A stretch of 50,134 nt of DNA, from assembly GCA_963656725.1 (NCBI GenBank), contig CAVKKI010000001.1, forward strand, positions 1-50,134, in the 5' to 3' direction. The position numbers and the translations under genes were made by a program. The notes below the pieces were generated by a model, which saw only the letters and a list, made by a program, of their open reading frames with translations, was not told where the DNA came from and ran no database searches. Shown piece after piece: positions 1 through 50,134 of this stretch. Numbering within the stretch: the stretch's first letter is position 1; the number at the start of each line of letters is the position of its first letter. This DNA is from Oribacterium sp. (lineage in GTDB: Bacteria > Bacteroidota > Bacteroidia > Bacteroidales > Bacteroidaceae).

Positions 1-36
1 GAGCTAGAGAGAGAATTTGGCTACGTCATGCCTTAA
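1..36 (+). CDS. 3' end of an upstream gene (…ELEREFGYVMP*), product unknown
   Basis: Open frame from base 1 to TAA at 34-36, just upstream of marC; too short to identify. Confidence 0.35.
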   Translation, partial: ELEREFGYVMP

Positions 37-124
37 AAATCTGCCCTACGCAAGCATTCCTTCAGAAGGTTTTGAAATCATTCCAAAATAACAAAGTAAC
101 TATGTCCAAAATAACAGAATAACT

Positions 125-733
125 ATGTCTCTAACTTACTTATTTTCTCGTTTCGATTTACAGCAAGTGGTAAGCGCGTTCATTGTGTTGTTTGCCGTGA
201 TCGATGTGTTGGGGTCAACGCCCATCTTCATCGATTTGAAACGACAGGGCCGACCCGTTAACGCTTGGAAAGCCTCGCTCATCTCACTGGGCTTGCTGCT
301 CGGCTTCTTTTTTGCTGGCGACGCCATGCTGAAACTTTTTAATGTGGATGTGGAATCGTTTGCCGTGGCTGGCTCGTTGGTCATCTTCCTCATGTCGCTC
401 GAAATGATACTCGACATTGTGATTTTCAAGAACGTGGGGCCCATTAAATCGGCTACGCTCATCCCCGTGGTGTTCCCGTTGCTAGCCGGAGCGGGTTCGT
501 TCACCACATTGCTCTCACTGCGTGCGGAGTATGCCTCGGTCAACATCATCATTGCCTTGCTGCTCAACATGCTTTTGGTGTTCATCGTGCTGAAAGCCAC
601 CGAGAAAGTGGAGAACATCATTTCGCCAGCCGCCATCTACTTGCTGCGTAAATTTTTCGGCATCATTTTGCTCGCCATCTCCGTGCGTTTGTTCACAGCC
701 AACCTTAGCGCTTTGCTGAGCAATCTGCAATAA
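125..733 (+). CDS. marC: MarC family inner membrane protein
   Basis: Six hydrophobic segments; LFAVIDxxGSxP and PVVFPLLAGAG motifs typical of MarC. Confidence 0.9.
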   Translation: MSLTYLFSRFDLQQVVSAFIVLFAVIDVLGSTPIFIDLKRQGRPVNAWKASLISLGLLLGFFFAGDAMLKLFNVDVESFAVAGSLVIFLMSLEMILDIVIFKNVGPIKSATLIPVVFPLLAGAGSFTTLLSLRAEYASVNIIIALLLNMLLVFIVLKATEKVENIISPAAIYLLRKFFGIILLAISVRLFTANLSALLSNLQ

Positions 734-763
734 TTTTTATCCCAAACACACTTTATTCCCGTC

Positions 764-820
764 AAAAGGAAAGAGGTAATTTTCAACGCAAAGGGTTGAA
801 AATTACCTCTTTCCTTTTTT
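764..820. terminator. Bidirectional intrinsic terminator
   Basis: Perfect 24-bp inverted repeat (764-787 / 795-818) with A and T runs, between convergent marC and the S41 gene. Confidence 0.9.
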
Positions 821-823
821 AGC

Positions 824-1837
824 TTATTCCTCTTTCAGAGCCCGTTCAAGAATGGTGTCCACTCCTCGCTGATAGTCTTCGGAAGTGATGTCGACTTTAA
901 TGTCGGGGTCGATGCCCATCTCTGTCATCTGCATGTTGCGGTCGTACATTGGGCAAGCCGAGAAACGAATGCTCCACCCGTTGGGCAGTTCGGCGCTGAA
1001 GGGCATGCCTGCTCCGCCGCCTGTTCGGTCGCCCACGATGGTGACATTGGGCAAACCTTTCAAGAACATCACAAAAGAGTTGGCGGCACTGTAGGTGCGG
1101 CGATTGGTGAGGATGTAAACTTTACGCTGCCAGCGCAACCCCACAAAGGGAGTGACTTTAATGGGTTCGGGAGTGGAGAAATCGTCTTGCCCCGTGCCCG
1201 TTTTGTGACACATATAGGCCATCACTGTTTCTTCGTTGATGAAAAGAGAAGCCAACTTCTCGGCCGAGGTGAGCATGCCGCCACTGTTGCTGCGCACATC
1301 CACAATGAGTTTGTTACACATGGAAAGCGCACGAATCATCTCCTGCAAATTGCCATCGCCAAAGGCGTTTTCGAAAGTGGAGCAGCGAATGTAGCCCACG
1401 TTGTTGTCGAAAATGCGATACTTCAAGCCTGAGGCTTGCGCATACTCCTCACTCCGCCCAAGGTAGATGCGCTCTAGCGAGTCGCTTTGGTTCATGGGGT
1501 AGTCGTCGAACCATTTGCCGTAGCGGCTCACGTTGAAGGCGGCGCTGAGGTTGACGTGTCCGTCGCGCAACTCGTAAGTCATGTTGGCCAACACCTCAAA
1601 GAGCTGCTTCTGCGTCATTCGTTCGGAAATGGCGGGTAGGTATTTCTGACGAACTTTCGCCCAATCTAATCCATACTCCGAGTTTTTGTAACTAAAGAAA
1701 CAGTAATGCTGGTCAAGGGTGGTCCAAAGAGCGTTGAAGTTTCCTTGACAATTATTGTCCAACTCCTCCTCCGTCACACAGGCAGCGAAGAAGGGCGTTA
1801 AAGCGATCAGTAAAATTGCATAAATCCACCTTCTCAT
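824..1837 (-). CDS. S41 family peptidase, lipoprotein
   Basis: Lipobox FFAAC; LRDGHV, IVDVRSNSGG, TYSAA and GDRTGGG motifs. Confidence 0.9.
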   Translation of the reverse strand: MRRWIYAILLIALTPFFAACVTEEELDNNCQGNFNALWTTLDQHYCFFSYKNSEYGLDWAKVRQKYLPAISERMTQKQLFEVLANMTYELRDGHVNLSAAFNVSRYGKWFDDYPMNQSDSLERIYLGRSEEYAQASGLKYRIFDNNVGYIRCSTFENAFGDGNLQEMIRALSMCNKLIVDVRSNSGGMLTSAEKLASLFINEETVMAYMCHKTGTGQDDFSTPEPIKVTPFVGLRWQRKVYILTNRRTYSAANSFVMFLKGLPNVTIVGDRTGGGAGMPFSAELPNGWSIRFSACPMYDRNMQMTEMGIDPDIKVDITSEDYQRGVDTILERALKEE

Positions 1838-2652
1838 AGTCGCACCAGTTTACGAGTAAAACCTATCATAAATGAATGCCGCCAAGCGTGGCGCTTCAGT
1901 CTGGCAAGCTTGCTTTGTCGAATGTCGGCCAAGTAGCCTAACGTGATGTTGGCGCGCTTAATGGGCAAGGTGATGTCGGTGGCGAGCCGCAGCGTGGGAC
2001 AATTAACAGGCTGCGTGAAATGCACCACTCCCGAGTGGTGGCCTAGTGAGAATATTTCGTAATAGGATTGCCCGTATTCGGGAGCAAATTGCGCGCCTAT
2101 CATTTGCGCATCCAGTTGCAGGCGAGCTGTGGCTGTTTTTCGGAAAAGGGGAAAATCGTAGCTGGCAATGCCCGATGCCCACAACGAGGCACCGAGTCGC
2201 CCTTGTGCCGGATTGTTAGAATTGCGTGTGTTGTAGGTGAAACCACTCGTCAGTTCCATCAGTCCACCCACGGCAAAGCGCCAACGAGTGGCGGGGTGCC
2301 AATTATAGTGCCAACCGCCCGAGGCATTTATTTCGGCATCCATTTCCTTTCCATCGTCGGTGGGCGATTTCGCATAGGCATAGTGGCCCGTGTAAAGGCT
2401 CATCACCGTGACGCGACCTTTGCCCCAATGCGCTAGTCGCTCCGTGCGATAATTCATCGAAAAATCTGTGCCCGTATATTCCAATGGCGACAAATAGGTG
2501 TCGAGCACATTGGTTTTACCAATGCCCCAAGTGAGCGTGGTGCGCTTGGAACGAACCGCACTGTCGGCCTTGCAGCAAGTTTGCGCTTGAAGTGTTGAAA
2601 CTCCAAGCAGGATGCTTAAAATGAAGGGGAGAATGAATGAGTAATTACGCAT
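1834..2652 (-). CDS. DUF3316-like outer membrane protein
   Basis: Signal peptide, DTYLSPLEYTG motif, beta-strand pattern; 4-bp overlap with the S41 gene. Confidence 0.75.
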   Translation of the reverse strand: MRNYSFILPFILSILLGVSTLQAQTCCKADSAVRSKRTTLTWGIGKTNVLDTYLSPLEYTGTDFSMNYRTERLAHWGKGRVTVMSLYTGHYAYAKSPTDDGKEMDAEINASGGWHYNWHPATRWRFAVGGLMELTSGFTYNTRNSNNPAQGRLGASLWASGIASYDFPLFRKTATARLQLDAQMIGAQFAPEYGQSYYEIFSLGHHSGVVHFTQPVNCPTLRLATDITLPIKRANITLGYLADIRQSKLARLKRHAWRHSFMIGFTRKLVRL

Positions 2653-2805
2653 GGAATGGGGATGCGTGAAGGACTAATAATTTGTTTTTATTTGCTGATG
2701 AGGATGATGAAGTGGCTTTCAGTTTGTCTTTATTCACATCTAATGCGAACTTTTCGGCTACTGTTTTTCCGTCTTTTTCTTTCGTCCTCATTGAGAGGTC
2801 TTCGC

Positions 2806-3447
2806 CTATTTCTTCTTCAGCCCTTTGTAAGCGAGAAAAACCACTACAATCACCGCACAAACCAGCAAAACGTAGCCAATTTCGTGACTGTATTTCGTGG
2901 CAAGCAGATAAACGTCGTTAGTGGTCTTCATGTCGGTGAAGCGATAGATACCCCAACCAATCAAAGCCAACACGGTGTTCCAAACACCGGCTCCGAGAGT
3001 GGTGTAAATAAGAAATTTGTCGAGACGCATGCCTGCTAGGCCGGCGGGAATGCTGATGAGTTGGCGCACGGCGGGAACAAGTCGACCGAAGAAGGTGGAC
3101 GCGGCTCCGTGTTTGCGGAAAAACTCCTCCGACTTCTCCACACTTTCACGGGTGATGAGACACATGTGACCAATGCGGCTGTCGGCAAATTTATAAATGA
3201 TGGGGCGGCCCAACCACTTGGCTAGGTAATAGTTTACTAAGCCACCTAGGTCGGCGCCAATCGTGGCAAACACCACTACTAACACGATGTTCATGCCGCT
3301 GGCGGCGTCCATAGCTTTCCATGCCGCTGGCGGCACTACCACCTCGGAGGGGAAGGGAATGAATGAGCTCTCAATGGCCATAAAGAGGGTAACTACCCAG
3401 TAGTCTAGGTTTTCGAGCACCCATTTAAAAAGTTCTGCTGAATCCAT
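2806..3447 (-). CDS. dedA: DedA family membrane protein
   Basis: ESSFIPFPSE and FFGRLVPAVRQLISIPAG motifs. Confidence 0.92.
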   Translation of the reverse strand: MDSAELFKWVLENLDYWVVTLFMAIESSFIPFPSEVVVPPAAWKAMDAASGMNIVLVVVFATIGADLGGLVNYYLAKWLGRPIIYKFADSRIGHMCLITRESVEKSEEFFRKHGAASTFFGRLVPAVRQLISIPAGLAGMRLDKFLIYTTLGAGVWNTVLALIGWGIYRFTDMKTTNDVYLLATKYSHEIGYVLLVCAVIVVVFLAYKGLKKK

Positions 3448-3459
3448 TTCTGTGTGTTG

Positions 3460-3945
3460 CTATTGTTTTTGAAGTTTGACGCCGATGTCGGTAATGCCTG
3501 GCAGCAATTCTCGGCTCATGATGTGTGTGATGCGAATGTCGGCGCTAGCTCCTGCAGGAAGTTGCAGTGCGGCTAGTGGGAAGTCAAATTGATAGATTGA
3601 CACACCGTGGCCTTCCACATCGCCTTTGGCGTTGGTGAATTGCAGTTGCAGCGTGTCGGTGGTGGTTCGGTCGGGGTTGTGCCAGCTTTGGCGCATCACG
3701 AGCCAGAGCGACTGGTAGGGATAGAGCGTGGTGGCAGAGGTGCGCACGCCAATGCTCATTTCATAGGTGCCCGAACTGCTGAGTGTGTCGACGTGATATT
3801 TTAGCGTGTCCACCGATTCCCATCCCTCCACTGGTGTGGAGCAGTAGCTATAAAGCACGGGCTTCTCTTTGCAAGCGGCAAGCAGCCCTGCAATAAGCAA
3901 TGAAAGGAGGGGCGGAAGGCAGCGAGCTATGATTTTGTGGCACAT
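3460..3945 (-). CDS. gldH: GldH family lipoprotein
   Basis: Lipobox LLAAC, GW..DTL and YPYQSLWL motifs; position in the holB-ricT-gldH cluster typical of Bacteroidota. Confidence 0.8.
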   Translation of the reverse strand: MCHKIIARCLPPLLSLLIAGLLAACKEKPVLYSYCSTPVEGWESVDTLKYHVDTLSSSGTYEMSIGVRTSATTLYPYQSLWLVMRQSWHNPDRTTTDTLQLQFTNAKGDVEGHGVSIYQFDFPLAALQLPAGASADIRITHIMSRELLPGITDIGVKLQKQ

Positions 3946-3947
3946 AG

Positions 3948-3985
3948 TTTATGATGTGTTGCGCTTTTTATGATGTGTTGCGCTT
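3948..3985. repeat. 19-bp tandem duplication TTTATGATGTGTTGCGCTT x2
   Basis: Exact copies at 3948-3966 and 3967-3985, filling the ricT-gldH spacer. Confidence 0.9.
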
Positions 3986-3988
3986 GAC

Positions 3989-5563
3989 TTATTCGTTAGT
4001 CGCTGAGGCTGCGGGTCGGTCGTTGGGACGCTGACGCCCGTTGCGGTTGTCGTTGCGTCGACGGTTGCCACCGCCGCCACGGTTGTCACGACGCTCTCTG
4101 CGTTCACGCCCTTCGCCATTGTTTGGGCCGCCTTCGCTGCGGTTTTCAGCACGATTGTCGTTGTCGCGGCGCCGATTGTTGCGGCGATTGTCGCGGCGTG
4201 GGTCGCGGTTGCGCCCATTGTTGCCAGCGGACCTATCTTCAGCGTGTTGAGAGGGGGTGGCAGCGTCGTTCTCAGTTGCTTTTCGTTCTTCGCGACGGAC
4301 TTCATTTCTGTTGTTGTCGCGCCCATTACCACCGCCCTTGCGGTTGCGGTTTTTCGAACGGCGTGCTTTGTCGAAGCGTGTCAAATCATCTTGTTCGGCA
4401 AGGTCGACGGTGCGAGCCGGTTCGGCTGCTTCGCCCTCATCAAGCCGGTCGGGCTTTTCGCCTTGAGCGTTCATGGCAATGACCTCCTTGATGCGTTCGG
4501 TGGTGAGGGTTACGAGGTTGGCGGCCAAGCGTCGGTCGGTGCTGTAGGTGACGGTGCCGGCTAGGGTGTCGGCTTTAAAATAATAGTAGGTGCCGTCGAT
4601 GGTTTCGAGTGTGACGGAGCGGTCGGGCAGTTGGCGAGCCGCTTCCATGTAGGTGTCCACCTCGTAGTTGAGGCAGCATTTTAGTTTGGCGCACTGACCG
4701 GCCAGTTTTTGCGGGTTGGGCGTAATGTCTTGAAAACGAGCGGCTGCGGTGCTTACCGAACTGAAATTTTTCATCCAAGTGGCGCAACAGAGTTCACGGC
4801 CACAGGGCCCGAATCCACCAATGCGCCCAGCCTCTTGTCGGGCACCGATTTGCTTCATTTCAATGCGCACCTTGAAAGCATCGGCAAGCACTTTAATGAG
4901 TTTTCGAAAGTCGACGCGTGAGTCGGCAATATAGTAGAAAATGGCCTTGTTGCCGTCGCCTTGATACTCCACGTCGCCAATTTTCATCTGTAGCTGCAAG
5001 TCTTTCGCAATTTGGCGTGAGCGAATCATAGTGTCGTGTTCGCGTGCCTTAGCCTCCTCGTATTTCTCCAAATCGGTGATGCGAGCCTTGCGATAGATGC
5101 GCTTAATTTCAAATCCGGGCTTAAGGTTGGCTTTTTGCATTTGCAGCAACACGAGTTTGCCGGTGAGCGACACCACGCCGATGTCGTGCCCTGGTTGCGC
5201 TTCCACGGCCACGAGGTCGCCCTTTTGCAGTTCTAGGTGGTTGTCGTTGCGATAGAAGCCTTTGCGGGTGTTTTTAAATTGCACCTCCACGAAGTCGGTT
5301 GTTTGCTGATTGCCTGGCACGTCGGCTAGGTAGTCGTAAGAGTTGAGCTGATGGTCGCTTCGTCCGCATCCTTCGGCGGGTAGTCCGCGCAGGTCGGCGT
5401 TGCCCCATTGAGTAAAGCCGCAATTGCAGTTGCCTGTGGCGCATCCGCCGTGACAACCGCCGCTTTGGCAACCGCCTTTCACGCTTTCGCACCCTTCGCC
5501 AGCACACTGCAAGCAAGCGGTGGCTTCATCGTTTGAAGGTATGTTGTGATTATCTTGATTCAT
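3989..5563 (-). CDS. ricT: PSP1-domain protein RicT/YaaT
   Basis: GPCGRELCC and KLAGQCAKLKCCLNYE Fe-S motifs, RVDFRKLIK; lies downstream of holB. Confidence 0.9.
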   Translation of the reverse strand: MNQDNHNIPSNDEATACLQCAGEGCESVKGGCQSGGCHGGCATGNCNCGFTQWGNADLRGLPAEGCGRSDHQLNSYDYLADVPGNQQTTDFVEVQFKNTRKGFYRNDNHLELQKGDLVAVEAQPGHDIGVVSLTGKLVLLQMQKANLKPGFEIKRIYRKARITDLEKYEEAKAREHDTMIRSRQIAKDLQLQMKIGDVEYQGDGNKAIFYYIADSRVDFRKLIKVLADAFKVRIEMKQIGARQEAGRIGGFGPCGRELCCATWMKNFSSVSTAAARFQDITPNPQKLAGQCAKLKCCLNYEVDTYMEAARQLPDRSVTLETIDGTYYYFKADTLAGTVTYSTDRRLAANLVTLTTERIKEVIAMNAQGEKPDRLDEGEAAEPARTVDLAEQDDLTRFDKARRSKNRNRKGGGNGRDNNRNEVRREERKATENDAATPSQHAEDRSAGNNGRNRDPRRDNRRNNRRRDNDNRAENRSEGGPNNGEGRERRERRDNRGGGGNRRRNDNRNGRQRPNDRPAASATNE

Positions 5564-5722
5564 TCTGTTGAAATTAGGGTGGGTGTATATGTTGACGCAG
5601 ATGGTGAGCCGTTGGGTGACGGCGTTCTGCGGAAGGGGCTAATTGTGTGGAGAAGAGGTGTTTCGCTTCTCGTTTTAAAAGACTTTAGAAAGCCTGGAAA
5701 CGCTTTCTTTCGCCTTATGTTT

Positions 5723-6853
5723 TTATTTAATGAGCAGCACAATCATTTTCAGCGAGAAGTCGAAAAACACCATGTTGGCGTTAACGTTTTGCTCAATGTC
5801 GCGCTGAGCGATGCTGAGCTCATCCATAATGCCGATGACGTTGCGCTCGTTGATGAATCGGGCAAAGTTTGTGGCAAAGTTCGACTCTTGTTGATTCATA
5901 TAATTGAGTTCCGCTTGGTGAAAGTTGAAGATGAAATTCTCTCTCACCAATCGTTGAGCGTATTCCAAAAAAGCCTTTTGCTTTTCACGTCCCCACGTGG
6001 CCATTTGTTGCGACCAAGTGTGTAAATCTTTCACATTGCGCATATAGCACAAGCGCATAAAGAGCACGAAAAGGTCGAAAAATTGCGCCGAGTCGGCATT
6101 CATCATGATTTGGTCTATGGCCTTGATGAAACTTCCGGCTGAGGCTCTCGCCACACTGTTGGCGTCGGCGGGTTGCAAGCCGTTGAGCGTTTGCAGCGCT
6201 TGGCTTATTTCTTCAATTTGCAGGGGCGGAAAGTCAATGCGTTGCGTTCGGCTCAAAATGGTGCTGAGCAAGCGTTCGGGCTGATTGGCGGTGAGGATGA
6301 ACACCGTTTGCTGTGGGGGTTCCTCTAATATCTTTAGCAATTTGTTGGCGCACTCCACGTTCATTTGCTCAGCCAGCCACATCACCACCACTCGGTAGCC
6401 GCCTTGGCTGCTCACGTTGGCTAGTTTGCCAATGATGTTGTTGGCTTCGGCCACATTAATGAGCGATTGTTGGTTTTCCACGTCCATGCGTTTCAACCAC
6501 GTTTGTCGGCTGAAGTAGGGCGTTTCGGCCATTTGCTCTCGCCATTGTGGCAGATATTGGTCGCTCACGGCCATGCCTTTCTGGCCTTGCGCTTTGATGG
6601 TGGGGAAGATGAAGTGAAGGTCGGGGTGGCTTAGTTTAGCCGCCATGCGACACGATTTACACTCGCCGCAAGCTTCTCCCTCGGCTGTGGGATGCTCGCA
6701 AAGCAATCGTTGAGCTAGGGCCAATGCCATAGGCAATTTTCCACATCCCTCAGGGCCGGCAAAAAGCAAGGCATGGGGCATGCGTCCTTCGGCAAGCATT
6801 TGTTTGAGTTGCTGCTTCACCGTGTTTTGTCCTATCACATCGTTAAATTGCAT
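5723..6853 (-). CDS. holB: DNA polymerase III subunit delta'
   Basis: HALLFAGPEGCGK, zinc module CGECKSC, HPDLH, ANKLLKILEEPP, TILSR. Confidence 0.93.
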   Translation of the reverse strand: MQFNDVIGQNTVKQQLKQMLAEGRMPHALLFAGPEGCGKLPMALALAQRLLCEHPTAEGEACGECKSCRMAAKLSHPDLHFIFPTIKAQGQKGMAVSDQYLPQWREQMAETPYFSRQTWLKRMDVENQQSLINVAEANNIIGKLANVSSQGGYRVVVMWLAEQMNVECANKLLKILEEPPQQTVFILTANQPERLLSTILSRTQRIDFPPLQIEEISQALQTLNGLQPADANSVARASAGSFIKAIDQIMMNADSAQFFDLFVLFMRLCYMRNVKDLHTWSQQMATWGREKQKAFLEYAQRLVRENFIFNFHQAELNYMNQQESNFATNFARFINERNVIGIMDELSIAQRDIEQNVNANMVFFDFSLKMIVLLIK

Positions 6854-6897
6854 AAGTTTGTTGTAGCTTTATTAGGCGAGCCTATCGCTCCAAATGA

Positions 6898-6905
6898 CAA
6901 AGTTA
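6898..6905 (-). promoter_or_regulatory. Bacteroidota sigma-A -7 element (TAACTTTG) for the holB operon
   Basis: Matches TAnnTTTG about 45 nt upstream of the holB start. Confidence 0.6.
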
Positions 6906-7022
6906 ATATTTGATGGGGAATGGACAAAGCATTTTCGGCTGAAAACCATTTGCGAGCGTTAATTTCGTTTTTCGATGAGGAAAAACGCTGCTGTGTGAGT
7001 GTAAAAATGCTTTTTTGCTTAC

Positions 7023-7074
7023 AAAAAGCCGCACCCATTTATTCTGTTGTGAAAACAGAAAAAGGGGTGCGGTT
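7023..7074 (-). terminator. Intrinsic terminator after the DUF349 gene
   Basis: CCGCACCC/GGGTGCGG stem followed by a T-run on the minus strand. Confidence 0.7.
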
Positions 7075-7198
7075 ATTAGGTTTTATTCTAACCTTTCTCG
7101 AAGTAGGGATGGGCGATTTTAAGCAATCTCGTTCTTTTCATGCAAAACTTTAAGGCGTGACTACTCTTTTCGTCCCTCTTCGGAAGGGAATGGGTGGC

Positions 7199-9088
7199 TT
7201 ATTTGCTTTCTTTCTCGGCTTTAATTTGCTCGTTGACGGCTTTGATTTTTTGGCTAATCTCTTGCAGGTCGTCCTTTAAGCGGGCCATTTTCTTTTCGAT
7301 ATCGGCCACGAGCGAATTGCCTTTCTTCGAACTGGTGCGGAAGAAGGTGAGGTTGGTTTCAATCGTTTGAATTTCCTGTTTCTTCGCATCGAAGATGTTT
7401 TGCAAGCGGCTGCGCTCACGAGTAAGTTCTGAGCCACCCTTGTCGGCCACGGTTTTGCGGAAATTGTCCATGCGACGGCGACCTGCTGTTTCGTGCAGTG
7501 TGTTGTAGATTTTGTCGCACAGTTCGCGGTAGCGGCGATACATTTTTTCCTTCTTGCTGTAGGGCACATGGCCAATCTCGTTCCAACGAGCCTGAAGGTC
7601 GCGCACGCTTTGCAGCAAGTTGTCGCCAGCGTTTTCCACGAGTTTCTCGAGTTCGGCAATCACTTGTTTCTTCAAATCCAAGTTAGCCTCTTCTTCTTTG
7701 CGTTGGCCTGCGTTGGCTTCAGCCTTTTGGTTAAAGAAGTGGTTGCAAGCATCGTTGAAGCGCTTCCAAATGGCATCGGATACTTTGTGAGCCACGGGGC
7801 CAATTTCCTTCCACTGCTTTTGCAGTTCTACGAGCTTCTTGGTGGTAGCCGCCCAGTCGGTGCTGTCTTTCAACGCTTCGGCTTTTTCAATCAGCGCGTT
7901 TTTAGCGGTGAGGTTGGCGTTGAGTTTCTCGCGGTTAGCCTTGAAATAAGCGGTTTTAGCTTGGAAAAAGCGGTCGCAAGCGGCGCGGAAACGCTCAAAC
8001 ACCTCAGCGTTCACCTTGCGAGGAGTGAAGCCAATGGTCTTCCATTCAGCTTGAATGGCAAGCACTTGCTGCGTCATTTCTTCCCACTCGTTGTAGGTTT
8101 TCAGCGCATCCATGTTCAGTGCTTCCACCTTCTGGCAAAGGGAGGTCTTCTTCTCTAAGTTTTCTTCCTCTTGTGCCTTGATGTTGGCAAAGTGGTCTTG
8201 GTGGCGCTTATTGATTACGGTTGAAGCGTCTTTAAAGCGCTTCCAAATTTCGTCGCGTAGCTCTTTGGCCACGGGTCCCGTTTCGCGATATTCTTGATGC
8301 AGGTTTTGCAGTTGATGGAAGGCAGAGATGGGGTCTTCCACTTCGCTCAACTTTTCAGCGGCTTCGCAAAGGCGTGTTTTGATTTCTAGGTTTTTCTTGA
8401 AATCGTAGGCACGCATTTCGTGGTTCAGGCGCAACTGGTCGTAGAATTGCTCGGTGTAGAGCTGATAGTTCTTCCACAGTTCAGTGGCGTTCTCAGCGGG
8501 CACTTGCTTAATCTCTTTCCATTCAGCCTGCAGCTCTTTCACCTCGTTGTAGCCCTTGTCGGCATCGTCGGGCGATGCGGCAAGCGCTTTGATGCGCTCA
8601 ATAATTTCTTGTTTGCGCTTGAGGTTGGCTTGTTTTTCCTTCTCTAGTTCCTCGTTCGCCTTGTTACGCAGTTCGCGCACGAGGTTGAATTGTGCTTTAA
8701 ACTCTTCTTCTTCGGTGTCGGGGGCGGGCATAAATTCTTCTGCGTTGCCGCCGTCGGCCACAAATTTTTCGCGTGCGGCAGCCACGCTTGCGTTGTGAAG
8801 GCGATAGTAGAGCATTTTCAGGTGCTCTAGCTCGGCGCGGTCCACATCGCCGCCGTTATTTGCAATTTCCTTCAGACGCTCAATCACTTCGGTCTTGGTG
8901 GTGGGTTGAGCGGCCTTTTCGGTTGTGTTGTCTTCAGTTGGGTTGTTTTCTTGGGGAGCCTCCACCGTCTCTGCGGTTGCATTCTCCGTTGCTTGGGTTG
9001 TGTCGTTAGCAGCAGTTTCGTTGGGAGTGGCCTCAGTGGGCTTTACGTTTTGTGCTTCTGCTTCGGCAGCTTGTTTCATTTCGTCCAT
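7199..9088 (-). CDS. DUF349 domain coiled-coil protein
   Basis: Repeated LQ.EWK.IG / W.RF..AC..FF helical units; acidic N-terminal tail. Confidence 0.88.
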   Translation of the reverse strand: MDEMKQAAEAEAQNVKPTEATPNETAANDTTQATENATAETVEAPQENNPTEDNTTEKAAQPTTKTEVIERLKEIANNGGDVDRAELEHLKMLYYRLHNASVAAAREKFVADGGNAEEFMPAPDTEEEEFKAQFNLVRELRNKANEELEKEKQANLKRKQEIIERIKALAASPDDADKGYNEVKELQAEWKEIKQVPAENATELWKNYQLYTEQFYDQLRLNHEMRAYDFKKNLEIKTRLCEAAEKLSEVEDPISAFHQLQNLHQEYRETGPVAKELRDEIWKRFKDASTVINKRHQDHFANIKAQEEENLEKKTSLCQKVEALNMDALKTYNEWEEMTQQVLAIQAEWKTIGFTPRKVNAEVFERFRAACDRFFQAKTAYFKANREKLNANLTAKNALIEKAEALKDSTDWAATTKKLVELQKQWKEIGPVAHKVSDAIWKRFNDACNHFFNQKAEANAGQRKEEEANLDLKKQVIAELEKLVENAGDNLLQSVRDLQARWNEIGHVPYSKKEKMYRRYRELCDKIYNTLHETAGRRRMDNFRKTVADKGGSELTRERSRLQNIFDAKKQEIQTIETNLTFFRTSSKKGNSLVADIEKKMARLKDDLQEISQKIKAVNEQIKAEKESK

Positions 9089-9346
9089 AATAAGTTAGGA
9101 TGGGGTCGTTCGTGCAACGGGCGCCTTCTCTAAGCGAGGTTCGTGGGCGCATAGTTGCTTTTTAGGGGTTAATTGTAGGGTTTTTAGCATGGCTATTAGG
9201 CTTTAGAGCCTAGCCAATGCCTTGCAAATTTGCATATTTAATGCCTAAGTGCCAAATGTTTGATAAAAAACTTTGATTATTGACACTTTTCGAAGAGTTT
9301 TTGCGAGTTTTTTGAGCCTCTTTCGTCGTTTGGGCCGCGTGGTGAA

Positions 9347-10273
9347 TTAAATCCAAGCCTTCCAACGGAATAGCCAGTAGAACACGGCGGTGACGAAGAT
9401 AGAGGCCACAATAATCACGGGGAACCCCCACCACACGGTTTCCATGCCATTGATGAGGTTCATGCCGAAGATGCTGGCAATGAGGGTGGGGAACATTAGG
9501 ATGATGGACACTGACGTCATTTGCTTCATCACTCCCGCCATGTTGTTGTTGATGATGCTGGCGTAGGTCTCCATGGTGGAGTCGAGAATGTTGGTGTAGA
9601 TGTTCGTTGTTTCTCGCGCCTGGTTCATCTCAATCGTCACATCCTCAATGAGGTCGGCGTCGAGTTCGTCGACGGGAAGTTTAAACTTCAATTTCGAAAG
9701 CAGCGTTTCGTTGCCACGAATAGAGGTGATGAAATAGGTGAGGCTATCTTGCAAACGCGACAGGCCCACGAGGTCTTCGTTGTCGATTTGGCGGTCGAGG
9801 TTTCGCTTAGCCTCTTCGAGCAACACGTTAATCTGCTTCAAGCGTTTCAAATACCACACGGCCGACGAGAGGAAAAGGCGGAACACGAGGTCGACAGAGT
9901 CGGTAAATCCCTGATTGCGTTTTTGCTGATACGACACAAAGTCAATCATCATGTTCGTTTCGTAATTGCACACGGTCACACACACGCCTTTATTGAGAAT
10001 AATGCCCATCGGGATGGTGGTGTGTGGGGTGCGCGATGCCACCTCTTTTACGTAGGGTATGCGGAGGATGATGAGCGACCACCCTTCGTCGTATTCATAA
10101 CGCGAGCGCTCGTCTTTATCTCGGATGTCGTCAAGAAAGTAATCGGGAATTTTGAGTTTATTCACCAAAAAGTCCTCATCTTCTGGGGTGGGACACGTCA
10201 CCTGCACCCAGCAATTGGGTGCCCATTCGTCAATGGTTTGTAGCGTATGATCGAAGTTCCAGTAAGTACGCAT
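9347..10273 (-). CDS. corA: CorA family Mg2+ transporter
   Basis: C-terminal PTLIASIFGMN (GMN signature) and two TM helices. Confidence 0.93.
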   Translation of the reverse strand: MRTYWNFDHTLQTIDEWAPNCWVQVTCPTPEDEDFLVNKLKIPDYFLDDIRDKDERSRYEYDEGWSLIILRIPYVKEVASRTPHTTIPMGIILNKGVCVTVCNYETNMMIDFVSYQQKRNQGFTDSVDLVFRLFLSSAVWYLKRLKQINVLLEEAKRNLDRQIDNEDLVGLSRLQDSLTYFITSIRGNETLLSKLKFKLPVDELDADLIEDVTIEMNQARETTNIYTNILDSTMETYASIINNNMAGVMKQMTSVSIILMFPTLIASIFGMNLINGMETVWWGFPVIIVASIFVTAVFYWLFRWKAWI

Positions 10274-10465
10274 AAAAACAGGGTTTTCTTTAGAAAGTGT
10301 GTGATGGGGCGGAGAGTCTCTTTAAAAGAAGTGCACAACGTTTGTTCCAACAAGAAACGCAGCGTTGTGTACGATGACGTGAGGACAATCTCCCTTCGTT
10401 ACCTATTATATAAGACCTATATATAATAAGGTATGCCTTCGCACTAAGCCTGTTTCCGGTCGGCA

Positions 10466-10498
10466 TCAAACGTTCGTTTCCGCGTGATAGTCGTCCAT
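10466..10498 (-). CDS. Putative corA leader peptide MDDYHAETNV
   Basis: ATG at 10498 preceded by an A-rich stretch, about 30 nt after a -7 element; TGA at 10466-10468. Confidence 0.5.
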   Translation of the reverse strand: MDDYHAETNV

Positions 10499-10527
10499 TT
10501 TCTGGGTTTATTGATTATTTGGTGGCG

Positions 10528-10535
10528 CAAAAGTA
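10528..10535 (-). promoter_or_regulatory. -7 element (TACTTTTG) of the corA promoter, implying a leader of about 245 nt
   Basis: TAnnTTTG match on the minus strand. Confidence 0.65.
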
Positions 10536-10705
10536 CGAAAAAACTTTTGGTCGTTTGCCATTTTCCCCGCTTTTTGTGTTGCGTTTGTGCTAAGATTTTT
10601 GTGCTTTCGTTTTATGTTGCAGCCCGAAGTCGGTGAAGCGCCTTGTGTTGACTGAGAAAAAAGTGGGGTTGGTTGATAATAGTTGCAAAATGCAACAAAG
10701 CGTTC

Positions 10706-10713
10706 TACCTTTG
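10706..10713 (+). promoter_or_regulatory. -7 element (TACCTTTG)
   Basis: TAnnTTTG match 30 nt upstream of ATG 10743. Confidence 0.65.
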
Positions 10714-10742
10714 CAACGTAAAGTCATATAATAAAGTCTATT

Positions 10743-11210
10743 ATGAGAAAAATTTTAGTTTTAACGACATTCATTTTGCTATTTGCATGGCAGGCGAAGG
10801 CACAGGTTTATCCCTACCTGGTGTTTACGCAGCTCGATGGCACAGAGCAGTCAATCGGTGTTGACGGACTAAAAATTACCTTTCCCAACGGCACACTTTG
10901 CGCCACCCAAGGCTCGCAAACCATCACTTTGCCGCTCACCTCGCTTTCGGGCATGCATTTTGCATCTACCTCCACGAGCATCAGCGCGCCAACCGCCACG
11001 GCCAACGAGGCTAAGGTGAGCGTGACGGGCAACGCACTGAATGTTAGTAGTCCTGTTGCGGCTCAAGTAAGAGTGTATAATGCAGCCGGCCTATGCCTCG
11101 CCTCTGTACCCCTTTCGGCTGGTGAAACGCGCACAGTGGCTTCGGCCTTGCAACCCGGCGTTTATGCTGTAGTAATTAACGGAAACACCCAAAAGATATG
11201 CGTAAGATAA
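10743..11210 (+). CDS. Small secreted protein with a T9SS type-A CTD-like C-terminus
   Basis: Signal peptide (AKA-Q); C-terminal VRVYNAAG…LQPGVYAVVING.TQKICVR pattern. Confidence 0.75.
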   Translation: MRKILVLTTFILLFAWQAKAQVYPYLVFTQLDGTEQSIGVDGLKITFPNGTLCATQGSQTITLPLTSLSGMHFASTSTSISAPTATANEAKVSVTGNALNVSSPVAAQVRVYNAAGLCLASVPLSAGETRTVASALQPGVYAVVINGNTQKICVR

Positions 11211-13132
11211 CACAAAAACTCTTCTTTATAATTCTGCTTTTCAGTGCAGCCGTTGGGGCTTCGGCCCAAACGCTGCGCGTGAACAGCGGACAGGTGACCA
11301 CGGCATTCACTGCCACGGCCGCCGACATGCCTTTTGTGGGCGGCACGAGCCTAACTATTGGTTCGATGACCTACGACTTGAGTGAGGTGGACAGCCTTTG
11401 CGTTAACTCCACCGCAGTGGCCGACAACACCGTGCTAGTGGCCTACAACGGCACCTCCGCCCACGTCACCCTGGCTGGCAACATCGCTCCCTATCTCACC
11501 GCAAAGGTAGAAGGGGCGCACGTCACCCTCATTCAAAGCGAAGACTTGCCCAATGAGGTGACCTACACGCTGCAAGGCACCTCCACCAACGGTTCTTTCT
11601 GGATGAATGGTAAACTCAAAGCCACCCTTGTGCTTAACAATCTCAACCTTACATGCGCCGACAGCGCTGCCATTAACATTCGCAATGGCAAGCGCATCAA
11701 CGTCACCTTGGCCGACGGCACCACCAACACCTTAAGCGATGGGTCGAACGGCAGTCAGAAAGGTTGTTTCATGGTGAAGGGCCACACAGAGTTTAAGGGT
11801 AGTGGCACACTCACCCTTACGGGCAACACGGCTCACGCCTTTTGGGGTGGCGAGTATGTGTTGCTGAAAAAATCGGCCGGCACAATCACCGTGAAGAGCG
11901 CCGTGAAGGACGGATTTAACGTAAATCAATATTTCGAGATGAAGGGCGGCACCGTGCAAGTGCTTTCTACGGGCAACGATGCCATTCAAGTGTCGAAAAC
12001 TGATGACGACACCGACGAGCAAAACGGCCAAGTGCTTATAAGCGGCGGCGCGCTCACACTCAATGTGTCGGCTGCAGCGGGCAAGGGTATCACTTGCGAA
12101 GACACCCTCTTCGTGTCGGGTGGCACACTCAACGTCACCACTACGGGCACGGGTGTTTATAGTTCCACCGACAACGACGCTTCGGCTTGCGCTGCCCTAA
12201 AGAGCGATGCGGCCATTCTCATCACCGACGGCACACTCACCTTGAAAAGCACCGGAGCCGGTGGCAAGGGCATGAACTGCTCGGGCGATGTCACGATCAA
12301 CGGCGGTACGATCAACGTTACCACCACGGGTAAACAATATAGTTACAATCGGCTTACCTGTTCGGCCAAAGGCATTCGCGCAGAAGGCAACCTTACGATC
12401 AATGGGGGCGAGGTGAACGTGACTTGTTCGGGTGGTGAAGGCTCGGAAGGCTTGGAGAGCAAAAAAGAGCTGACCATTACGGGCGGCACCATTGTGGCCA
12501 ACACCTACGACGATGCGCTCAACGCCTCTAATAAAATTAGCATTAGCGGTGGTAAGGTCTATGCCTACGCTTCGAACAACGACGGCATCGACTCGAACGG
12601 CACGCTCTACATTTCGGGCGGACTGGTGATTGCCTCAGGCACAAACCAACCCGAAGATGGCTTCGACTGCGACCAAAACACATTCAGCATAACCGGCGGC
12701 ACACTCATCGGCATGGGTGGTGGCACCTCCACTCCCACTTCTTCTGTCACCACCCAGCCCGTGCTGATTGTGAATAACACCGCGGTTACTCAAGGGCAAT
12801 ATCTCACGCTCGCTTCGTCGGACGGCACGGTCATTTGGTCGTTCCTCATTCCCCGCACACTCAATCAGTGCACATTGCTCGTGTCATCGCCCTCGTTTAG
12901 CCAAGGCAGTTCCTATACTTTAGCCACGGGAGCCACCGTTAGCGGCGGCACCACTTGGCAAGGTTATTCGGCCGATGCCACTGTTAGTGGCGGCACCACG
13001 CTCACCACGGCCACACTCTCGTCGATGGTGAACACCTCGGGCGGCTCTTCATCAGGCGGTGGTCCTGGTGGCGGTGGCGGTCCTGGCGGAGGCGGAGGCC
13101 CCGGCGGTGGCGGTCGTCCCGGTGGACGCTAA
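11198..13132 (+). CDS. Cthe_2159/DUF4353-like beta-helix carbohydrate-binding protein
   Basis: Signal peptide; repeated I.I.GG.I.V turns, DDALNA and DGIDSNG motifs; Gly-Pro tail. Confidence 0.8.
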   Translation: MRKITQKLFFIILLFSAAVGASAQTLRVNSGQVTTAFTATAADMPFVGGTSLTIGSMTYDLSEVDSLCVNSTAVADNTVLVAYNGTSAHVTLAGNIAPYLTAKVEGAHVTLIQSEDLPNEVTYTLQGTSTNGSFWMNGKLKATLVLNNLNLTCADSAAINIRNGKRINVTLADGTTNTLSDGSNGSQKGCFMVKGHTEFKGSGTLTLTGNTAHAFWGGEYVLLKKSAGTITVKSAVKDGFNVNQYFEMKGGTVQVLSTGNDAIQVSKTDDDTDEQNGQVLISGGALTLNVSAAAGKGITCEDTLFVSGGTLNVTTTGTGVYSSTDNDASACAALKSDAAILITDGTLTLKSTGAGGKGMNCSGDVTINGGTINVTTTGKQYSYNRLTCSAKGIRAEGNLTINGGEVNVTCSGGEGSEGLESKKELTITGGTIVANTYDDALNASNKISISGGKVYAYASNNDGIDSNGTLYISGGLVIASGTNQPEDGFDCDQNTFSITGGTLIGMGGGTSTPTSSVTTQPVLIVNNTAVTQGQYLTLASSDGTVIWSFLIPRTLNQCTLLVSSPSFSQGSSYTLATGATVSGGTTWQGYSADATVSGGTTLTTATLSSMVNTSGGSSSGGGPGGGGGPGGGGGPGGGGRPGGR

Positions 13133-13268
13133 TAGGCACCCCAACTTCTTTCTTTAGGCTTTATGGAGTAAAGCATACTTTCACTCTCTTTCAATAAAAT
13201 ACTTGTTGTTTGTTTTTGAGGCGTTCCTTCAAATTGTTCTGATCGGAACGCCTCTTTTCGTGGTTTTC

Positions 13269-13348
13269 ACTAGTGGCTTGATAGGAAAAACTAGTGGCTT
13301 GATAGTGATGAACTAGTGGCTTGATAGGAAAAACTAGTGGCTTGATAG
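13269..13348. repeat. Four ACTAGTGGCTTGATAG units spaced 21/22/21 bp
   Basis: Units start at 13269, 13290, 13312 and 13333. Confidence 0.92.
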
Positions 13349-13373
13349 TTTTTGGGGTTGGGCTAGTAGTGTT

Positions 13374-13583
13374 GAGCAAGTCAGTGGGGGCGACGCGGCT
13401 CGCGTCGGCGCTAGTAGCAATTTACCATATGTGACAGAATTTATGTCTATTATGTTAACTTATGTTGTTTGTGAAATTTTAAATTTGTGGGTTGTTGAGG
13501 GGTTTATGGCTTTGATTGATTTCTTTGCTACTTGAGCCAGAGCTTGTGCCGACGCGAGCCGCGTCGCCCCCACTGATTTGCTC
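13374..13583. repeat. REPIN-like inverted doublet of a REP-like palindrome, copy 1
   Basis: 36-bp arms at 13374-13409 and 13548-13583 with one mismatch; each arm holds GTGG followed by the CGACGCG-GCT-CGCGTCG hairpin; AT-rich spacer. Confidence 0.85.
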
Positions 13584-13626
13584 GTTTTTATTGGAATTTT
13601 CCTCCCCCTGTAAGTTAAATCGCCCA

Positions 13627-13846
13627 ATTTGCTGTTACTTGCACTAATTGCTTGCACTTCATTGATTATCAATATCTTCAAGAGTGTAAGCAGCAAAAAC
13701 GTCATGCTTGCACTCTGCTGTCACTCTGCTTGCACGTGCTGACGACCCAGTGCAAGCAAGTGTAAGCAACTTTTTTATTTGCTTGCACTCTTGAAACGCC
13801 TGATAATTAGTGTGAGTGCAAACAATTAGTGCAAGTAACAGCAAAT
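13627..13846. repeat. Long imperfect inverted repeat built from GCTTGCAC/GCTTACAC cores, copy 1
   Basis: ATTTGCTGTTACTTGCACTAATTG… pairs with …CAATTAGTGCAAGTAACAGCAAAT; homologous to 43791-44136. Confidence 0.85.
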
Positions 13847-13967
13847 GCGCTTGTAAAGTTTTTGGGGTACGGAAAAATCGGTACTACCGATTTTGCAGTC
13901 GGTAGTACCGATATTTCTTGCTTGCACACCCCTTAGTGCAAGCAGCGTGTAAGCAGTGGGTTTGAAT

Positions 13968-15179
13968 CTAGAAACCGTAGGTGATGCTTCGAAGCTGCAC
14001 CTTGGCCAATTCAGCATCGCGCTCGGCCTCGAGTTGAGCGGTGCGAGCGTCGTAATAGAAGGTCAGTTCGAGAAGATAATCAATTAACGAAATTTGGCCT
14101 AATTCGAGCGAGCGCCGCAGCAAGTGCTGACTGTTGAGCGAGGCCAAATTCTCTTGTAAATCGTGGGCTGTTTGTTCCAAACTCTGAGCGGTTTGCCACG
14201 CTTGCGCCAGCTGTTGCTGTTGCGTTTGGTTCACCTCATTCACTTCCAGCTGTTGCGCCAGCGCTTCGGCCTTCGATTGCTTCACGCGGCGGCGCGTGTT
14301 GCACCAAAGCGGCAGAGAGAAACCGAGTGAAAGACCGCTGTAGTTGTTGGCCCGGATGTATTCCCCCTGAAAGCCCACCGTGAGGGCGGGAAGGGCTTCG
14401 GCCTTAGCCACAGCCACTTGCGCTTGAGCCGCCTCAAACTGTTGTTGCGCAAGGGTGGCGAGGGGCGATTGCTGAAGCAGTTGCTGAAGGTGCGCCAACG
14501 TGAATTGCTCGGTGTTGAGGGTGGGGTAAAGCGTGTCGGCCACGGCCACGGCTAGGCCGCCGTTGAGCCGCTGCAATGTGGTTAGCCACGAAGTGCGTTC
14601 CGCTTGCGCCCGTTGCCATTCGGCCTTACTCACCGAAGCGTTAAGGCGCACTTTGTTCACCTCTAGTTGGTTCACGTCGCCACGTGAAAACTTCATTTGG
14701 TAAAGACTATCGAGCTCTTTTGCTAAGGCAAAGCGTTGTTGTAGCTCCAAACAGAGTTTGTTGGCGTAGACAAGCTGTGTGTATGCCTCATCGGCCTCGC
14801 GCCACACCTTTTGTTGTTCCAAGGCATAGGCAGCTAGGGCTTGCTTGTTGGCACATTGCGCCAAGGCCTTTCGGCGGCCGAGCAGCACGCCCCAGTCGAG
14901 CGTCTGCGTCACGCTCACGTTGGTGCGGTTAGGCACGCCCGAGGGCGAGCCAATCAAATAAGCTAACTCCACCTCAGGATCGGGCAGAGAAAGCGAGCTG
15001 CCGTTGGCTAGCTGCGAAGCTTGCAGTTGGGCGCGTTGTGTTTGCAGTGTGGGGTTGTTGCGGTTCACTTGTTGCAACACGCTTGTCAGCCCTTGGGTGG
15101 CTAGTGTGTCAGCTAGCGGAGCGGCTGTTGCAATGACGGGCAACAGTGAGAGCAGATATATTATAAGGCGTTGTTTCAT
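13968..15179 (-). CDS. TolC family outer membrane efflux protein (CzcC-like)
   Basis: Signal peptide, NNPTL, LPDPEV, two-repeat helical architecture, GQISLIDYL; last gene of the RND operon. Confidence 0.88.
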   Translation of the reverse strand: MKQRLIIYLLSLLPVIATAAPLADTLATQGLTSVLQQVNRNNPTLQTQRAQLQASQLANGSSLSLPDPEVELAYLIGSPSGVPNRTNVSVTQTLDWGVLLGRRKALAQCANKQALAAYALEQQKVWREADEAYTQLVYANKLCLELQQRFALAKELDSLYQMKFSRGDVNQLEVNKVRLNASVSKAEWQRAQAERTSWLTTLQRLNGGLAVAVADTLYPTLNTEQFTLAHLQQLLQQSPLATLAQQQFEAAQAQVAVAKAEALPALTVGFQGEYIRANNYSGLSLGFSLPLWCNTRRRVKQSKAEALAQQLEVNEVNQTQQQQLAQAWQTAQSLEQTAHDLQENLASLNSQHLLRRSLELGQISLIDYLLELTFYYDARTAQLEAERDAELAKVQLRSITYGF

Positions 15180-18100
15180 CGTTTTTTCTCTTTGTTATTT
15201 TGTGTTTTAATGGGAGCCATGATGGGCACAATGAAAAGGTTGAGCAGTGTGCTAGTGAGCAGTCCGCCCAACATCACCTTCGCCATGGGGCTCTGAATTT
15301 CGTTGCCCGGAAGGTCGCTGCCCCAAGCCAAGGGAATGAGGGCGAGTGCCGAACAAAGAGCGGTCATGAGAATGGGCAGCAAACGGTCGAGCGAGCCTTG
15401 CATCACCACCTCGTGGCGAGCCAAGCGGTGGTGAGCCAGTTCGTTGTAGCGGTCCACCAACAGCATGCCGCCTCTCGTGGCCATGCCGAAAAGAGAGATG
15501 AAGCCTATGATGGCCGGAATGCTGATTTCGCCCCCCGTGAGCACTAAGGCAAACACGCCACCAATCAAGGCCAAAGGCAAATTGAGCAACACCACAATGG
15601 CTTGGTGCCACGAGCGAAACTGCATGAAAAGCAGCAAAGCAATGACCAAAATGCTCACCACCGAAAGACCGAGCAACAGGCGCGAGGCCGAGGCTTCGCT
15701 CTCAAACTGTCCGCCATACTCAATGCGGTATCCCTCGGGCAGCATCACCTTCTGCGCAATGGCGCGTTGCATGTCGTTCACCACTGAGCGCATGTCGCGC
15801 CCCTCTGCATTGGCCGACACCACGAGTTTGCGCTGCGCATTTTCATGATTAATGGTGTTGGCACCAGCGGTCGACACCAAATCGCACACATCGGCCAACG
15901 GCACTTGTTTGCCCTCGGAGGTGTCGAGGGTGAGTTGGTGTATGCGTTCCATAGTGAGCAAGTCGTCGTCGGCCACACGCACGGTGAGGTCGAAAGTTTT
16001 CGCCCCCTCTTGCACTTGGCTCACCACTTCGCTACCCATTGCAGCGCTGACAAACTCGGCAAACTCGGGGAGCGTGATGCCGTAGCGAGCAAGGAGTGTG
16101 CGCCGTGGGCGAATTACGAGTTGCGGACGCTCCACTTGTTGTTCCACATTCAAATCTTTCACCCCCTCAATGCCTTCGGTGGCTTGTTTAATCTGCATGC
16201 CAATGTGGTGAAGTTGCCACAAATCGGGGCCAAACACCTTAACGGCAATGCCCGCCTTCGTGCCGCTGAGCATGGCATCGATGCGGTGAGAAATGGGTTG
16301 CCCAATCTCCACGTTCACGCCCGGAAGCGAGCGAAGGCGTTGCCTAACGTCGTTCACCACCTCCGCCTTCGTGCGTTTGTCGAGCTTGAAGGGCACCTCC
16401 ATTTCACTCGTGTTCACGCCCAAAGCATGCTCATCGAGTTCGGCGCGCCCCGTTTTTCGAGCCACGGCCTGTACCTCGGGCACTTCAAGCAACAACCTCT
16501 CAGCCCGTGCCCCCATCGAGTCGCTCTCAGCGAGCGACACGCCTGGCAGTGTGCTGATGTTGATGGTGAACGAACCCTCGTTGAAAGGCGGAAGAAAGGA
16601 GCGGCCCAGGGTGAAAAACAAAATCACCGTAGCCACCACCAAGGCCAGTGTGCCGCCCACAATCCAGCGCGACGGGGCACCGATGGCCCACGCCAGAGCC
16701 TTGGCGTAGCTCCGCTTCAAGGCCACCACCCAACGAGGCTCGTGGGGTGTGTTGCCCTCAGCCTTTGCTTCGCCTTTGGAGCGCAGCAAATAATAGCAAA
16801 GCACGGGCGTGAGCGTTAGCGCCACTAGCGTGGAGGCAAAAAGCGAAACAATGAAACTAATGCCTAGGGGGGCGAGCATGCGCCCCTCTAGCCCACTGAG
16901 AAAAAACAAGGGAATGAAACTCACCACAATGATGAGGGTGGAATTGAGAATGGGCATGCGCACCTCGCGCGAAGCGTGAAAAATCACGTTGAGGCGGCTC
17001 TGCCGTTCCGCTTGGGGAAGTGAGGCATTTTGACGAAGGCGTTTAAAAACGTTTTCCACGTCGACAATGGCATCGTCGACCAACGAACCAATTGCTATGG
17101 CCATGCCGCCAATGCTCATGGTGTTGAGCGTGAGGCCCATGGCGTGAAGCACGAGCATCGTGACGAGCAGCGAGAGCGGAATGGTGAAGAGCGAAATGAA
17201 GGTGGTGCGGGCGTTAATCAAAAACACGAACAACACAAGCACCACAAAGATGCCGCCCTCAATGAGCGACTTTTTAATGTTTGAAAGAGAAGAATCGATG
17301 AAATTCTGTTGCCGATAGAGTTGCGTATTCATCTTAACGTCGGCGGGCAACGAGGTTTTCAGCGAAGCGATGGCCGAGTCGAGTTGCTCAGTGAGCTGAA
17401 GCGTGCTTGTGTTGGGCTGTTTGGTCACCGTGAGTAGCACGGCCGGCTGGCCCGACACCGAGGCCACGCCCGTTTTAGGCGCTTTCGCCCCCCGTTGCAC
17501 GTCGGCAATGTCGGCTAAAACGATGGGCTGACCGCTAGCCGTGGTTTTCACCAAGGCTTGTGAGAGTTCGTCGAGACTTTGTGTGCTCAGCACGCCCCGC
17601 ACGATATACTCGTTGCCCCGTTCGTAGTGAATGCCACCCGAGGCGTTCCGGTTCATTTGCCGCGTAGCGTTCATCACCTCACTCAACGTCACTCCATAAT
17701 GACGCATGCGCTCGGGGTGAAGGCGAATTTGATACTCCATTAAATCGCCGCCCATCACCGTTACCTGCGCTACGCCCCCAGTGGAGAGCAAGCGCGGACG
17801 GATGGTCCAGTCGGCCAGAGTGCGCAGCGTGCCGAGCGAGGTGGTGTCGGCGGTAACCCCCACAAACATCACTTCGCCCAAAATGCTCGACTGCGGTCCG
17901 AGGGTGGGCGTGCCCACTCCCTCGGGCAAGGCATCGCCTAGCGTGGCGAGTTTTTCAGAAACAATTTGGCGGTCGCGATAAATGTCGGTGCCCCAATCAA
18001 ACTCCACCCACACCACCGAGAAGCCCGTGGTGGAAGAAGAGCGAACGCGACGCACATCGGTGGCGCCGTTCACCGCTGTTTCGATGGGGAAGGTGACGAG

Positions 18101-18289
18101 GCGCTCCACCTCTTCGGCCGCCATGCCTTTGCTCTCGGTCATCACCACCACGGTGGGAGCGTTGAGGTCGGGGAACACGTCGACGTCCATCTGCCAAGCC
18201 GTGTAACAGCCCACGGCCATTAGCAACACGCTAGCCAGAAGAATGAGCACGCGGTTGCGCAGAGAAAAATGTATGATTTTATTTAGCAT
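15176..18289 (-). CDS. CusA/CzcA family heavy-metal RND permease
   Basis: 1037 aa; DVFPDL, AEEVERLVTFPIE, GSLVDDAIVDVEN, RLLPILMTA motifs of HME-RND pumps. Confidence 0.93.
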   Translation of the reverse strand: MLNKIIHFSLRNRVLILLASVLLMAVGCYTAWQMDVDVFPDLNAPTVVVMTESKGMAAEEVERLVTFPIETAVNGATDVRRVRSSSTTGFSVVWVEFDWGTDIYRDRQIVSEKLATLGDALPEGVGTPTLGPQSSILGEVMFVGVTADTTSLGTLRTLADWTIRPRLLSTGGVAQVTVMGGDLMEYQIRLHPERMRHYGVTLSEVMNATRQMNRNASGGIHYERGNEYIVRGVLSTQSLDELSQALVKTTASGQPIVLADIADVQRGAKAPKTGVASVSGQPAVLLTVTKQPNTSTLQLTEQLDSAIASLKTSLPADVKMNTQLYRQQNFIDSSLSNIKKSLIEGGIFVVLVLFVFLINARTTFISLFTIPLSLLVTMLVLHAMGLTLNTMSIGGMAIAIGSLVDDAIVDVENVFKRLRQNASLPQAERQSRLNVIFHASREVRMPILNSTLIIVVSFIPLFFLSGLEGRMLAPLGISFIVSLFASTLVALTLTPVLCYYLLRSKGEAKAEGNTPHEPRWVVALKRSYAKALAWAIGAPSRWIVGGTLALVVATVILFFTLGRSFLPPFNEGSFTINISTLPGVSLAESDSMGARAERLLLEVPEVQAVARKTGRAELDEHALGVNTSEMEVPFKLDKRTKAEVVNDVRQRLRSLPGVNVEIGQPISHRIDAMLSGTKAGIAVKVFGPDLWQLHHIGMQIKQATEGIEGVKDLNVEQQVERPQLVIRPRRTLLARYGITLPEFAEFVSAAMGSEVVSQVQEGAKTFDLTVRVADDDLLTMERIHQLTLDTSEGKQVPLADVCDLVSTAGANTINHENAQRKLVVSANAEGRDMRSVVNDMQRAIAQKVMLPEGYRIEYGGQFESEASASRLLLGLSVVSILVIALLLFMQFRSWHQAIVVLLNLPLALIGGVFALVLTGGEISIPAIIGFISLFGMATRGGMLLVDRYNELAHHRLARHEVVMQGSLDRLLPILMTALCSALALIPLAWGSDLPGNEIQSPMAKVMLGGLLTSTLLNLFIVPIMAPIKTQNNKEKKR

Positions 18290-18338
18290 AAATGCATTCG
18301 GTGTTTGAGTTTTTCCTAATAGTCAACCATTTTTCTTT

Positions 18339-19496
18339 TTAGTGCGAATGAGAGTGGCCCTCGGGCAAGTTCGACGCATTGGCAGCTAGGCGCACTTGCG
18401 TGGCGCCACGAGTCACCACCTTATCACCCGACTTCAATCCTTCGGTCACCTCTGTGCGTTGACCGTCAGTGCCGCCTAGTTGCACCTCTTGGCGTCGGTA
18501 AGAGAGTGGATGTTCTTCCACATACACATAATGCAGCCCCTGCGCCTCGACAATGGCCTCGTTGGGCACTGACAACACGCCTTGGCGCGGCTGGCAAAGA
18601 AGGTAGACCTCGGCATAGCAGCCTGTGAGCAAGTCGCCCTCGTTATTAAACTCAAACACCACGGGCACGAAGAAGCCCTCGGCATCAGTAGCTTTTCCTC
18701 GCGACAGCAAGCGGCCGCTCAGTTGCGCCAGGGAGTAGACCTTTTGGGCGTCGTAGGCCGTGCGGAAGTTGGCTGAGGTGATGCGTGGCAGCAATTGATA
18801 ATAGCGCTCGGGCACCTCCACACGCAGTTGCACCTTTCGGCTTTGCGTCACTGTGGCCAAGGCTTGTCCGGCAGCCACATAGTCGCCCGGTTTCACGAGA
18901 ATGTTTTTCACGTAGCCACCGATGCTCGAGGAGATGGTGCGTTGCTGCGAGGCCGTTCCTAAACTCCGGGCCGTGGCCTCGGCCGACTGTAAGCGCTGTT
19001 TCGCCTCTTCGAGTTCGCGGGCCGAGATGAGGCGCTCTTTGGCCAATTGCGTGGCGCGCTCATAAGCCGCTCGCGCCGCTTGCCACTCGCTTTGCGCCAC
19101 GGCGGCGGGGTTGCCGTTGGCCAAACTTTGCGCATCGATCACAAACAACGCGCGGCCTGCACTGACTGAAGCGCCCTCGGTTAAACTTTTATCGACGAAG
19201 CGCACAATGCCCTCCATCGTGGCTGTGACGGTGGCCTCGCTGCCTGTGGCGGGAAGTACGCGACCGCTCACAGAAACGCCTTCGGTGAAGGCGGCTGGCG
19301 CAATGGGTTCCACTTGCAAATGAGCCTCTTTCGCTTGCGCTGCAGTGAGTGTGATTTCATCGCCCTCTTCGCTAGCGTGAGCCGTTGTTGTGGCGTGTTC
19401 GTCGGTTTCAGCGTGCGCTGTGTGGGAATGTTGGCACGCTGCAAAGAGTGTAGCCGTTGCTGCGGCCACACCTATAATAAGTGTTTTTTGAAACAT
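18339..19496 (-). CDS. RND periplasmic adaptor (CzcB-like lipoprotein)
   Basis: Lipobox LFAAC, His-rich termini (HSHTAH, GHSHSH), lipoyl/hairpin pattern, GLKSGDKVVTRG. Confidence 0.9.
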   Translation of the reverse strand: MFQKTLIIGVAAATATLFAACQHSHTAHAETDEHATTTAHASEEGDEITLTAAQAKEAHLQVEPIAPAAFTEGVSVSGRVLPATGSEATVTATMEGIVRFVDKSLTEGASVSAGRALFVIDAQSLANGNPAAVAQSEWQAARAAYERATQLAKERLISARELEEAKQRLQSAEATARSLGTASQQRTISSSIGGYVKNILVKPGDYVAAGQALATVTQSRKVQLRVEVPERYYQLLPRITSANFRTAYDAQKVYSLAQLSGRLLSRGKATDAEGFFVPVVFEFNNEGDLLTGCYAEVYLLCQPRQGVLSVPNEAIVEAQGLHYVYVEEHPLSYRRQEVQLGGTDGQRTEVTEGLKSGDKVVTRGATQVRLAANASNLPEGHSHSH

Positions 19497-19617
19497 GAAA
19501 AGAGTTGGTTTGTTGATTATTACGGGAAAGCCACTCCGCTTTCCTCCTTATCGACTCGTCGTTCCTCGCTTATTCTTCTTGAAAAAGCAAGGCAACGACT
19601 GTCTTCTTAAAAAACAT

Positions 19618-20022
19618 TCAACAAACCGCGGGCGGGCCTCGCCGCCAAATGGGTTTGCCCCACGGACAAACGTAAAAAGACCGACAAACGGCAAATGCCG
19701 CTTCGGTGTTGCGGTTATCTAAAATCAGTTCTCCTTTCGTTCCCCAAAAATTGAAGGGAAGGAAGGCTAAATTGTGGCCATGGCTCAATGCGCTTTGCGT
19801 TGCGCCATACACACTGTTTTGCTTCTGCCAATAGCACTCGTGCGAATGGTTGTCGGTGTGATGGTGAGCCGTGTGCTCATCGTTCACCCGCCCATCGGTG
19901 TGACAAACCTCCGATGTCCAGCAAGCCGCCCCGCCTTCGTGATGATGGTGGGGCAAGAAGGAAAGCAGCAGCACAAACGCCACTGCCAACCAAGCGCTAA
20001 ACGTGTGCTTTCGTTGGTTCAT
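19618..20022 (-). CDS. His/Cys-rich exported protein with C-terminal RGPP (DUF6769-like), candidate arrest-peptide leader
   Basis: Start reassigned to ATG 20022, 4 nt after a TATCTTTG -7 element; hydrophobic N-terminus followed by PHHHH; ends WRRGPPAVC. Confidence 0.75.
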   Translation of the reverse strand: MNQRKHTFSAWLAVAFVLLLSFLPHHHHEGGAACWTSEVCHTDGRVNDEHTAHHHTDNHSHECYWQKQNSVYGATQSALSHGHNLAFLPFNFWGTKGELILDNRNTEAAFAVCRSFYVCPWGKPIWRRGPPAVC

Positions 20023-20026
20023 GGTG

Positions 20027-20034
20027 CAAAGATA
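20027..20034 (-). promoter_or_regulatory. -7 element (TATCTTTG), probably giving a leaderless efflux-operon mRNA
   Basis: TATCTTTG-CACC-ATG on the minus strand. Confidence 0.65.
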
Positions 20035-20078
20035 GGGCATTTGCCGTGCAACTTAGTTGCAAAGCAAGAATTTTTGGC

Positions 20079-22004
20079 TCACTCTGGCGGAAAACTTTCA
20101 GTCAAGTCCTTCTTCACGCAGCAATCGTAGAGTTTCTTGTAGAACGGATGTTTGCAAAGCGTGGCCGAAGAGCCGAGCAGAATGAGCTTGTAGCGAGCGC
20201 GGGTGATGGCCACGTTCATGCGGCGGAGGTCGGAAAGAAAACCAATCTGCCCCTCGTCGTTGGCGCGAACTAGGCTCACCAACACCACGTCGCGCTCTTG
20301 GCCCTGGAAAGCGTCGACCGTGTTGACCGTGATGCTTTTGCGCAAAGGTTTAAGCGTTTCGCTTTGCCGCACTAAGGAACGCAGATATTGCACCTGCGCA
20401 CGATAGGGCGAGATAAGGCCGAAGTCCACTCGCTCTTCAAGAAGTCGCTGTCGGCCCATGCGCTCCACATATTGCGTCAAGGCTTTCAGAGCGAGTTGCG
20501 CCTCCGTCTTATTAATGCGTCCGTAGCTTGTGCCCACAAATTGCTCGTGCGCTTCAGCGGGAGCCTCCACCCACACCAAGGGGTGGTCGAGGTCGTTGAG
20601 CAGCGAACGGTGGCGCACTTCGGGAGCAGCCTCTAACTGCCCGTGATAGAACCATTGGCTAGAGAATTGCATCAACGCTTCGTTCATGCGATATTGCACG
20701 CGCAACAATCGCACCACCTCGGGCTTGCGTTCGGCCACTTGCTGCATGAGCGTGCGCGACAGACCGCCACGTAGGGCCTCTACGCTTTTCACCGTGGGCG
20801 GAAGTTGTTGGTGGTCGCCCGCAAAAATCACGCGGTCGGCTTTCTGCAATGCAATCCAACACGCGGCTTCAAGCGCTTGCGCCGCCTCGTCGATGAAAAG
20901 GGTGTGAAAACGCTGGCCAAGGAGTAGCGGGTTGGCGGCACCGGTGAGTGTGCAAGCTATGACGCGGCTCTCGTTGAACAAGTCGTGCCGAATGCGCATC
21001 TCCAATTCGTCGGCGCGCTCTCGAAGGCGGGCTATTTTTTGATGAAACCGCTCGTCGCGACTTTTGCGCGGCGCACTGTAAAGCTGGCGAATGGTGCGGC
21101 GCACTTGCCAAAGGGTGGGGTAGTCGGGGTGGGCCTCGAAGCGGTGCTCGTAGCTATGAGCCAGCATGCCCTCAGTCACTCGGCTCGGATTGCCAATGCG
21201 AAGCACGGAAATGCCGCGGTCGGAGAGTTGCTGACACATCCAATCGACGGCCGTGTTGCTTTGGGCGCAAACCATCACTTGCGGTTCGCGGCGCAGCACC
21301 TCGCTCACAGCCTCGACCAAGGTGGTGGTTTTGCCCGTGCCCGGTGGGCCGTGCACAATGAGCACGTCTTTGGCTCGAAGCACGTCGCGCACGGCTTGTT
21401 CTTGCGAGCCGTTTAGCCACGGCAAGCGCAGGGGCACGGCAGCCTCGGCGCCCCATTGGGCAGGCTGCGAGGTGTGAAAAAGGTCGCGTAGCTCGGCTAG
21501 TCGGTTGCCCTTGGCTTCAATCACGCGGTGAAGGGCCTCGAACATCACGCGATAGGAATAGTCGTCGAAGTGAAGTTGCACGCCGAGTTTGGCCACGCTT
21601 TGCAGTTGCGCCAGAGCGGCTTCGCCGGGCAACTCCACCACCATACGGTTCTCTTCAGCATAGCTCACCGTGCCTTGAAATGAGAGGTAATGAAGCAATC
21701 CGCTGCCGTCTTGTGAAAAGAAGCACACTTGTTTTCCATACTCAAAGTTATGCTCTATGTCGGCATCGACGCTACGATAAAGTTCCACAACGAAACGATT
21801 GAGCGAGTTGTAGTAACTTCGCCCAATCGTTAAGGGAAACCAACAGTCGCCGCGCTTCACTTTGCGGTCAACGCCCATGCTTTCGGTGTCGCGCTGAAAG
21901 GCTTTCTTTTCGTGCTCATACTCGAGTTTGAGAAGGGCTAGCTGATGCGTTAAATGAGTGAGGGGGTTGGATTTAGCGGAGGGGGAGGAGGAGTTTGCGG
22001 TCAT
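20079..22004 (-). CDS. Upf1/IGHMBP2-like superfamily 1 helicase (AAA_11/AAA_12)
   Basis: HGPPGTGKTTT, IDEAAQ, GDHQQLPP, QYRM, TVDAFQGQE, RRMNVAITRAR. Confidence 0.92.
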   Translation of the reverse strand: MTANSSSPSAKSNPLTHLTHQLALLKLEYEHEKKAFQRDTESMGVDRKVKRGDCWFPLTIGRSYYNSLNRFVVELYRSVDADIEHNFEYGKQVCFFSQDGSGLLHYLSFQGTVSYAEENRMVVELPGEAALAQLQSVAKLGVQLHFDDYSYRVMFEALHRVIEAKGNRLAELRDLFHTSQPAQWGAEAAVPLRLPWLNGSQEQAVRDVLRAKDVLIVHGPPGTGKTTTLVEAVSEVLRREPQVMVCAQSNTAVDWMCQQLSDRGISVLRIGNPSRVTEGMLAHSYEHRFEAHPDYPTLWQVRRTIRQLYSAPRKSRDERFHQKIARLRERADELEMRIRHDLFNESRVIACTLTGAANPLLLGQRFHTLFIDEAAQALEAACWIALQKADRVIFAGDHQQLPPTVKSVEALRGGLSRTLMQQVAERKPEVVRLLRVQYRMNEALMQFSSQWFYHGQLEAAPEVRHRSLLNDLDHPLVWVEAPAEAHEQFVGTSYGRINKTEAQLALKALTQYVERMGRQRLLEERVDFGLISPYRAQVQYLRSLVRQSETLKPLRKSITVNTVDAFQGQERDVVLVSLVRANDEGQIGFLSDLRRMNVAITRARYKLILLGSSATLCKHPFYKKLYDCCVKKDLTESFPPE

Positions 22005-22714
22005 CTGGGAGGGAGAGAAGTGTTGTAGGTGCGACGTTCCACACTGACGCCTATCATGGCGTTTTCGCCGATTTTAAATTCGGCTGCGGCGCCAATCACG
22101 TCGCGAGGCTGGTCGAAAAAGGCGGGGAAGGGGTTGCGGCGAAATTCGCTAAAGAGCGATTGTTGCGGCAGAAACGTTTTCTGGCCGTAGGCGTAAAGAC
22201 TGATTTTGTCGTTCACCTGATAGGCCAACACGCCACCAATGCCCACGTTGGTGCTTCGCCAACTTCCCCAATCGTAGTTCGTAGCAAAAAGTCCGGCAGC
22301 TATCGATAATTTCTTGGTAAGCGGAGACACATAAGCAAAAGCCGCCGTTTGGCCAAATCCTACGCCTCGGGGCGCTTTTTTCCCTAAACCCGCCGACACG
22401 CTTAAGCCAAATTGTGCGTTGAAGCCCTCGTGTAGTCGCCAGCCAAAGCCATCGAGCCCATAGGCAGAGCCCCATCCGCCCAAGCCATAAGCGCCTAGGG
22501 CAAACGAGGGGGTGTTCCAACGAAGATTGAGCCGGTTGTTGGCGGCTTGTGCGGCCAAGGGTATGGTGTCTGCCATCAGCGAGTCGTACTGGCGGCGCTG
22601 CTCTTGCATGTAGGCGTCGTCCCAAATGCGGCGTTGAGCCGGCACATCCGTTTGAGCGTGCAAGCTGGCCAATGAGGCGATGAAGCAGAACAGAGCAAGA
22701 AGAATTTGTTTCAT
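22001..22714 (-). CDS. Hypothetical exported, probable beta-barrel protein
   Basis: Start reassigned to MKQ at 22714 (signal peptide; -7 element TACATTTG at 22743-22750); alternating beta pattern; ATGA overlap with the helicase. Confidence 0.65.
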   Translation of the reverse strand: MKQILLALFCFIASLASLHAQTDVPAQRRIWDDAYMQEQRRQYDSLMADTIPLAAQAANNRLNLRWNTPSFALGAYGLGGWGSAYGLDGFGWRLHEGFNAQFGLSVSAGLGKKAPRGVGFGQTAAFAYVSPLTKKLSIAAGLFATNYDWGSWRSTNVGIGGVLAYQVNDKISLYAYGQKTFLPQQSLFSEFRRNPFPAFFDQPRDVIGAAAEFKIGENAMIGVSVERRTYNTSLPPR

Positions 22715-22848
22715 AGCAAAGCCTTTGTGATTTTTGAATGCGCAAATGTATGTAGATTTTGCGAAAAGCTGCATAAAAAAGCTATTAAATAAGCTAAAGC
22801 GGATTTTAATTCTTAATTTTGCTCTGTTTCTGAAAACCCTTCTCTTAT

Positions 22849-23976
22849 ATGCGAACGCTTTTTCTGCTTCTAACTTTTTTGCTTACGCAAGCCCTTTTCG
22901 CTGCCACGCCTTGGCTGAAGCGCCCTCTGCGCTATGTGCCAGCCGACAGTGTGGTGACGTGGGGATATGACGGACGCGATTTTCGTGCGATGGCTTTGTC
23001 GGTTGACTCTAGCCTAAAAACGAAACCCTTGACACTGACGCGCAAACAATGGGACGAGCGAAAGACCACGCTTGAGCAGTGGAATGCTCTAAAACCACGA
23101 CTTAACGTGATGGGCGGAACGGGCGATTACCTCACCGAACAGCAAGCTCTTTCGGCCGCCAAGGGCATTAATCAAGCGGCTATGCTTTTTTTGATGCAAG
23201 GCCGGGCGGAGTATATGGACCACGTGGAACGCGCACTCTATAATGCAACGATGCACACGGTGCGCGACACCTTGCTTCCCGCCACCGACCTTGACAAATG
23301 GGTGGCTGCCTCCTTGCTTTTTGCCGCTCCCGGATTGATGTATGCCACCTCGCCCTCGCACACCGATCTTTACGTAAATCTTTACGCCAACTCGCTCACG
23401 GCCATCCAATTGGGCGACCTTCATTTCTTGCTCGACCAAATCACGGATATGCCGCTCTCTGGCAGTGTGAAATTTCGCGTGATGGGAATGAAAGGAAGCA
23501 ACAAACTGAAAATGCATTTCCGCTTGCCCGAATGGACGGGGCTGCGCAGCGGCACACCTTATATATATATAGGAGGAGAAACACTGCACCCCACACTCTA
23601 TGTAAATGGTCACGAGATTGACCCTCTGCCGGTGGATGAAGACGGCTACTTGGTGGTGGAGCGCAACTGGCGAAACATGGACGAGGTGTATATCGAATTT
23701 CCGCTTCAAGCGCAATATGTGTTGCCGGCCTCCATTCCCAACGAAAAGCGTTTCGCTCCCATTCAAAATCACCCCGTAATGCAGATGGGCCCCGTGGCGT
23801 ATGTGCCGAAAGGGCGCACCGAGGGCTATTATTTCTTGCCCAAACAACCGCTGACCATTACCGACACGTTTGGCGTTGCGGGCTTGCCCACGCTGCGTGG
23901 CTTTATGTATGACGCGGTGAACGCTAAGCAGGATGTGGAAGCGCAAAAGAAAGAATTTACAGCAGAACCCTATTGA
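22849..23976 (+). CDS. GH127-like protein lacking the catalytic region
   Basis: ERALYN, LYVNLY, RLPEW, GYLVVERNW…DEV and GPVAY motifs of the GH127 C-terminal domains; signal peptide. Confidence 0.7.
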   Translation: MRTLFLLLTFLLTQALFAATPWLKRPLRYVPADSVVTWGYDGRDFRAMALSVDSSLKTKPLTLTRKQWDERKTTLEQWNALKPRLNVMGGTGDYLTEQQALSAAKGINQAAMLFLMQGRAEYMDHVERALYNATMHTVRDTLLPATDLDKWVAASLLFAAPGLMYATSPSHTDLYVNLYANSLTAIQLGDLHFLLDQITDMPLSGSVKFRVMGMKGSNKLKMHFRLPEWTGLRSGTPYIYIGGETLHPTLYVNGHEIDPLPVDEDGYLVVERNWRNMDEVYIEFPLQAQYVLPASIPNEKRFAPIQNHPVMQMGPVAYVPKGRTEGYYFLPKQPLTITDTFGVAGLPTLRGFMYDAVNAKQDVEAQKKEFTAEPY

Positions 23977-23984
23977 TTTTTTAG

Positions 23985-25241
23985 ATGAGAAACAATCCAT
24001 TTCCTAGAATAAAGCGCAGCTTGCTTCTTTCCCTCGCCCTACTGCAAACTTCATGGCTGATGGCGCAAGTGGACACGTTGGTGTTTGCACAACCCTCTGA
24101 ACAAGTGCATGCTGATGAGGTGAGCGAATTGCGGGTGAACATTGACGGATTGGCTTTTTTTCGCGATAATGAATACAACACGCACCATGCGATGAAGGGC
24201 TACACACTGCCGGGCATGTGGTTAGCCCCGAGTGTGAGCTATCAGCCGCTGAAAAATTTGAAACTTGAGGTAGGTGTGCACATGCTTCACTATTGGGGAG
24301 CGAGCCAATATCCTAACGGCAACTACTCCTCGTTGGAGCAAATCACCGAAGGCCACAGCGCCAAAGCGTTTCACTGCACTCCCACGTTTCGAGCCAATTT
24401 GCAGCTCACGCCTCAGCTGAACATTGTGTTGGGCACGATTTACGGCAAAACGCAACACCGCCTCATTCAGCCGCTCTATAATGACGAGATGAACCTGACC
24501 GCCGACCCCGAAACGGGCTTGCAAGTGTTGTGGCAATTGCCGTGGATGCATTTCGACACTTGGGTGAATTGGCAAGACTTTATCTTTAAAAAAGATGACC
24601 ATCAGGAGCGTTTCACCTACGGCCTCTCTACTCAGTTTTTCCCCTCCCGAAGCACGGCTCAAGCACAATGGTATATTCCCGTGCAACTGCTCATGCAGCA
24701 CACTGGGGGAGAGATTAACACCGAAGCCACCGACCGCATGATTAAAACGTGGCTCAATGCCGCAGCAGGCGTGGGCGTGAACGTTCCGCTTCGCACAAAA
24801 CTCCCCGTGACGCTCGGCGCCGAATGCATGGCCACCTACTACAGTCAACAAGCGGGCACGGCTCTGCCCTTCGATAAAGGCTATGGCGTGTTAGGCTCGT
24901 TGCGAGCCCGAGTGTGGAATTTCGGACTCACGGCAAGTTATTGGCAAGCCCACCAATTCATTCCCATCTTCGGCAGTCCACTCTATAGCGCTATGAGCAC
25001 CAGTGAAGAGGGCACTACGCTTCACCGCCCGCAACGATTTCAGTTGCAGGCCGACTATGCGCAGCAGCTAGCCAAAGGTTTTGCTTGGGGCGTGCGTCTG
25101 CAGTTCGATTGGCACAATCAGAAATACACTTACAACGCTGCGACGGGAGTGAAAGAACATCCTGGCTCCTCCACCGACTTGGCAGCGGGCATTTTCTTGC
25201 GCTTCACACCAAGCTTTTTGATTAAGAAATTTGGAAAATAG
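23985..25241 (+). CDS. Conserved hypothetical outer membrane protein
   Basis: Signal peptide, FFRDNEY…GYTLPG, aromatic beta-strand pattern. Confidence 0.7.
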   Translation: MRNNPFPRIKRSLLLSLALLQTSWLMAQVDTLVFAQPSEQVHADEVSELRVNIDGLAFFRDNEYNTHHAMKGYTLPGMWLAPSVSYQPLKNLKLEVGVHMLHYWGASQYPNGNYSSLEQITEGHSAKAFHCTPTFRANLQLTPQLNIVLGTIYGKTQHRLIQPLYNDEMNLTADPETGLQVLWQLPWMHFDTWVNWQDFIFKKDDHQERFTYGLSTQFFPSRSTAQAQWYIPVQLLMQHTGGEINTEATDRMIKTWLNAAAGVGVNVPLRTKLPVTLGAECMATYYSQQAGTALPFDKGYGVLGSLRARVWNFGLTASYWQAHQFIPIFGSPLYSAMSTSEEGTTLHRPQRFQLQADYAQQLAKGFAWGVRLQFDWHNQKYTYNAATGVKEHPGSSTDLAAGIFLRFTPSFLIKKFGK

Positions 25242-25378
25242 CCGTTGCTCCCACGCAAAAGCATTCAGAAAAAGTTTAACACGGCGATTAGAAGAACAAA
25301 AAACGCAAGGCAAAAGACTGAAAACTAAAAAGTTTTTATTACTTTCGCAGTCAGTTTCGACTACAATTAATTAAAAAA

Positions 25379-25630
25379 ATGAACACAAAAGATACAAACA
25401 AGACAAATGGCTGTGTGGCCCAAGGCATGTCGAACATCTACGACGAAGTGAGCACCTCTGTAGCTTCAGCCATTAAACAAGACTTGATGGAACACTTTGG
25501 TAAAGGTCTTTACTATCACCTTAAAAATGGCGAAAAGCCCATCAGCGCCGAACAGCAGGCATTCATCGCCGAGACTTTCGTGAAACACGGCGTCACCACT
25601 CCGCCCGTTTACGACAAAGTGCTTGCCTAA
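25379..25630 (+). CDS. Small protein resembling the C-terminal half of DUF6078 proteins (HTH-like)
   Basis: Own -7-like element TACTTTCG (25340-25347), A-rich start region and terminator; FG..YY..KNGE..I..EQQ.FI motif. Confidence 0.7.
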   Translation: MNTKDTNKTNGCVAQGMSNIYDEVSTSVASAIKQDLMEHFGKGLYYHLKNGEKPISAEQQAFIAETFVKHGVTTPPVYDKVLA

Positions 25631-25667
25631 ACATAGAGCATTCTTTTAATCATAAGTTTTGATTTTT

Positions 25668-25704
25668 CTCCTCGTAGCAATCTCCTTGTTGCGAGGAGTT
25701 TTTT
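25668..25704 (+). terminator. Intrinsic terminator
   Basis: CTCCTCGTAGCAA/TTGTTGCGAGGAG stem followed by TTTTTT. Confidence 0.8.
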
Positions 25705-25746
25705 GTGCTTTGGTGTGGAGGCGCTCCCCATTCATTTTCTGCTACA

Positions 25747-25795
25747 CGTTATTCGCTATTCGTTATTTGCGATTCGCTAATCGTTATTCACTAAT
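25747..25795. repeat. Degenerate heptamer tandem repeat (CGYTAWT)x7 spanning the recQ stop
   Basis: cgttatt-cgctatt-cgttatt-tgcgatt-cgctaat-cgttatt-cactaat. Confidence 0.7.
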
Positions 25796-27754
25796 TTGCT
25801 GTATCCCTGCGCCATGATATTTCACCTTGTCGTCATTTAGCAACTGCTGAATGGCTTCTTGCAACACTTTTTCGGAAAATCCCGATTGCGCAAAGTCGGT
25901 TAGGTGGTGAGTGCGCCCATCGGAAAGGAATTCCTGCACGTAGTCGATGGCCGCCTCAAGTTGCTCCTCGTTCGTCATGCCGTCTACCTCGCGCTCCCGT
26001 TCCACGCAGAGGTCGCAATAGCCGCAGTCGGGGCCGTCGTCGTCGAAATAATGAAGCAAAAAACGGCTGCGGCACGTGTCGGTCTCGGTGAAATAGCGCA
26101 CCATGGCATCGATGCGTTCCTTATATTGCTCAAGGCGGCGGTCGTAGATGTCGGGCATAATCTCCACTTGCTCCATGTCGATGCGCCGCATGGTGTAGGT
26201 GATTTGCGGAATGTTTTTGTGCGGAATGTAGTTGAGCACGCGCAAGCGCGTCAGGTGTTTCAAGTGTTCATACACCTGTTCCGAGGTCAGTCCGCAGCTT
26301 TGTGCAATGCGGTCTTCCTCAATACCCACGTAGTCGGTGAAGAAACCGCCGTTGGTGCGCATCAGTGTGTTGAGAATTTGTTCCTCTGTATCGCTGAGGT
26401 AGTTCACATGGTAAAGTTCGTCGCGGCGCACCAAAAACATCAGTCGCGAGGAGTGTTCGTCCTCAAGGCTGAAGTGAATGTAGCCAGCCCGTGTGAGCAG
26501 ATTGAGAGCGCTGACCAAGGTGACGGGGAAGTGTCGGAACACCTGGCAGAAGCGCTCAATGTTGAAATCGAAGGTGCGCCCTTCAGCCTCGCCCTCGGCT
26601 ATTTGGAAGAAGGAAGAAAGGTCGCCATAAACCTTTCGGATGTAGCTGCGCTCGGGAAAGGTTTGCGGAATGCGCGAAAGCAAGCGCTGAACGTCTTGGT
26701 TGTCGGTGAGCAACACGGCATAGGCCACCTGTCCATCGCGTCCGCCACGGCCCGCCTCTTGAAAGTAGGCCTCGAGCGAGTCAGGCACGTTCATGTGCAC
26801 CACCAAGCGCACATCGGGTTTGTCAATGCCCATGCCGAAAGCGTTGGTGGCCACCATCACCCGCACACGGTCTTCTTGCCAAGCCTTTTGGCGCACGTCT
26901 TTGTCGAGGGGCGTGAGGCCGGCGTGATAATAGAGCGAAGAGATGCCTTGGCTCTCTAACATTTCGGAAATTTCCTTTGTGCCGCGTCGCGAACGGGTGT
27001 AGACGATGGCGCAACCAGCCACGCTGCGCAAAATGTGGAGCAGTTCCTCGCTCTTATCCTTTGTGGGGCGCACCACATAGTGCAGATTGGGACGCGCAAA
27101 ACTCATTTTAAACGCTTGCGAACCCTTGCGAAACTGCAAACGTTGCTGAATGTCGTCCACCACACGCGAAGTAGCCGTGGCGGTAAGGGCCAACACGGGC
27201 GTGGCTTCGGGCAAGTGTTGACGAATGGCGGCTATCTGCAAATAATGAGGGCGAAAGTCGTAGCCCCATTGCGAAATGCAGTGCGCCTCGTCTACGGTGA
27301 TGAAACTCACGTGCATGCGCTGCACTTTGGTAAGGAAGATAGAGGTGGCTAGGCGCTCGGGCGAAACGTAGAGAAACTTATAAGCGCCGAAGATGGCGTT
27401 GTCGAGATGTCTCAAAATTTCTTCGCGCGTTTGTCCTGAGTAGATAGCGGCAGCTTGAATGCCGTGGCGTCGCAGATTGTCCACTTGGTCCTTCATCAAC
27501 GCAATGAGCGGAGTGACCACAAGGCACACTCCCTCAAGCATGAGCGCCGGCACTTGAAAGGTGATGCTTTTGCCGCCTCCCGTAGGCATTAGCCCGAGCG
27601 TGTCGCGCCCTTCTAAAATGCTTAGAATAATCTTTTCTTGTATGCCGCGAAAGCCTGGATAGCCCCAATAGCGGCGCAACGTGGCCAACGCTTTGGCTAA
27701 GCGCTCGTTGGTGTCGGCTTGATTGGGGGGAGTGGCTTGTGCTTTTGGCATCAT
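25784..27754 (-). CDS. recQ: RecQ family ATP-dependent DNA helicase
   Basis: MPTGGGKS, DEAHCISQWGYDFRP, ATNAFGMGIDK, QEAGRGGRDG, zinc-binding CR…CGYCDLC. Confidence 0.93.
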   Translation of the reverse strand: MMPKAQATPPNQADTNERLAKALATLRRYWGYPGFRGIQEKIILSILEGRDTLGLMPTGGGKSITFQVPALMLEGVCLVVTPLIALMKDQVDNLRRHGIQAAAIYSGQTREEILRHLDNAIFGAYKFLYVSPERLATSIFLTKVQRMHVSFITVDEAHCISQWGYDFRPHYLQIAAIRQHLPEATPVLALTATATSRVVDDIQQRLQFRKGSQAFKMSFARPNLHYVVRPTKDKSEELLHILRSVAGCAIVYTRSRRGTKEISEMLESQGISSLYYHAGLTPLDKDVRQKAWQEDRVRVMVATNAFGMGIDKPDVRLVVHMNVPDSLEAYFQEAGRGGRDGQVAYAVLLTDNQDVQRLLSRIPQTFPERSYIRKVYGDLSSFFQIAEGEAEGRTFDFNIERFCQVFRHFPVTLVSALNLLTRAGYIHFSLEDEHSSRLMFLVRRDELYHVNYLSDTEEQILNTLMRTNGGFFTDYVGIEEDRIAQSCGLTSEQVYEHLKHLTRLRVLNYIPHKNIPQITYTMRRIDMEQVEIMPDIYDRRLEQYKERIDAMVRYFTETDTCRSRFLLHYFDDDGPDCGYCDLCVEREREVDGMTNEEQLEAAIDYVQEFLSDGRTHHLTDFAQSGFSEKVLQEAIQQLLNDDKVKYHGAGIQQISE

Positions 27755-27858
27755 ACGATAAAGAAAAAACGGACAAGTTAGCGATAGAAGAGAATAATGA
27801 CATGGACAGTGTAGAAATGAGTGCTAACCTGCCCGTTTATATGTAGTTTTGTTGAGAG

Positions 27859-27903
27859 AAAACTTTGAGCCGAATGCTTTGCGTGGCATGGGCTCAAAGT
27901 TTT
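27859..27903 (-). terminator. Terminator-like hairpin after recJ
   Basis: AAAACTTTGAGCC/GGCTCAAAGTTTT, 13-bp perfect stem. Confidence 0.65.
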
Positions 27904-27930
27904 TGTTTATTCTTAGAAAAGAGGTTGAGG

Positions 27931-28032
27931 CATACCTTATTATATAGAGGAGCATATCTTTTATATAAGGGGTATACCTTATTATATAGAAGCATTCCTT
28001 TTTAGATAGCTACACACCTTATTATATATAGG
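27931..28032. repeat. Five tandem units of about 20 bp, consensus CATACCTTATTATATAG
   Basis: Units at 27931, 27953, 27973, 27993 and 28013. Confidence 0.8.
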
Positions 28033-28038
28033 CGTGTT

Positions 28039-29772
28039 CTATTTCGTGTTTTCTTGCTCGCAGGGACGGATGTCGTCAATCTGCAGTTGCACTTCGCCGC
28101 GCTTGTGCGTGTTTTCTTCCACTGTGTAGCAAATGTCGAAGGCGCGCTTGGTTTTAATGTAGCGCGCTTGCGAACTTTGGCCGAAGGCAATGCCGTTCAT
28201 CACGTTGTTGCTTTTGTTGTCTACCAACTCAAGTTTAATGTGCTCTTGTCCACGACCCACCACTTTACTCGTGCCGTAGTCGTAGACGTGGCGCGTGCAA
28301 AACACGGGCTTGGGATTATTCGGCCCAAAGGGAGCGAAGCGGCGCAATTGCTGATAAAACTTGAAGTTGACGTCCTTAAAGTCAATCATTGCGTCGATGT
28401 GTAGACTCGCTTGGGTTTGCTCGTTGAGAATGTGCTCCGACACGTAGGCTTCAAACCTGCGGCTAAACTCCTCAATGTGTTCCACGGGCAGCGTGAGGCC
28501 GGCGGCATAGGTGTGTCCGCCAAAGTTTTCGAGCAAATCCTGACAACTTTGCACGGCTTTATACACGTCGAAACCTGTGACCGAACGAGCCGAACCCGTG
28601 GCCATGCCCTCAGATCGCGTCAGCACCACCGCAGGGCGATAGTATTGCTCAGTGAGCCTAGAAGCCACAATGCCGATGACGCCTTTGTGCCACGCTTCGT
28701 TGTAGATGACGATGCTGCGGCGCTCGTCAAGCCCGGGCAAGTCCTTCACTTGTTCCACGGCCTCTTCCGTCATTTGCTTGTCGAGGTCTTTGCGTGCTTC
28801 GTTATAAAGGTTGATGCGGCCCGCCTTTTCAAGTGCCGAGGGGTAGTCTTTTTCCACTAGCAACTCCACCGCCTCTTTACCGTTTTGCATGCGCCCCGAG
28901 GCGTTGATGCGCGGCCCTATCTTAAAGATGATGTCATTCATCGTGAGCTCGCGGTCGGCCAATCCGCATACCTCAATAATGGCTTGCAATCCAATGCTCG
29001 GATTTGAGTTTAGACAACGAAGCCCATGGTAGGCGAGAATGCGGTTTTCGCCCATAATGGGCACAATGTCGGAGGCAATGCTCACGGCGCAGAGGTCGAG
29101 CAATGAGATGAGTTTGTTAAACTCAATGCCATTGTTGGCGGCGAAGGCTTGCATAAGTTTAAAACCTACGCCGCAGCCCGAAAGGTGCGTGTCGGGGTAG
29201 TGATTGTCAAATCGCTTGGGGTTGAGAATGGCCACGGCACAAGGCAATTCGTTGTCGGGTACGTGGTGATCGCAGATGATGAAGTCGATGCCCAAACTTT
29301 TGGCGTAGGCAATTTCCTCAATGGCCTTGATGCCGCAGTCGAGCACGATGATGAGTTTTACACCCGTCTGAGCGGCGTAGTCCACTCCTTTTTTCGAGAT
29401 GCCGTAGCCCTCTTCGTAGCGGTCGGGAATGTAGTAGTCGACGTTAGAGTAGTACTGCTGAAGAAATTTGTAGACGAGTGCCACGGCCGTGCAGCCGTCC
29501 ACATCGTAGTCGCCGTAAACAAGAATGCGCTCCTTGCGCCCCATTGCTTGGTTCAAGCGTTCCACGGCTTTCTGCATGTCGTCCATCAAGAAGGGATCGT
29601 GCAGTTGAGTGAGCTGCGGACGGAAGAATTGGTGCGCCTGTTGCAGCGTAGTGATGCCGCGGTCGTAGAGCAGCTTGCCCAGCACGGGGTGGATGCCCAA
29701 CTGGTGAGCCAACTCGGTCTCGGCAGTTGCTTCCGCGTGTTTCGGGACCTCGTAGTTCCATTTGTAGTTCAT
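28039..29772 (-). CDS. recJ: Single-stranded DNA exonuclease RecJ
   Basis: YGDYDVDG, DCG, DHH, GPRINASGR, GSARS, FGGH motifs. Confidence 0.96.
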   Translation of the reverse strand: MNYKWNYEVPKHAEATAETELAHQLGIHPVLGKLLYDRGITTLQQAHQFFRPQLTQLHDPFLMDDMQKAVERLNQAMGRKERILVYGDYDVDGCTAVALVYKFLQQYYSNVDYYIPDRYEEGYGISKKGVDYAAQTGVKLIIVLDCGIKAIEEIAYAKSLGIDFIICDHHVPDNELPCAVAILNPKRFDNHYPDTHLSGCGVGFKLMQAFAANNGIEFNKLISLLDLCAVSIASDIVPIMGENRILAYHGLRCLNSNPSIGLQAIIEVCGLADRELTMNDIIFKIGPRINASGRMQNGKEAVELLVEKDYPSALEKAGRINLYNEARKDLDKQMTEEAVEQVKDLPGLDERRSIVIYNEAWHKGVIGIVASRLTEQYYRPAVVLTRSEGMATGSARSVTGFDVYKAVQSCQDLLENFGGHTYAAGLTLPVEHIEEFSRRFEAYVSEHILNEQTQASLHIDAMIDFKDVNFKFYQQLRRFAPFGPNNPKPVFCTRHVYDYGTSKVVGRGQEHIKLELVDNKSNNVMNGIAFGQSSQARYIKTKRAFDICYTVEENTHKRGEVQLQIDDIRPCEQENTK

Positions 29773-30147
29773 GCTGATATATCATTTTTTTATTTTTTCG
29801 AAGGGAAGAAATGAATGTATATATATAATAAGTATATAGGGAGGAAAATAGAAGGCTTATGCGGCGTCGTCGCTCGCTAAGAACTAGCCGCTTCTTTGCT
29901 GTGAAATCATTGAGTCATAGCGTGTTTTCCTCTTTGCTATTCCGCGCATGGTGTGGCGTAGTAAGAACTTTAGGGCCACATTTCCGCATTTTAGTATGTA
30001 AAGTTACGCATTTTTCTGTAAAAAGTGGAGCACTACCTGATTAAAACTCCTTAATTGCTAAAACTATCTCATATATGAGTAATCTTCATAGTGCAAAGAG
30101 GTGTTGCTTCTGCATTAAAAATGCTAATAAATCGCACTATTTGTTGG

Positions 30148-30233
30148 CGTGCACCAATTGGTGTTCGTGCTACCACCAACTGAAGGCCGTGTTGCTTTCA
30201 GCTGGTGCACACACGGCTTTCAGCTGATGCACG
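30148..30233. repeat. Array of four CARYTG cores at an exact 22-bp period, overall inverted symmetry
   Basis: Cores at 30155, 30177, 30199 and 30221. Confidence 0.75.
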
Positions 30234-30388
30234 CTCACCACGTTCCGCGTTTAATTCGAACGGGAAGCCTTATTAAAAGAGGTAATGAGCGAAGAAGAAA
30301 AAGTAGACAGACAATGTAGTCACTTAACCCTGTTACATCAGTTGGTAATCCAAATGATTTTGATTATCTACTAGTGAACAGCTATTAC

Positions 30389-30432
30389 AAAAAAAGCCGA
30401 AAGCAAACCAATTAAAGGCTTGCTTTCGGCTT
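30389..30432 (-). terminator. Terminator of the tRNA-Pro gene
   Basis: AAGCCGAAAGCAA/TTGCTTTCGGCTT stem with a 7-T tail on the minus strand. Confidence 0.85.
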
Positions 30433-30435
30433 AGG

Positions 30436-30508
30436 TCGGAAAGAGGCGACTCGAACGCCCGACCCCTACGTCCCGAACGTAGTGCGCTACCAACTGCGCT
30501 ACTTTCCG
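30436..30508 (-). tRNA. tRNA-Pro (anticodon CGG)
   Basis: Cloverleaf: acceptor CGGAAAG/CTTTCCG, anticodon arm CTACG-TTCGGGA-CGTAG, GTTCGAGT T-loop; -7 element TAATTTTG at 30521-30528. Confidence 0.96.
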
Positions 30509-30583
30509 ATTTTGGTGTGGCAAAATTACAAACATTTTACGACATATCCAAACGTCTTGCCACTTTATTCCGTTTCTTGTGTT

Positions 30584-31651
30584 TTATTTGCTTACGGTCA
30601 CGTCAATCACCACTTTCGAGTGGTCGGGGTCGTTGGTGATGAGCAGAATGCGACGGCGGCCCTTGAAGTAGCTCGTGTTAGAGGTGATCGTGATTTTGAG
30701 TTTCTCGCTCTCGCCCGGGTCGATGCGTCGCTTGTTGAGGCTCACGCTGATGCCCGGGTTATACACTTGGAGCGCGCTGATGGTGAGCGGCGTTTTGCCC
30801 GTGTTTTTCAGCACAATTTGTCCCGACACCTTTTTCTTCTTTCCAAGGGGCGGCAGAGTGATGTGCGTGCTGTCAATCTCCAACGTAGGCGATAGTGCGT
30901 GCTGGGTGGGAGTGTCGAGAAAGTCGGGTAGAAGTGTGGCCGACACATTAATTTCCGTATCCTTGCTCACACGGTCGCCCATAAAGCGGCTCAAATAGAT
31001 GCTTGTTTGCGTCAAGCCCATTGTGGGCAGTTTATTGCTGTCGAGCGTGAGCAACACACGGCCCACACGTCCGGGGTGAATCACCGCAGGGTCGGCATGT
31101 GCTGTGAGATATTTGGGCAAGTGCATCAATTCGGGGCGGAACGATTTTTTGCTTGAGTTGAGAATAGAGAGCGCATAGGTAGGCTTTTCGCCGCGGTTTA
31201 CATCATCGAACTCAATGTTGTCGGTGCTGAGGTAGTAGTCGCCCACTTGGTAGGGATATTGCGCCGACACCTCCTCGCCCTTCGACATCGACACCACGCC
31301 CATGAGCGTGAGGTAGTAGGGCTGATCGCTTAAGTTGGTGTAGACGGCCACCTTCTTATTAAAATGTCCCAACATCTCGGCATCGTAGCTCACTTTGATT
31401 TGCGTGGAAGCCCCTGGGACGATGGTTTTGTCGCTCCATTCGGCCTCGGTGCAACCACAGTCGGTGCGCACGTTGGTGATGGTGAAATTTTGTGTGCCCT
31501 TGTTGGTGAGGTTAAAGGTGGCGCTTTGAGGCACATGCCACAGCAAAGTGCCGAGGTCTTGCGTGGGGCTGTCGAATGAGAGTTGGGGCTGAGCCAATGC
31601 GCTTGCCGTGAAAGCGAAGAGCATTGAAATCAGCGCAATTATTTGTTTCAT
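30584..31651 (-). CDS. DUF1573 domain protein
   Basis: Start reassigned to MKQ at 31651; signal peptide, DCGCT motif, three Ig-like repeats. Confidence 0.85.
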   Translation of the reverse strand: MKQIIALISMLFAFTASALAQPQLSFDSPTQDLGTLLWHVPQSATFNLTNKGTQNFTITNVRTDCGCTEAEWSDKTIVPGASTQIKVSYDAEMLGHFNKKVAVYTNLSDQPYYLTLMGVVSMSKGEEVSAQYPYQVGDYYLSTDNIEFDDVNRGEKPTYALSILNSSKKSFRPELMHLPKYLTAHADPAVIHPGRVGRVLLTLDSNKLPTMGLTQTSIYLSRFMGDRVSKDTEINVSATLLPDFLDTPTQHALSPTLEIDSTHITLPPLGKKKKVSGQIVLKNTGKTPLTISALQVYNPGISVSLNKRRIDPGESEKLKITITSNTSYFKGRRRILLITNDPDHSKVVIDVTVSK

Positions 31652-31757
31652 AAAGTGGTCTGAGTAAAAAAAGTTGCTGCAAAGATAACAAATTTTGGGC
31701 GATATGCGGCATTGTCTCAATATAAGTTACTATCTTCGCAAAAACATTTCGCCAACT

Positions 31758-32516
31758 ATGAAATTTATATCCTGGAACGTCAACGGCCTGCGTGCCTGTG
31801 TGGGTAAGGGCTTTAAAGAAACCTTTGCGCAGCTCGACGCCGACTTCTTCTGCTTGCAGGAAACGAAAATGGAACCCCACCAACTCGACATTGAGTTTGA
31901 GGGTTACGAAAGCTTTTGGAACTCCTCGCAGGTGAAGAAAGGCTATTCGGGCACCGCCATCTTCACCCGCCACCAACCGCTGAGCGTGACCTATGGCATG
32001 GGACAGGAAGAGCACGATGGCGAGGGACGAGTGATTACGTTGGAAATGCCCCGATTCTACCTTGTTACCGTCTACACGCCCAACTCACAGACCGAACTCA
32101 AACGTCTTGACTATCGCATGACGTGGGATGATGCCTTCCGCCATTATTTGGAGCAACTCAACGCTCAAAAGCCCGTGGTGGTGTGTGGCGACTTAAACGT
32201 GGCGCATCAAGAAATTGACCTGAAAAATCCCAAAACCAACCGACGCAACGCTGGTTTTACTGACGAGGAACGCGAAAAGTTTGGTCAGTTGCTACAAGCC
32301 GGTTTCACCGACACCTTCCGCTTCTTCCACCCCGACCAAGAAGGCATCTATTCTTGGTGGTCGTATCGCTTCAAAGCGCGTGAAAAGAATGCTGGTTGGC
32401 GCATCGACTATTTCCTCGTGTCCAACGCCTTGCAGCCCCAATTGCAAGCGGCAAAAATTCACACCGAAGTGCTTGGTTCCGACCATTGCCCTGTGGAAGT
32501 GGACATTGATTTCTAA
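31758..32516 (+). CDS. xth: Exodeoxyribonuclease III
   Basis: Start reassigned to 31758; SWNVNGLRA, CLQETK, GDLNVAH, GWRIDY, SDHCP. Confidence 0.96.
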   Translation: MKFISWNVNGLRACVGKGFKETFAQLDADFFCLQETKMEPHQLDIEFEGYESFWNSSQVKKGYSGTAIFTRHQPLSVTYGMGQEEHDGEGRVITLEMPRFYLVTVYTPNSQTELKRLDYRMTWDDAFRHYLEQLNAQKPVVVCGDLNVAHQEIDLKNPKTNRRNAGFTDEEREKFGQLLQAGFTDTFRFFHPDQEGIYSWWSYRFKAREKNAGWRIDYFLVSNALQPQLQAAKIHTEVLGSDHCPVEVDIDF

Positions 32517-32584
32517 AACACAGATAATCCCTCTCGCTTATACCCCTTATTTATAATCGGTGTAGACGCTATAAAACCTATCCA

Positions 32585-34360
32585 ATGAAACAATTTTTTA
32601 AGTACGTACTAGCCACCATCGTGGGCTTAGTGTGCGTAGGTGTGTTCATGAGCATCGTCGGTTTGATTATGCTCGCTTCAGTAGCCGTTTCTAGTGAATC
32701 CACTCCTAGTGTGAAAGACGGCTCAGTGCTTCGCATCTCTCTTTCGGGCAGTTTGAATGAGCGCTCCACTCCAAATCCGTTTGCCGAAATCCTTGGCAAT
32801 GATCTCGTGTCAAATCAAGGACTCGACGATTTGCTCAATGCCATAAAAGAAGCAAAGCAAAACAAAAAAATTACTGGCATCTATCTTGAAGGCGGCGCCT
32901 TCTCGGCCGATTTCGCCTCGTTGCAAGAATTGCGCAAAGCCTTGCTCGATTTCAAGCAAAGCAAAAAGTTTATTCTAGCCTACGCCGACACCTACAGTCA
33001 AGGCTCCTACTACCTCTCATCCACTGCCGATAAAGTACTGCTCAACCCTAGCGGCATGCTCGATTGGCACGGCTTGGCCTCAGAGCCCATCTTCTACACC
33101 GACTTGCTTAAGAAAGTGGGTGTGAAAATGCAAGTTTATAAAGTAGGTACTTATAAAAGCGCCGTTGAGCCCTACATCCTCACCCAAATGAGCGATGCTA
33201 ACCGCGAGCAACTCACCGCCTGCATCGGTGACATTTGGGGCGCATTGTGTAAAGACGTGGCTGCTTCACGCAAACTGAGCGTGGCCGCCCTCAATCAATA
33301 TGCCGACAACTACGCCACCTTTTCCGACACCAAAAACTACCTTTCGCTCCACCTCGTCGACTCTTTGACTTACGTGGATGGCGTGCGCGATCAATTGCGT
33401 CAACTCAGCAAACAAGAGAAGGTGAACTTTGTGTCGCCCAGCGACTTGGCCAAACTCTATAAGCCCGAAAAGGGTGAGGGTAAGATTGCCGTCTACTACG
33501 CCCAAGGCGATATTGTTGATGAAAGCGCCAGCTCAAATTTCTCAAACAATACCCCTATGATTGTGGGTTCGAAAGTGGTGGAAGACCTCGACAAACTGGC
33601 TAAAGATGATGACGTGAAGGCCGTAGTGCTTCGCATCAATTCGGGCGGCGGTAGCGCCTATGCTTCCGAGCAAATGTGGCACGCCATTCAGTTGCTCAAA
33701 CAAAAGAAACCCGTGGTGGTTTCCATGAGCGGCATGGCTGCTTCGGGTGGCTACTACATGTCGTGTGGCGCCGACTACATCGTGGCCGAGCCCACCACCA
33801 TCACCGGTAGCATCGGCATTTTCGGCCTCATTCCCGACGTGAGTGGCTTGATGACCGAAAAACTCGGCTTACACTTCGATGTGGTGAAGACGAATAAATC
33901 GTCCGACTTCGGTTCGCAAAGCCGTCCCTTCAATGCCGACGAATCTGCCGCCATGCAAGGCTACGTCAACCGCGGCTATTCACTCTTCCTTAGCCGTGTA
34001 GCTGCTGGTCGTCACCTCACCACTCAGCAAGTCGACCAAATTGGTCAAGGCCGCATCTGGACGGGTAACCAAGCGCTCAACATCAAACTCGTAGATAAAC
34101 TTGGCACGCTCGACGATGCCATTACCGTTGCCGCTCAACGCGCTAAGTTGAAGAGCTACACTTTGACTACTGGTCCGAAAAAGACTTCGTGGCTCGACCA
34201 ATTGGCCAATTCCACCATCAAGCGCGACTATATGGAAGAAAAACTCCAAACCGCTTTGGGCGAATACTATGCCCCCTTGCGCTTCGTGAGCGGATTGCGT
34301 GGCATGACTCCTCAAAACTGCTTGCAAGCACGCATCTACTACGTGCCCAACATTCGCTAA
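32585..34360 (+). CDS. sppA: Signal peptide peptidase SppA (67K type)
   Basis: GTYKSAVEP, LRINSGGGS, AASGGYY, TGSIG, GRIWTG. Confidence 0.95.
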   Translation: MKQFFKYVLATIVGLVCVGVFMSIVGLIMLASVAVSSESTPSVKDGSVLRISLSGSLNERSTPNPFAEILGNDLVSNQGLDDLLNAIKEAKQNKKITGIYLEGGAFSADFASLQELRKALLDFKQSKKFILAYADTYSQGSYYLSSTADKVLLNPSGMLDWHGLASEPIFYTDLLKKVGVKMQVYKVGTYKSAVEPYILTQMSDANREQLTACIGDIWGALCKDVAASRKLSVAALNQYADNYATFSDTKNYLSLHLVDSLTYVDGVRDQLRQLSKQEKVNFVSPSDLAKLYKPEKGEGKIAVYYAQGDIVDESASSNFSNNTPMIVGSKVVEDLDKLAKDDDVKAVVLRINSGGGSAYASEQMWHAIQLLKQKKPVVVSMSGMAASGGYYMSCGADYIVAEPTTITGSIGIFGLIPDVSGLMTEKLGLHFDVVKTNKSSDFGSQSRPFNADESAAMQGYVNRGYSLFLSRVAAGRHLTTQQVDQIGQGRIWTGNQALNIKLVDKLGTLDDAITVAAQRAKLKSYTLTTGPKKTSWLDQLANSTIKRDYMEEKLQTALGEYYAPLRFVSGLRGMTPQNCLQARIYYVPNIR

Positions 34361-34375
34361 GCTTTCGTAGGCGGT

Positions 34376-35491
34376 TTGAAGTTTTCAGCCAGCATATTGC
34401 TTGCACCATTCTCCCTTGTGTGGGGAATGGTGTCGGGCATCCGCTCGTGGATGTTCGACCGTGGCGTGCTTCCCTCCCAAAGCTACCCACTACCCGTGAT
34501 TGGGGTGGGCAATTTGGCTGTGGGAGGAACGGGAAAAACACCCCATGTGGAATATCTTTTGCGCCTTTTGCATAAAGAAGGCCTACGCGTGGCTATGCTC
34601 TCTCGTGGCTACGGCCGAAAAACGAAAGGCTACCTCTTGGCCAACCGCCACTATCACACCGCAGCTGACATTGGCGACGAGCCCTATCAAATGATGCTCA
34701 ACTGCCCCTTTGCCACCATCGCCGTGTGCGAGAAACGCACCGTAGGCATGGCGCATCTGCTCAAACTATCGCCCCGTATCGATGTGGTGGTGCTCGACGA
34801 TGCCTACCAACATCGCTATGTGAAGCCCGGACTAAACATTCTGCTCACCGATGCCCACCGCCTCTACACCCACGATCACCTCTTACCATGGGGACGATTG
34901 CGAGAACGGCCCTCAGCTGCTCGTCGCGCTCAATTGGTGGTGGTGACGAAATGCCAGGAAAACGAACGCCCTGCATTGCCCGTCGCCCCTCAGCAGCAAC
35001 TCTACTATAGCCAAATCTGCTACGGCGAATTGCTCAACCTTCAAGGGCGGCCGGTGAATGACGTAAGTCTTAAGGGGCAGCGCATTTTGCTCATTGTGGG
35101 CATTGCTAACCCTGCGCCGCTTCAGCGCTATTTGCAAGAGCAAGGTGCTTGGGTGGTGTCGATCGTCTTCCCCGACCATCACCCCTTCTCGGCAAAAGAT
35201 GCGCAACAAATTAATGCGCTCTACGAGCAGCAGCAATGCACCCTCGCCCTCACCACGCAAAAAGACAGCACGCGCCTTGCGCTGATTCGTTCCCAACTCA
35301 ACGACTCCCTTGTGAAGCAGTTGCTCGTTCAGCCCATCACGGTGAAGTTAGAGGCCGCCCACAACGAAGAGAGTCTCCACAACGAGGAGAGCCTCCACAA
35401 CGAAGAGAATCGCAACAACGAAGAGAATAACTTTAATCAAACCATCATACATTATGTTAGAACAAATAAAAGAAACCGCAGCGTGGATTGA
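34376..35491 (+). CDS. lpxK: Tetraacyldisaccharide 4'-kinase
   Basis: VGNLAVGGTGKTP, LSRGYGR, GDEP, LDDAYQH, FPDHH, TTQKD. Confidence 0.95.
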   Translation: MKFSASILLAPFSLVWGMVSGIRSWMFDRGVLPSQSYPLPVIGVGNLAVGGTGKTPHVEYLLRLLHKEGLRVAMLSRGYGRKTKGYLLANRHYHTAADIGDEPYQMMLNCPFATIAVCEKRTVGMAHLLKLSPRIDVVVLDDAYQHRYVKPGLNILLTDAHRLYTHDHLLPWGRLRERPSAARRAQLVVVTKCQENERPALPVAPQQQLYYSQICYGELLNLQGRPVNDVSLKGQRILLIVGIANPAPLQRYLQEQGAWVVSIVFPDHHPFSAKDAQQINALYEQQQCTLALTTQKDSTRLALIRSQLNDSLVKQLLVQPITVKLEAAHNEESLHNEESLHNEENRNNEENNFNQTIIHYVRTNKRNRSVD

Positions 35492-36263
35492 GCAACACAC
35501 TCAGCTACGCCCCCAAACCGCCATCGTGCTTGGCACTGGCCTCGGCCACTTAGCTGCCGAGATCGACGTGGTGGACGATTTCCCCTACCAAGATATTCCC
35601 AATTTCCCCGTTAGCACCGTCGAGGGGCACTCGGGCCGCTTACTTTTTGGCCGTTTAGGCGGAAAAGAGGTAATGGCGCTCGAAGGCCGTTTCCACTACT
35701 ACGAAGGCTACAACATGAAGCAAGTAACCTTCCCCGTGCGTGTGATGTATGAACTCGGCATTAAAAATCTCTTTGTAAGCAACGCTGCCGGCGGCACCAA
35801 CCCCGACTTCGAAATTGGCGACTTAATGCTCATTACCGATCACATCAACTTCTTGCCCGAACACCCCCTGCACGGCCCCAATTTCCCCACCGGTCCTCGC
35901 TTCCCCGATATGCACGAAGCCTACGACCACGAGTTGCTCAACATGGCCCGCGCCATTGCCAAGGAAAAGGGCATTAAAACAGTGGAGGGCGTTTACCTTG
36001 CCACCCAAGGCCCCACCTACGAAACGCCAGCCGAATATAAAATGTATCGCATCTTTGGCGCCGACGCCGTGGGCATGTCCACCGTTCCCGAAGTGATTGT
36101 GGCCCACCACTGTGGCATTCGCACCTTCGGCATCAGCATCATCACCGACCTCGGCGTAGAGGGTAAAATTGTGGAAGTAAGTCACGAAGAAGTGCAACGC
36201 GCTGCCAATGCCGTGCAGCCCCTGATGGCCGACATCTTCCGCGAAATGATTAAGCGCATCTAA
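35454..36263 (+). CDS. punA: Purine-nucleoside phosphorylase (trimeric PNP family)
   Basis: LGTGLG, VEGHSG, GRFHYYEG, GPTYET, GMSTVPE. Confidence 0.93.
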   Translation: MLEQIKETAAWIEQHTQLRPQTAIVLGTGLGHLAAEIDVVDDFPYQDIPNFPVSTVEGHSGRLLFGRLGGKEVMALEGRFHYYEGYNMKQVTFPVRVMYELGIKNLFVSNAAGGTNPDFEIGDLMLITDHINFLPEHPLHGPNFPTGPRFPDMHEAYDHELLNMARAIAKEKGIKTVEGVYLATQGPTYETPAEYKMYRIFGADAVGMSTVPEVIVAHHCGIRTFGISIITDLGVEGKIVEVSHEEVQRAANAVQPLMADIFREMIKRI

Positions 36264-36329
36264 GTAGGTAATCAAAATAATTTTGATCACCTGTTTAAGT
36301 TCCGAAATTCGTTTGATTTCATATTTTTT

Positions 36330-36372
36330 ATCCCCGTTGATTGGCAAAGCGACCAGTCAGCGGGGATTTTTT
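36330..36372 (+). terminator. Intrinsic terminator after PNP
   Basis: ATCCCCGTTGATTGG/CCAGTCAGCGGGGAT stem followed by a T-run. Confidence 0.8.
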
Positions 36373-36488
36373 ACGTGCATTCCAACCCAATCGGAATGTA
36401 AATTCATCTAAAAAGTGAAGCCTTGCAGAAGCAAACAATGGTTTCTCTATAGAAGTAGAACGTGGCTTGCAGCTAAGTTGTGTGAGGC

Positions 36489-36842
36489 TTATTCAATGGT
36501 GAAATAAAGCGTGTCGCCGTTAGTTGTGCCCACACCGTTGCGCGCGTAAGCCGCATAATAATAAGTGCCGGGCTCAAGTGGCGTGGTGTAGGCTGAGAAA
36601 GTGGTTAAGGTGTCGGCCACCACCTTCGATTTAAGCGTGTCGTTGCCATACACAAAACCGCATTCAAGCAGTCGGCTATTGGGCGAAGCCGTAACGGCGC
36701 CTTGCAGTTGCACGGAGTCGCCCACAAGGGTGTAGATGCCCGTTTGCACGGTGGGCGCAAAGGGTTGCTCCCCACTGCGGTCTTCACCACAAGCGGCGAG
36801 TAAGGCTATTAATAGAAACGGAAGAAGTTTGAGAAATTTCAT
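36489..36842 (-). CDS. Small lipoprotein, FN3-like
   Basis: Lipobox LLAAC; GFVYG and LEPGTYYYAAYARN motifs. Confidence 0.7.
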   Translation of the reverse strand: MKFLKLLPFLLIALLAACGEDRSGEQPFAPTVQTGIYTLVGDSVQLQGAVTASPNSRLLECGFVYGNDTLKSKVVADTLTTFSAYTTPLEPGTYYYAAYARNGVGTTNGDTLYFTIE

Positions 36843-36982
36843 TCGTAAAGAGAATTAGGGTGGGGGAAGAATGTGTTTTCATTCTGAAGCCTTTCATTAA
36901 TGACTAAAAGCCTTTTGCTTGGGATGGAAAGGCATTCGAATGAAAGCAGAATAGAATGCTTTTTAATGAAGCGCGTTGCCGC

Positions 36983-38296
36983 TTACGTTTTCGGCTCGAA
37001 TGTGATGCGCAACACTAGCTTTGTTTTATCAGTGAGTCGGAAAGGATGCGCCAGTCGCTCATTCACTAGCCACACAATGCGTTTCGATTGATCGTTGACG
37101 ACCTTTTGATTAAGCTTTTCAATTCTTGAGCGATGCCGATTGGTGAGGTAGTCGCTCACCAATTGCGAACCATTCATGCCTAGTGGCTGAAAACGGTCGG
37201 CCTGTTGCGTTGGGCGCAGCACTAGCGGCAACGACGCTTTCTCCACATCAATGAGCGCTACGTTGGGTGGGCATTTCAGCGTGGCGATGTCCGCTCGTGG
37301 CAAAAGTTTCAATCTGAGCGTAAAACCTTCTGTCTCAAAAAGCGATTCTTCATTCACATTCTGTGGGAGTGGAAGCGTTGCTGCGGAAGGGGATGCGGTG
37401 CGTGTACTGAAAATCAAAAGTCGACCATTGCGAGTGAGTAGCGCTTCTTGCGTTTCAATAAGCGCCCCCGTGCGCATGTTCAGAGCATCGCTGATTTGTG
37501 TGGCGCTGAAATGCCAAGGGTGAAGCAAGTGGTGAAGTAGCGTTGGGGCGTTAGGCTCATTTTTCAGTTGTTCCCAATTTAAACTCCAACCTTTGGCGGG
37601 TTGTGTTATGACTTGAAATTGGCAGCGTCGCTTCAACGCTTCCAACCCCTCAGCCGCCAGACTTTGCGCTTCCGTGAGGTGTTGCGCCATTTGGTTGATT
37701 GCGCTCACCACTTGAGGGTTAATTGTTTGTAGCAAGGGCAGCACGTCGTGGCGCACTCTGTTGCGCCGATAATGCGTGTCGGCATTGGTGCTGTCGGTCA
37801 CGTAAGGTTGGCCGCATTGTGCCAAGTGTTGCAAAATTTCTTGCTTGCTCCAACTGAGCAACGGCCGGTAGATGGCAAAACCCTGCTTCTGGCTGAAGGG
37901 CTGCATGCCTGTCAGTCCTGTCAATCCCGTACCTCGCACCAAGTTTAGCAAGATGGTCTCGGCATTGTCCTCTTGATGATGCCCCACTGCCACCGCATCG
38001 AGTTGCAGTTCGCCGAGCAGTTGCCGAAACCAATCGTAACGCAAGCGCCGTGCCGCCATTTCAATGCTTTCGCCCGTGCGTTTCGCCTCGTCAGTGGTGT
38101 TGAAACGCTTCACCAGCAAGCGCACCCCTTTTTCTTGGCAGAGTTGGCGCACAAACTGTTCGTCGCGCTCGCTTTCCTCACCGCGCAACTGAAAGTTGCA
38201 GTGCGCTGCTGCTCCCACTTCGCCCTTCTCGAGCAAGGTGAGCAAGAGACATACCGAATCGGCGCCCCCTGAAAGGGCTACTAAATAGTGGGGCAT
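36983..38296 (-). CDS. tilS: tRNA(Ile)-lysidine synthetase
   Basis: PP-loop SGGADS, HCNFQLRG, ARRLRY, HHQEDNAET, DSTN, RNRVRH. Confidence 0.95.
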   Translation of the reverse strand: MPHYLVALSGGADSVCLLLTLLEKGEVGAAAHCNFQLRGEESERDEQFVRQLCQEKGVRLLVKRFNTTDEAKRTGESIEMAARRLRYDWFRQLLGELQLDAVAVGHHQEDNAETILLNLVRGTGLTGLTGMQPFSQKQGFAIYRPLLSWSKQEILQHLAQCGQPYVTDSTNADTHYRRNRVRHDVLPLLQTINPQVVSAINQMAQHLTEAQSLAAEGLEALKRRCQFQVITQPAKGWSLNWEQLKNEPNAPTLLHHLLHPWHFSATQISDALNMRTGALIETQEALLTRNGRLLIFSTRTASPSAATLPLPQNVNEESLFETEGFTLRLKLLPRADIATLKCPPNVALIDVEKASLPLVLRPTQQADRFQPLGMNGSQLVSDYLTNRHRSRIEKLNQKVVNDQSKRIVWLVNERLAHPFRLTDKTKLVLRITFEPKT

Positions 38297-38365
38297 TTTT
38301 TTTAGTGGAGAGAGAAGAATTTATGGAATAGCCGAAAAAGAGAAAATGAGAGCGAACTGGCGAGC

Positions 38366-39172
38366 TTAGTAAGCCACTTCCACCTTAATGCCTTCAGCTC
38401 GAACGAGTGTCGCAATGCGGTCGAGTTCTTCGTGCGATGCTTTCTCGAGGTCGGGGTCGGGCGTTTCGCGGTCGATGGTGTAGACCATAACAGCCTCGGG
38501 CTGGATGCTTTTCACGGCTTCAAGCCAGGGCTGCACATATTCATCGCCCGTGTTGTCCACGCTCTGGCCACGGCTAGTGCCTTTCATAAACAAACTTTGC
38601 ACAATGACGTGACCATGAAAATCTTGCAGCGCTTTAATGATGCGCTCCACGTGATATTCGCCCGTGGGTTGGTCTACTCGGCTGATGTAGTCGGCCGACA
38701 CCGTGTCGAGTTTCAATATGTTGTTGTCCACCTTTTCGAGCGCGGCGTGCACCTCGGGGCGCACGGCTTGCGTGGAGTTGCTCAACACACTTACTTTGGC
38801 CTGTGGAAAGTAAGTGTTGCGCAGGCGGATGGTGTCGTCGATAATGGCGGCAAATTCGGGGTGGGCGGTGGGCTCGCCGTTGCCAGCAAAAGTCAGCACG
38901 TCGGGCTTGGGGCCTTCGGCCTTCATTTCTTGCAATTGTTGCTCAAGCGCCTCGGCCACCTCTTGGCGGGTGGGGCGGGGCAGACGGGGGCGATGGTCTT
39001 TGTTGAAGCCACATTCGCAGTAGATGCAGTCGAACGTACACACTTTTCCGTCCTTAGGCATGAGGTTGATGCCCAACGACACGCCCAATCGGCGGCTATG
39101 GATGGGGCCGAAAATGGGCGAGGGATAAACAATGCCCTTGTGCTCAATGTTTTCTGGATAACCGTTTGCCAT
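38366..39172 (-). CDS. Radical SAM protein
   Basis: CTFDCIYC (CxxxCxxC); SRRLGVSLGIN and GNGEPT. Confidence 0.9.
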   Translation of the reverse strand: MANGYPENIEHKGIVYPSPIFGPIHSRRLGVSLGINLMPKDGKVCTFDCIYCECGFNKDHRPRLPRPTRQEVAEALEQQLQEMKAEGPKPDVLTFAGNGEPTAHPEFAAIIDDTIRLRNTYFPQAKVSVLSNSTQAVRPEVHAALEKVDNNILKLDTVSADYISRVDQPTGEYHVERIIKALQDFHGHVIVQSLFMKGTSRGQSVDNTGDEYVQPWLEAVKSIQPEAVMVYTIDRETPDPDLEKASHEELDRIATLVRAEGIKVEVAY

Positions 39173-39247
39173 AACGCTATTTTCGTTTCGTAGAATTTTC
39201 TGAAAATTTATTCGATAGGTGCTAGCCTTAAATTTTACCGGAACTTA

Positions 39248-40690
39248 TTACTTGCCGCTTGTTTTCGAGCCGCCTTTTAACACCTCGGCTGCTTTGGCCA
39301 CATTTAGAATGCCGTAGCCCATGATGTTGTTGGGCGTGGCGGCGTTGTCGGCCGTTTGTTGCAAGGCATGAATGAGTTCGGTGGGCTTTTTGTTAGGAAA
39401 CATTTGCATCAAGCACGCCACCGCTCCAGCTGTGATGGGACAAGAAAAGGAAGTTCCGCTCACCTCGCAAACCGTGCCATCGTCGTCGAACACGTCGGCA
39501 TCGTCGCCCAAGGCCATGAGGTCGGGCTTCACGCGTCCGTCTTCTGTGTTGCCGATAGAAGAGAATGCGGTGTTGGTCAAACTGCGATCCACCGCCCCAA
39601 TGGTGAGCATGTCGGTGGCATCGGCGGGGAAACCCATTTTCTTCCATGCCCCCATGCCGCTATTGCCAGCACTGTTAAGCACGAGCAACCCGCGGCTAGC
39701 AGCCAACGAGGCGCTGATGCTGTTGAGAGCCGTGCGGCCGTTTTGCTCTTTGTAGCTATGATTCATGTAGGCGTGGTCGAAGTGATAGTAGCCCAACGAA
39801 CTGGTTACGAGGTCGCAGCCTAGGCTGTCGGCATACTCCAAGGCGGCACACCAGTTGTCTTCTTCCACCAATTGTTCCGATTCGCCGTCTTCGCTCTGCA
39901 GCAAATAATAGTTGGCCTCGGGTGCCGTGCCCACCAAGTAGTGAGGCGCGTTAGCGGCCATGCACGAAAGCACCATCATGCCATGATCAAGTTCTTCGTA
40001 AACGCTTTTGTTGGGGCGCACAAAGTTGCGTGTGCCGAGAATGCGCTTTGAGTCGAAGCCCGTGATGAGATCGGCGTTGAAAAATCCGCCGTCAATCACA
40101 CCCACCGTCACGCCTTGGCCACAATAGCCTGCCTCGTGCAGTTTCTCAGCGCCTAGCATGCGCACTTGGGTGGCGCTGAAGCCGTAAACGTCGGTCAAGG
40201 TGGTGTCGCGTTTGTTGGTGATGATTTCTTGTCGCGGCTTGCCCGAGAACACGCGCACACTGTCGGGACTCACCCATACGCAGCGAGCTGAGCGCACAAA
40301 GGGCAACTGCTCTAAGGTGCTGACGTAGCCGCTGTCGGCCACCTCCACCACCACGGTGTTGTTCCATTTGCTCTGGTTGTGAATGCGCAGACTGGGGCAT
40401 TGACGCAGTTCTTTAAGGTAGGCTTCGCTCAAGGGCAAATCGTAGTTGTCCACCTTCACCCCCAGGCGTTTGCGACGCTCAAGGGCTTTGGGCGAAAGAA
40501 AATCCTCGGGGTGACGCAGACTATAAGTAGAGCCTTTCTTGTCGGTGAGGTAAAGACGAAAACGAAAGGTTTTCGGTGTGATTTTTTTGTATTTAGGCGT
40601 CTCCACAGCCGTGTCGGTTTGCGCTTGCGCCAAGGGGCACAGGCAAAACAAGGCAATGAGCAATGAGACTAATTTTTGCAGTCGGTACAT
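39248..40690 (-). CDS. S8 (subtilisin) family serine peptidase
   Basis: VIDGG (Asp), HGMMV (His), SAGNSG, GTSFSCP (Ser); signal peptide. Confidence 0.92.
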   Translation of the reverse strand: MYRLQKLVSLLIALFCLCPLAQAQTDTAVETPKYKKITPKTFRFRLYLTDKKGSTYSLRHPEDFLSPKALERRKRLGVKVDNYDLPLSEAYLKELRQCPSLRIHNQSKWNNTVVVEVADSGYVSTLEQLPFVRSARCVWVSPDSVRVFSGKPRQEIITNKRDTTLTDVYGFSATQVRMLGAEKLHEAGYCGQGVTVGVIDGGFFNADLITGFDSKRILGTRNFVRPNKSVYEELDHGMMVLSCMAANAPHYLVGTAPEANYYLLQSEDGESEQLVEEDNWCAALEYADSLGCDLVTSSLGYYHFDHAYMNHSYKEQNGRTALNSISASLAASRGLLVLNSAGNSGMGAWKKMGFPADATDMLTIGAVDRSLTNTAFSSIGNTEDGRVKPDLMALGDDADVFDDDGTVCEVSGTSFSCPITAGAVACLMQMFPNKKPTELIHALQQTADNAATPNNIMGYGILNVAKAAEVLKGGSKTSGK

Positions 40691-41553
40691 TATTCTATGT
40701 TGGGTTTGTTGGCTTCAATTTTGTTTTCCACCTCATCGGGTAGTTTCGAGAAAAAGTTCATGCCCGTAGCTTTCTCCACCTCATCCACCGTGAGCTGATA
40801 ATAGCTGAGCGCTCGGCTGCCGGCTTCGTTTTTAAAGATGAAACCGTAGGCTTTGGGTTGTTTCGGGTAGCCCACAAGCAGCACTTTGAAGAAGGCATCG
40901 GGCACGGCCACCTTGTTCGCCCCAATGCGTTCGGGAGTCTTTGTGTAGTAGATGGGTCCTGCGGCAATGCTCACGCTTCCGTAGCGAACGGCCCAAGTGC
41001 GCTCCAATTCCTCCAGTTCCTTCCAATCGCCGCGGTTAAGGTTGCGGTTTTGCGGACACACGTTGGTCATGTAAAACGACTCTACCATGGCCTCGTGGCT
41101 CCACTTCATGTCGGCCGCCGGCGCCATGTGTCCGCGGTCGTAGCCCGAGTTGGTGTAGTCGTTGGGGTAGGCTTTTGCTCCTCTCACCTCGGGGTCGGCT
41201 TGAAATTTGTTGTAGCGCGGCTCTTCGCCCTGCGCCTCTTCAGCGGTCAGTTCCCAAGCCACCCATTGCGGCGTTTTAAAGTCGGCGTCGTAGCTCACGG
41301 TGTAGCCCAAGTGCTTAATCACTTGTCCACCTCGAGCCGATTCGTAAACGGGTATTTCTAATCCTTCGGGCAGTGTGCTCGTGGCGTTTTCCGAAGAACG
41401 TTCCTCGTCAGTCTCTTGACTTGTGGCCGTTGCTTCAGTGGTCGGTGTGCTCTCACTGTTGGGCGCATCGTGTTTAGCGTTGACGTTCATAATCACGCCA
41501 ACACCTATGCAGAGCGCAAAGCCCACGATGAGGAGGATTTGTTTCATCTTCAT
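40690..41553 (-). CDS. DNA/RNA non-specific endonuclease (NucA/EndA type)
   Basis: YDRGHMAPAAD, FYMTNVCPQ, LNRGDW..LE; N-terminal membrane anchor. Confidence 0.93.
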   Translation of the reverse strand: MKMKQILLIVGFALCIGVGVIMNVNAKHDAPNSESTPTTEATATSQETDEERSSENATSTLPEGLEIPVYESARGGQVIKHLGYTVSYDADFKTPQWVAWELTAEEAQGEEPRYNKFQADPEVRGAKAYPNDYTNSGYDRGHMAPAADMKWSHEAMVESFYMTNVCPQNRNLNRGDWKELEELERTWAVRYGSVSIAAGPIYYTKTPERIGANKVAVPDAFFKVLLVGYPKQPKAYGFIFKNEAGSRALSYYQLTVDEVEKATGMNFFSKLPDEVENKIEANKPNIE

Positions 41554-41638
41554 CTTTATTTTCGCTTGTGTGGGGGCAACTTTCTCGAAAGGGCTCCCTT
41601 ATATATAGGTGTAAGTTGTGCGGTTTGCTTAGCTTCTC

Positions 41639-42202
41639 TTATTCAGTCAGCGCCACTTCAATATTGTTTTTCAGAACTTCGCTGCCTGGGTAGCCGCCCT
41701 CGTCGAGGTTATCGTAAACCTTCTCGCCCTTTTTGTTGAGCAACAAGTAGGCCGGTATGCCCGGAATGTTGAGGCTCTCGCAAAGTCCGCTCCATTGTTT
41801 TTCGGTGAGTCGATAATGCTCGCCGGCAATGCTCGGAATCATATTCTGCCAGTCGGCCAGCGGAGAGGTTTCGCCAGTGATGTACACAAACACGCAACCT
41901 TTTTTGCTTAGTTCGGGCTTAATTTCGTCCACCTGTTTCATGGCCATGCGGCAAGGTCCGCACCAAGTGGCCCAAAAGTCAATGAGCACGGCTTTGCCTT
42001 TATAGTTTTCGGCAATAGCGCTCACCACGTCTTTTCCAGCCACTGAGGCGTCAATGGTTTTCACCACCGAAGGTTGCAATTGTTGCTCGGCTTTTTCGGT
42101 GCTTTCGGCAGTGGTGTTGTTAGCGTTTTTCGCGCTGTTTTTCGCGCATCCGCTGGTAATGGTCAGCGTGACAAGAATTAAAAAGAGTAGAGCTTTTTTC
42201 AT
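41639..42202 (-). CDS. TlpA-like thiol-disulfide oxidoreductase lipoprotein
   Basis: DFWATWCGPC; lipobox TSGC; -7 element TAACTTTG at 42231-42238. Confidence 0.9.
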   Translation of the reverse strand: MKKALLFLILVTLTITSGCAKNSAKNANNTTAESTEKAEQQLQPSVVKTIDASVAGKDVVSAIAENYKGKAVLIDFWATWCGPCRMAMKQVDEIKPELSKKGCVFVYITGETSPLADWQNMIPSIAGEHYRLTEKQWSGLCESLNIPGIPAYLLLNKKGEKVYDNLDEGGYPGSEVLKNNIEVALTE

Positions 42203-42402
42203 ATTGTTCTTTTTCGTTTTTATGGAAAGGCAAAGTTAGCGTTTTTTTGTGGCACTTGCCAAATTTTGGGCAGGTTTTTGGGGTTACGTTCATGTGGAAC
42301 TTTCTTTAAGGGCTTTCAGCCCGCCTTTAAAAAGAGTTGTGGGTGATAATGGAAAAAATGCCTAAAAAGCTTTGTTTGTTTCATTTACTTATCGTATTTT
42401 TG

Positions 42403-42494
42403 TTGCGGAAAATCTGTGAAAATCCTCAACGCTATTGCGGAAAATCTATGAAAATTCTCAATATTGTTGCGGAAAATCTATGAAAATCCTCAAT
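42403..42494. repeat. Three tandem 32-bp units (TTGCGGAAAATCTRTGAAAATYCTCAA plus 5 nt)
   Basis: Units at 42403, 42435 and 42467, directly after -7 element TATTTTTG (42395-42402). Confidence 0.92.
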
Positions 42495-42517
42495 ATAACG
42501 GATTAAAAACAGAGTGT

Positions 42518-43654
42518 ATGATAGAACGTATCTGCAACATAATCAATGATTTAGAAGATAGTGTTTTTCTTTTTGGCGCTCGTCAGACCGGAAAAAGCAC
42601 TTTTCTTCGTCAAAAATTCCCCAATCATCTCTACATCGACCTTCTCGACACCACCTTGAAGGAGCGCCTTGAGCGGCGTCCCTCTTTGCTCTACGAAATG
42701 CTCTCGGGTAAGGAGCGAGGCACGTTGGTCATCATCGATGAAATTCCCGAAGTGCCTAAGTTGCTCAATGAGGTGCATCGGCTGATGTCGGAGCGTGGAT
42801 TGGTGTTTGTGCTTTGTGGCTCGAGTGCGCGCAAGTTGAAACGAAGAGGTTATAACACTTTGGGCGGAAGGGCTTACCCTGTTTATCTTTTTCCCTTTGT
42901 TAGTGCCGAATTGCCCGACTTCGACCTTCAGCAAGCCATCAACTATGGCATGTTGCCCCCTCATTATTTAGCAAAAAATCCACGTCGCCGCTTGTCGGCC
43001 TATATTGATGTTTATTTAAAGGAAGAAATCAAAGAAGAGGCTCTTGTGCGCAATCTTAGCTCGTTTCAGCGCTTTCTAGAGGTGGCGGCTCTGACCGACG
43101 GCGAAATTGTTAAGCTCAATAACATTGCCCAAGACTGTGGCGTGAGTGCAAACACCGTAAGCAATTATTTCGACATTTTAGAAGACACGCTGTTAGGTTT
43201 TAAAGTGCCTGCCTATACGCAAACGTTGAAGCGCAGAGTGGTTCAGGCTCCTCGTTTCTATTATTTCGATGTAGGGGTGGCCAATCATTTGCTGCATCGT
43301 GGCGAATTGGTGCGTGGCACGGCTGAATATGGTCATGCTTTTGAGCATTTGGTAATGCAAGAACTCAGAGCTTGGCTTAGCTATAACGAAAGTAGCGAAA
43401 GTTTAAGCTATTGGCGTGCCTACACGGGGCAAGAAGTGGATGCGGTGATTGGAGATGCTCGGGTGGCCATTGAGATAAAATCGGTGGAGGAGGTGCTTCC
43501 ACGTCATCTCAAAGGGCTCAGAACTTTTGCGGCCGATTATCCCGATAGCAAGCAACTGATTGTTTCGCTCGATCCCCTTAATCGCAAAATGGGGGATGTT
43601 GAATGTGTGTATATCCTTGATTTCTTTAAAAAGTTATGGAGTGAGGGATTGTAG
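42518..43654 (+). CDS. AAA_14 ATPase with DUF4143 and a C-terminal PD-(D/E)XK-like motif
   Basis: GARQTGKST, IIDE, CGSS, LGGRA, RFYYFDVG, EVDAVI…IEIK; start reassigned to ATG 42518. Confidence 0.88.
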   Translation: MIERICNIINDLEDSVFLFGARQTGKSTFLRQKFPNHLYIDLLDTTLKERLERRPSLLYEMLSGKERGTLVIIDEIPEVPKLLNEVHRLMSERGLVFVLCGSSARKLKRRGYNTLGGRAYPVYLFPFVSAELPDFDLQQAINYGMLPPHYLAKNPRRRLSAYIDVYLKEEIKEEALVRNLSSFQRFLEVAALTDGEIVKLNNIAQDCGVSANTVSNYFDILEDTLLGFKVPAYTQTLKRRVVQAPRFYYFDVGVANHLLHRGELVRGTAEYGHAFEHLVMQELRAWLSYNESSESLSYWRAYTGQEVDAVIGDARVAIEIKSVEEVLPRHLKGLRTFAADYPDSKQLIVSLDPLNRKMGDVECVYILDFFKKLWSEGL

Positions 43655-43790
43655 ATAATTAACAGAAGAAAAGATATATTCATTGCCAAATTCGTAGTTG
43701 CTTCCGACTTGAATTTGGCATTTTTCTTGCCTCGTGCAAGCAAAATCAAAATAGCACAAATGTTGCAAAATATAGCACAAATGTTGCATC

Positions 43791-44136
43791 GCCTCTACCA
43801 GAAAGTTTACTTGCATTATTGCTGTTACTTGCACTAATTGCTTGCACTGCTGTTGATTATCAATTATTTCAAGAGTGTAAGCAGCAAAAAAAAGTTGCTT
43901 ACACTTGCTTGCACTCCGCTTTCACTTTTGCCTTCCTTCTTTCGGTTTGCTTACACTTGCTTGCATTCGGCTGCGAAAAGTGTGAAAAACGAGTGGCCAC
44001 AAGTGTGCAGGATGAGGGTGGAGTGTAAGCAATGAAATTCGCTGCTTACACTCTTGAAATGGTTGATAATCAGTGGTAGTGCAAGTAATTAGTGCAAGTA
44101 ACAGCAATTGCTTGCACTAAACTTTCTGGTAGAGGC
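43791..44136. repeat. Long imperfect inverted repeat with about 95-bp arms, copy 2
   Basis: Arms at 43791-43885 and 44041-44136; homologous to 13627-13846 in the opposite orientation. Confidence 0.9.
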
Positions 44137-44142
44137 GCAGCA

Positions 44143-44312
44143 CGTCAGTGGGGGCGACGCGGCTCGCGTCGGCGCAAGAAGCGGCGCTAGTGAGGGGGTG
44201 ATGAAAAAATGATAATCGATGCGGTGGCTTTCGTATTTGTTATATATTAAAATATGCTAATGTATTAGCGTTTCTTCTTGCGCCGACGCGAGCCGCGTCG
44301 CCCCCACTGACG
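44143..44312. repeat. REPIN-like inverted doublet, copy 2
   Basis: Perfect 39-bp arms at 44143-44181 and 44274-44312; core identical to copy 1. Confidence 0.9.
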
Positions 44313-44332
44313 AGCTAGCGTTGCTATTAAAA

Positions 44333-44412
44333 ACTAGTGGCTAAGTAAGAAAAACTAGTGGCTTAAGTGTGCGTCACTAGTGGCTTAATAAGAAAAACTA
44401 GTGGCTTGATAG
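44333..44412. repeat. Four ACTAGTGGCT units spaced 21/22/21 bp
   Basis: Units at 44333, 44354, 44376 and 44397. Confidence 0.9.
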
Positions 44413-44609
44413 AAAAGAAGGAAACGATAGACGGGGCCAACTCTTTCGCATCCCCGTTAGTTTTACTATCTTTGCAGTTAGCGCCTTATAGCTAATGTTT
44501 TCTGGTCAGAGTGCATCATTAAAAAAAGCGGTGGCCAATTAGCTACGTGGCGAATGAAAACAGAAAATAGCATCGCCCTAGAAAATTAAAAACTGAAAGT
44601 AAAAAAATT

Positions 44610-45389
44610 ATGGCATTATCTCCCCTCGAGAAACATTATAACAAACACCCCGAAGACCTGCGCTTGCAGCGTAGGCATGGCATTGTGGAATTTGAAACTA
44701 CCATGCACCACTTGCATCGGTTTCTTCAGCCGGGCTACAAACTGCTTGACATTGGCGCTGGCACGGGACGCTACACCTCTGCGCTCATGGCCGAGGGTTA
44801 TGACGTGACGGCGGTGGAGCTAGTGCGCCGAAACATTGAGGTGTTTTTGGCTCGAGAGCCTGCAGCCCATGTGGTGCAGGGCGATGCTCGCCACATGCCT
44901 TTTCTACCTACTGCCTCGGCCGACGTTACGCTGCTGCTCGGCCCCCTCTATCACCTCATTGGCGACGAGGAAAAACTCAAAACTTTGGCAGAGGCCAAAA
45001 GAGTGACGAAACCGGGCGGACTGATTTTTGTGGCTTACTTAATGAATGAGTATAGCATTCTTTCTTATTGTTTTGACGAAGACCGCATCAGTGGACTGAT
45101 GGAGCGGGGAGTGGTGGACGAAGATTTTCACATTCAAGCTTTGCCCGATGAACTCTACGATTATGTGCGCATTACCGACATCGACCGCTTAAACCGTGCG
45201 GTGGGCCTAGAGCGTGTTACCATTTTCTCGCCCGATGGCCCTGCCGACTACATGCGCACGCGCCTCAACCAAATGAGCGATGACTCGTTTGCCCGTTTTC
45301 TCGACTACCAAAAGCGTGTGTCTGAACGTCTTGACCTCATTGGGGCGGGAAGCCATGTGGTGGATGTGGTGAGGCATCGTGGGGTTTGA
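44610..45389 (+). CDS. Class I SAM-dependent methyltransferase
   Basis: LLDIGAGTGRY motif I, GDA, GPLYHL, KPGG; -7 element TATCTTTG at 44467-44474. Confidence 0.9.
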   Translation: MALSPLEKHYNKHPEDLRLQRRHGIVEFETTMHHLHRFLQPGYKLLDIGAGTGRYTSALMAEGYDVTAVELVRRNIEVFLAREPAAHVVQGDARHMPFLPTASADVTLLLGPLYHLIGDEEKLKTLAEAKRVTKPGGLIFVAYLMNEYSILSYCFDEDRISGLMERGVVDEDFHIQALPDELYDYVRITDIDRLNRAVGLERVTIFSPDGPADYMRTRLNQMSDDSFARFLDYQKRVSERLDLIGAGSHVVDVVRHRGV

Positions 45390-45444
45390 GAGAGAGGGGT
45401 ATGTAGGCAAATTCCTATTTTTAAAAGAACTAGGTCATCAATCG

Positions 45445-46323
45445 TTACGAGCCACTATCAATGTGCCAATATTTATCAACAAGAGGATGTAGCTCATCTG
45501 TTATCACTTGCATAACATCTGGAAAACTGAGAGGTTGATTCCATTGTATGTTTTTCAGAAATGAATTCCAGCGCACAATGCGCGCAGGTTGAATGGCGAA
45601 GGAGGGAGTAAATAATTGTAGGTTTGCATTGTAGGGTAGCCCTCGGTTGTCGAATGTAGCCTTTATCGCTTCGTATAGCGTATCTCTATTGATATTGCGA
45701 GTGGTGAATATTTGATAGCAGTCAAAGAAATCTTTCATCCGGCTGTTTTGTGTGTCGCGGTCTATCATAGTGTGGAGTTTTTCTGCGATGACTGTTTCCA
45801 AAGAATACGCTTGCAGATTAATTGACGGGACGTTCGGCAGTAATAAAGGAAAATCGACTGAGGCAGCACATGGTGTGACCACATCTCCAAATCCTACATC
45901 CACAGTCATATGGTGAATGATGGTATCGATTTGTGCGGTGAATGAAAAACGTGTGCCAGGATATTTCTTATCTACCGTAATGGGTTCAATCTTTATGCTA
46001 TTGCTGTTGAATGTTACTCCATCTTCGTTACAGGGAATATTGATTATTTCTTGAAAAACTTTGGTTAGAAAATCTCTGTTGCGGCTGATGTTTTTTGCCA
46101 TAAAATCAATATCAATGGTAGGACGTGCCTCTAAACCATTGATTGCGTAGAGTAAGGAGCCTCCTTTGAGAAGGAAATTGTCTTTATATGGACTGACTGA
46201 TACACGATAGAGTAAGCGCTCGTTGAAGTATCTTGAAAGCAGATACATATATTTATATCCCGTTTTGTTCATCAGATTGAGTAGACGGCTTCGCACGGAT
46301 TTTCCATAATTCTTCTTTTCCAT
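45445..46323 (-). CDS. abiEii: AbiEii/AbiGii nucleotidyltransferase toxin (type IV TA)
   Basis: LLKGGSLL, RPTIDIDF, AEKLH, SRMKDFFD. Confidence 0.92.
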   Translation of the reverse strand: MEKKNYGKSVRSRLLNLMNKTGYKYMYLLSRYFNERLLYRVSVSPYKDNFLLKGGSLLYAINGLEARPTIDIDFMAKNISRNRDFLTKVFQEIINIPCNEDGVTFNSNSIKIEPITVDKKYPGTRFSFTAQIDTIIHHMTVDVGFGDVVTPCAASVDFPLLLPNVPSINLQAYSLETVIAEKLHTMIDRDTQNSRMKDFFDCYQIFTTRNINRDTLYEAIKATFDNRGLPYNANLQLFTPSFAIQPARIVRWNSFLKNIQWNQPLSFPDVMQVITDELHPLVDKYWHIDSGS

Positions 46324-46325
46324 AT

Positions 46326-46907
46326 TTACTCTATTGCTATTTCAAGATAATTGTTTAGCACGTTTGCCACGCGCAATTTTTTTGCATATTCTGTTAGTTT
46401 GCTAAGATTTCGTTCTTTTTTGCGTAGGTAACTGCGTATTACTTCAGCACAAATGTCAAGACCAATTTTATTGCGGTATTTGATGGCGTCGCACACACTT
46501 CGTTCTAGGTCGGTGATGCGCACATGGTGTTCAGAGATGCAGTCTTTTCGAATGCCAAACTCAAGGTTCTCTGCTTTCCAATAGTAAAGATTAATAGGCA
46601 ATAATTGCGGCACTACAACTTTGCGCTTGCTAGCAATTGCAATGCAGAAAGCAGGAGGTACTAGGGTGGTCAATCCATAGTGCGCCCATGCGTTATACAT
46701 ACATACAACACCTCCTGGAATAATTCGTTCTACATCAATCATGGTGTCAAGCAAGGCATTGGGAGTAACATATACTCCATGCCGAATGCGCATCAAATCT
46801 CCCTGTTGCACGGCGCGGTTGAGTTGCATGTATTCGGCATTTCCATTTACTTCATTGGCAGTTATCGTACCACCAAGGGCTTCTACCTTGTTAATTATAT
46901 AGTTCAT
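46326..46907 (-). CDS. abiEi: AbiEi antitoxin / transcriptional regulator
   Basis: N-terminal wHTH (RIRHGVY), AWAHYGLT, ERSVCD; 2 nt upstream of abiEii. Confidence 0.9.
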   Translation of the reverse strand: MNYIINKVEALGGTITANEVNGNAEYMQLNRAVQQGDLMRIRHGVYVTPNALLDTMIDVERIIPGGVVCMYNAWAHYGLTTLVPPAFCIAIASKRKVVVPQLLPINLYYWKAENLEFGIRKDCISEHHVRITDLERSVCDAIKYRNKIGLDICAEVIRSYLRKKERNLSKLTEYAKKLRVANVLNNYLEIAIE

Positions 46908-46966
46908 TGTACATAAGTATGTGGTTCCTAGTGCGAAGTTACATATTTCTCCTTAATTTGTAAATG

Positions 46967-46998
46967 TTCTACGGCGAATTTCATATATCTCCGTAGAA
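46967..46998. promoter_or_regulatory. Inverted repeat in the abiE promoter, candidate AbiEi operator
   Basis: TTCTACGG…CCGTAGAA dyad upstream of a -7-like TAACTTCG (46934-46941, minus strand). Confidence 0.55.
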
Positions 46999-47087
46999 AA
47001 TTATCACTGTAAGCTTTCTTCTCATCGTTTACCAACAAGGACTTCGTTCCTTTTTCTACCTTCTAAAAGCAAGTATAAAATGCTTTA

Positions 47088-47268
47088 GGGTGGTTCTAAA
47101 AATTCTGATTTTAGTATTCTACTATTCTGAAATGTAATTTGCATGCTCTCGGAAGCGTCTTTTTGAAAGTAAATTCGGTCACATAGCCCGCTATGCTTCC
47201 TCATTTACTTTCAAAAATACACTCCCGATAGCATACAAATTTCTATTTCAGAATTATTAGAACCATCC
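47088..47268. mobile_element. MITE-like palindromic element of about 180 bp
   Basis: Terminal IR GGGTGGTTCTAA/TTAGAACCATCC; near full-length self-complementarity; central CATAGC-C-CGCTATG hairpin; TTA/TAA-like flanks; no ORF. Confidence 0.6.
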
Positions 47269-47299
47269 ATAAGGTAAAAGTCGTACAATTATGGAATGA

Positions 47300-48976
47300 T
47301 TATTTCGTAGCCTCGGGAATCAAATATTTCGTGCCCGTATTTTCAATAATCACGTCCTTATATTTCTCGGGATATCCAGGGCGAATCACACGCTCGCCCA
47401 ATCCATCGGGCGTGAGTTGAAATTTGCCGTCTTTCTCAGGCTTAACAGCTTGGTCATTGTATTTCACAATTAGATATTCGCCCAATTTCTTCCATCGCTC
47501 TAACATCAGTGTGGCGCAATTTGAGGAATAATCTGTTAGGAAACTAATGGCGCGAGCTTGGTCTTCTTTAAGTAGGGCTACTGCCTTGCTCTCTACTTTT
47601 TCTTGTTGATTTATGAAATGCGATTCAAGTTCTTTGCGAACCTTCTCAACACTTGGAAAGAGTTGGCTGTAACGAGGATAAGTCATGTTCGATACCCAAT
47701 TCTCCACCCAAAAAGCAGAATTCCACGAAAAAGTTACGTCGTTCGCATCCTTGGGATTATAGCAGTTAGGAACTTGGGTAGCAGAGCAATATACGGGGGT
47801 ATAGACAACCATGTTGGGTTCATCATTACCGAACCATAGAACACCACCCACGGCATTAGGCATGAAATCGCGAAGCTGTATGACGTAAGTACCTCCCGTT
47901 TGCTGTGTGGAGATTGGGCGTTCGTTAAAATATTTCTTTCCCTTGTGTTCCCATACCAAAGGAGTGGGTCTATAAGGAGTTTCATACATACCAGCACCCG
48001 CATCGTTGGTCACGTCAAATGGGGTGCCTTCGTAGTGGTCGCGCATAGAATTCATTACGTCTTGCAATGAAAGTTTCTGCTTAGGAACGAAATAAAGAGG
48101 CATAGGGTCGGTTTTTCCAATGTGTTTCCCATCTACTGCATCTAAGTATTTTTCCATTCCATCAACCCACTTATTAAAGAAACTCCACACTCGAGTTTCG
48201 CAGAAACGAATAGCACTAAAATCAGCGGGCGCATAAGCATCGGCAAAAGAAAAATCGGCATCTTTTCCTGTGAAATAGCCTTTTTTTCGAGCAAAGCTAA
48301 TTACGTCTTTTGAATACATCACGTTTTTCTTGTCATTCCGATTAAACTGATGGATGCGGCTTTGGTTGGCATGGCAGGCTATGCAATCGTCTGGGATGCG
48401 AACAGCTACCCAAACCGTGCCTTTTTCAGCAGATCCTTTGCCTATCATTTCCAAAATCCAAACTTCATTGGGGTCGGCAACGGAAAAACTTTCGCCTTCA
48501 GATGCGTAACCATATTTCTGTACCAAGGAGGTCATCACTGCGATGGCTTCACGTGCTGTTTTCGAACGTTGCAGGGCAATGGTCATCAAACTGACGTAGT
48601 CGATGGTTCCTGTTGTATCTACCAATTCCTCTCGTCCACCAAAGGTGGTTTCCGTTATGCCCACTTGGTATTCATTAATATATCCCATCACAGCATAAGT
48701 TTGTGCTGCTTCAGGGATGGCACCCAAATGATGATTGGTGTCGCCATCTACAATTTCTCGCATTTCGCCTGTAGCATGACGTGCTGCAGGGAGGTAATGA
48801 AGACGGCCAAATAAACCGTAATCATCTTGATTATAGGTAATGAATGCAGAGCCGTCTTTTGAGGCTTTCTTTCCAACGAGGAAACTGGTGCAAGCCCGAC
48901 CTTCAAAATTATTTAGAAGGAAAGCTAAACAAAGACAAAGCAATGAAACGAGGTTACGTTGATTTATAATTGACAT
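47300..48976 (-). CDS. C69 family dipeptidase (Ntn hydrolase)
   Basis: Signal peptide followed by the CTSFLVGK nucleophile; NEYQV, ALQRSKTAREAI, ERPIS. Confidence 0.92.
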   Translation of the reverse strand: MSIINQRNLVSLLCLCLAFLLNNFEGRACTSFLVGKKASKDGSAFITYNQDDYGLFGRLHYLPAARHATGEMREIVDGDTNHHLGAIPEAAQTYAVMGYINEYQVGITETTFGGREELVDTTGTIDYVSLMTIALQRSKTAREAIAVMTSLVQKYGYASEGESFSVADPNEVWILEMIGKGSAEKGTVWVAVRIPDDCIACHANQSRIHQFNRNDKKNVMYSKDVISFARKKGYFTGKDADFSFADAYAPADFSAIRFCETRVWSFFNKWVDGMEKYLDAVDGKHIGKTDPMPLYFVPKQKLSLQDVMNSMRDHYEGTPFDVTNDAGAGMYETPYRPTPLVWEHKGKKYFNERPISTQQTGGTYVIQLRDFMPNAVGGVLWFGNDEPNMVVYTPVYCSATQVPNCYNPKDANDVTFSWNSAFWVENWVSNMTYPRYSQLFPSVEKVRKELESHFINQQEKVESKAVALLKEDQARAISFLTDYSSNCATLMLERWKKLGEYLIVKYNDQAVKPEKDGKFQLTPDGLGERVIRPGYPEKYKDVIIENTGTKYLIPEATK

Positions 48977-48993
48977 AAGGGAGAGAAGCTAAA

Positions 48994-49044
48994 GGGAAAT
49001 GAAGGGTTGCCTGATTTCTTCTGGTCAACCGCACTTCATTTCCC
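48994..49044 (-). terminator. Hairpin between nadC and the C69 gene (weak terminator or attenuator)
   Basis: GGGAAATGAAG/CTTCATTTCCC stem with only a short U tail. Confidence 0.45.
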
Positions 49045-49086
49045 GTATGATTATTCGTTTGTTCTAGAATAAATAATAAGGAGTGA

Positions 49087-49935
49087 TTAACATGCCTTAA
49101 ACGACATATCCAATCCCTTCACAGAGTGAGTAAGTGCGCCAACTGAAATGAAATCAACGCCACACTCTGCATAATCGCGTAAGGTGTCGTAGGTGATGCC
49201 TCCGCTCGATTCGGTTTCGAATTTGTGATTGATAAGTTCTACGGCCTTGCGAGTGTCTTCTACCGAGAAATTATCTAGCATAATACGGTCGGCTCCACCA
49301 TGTGCCATAACCTGCTTGATTTCATCGAAACTGCGGCATTCAATTTCTACTTTGAGATGTAAGCCTTTCTCTTTCTGATAAGCTGCACAGCGGTCGAGGG
49401 CTGCAGCTATACCTCCTGCGAAATCCACGTGATTATCTTTAAGTAAAATCATGTCGAACAGACCGATGCGATGATTGCAACCTCCGCCAATCTTTACCGC
49501 TTCTTTTTCAAGCATACGCATTCCAGGAGTTGTTTTACGAGTGTCGAGTACGCGAGTGCTTGTTCCTTCAAGACGGGCTACATACTTTGCGGTCATAGTG
49601 GCAATTCCGCTCATGCGTTGCATCACGTTAAGCATTAAACGCTCAGTCTGCAAAAGCGAACGAATTTTACCCGTAACAATCATAGGTACGTCACCTGGCT
49701 TTACTTTGTCACCATCGTTCATAAATTGTTCAACCTGTAGGCTGGGGTCAAAACGATGGAATATTTCTTTGGCTATGCGCATGCCAGCTAAAACGCCCTC
49801 TTCTTTAATTAGTAGGCGTTGCTTTCCCATAGCATCCTCAGGAATGCAACATAATGTGGTATGGTCGCCATCACCAATATCTTCAGAAAATGCTAAATCG
49901 ATAAGTTTGTCATTTAGTTCGTCTACAGTATACAT
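49087..49935 (-). CDS. nadC: Nicotinate-nucleotide diphosphorylase (quinolinate phosphoribosyltransferase)
   Basis: DTRKTTPG, HRIGLFD, LKDNH, IMLDNF, SSGGI, ISVGALTHS; -7 element TAACTTTG at 50018-50025. Confidence 0.97.
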   Translation of the reverse strand: MYTVDELNDKLIDLAFSEDIGDGDHTTLCCIPEDAMGKQRLLIKEEGVLAGMRIAKEIFHRFDPSLQVEQFMNDGDKVKPGDVPMIVTGKIRSLLQTERLMLNVMQRMSGIATMTAKYVARLEGTSTRVLDTRKTTPGMRMLEKEAVKIGGGCNHRIGLFDMILLKDNHVDFAGGIAAALDRCAAYQKEKGLHLKVEIECRSFDEIKQVMAHGGADRIMLDNFSVEDTRKAVELINHKFETESSGGITYDTLRDYAECGVDFISVGALTHSVKGLDMSFKAC

Positions 49936-50134
49936 GCTTATATTGTTTTATTTTGATTTCTAATGTTTATTCAATTTGGTTCAATCTAAGAACAACTCAT
50001 TTCAATTTTAAGCTTGACAAAGTTACACTATTTTTTTAACCTACGCTTTTTTTGTATCGTAATTTAGTGTAATTGGTTGTTCTAAGCACTCGCTCCGTGG
50101 CGCAAACGAAAGGCGATTGTAGACGATAAATGCA

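Follow-up and report, generated by a model that had tools for sequence, protein, structure and literature searches.

How does a small reading frame that ends in an arrest-type motif bear on the synthesis of the efflux pump encoded behind it, and does metal enter into this control? The question is raised by a minus-strand operon in the window (the whole 50,134-nt stretch of Bacteroidaceae DNA that was analysed), for which the initial annotation had proposed a metal-sensing ribosome-arrest switch. Published work is cited by accession, each source for the part of its content that was available.

The efflux operon and its leader ORF

The pump itself is encoded by three genes:

18339–19496, minus strand: RND periplasmic adaptor lipoprotein with a His-rich N-terminus (TIGR01730, 156 vs. 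94.9 bits)
15176–18289, minus strand: CusA/CzcA-family heavy-metal RND transporter (TIGR00914, 795 vs. 701 bits)
13968–15179, minus strand: outer-membrane efflux protein of the TolC family (PF02321, 113 bits)

The best PDB matches of the RND transporter were CusA and ZneA, and the CzcB model TIGR00999 scored the adaptor at 102 vs. 319, below its cut-off. In TM4 the pump reads AIG-x3-DDA-x3-VEN at residue 399, a motif that we take to resemble the HME5 signature. The TM4 signature of CzcA-type (HME1/HME2) pumps, DFG-x3-DGA-x3-VEN (PMC3637150, available in part), is absent from it; the earlier label "CzcCBA-like" therefore does not fix the metal. The leader in front of these genes has the following parts:

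19618–20022, minus strand: leader ORF of 134 aa, DUF6769 (PF20558), first gene of the efflux operon
19954–20013, minus strand: predicted hydrophobic helix at the N-terminus, either a signal peptide or a signal anchor (AF2 helix 4–22, hydropathy)
19900–19953, minus strand: PHHHH-x5-C-x5-CH, candidate metal-binding segment (P24, H25–28, C34, C40-H41)
19834–19875, minus strand: second His/Cys cluster, HTAHHH...HSHEC (H50/53–55, H59/H61/C63)
19744–19764, minus strand: semi-hydrophobic FLP-x-x-x-W patch about 40 residues N-terminal of the arrest motif (P89 invariant)
19630–19641, minus strand: RGPP arrest-type motif, R128–P131, followed by AVC and the stop codon

The initial annotation had described a 134-aa ORF with a hydrophobic N-terminus and RGPP three codons ahead of the stop, and this was confirmed at 20022–19618. 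Both of its His/Cys clusters are also present, although the spacing of the first, as listed, differs slightly from the earlier shorthand. The DUF6769 profile matched residues 16–72 at 27.4 bits, marginally above the cut-off of 27 (26.7 in a six-frame search of the genome), and the ESM Atlas neighbours of the leader were Bacteroidota clusters at 0.97, one of them named DUF6769, which supports the family assignment. The profile of DUF2946 (PF11162), the CruR family, reached only 15.1 bits on the leader against a cut-off of 23.7. The leader holds no CXXC (its Cys residues are at 34, 40, 63, 113, 119, and 134), and this motif was found in just 4 of 31 leaders from the genus.

The N-terminus is basic and then hydrophobic, with a peak 15-residue hydropathy of 2.39 and no evident cleavage site. 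In the AF2 model (mean pLDDT 47.9), helix 4–22 was the sole confident part; pLDDT was below 50 in 102 of the 134 residues and no folded domain was predicted, from a shallow alignment of 16 sequences. When small ORFs of the source genome that end in RGPP or RAPP and contain a hydrophobic stretch were scanned for, the leader alone was recovered. Measured against the filters of Ozturk 2023 for CutF-like proteins, the leader is shorter than 150 aa, has its PP (130–131) within 15 residues of the C-terminus, and is followed on the same strand within 1000 nt by the adaptor gene, whose ATG lies 121 nt downstream.

To sample homologues without using the motif for selection, we searched 41 genomes with the adaptor first. 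A leader ORF with PHHHH and a C-terminal RRGPP/RGPP was found in all 12 other genomes of the genus with a close adaptor (E < 1e-80), which bears out the conservation that the proposal requires of the motif. Of four further adaptor homologs, all from outside the genus, two are preceded by a RAPP leader and a third by a Fur-like gene in its place; no leader was found for the fourth. In the 16-row alignment, where identity is 17–61%, the invariant columns are P24, H25–28, C34, P89, R128, P130, and P131; within the second cluster H53 is nearly invariant and the remainder variable. A hydrophobic patch lies at a like distance from the arrest motif in most genus loci, and the distance from PHHHH to the Arg of RGPP is 95–107 residues in the genus.

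Profile searches extended the sample, with matches in 50/123 genus, 99/251 family, and 79/401 order genomes; the leader loci analysed below are the best-scoring among the profile matches listed, with a few earlier ones. PHHHH occurred in 31/31 genus, 30/30 family, and 28/31 order loci, under a parser that required a PHH-type motif. R[AG]PP was present in 31/31, 30/30, and 31/31 of the leaders parsed, that is 92/92 with 2 of 94 loci left unparsed, and most of these leaders were selected by profile; because the search profiles contain the R[AG]PP motif, only the 12/12 count is unbiased. A DUF6769 search across the phylum matched 7 of 301 genomes, three above the cut-off, suggesting that the profile is mostly restricted to the order within this sample. 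A word-based homolog search returned only five proteins, and a related-locus search by adaptor returned one locus.

A helix between the leader stop codon and the adaptor start

On the mRNA, the end of the leader faces the adaptor start region through these elements:

19618–19627, minus strand: 5' arm of the helix, formed by the final codons and the stop of the leader, complementary to 19516–19507
19507–19516, minus strand: 3' arm, A-rich −20 to −11 region of the adaptor start (AUG at 19496)
19525–19599, minus strand: two inner hairpins (19599–19558 and 19544–19525), not conserved and not terminator-like

The pairing reported earlier, 11–20 nt upstream of the adaptor AUG, proved to be a perfect 10-nt complementarity (19627–19618 with 19516–19507), with predicted pair probabilities of 0.93–1.0 in each of the six fragments that were folded with both arms present. 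Of 412 ordinary operon junctions in the source genome, none matches its stop region to −30 to +3 of the next gene over an unbroken Watson–Crick stretch of at least 10 nt. The two inner stems of the initial annotation are both present at the locus but unconserved: genus spacers range from 34 to 252 nt with differing folds, their inner stems vary freely, and such stems were rejected as a required feature. An intrinsic-termination switch is also unsupported, because a sigma-70 and terminator scan found no terminator-like site in the spacer between leader and adaptor. An Rfam scan of 19300–20300 gave three matches, all far under their gathering scores, which were rejected.

Duplexes were then scored between −30 to +3 of the downstream AUG and the 18 nt that follow the second Pro codon. 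Loci with a lipobox-anchored start, a spacer of 30–310 nt, and a distinct arm were kept (26/31 genus, 22/30 family, and 28/31 order). Mean energies of cognate vs. swapped partners were −14.0 vs. −6.3 kcal/mol in the genus (n = 26), −9.7 vs. −5.6 in the family (n = 22), and −8.8 vs. −4.1 in the order (n = 28), and the mean of 408 control junctions was −3.9 kcal/mol. Duplexes of −10 kcal/mol or lower were found at 21/26 genus, 9/22 family, and 11/28 order loci vs. 2% of the controls, and perfect Watson–Crick runs of at least 10 nt at 12/26, 2/22, and 9/28 loci, respectively. At least 9 of 13 positions were paired, the first partner lying between −15 and −5, in 21/27 genus loci vs. 143/702 swaps; the compared genomes are kin, and permutation values overstate significance.

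With three to five kinds of base pair at most helix positions of the genus loci, and 23 different tails after RGPP, the codons that follow the motif appear to be constrained as RNA and not as protein. In the sequences compared, the helix is conserved in the genus by compensatory change, as the initial annotation had required of a functional stop-to-start pairing. It is weaker outside the genus.

The proposal that a ribosome at RGPP would free the adaptor start was addressed with a footprint model, and its geometry held. When the modelled footprint of the stalled ribosome was kept unpaired, the predicted cost to open −20 to +5 fell from 6.6 to 1.3 or 0.6 kcal/mol at the locus and from 9.9 to 4.3 or 3.6 kcal/mol on the genus mean, and a modelled ribosome 10 codons upstream gave no mean gain in opening. 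With the longer footprint, gains of at least 3 kcal/mol were predicted for 22/26 genus, 9/22 family, and 12/27 order loci vs. 2/70 controls; two genus loci, L109 and L126, had no gain. By computation, a stem that hides the downstream start thus lies within reach of the ribosome, as in the CutF type. Adenines upstream of the start (at −3, −6, −12, and −13) together with little structure, and not SD pairing, govern initiation in Bacteroidia (PMC9976891, available in part), and these determinants match the region hidden by the helix. Covariation does not prove metal regulation, because any terminating ribosome also crosses the 5' arm.

The leader promoter and its palindrome

Two elements were recognized upstream of the leader:

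20027–20034, minus strand: Bacteroidota −7 promoter element TAnnTTTG, TATCTTTG, 4 nt ahead of the leader ATG
20047–20061, minus strand: candidate operator, the perfect palindrome TGCAAC-N3-GTTGCA, with 12 nt between it and the downstream −7 box

TAnnTTTG is the consensus of the Bacteroidota −7 element, and about 3.7% of B. thetaiotaomicron 5' UTRs are shorter than 10 nt (PMC7366714, available in part). From the spacing of TATCTTTG and the ATG, the leader start is probably leaderless, as was annotated, but this does not hold generally: the start codon lies no more than 6 nt from the −7 box in 14/25 genus, 4/24 family, and 3/28 order loci with a measurable promoter. On these counts the leaderless start is a lineage trait, and it was rejected as a requirement. 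For mRNA made from this promoter, a longer, 140-aa start at 20040 was discarded, as the −7 box falls inside that ORF; the 140-aa form could still arise by read-through from the upstream helicase gene.

The palindrome had been missed by the initial annotation. In the source genome, the only exact copy is that of the leader promoter; a copy with one mismatch and equal 12-nt spacing precedes a P1B ATPase, of the cadmium/zinc type (TIGR01512 above cut-off), and then a Fur-like gene. The pattern of box and promoter was found in 38/121 genus and 77/151 family genomes, and a reversed control gave 0. Among the loci listed, which are a part of all matches, we examined 57 distinct sites, 56 of them with the 12-nt spacer, and 55 headed metal-export genes, mostly ZntA/CadA-type ATPases. 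In detail, the sites head 42 P1B ATPases, four leader–adaptor operons, three CDF exporters, three TolC-type genes, one adaptor directly, one pair of HMA and ATPase genes, one pair of Fur-like and ATPase genes, and two unrelated genes. With up to two mismatches, the palindrome lies upstream of 25/31 genus, 0/30 family, and 2/31 order leaders, and two adaptor operons (L077 and L014/L070) have the palindrome without a leader. These data suggest that the palindrome likely adds a second layer of control, at transcription, and its place ahead of exporters in 55 of the 57 sites favours expression under metal excess.

The regulator is possibly Fur-like. This is a guess, because a Fur-like gene neighbours the palindrome at just 11 of 57 loci when 1.5 kb of flank is considered, and at 4 of 20 for which a longer stretch was inspected; tight linkage of the two was rejected as weak on the same counts. 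In Desulfovibrio the same core, ATGCAAC-N3-GTTGCAT, stands ahead of znuABC and was computationally assigned to a Fur-family regulator, as a candidate Zur box (PMC545781, available in part). That box precedes an uptake operon, whereas the palindrome here precedes exporters and lies 12 nt from a −7 element. No description of the palindrome for Bacteroidota was found in the literature searched, mostly papers open without subscription, and the available part of a Zur review contained no match for "Bacteroid" or "GCAAC". Riemerella ZntR, followed as a lead to the regulator, was a false one: it belongs to the MerR family, and the part of the source available has no TGCAAC.

Arrest, metal and competing explanations

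We give a probability of about 0.55 to the explanation in which the DUF6769 leader is an arrest peptide of the CutF type, whose stall at RGPP would melt the start-hiding helix and would be prolonged by metal, raising pump synthesis. The leader would likely be exported co-translationally by its N-terminal signal, and the ribosome would pause at RGPP, its P site occupied by the first Pro, as in other systems. RGPP lies 67–106 residues past the His/Cys clusters, which, given the lengths of the tunnel and the channel, should be far enough for the clusters to lie beyond the membrane at the stall. The stalled ribosome would keep the 5' arm covered, so that the A-rich adaptor start would stay open, and metal bound by the exported His/Cys segment would lengthen the pause and give more pump, a polarity suggested by the CutF analogy and by the exporters that the palindrome marks. 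Candidate metals would be a divalent ion such as Zn or Cd, as the shared palindrome suggests, or Ni or Co.

The arrest step has precedents: among RAPP-like cores, RGPP arrests most robustly and resists EF-P, 7/7 of the Streptomyces RAPP/RGPP leaders tested stalled, and in the CruR stall, for which a toeprint is given, the P and A sites are occupied by the two Pro codons (PMC12992588, available in part). The closest known system is CutF of Rhodobacter capsulatus (PMC9973294, bioRxiv 10.1101/2025.02.05.636593, both available in part), likewise a small first gene with an export-type N-terminal signal, metal-ligand residues, and a C-terminal PP, in which by a like logic a downstream stem hides the initiation site of the next gene, a detoxification-type target (PMC9973294). 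CutF differs in its CxxxC for Cu, its EF-P-sensitive PPP, and a stem that hides a Shine–Dalgarno sequence (PMC9973294), whereas the leader here has PHHHH and Cys as conserved putative ligands, RGPP as the motif, and a helix that hides an A-rich region without SD. Against expression under metal excess, BT2038–2040 of B. thetaiotaomicron, which follow the DUF6769 leader BT_RS10320, are 2.5–3.3-fold up in an iron-limitation table (PMC10434189, available in part), at the mRNA level and in another genus. The two palindrome-bearing adaptor operons without a leader (L077, L014/L070) also speak against the preferred explanation.

Those operons with the palindrome but no leader (L077 and L070), the separate candidate operator, and the position of the helix over the last codons and stop, where any translating ribosome melts it, fit a switch that is coupled to the stall but not gated by metal: the leader would be an export monitor like SecM/ApdP or a constitutive coupling, the helix would open on a stall or on ordinary termination, and metal control would act via the palindrome only. 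We consider this rather unlikely, because PHHHH and the following Cys are invariant while the remaining protein diverges to 17–61% identity, the distance from PHHHH to the Arg is kept at 95–107 residues in the genus, and the palindrome is absent upstream of the family-level leaders examined (0/30).

The polarity of the metal-gated switch might also be inverted, as in CruR (Bp2923, DUF2946/PF11162) of Bordetella pertussis, a uORF of about 140 aa with RAPP three residues from its end that heads a metal-homeostasis operon (PMC9426467, available in part). A stall under metal scarcity would then turn the pump on and metal binding would release it, in answer to limitation or metal imbalance. RGPP is a strong default staller (PMC12992588), CruR itself works in this way (PMC9426467), and the iron-limitation table for BT2038–2040 (PMC10434189) agrees with it; we nevertheless find it improbable, as the palindrome marks exporters (42 P1B ATPases, three CDF, and three TolC-type among 57), the pump belongs to the CusA/CzcA family, and the CXXC that CruR has 45 residues ahead of RAPP is missing from the leader. 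CruR differs further in that metal relieves its stall, Rho-dependent termination follows, the target is import, and the signal peptide is dispensable (PMC9426467). That the leader is a periplasmic metal-binding accessory acting in trans, with RGPP and helix merely setting stoichiometry with the pump, as the His/Cys-rich exported small proteins that precede czcCBA, CzcI among them, might suggest (PMC9973294), is quite improbable, given that no folded domain is predicted (pLDDT below 50 for 102/134 residues, from the shallow 16-sequence alignment), that RGPP is invariant here though among the most avoided proteome tetrapeptides (PMC12992588), and that CzcI is without a proline motif (PMC9973294).

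The initial annotation had been aware of no description of the arrangement for Bacteroidota RND pumps, and the novelty so suggested is largely void because two sources, both available in part, already catalogue it. A survey of 5,334 CutF-like proteins, 19% from Bacteroidota (40% normalised), has CusB/CzcB, CusA/CzcA, and OEP neighbours, and analysed intergenic lengths, not base pairing (PMC9973294). In the RAPP/RGPP class of Fujiwara et al. 2025, at least 45 rows of the source data are DUF6769; of 27 examined, BT_RS10320 included, 26 precede an RND adaptor and one a CusA/CzcA gene, and among the gene classes that follow RAPP leaders, RND adaptors rank in the first 30 (620 vs. 148) (PMC12992588). 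The available portion of that paper's main text has no match for efflux, RND, or TolC, nor for a tested Bacteroidota leader. A full-text literature search for DUF6769 listed a single, seemingly unrelated Salmonella paper and no experimental data on any protein of the family were found; nor was this stop-to-start RNA link found in the literature searched. What the locus contributes is the comparative evidence for a predicted SD-independent, covarying switch and for a promoter palindrome shared with exporters.

In that literature, available in part, Cu alone has been shown to act by way of these leaders (CruR and CutF, both from Proteobacteria). A wider generalization is tentative, and we hold it as possible but doubtful: DUF6769 proteins may be periplasmic Zn/Cd/Ni sensors that, through the tetra-His on a stalled chain, gate SD-free initiation by the covarying helix, and in the genus this would form a two-compartment AND gate with a so far undescribed Fur-like cytoplasmic-metal regulon (TGCAAC-N3-GTTGCA, at 12 nt from the −7 box) over all Bacteroidaceae metal exporters. 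From the palindrome, a compact regulon for metal export is to be expected throughout the family, the covarying helix specifies exact mutations, and a family member is present in B. thetaiotaomicron (BT_RS10320). If true, the preferred explanation would show an arrest peptide controlling initiation in a phylum whose ribosomes ignore Shine–Dalgarno sequences, and a His-based leader in Bacteroidales of the gut and the mouth would bring further metals within the scope of nascent-chain sensing.

Start of the leader gene and a hydrophobic patch within it

The database copy of the DUF6769 leader, P0001, begins six codons early (window 20022-20040, minus strand), since the -7 promoter element is open in the same frame and translates to Y-L-C. 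Comparable Y-L-C starts were found in the leaders of relatives, and these sequences together indicate that annotated starts in the leader family are often too long. A patch within the leader was also noted:

window 19744-19764, minus strand: hydrophobic patch containing FLP, about 40 residues N-terminal to the Arg of the arrest motif

P89 of this patch is invariant in the alignment of 16 leaders (A1), and the patch might touch the tunnel exit or the translocon. At L008, a long near-perfect hairpin lies inside the switch helix formed by the leader end and the adaptor start region; the spacer is 218 nt, and the helix is left unbroken. At L152, L154, L156, and L157, DUF6769 RAPP leaders lie 213-218 nt upstream of a gene with an RND-transporter-like start, not an adaptor.

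Upstream neighbour and box-linked metal genes

window 20079-22004, minus strand: IGHMBP2-family helicase gene, ending 18 nt before the palindromic box
G000 C36, L067:390-2829, minus strand: P1B heavy-metal ATPase whose N-terminus is rich in His and Cys, then a divergent Fur-like gene
L206, G449:C2:533500-540000, minus strand: box, P1B ATPase, Fur-like gene, DUF6769 RAPP leader, adaptor, and RND in one consecutive cluster

Because the helicase gene ends so close to the palindrome and no terminator-like site was found, transcriptional read-through into the leader is possible. The helicase is not kept as the leader's upstream neighbour at most loci.

A one-mismatch copy of the box, at 12-nt spacing, was found upstream of the ATPase on contig C36 of the same genome (contig 2895-2909). 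The Fur-like gene directly following this ATPase is divergent (23.5 bits), and was not recovered by the six-frame Fur search of G000.

Apparent separability of the two proposed control layers

At L168 the match to the box sits in repetitive, TGCAAC-rich sequence, upstream of a gene that looks by eye like a urocanate hydratase; this match is probably spurious. The adaptor operons at L077 and L014/L070 carry the box and promoter without a leader ORF; the box layer and the leader layer seem separable. The leader-adaptor spacer contains a box-plus-promoter match at L155 (G842:C1:3416540-3416574, minus strand) and a TAnnTTTG element at L158, which suggests that transcription from a second promoter skips the leader in some family members.
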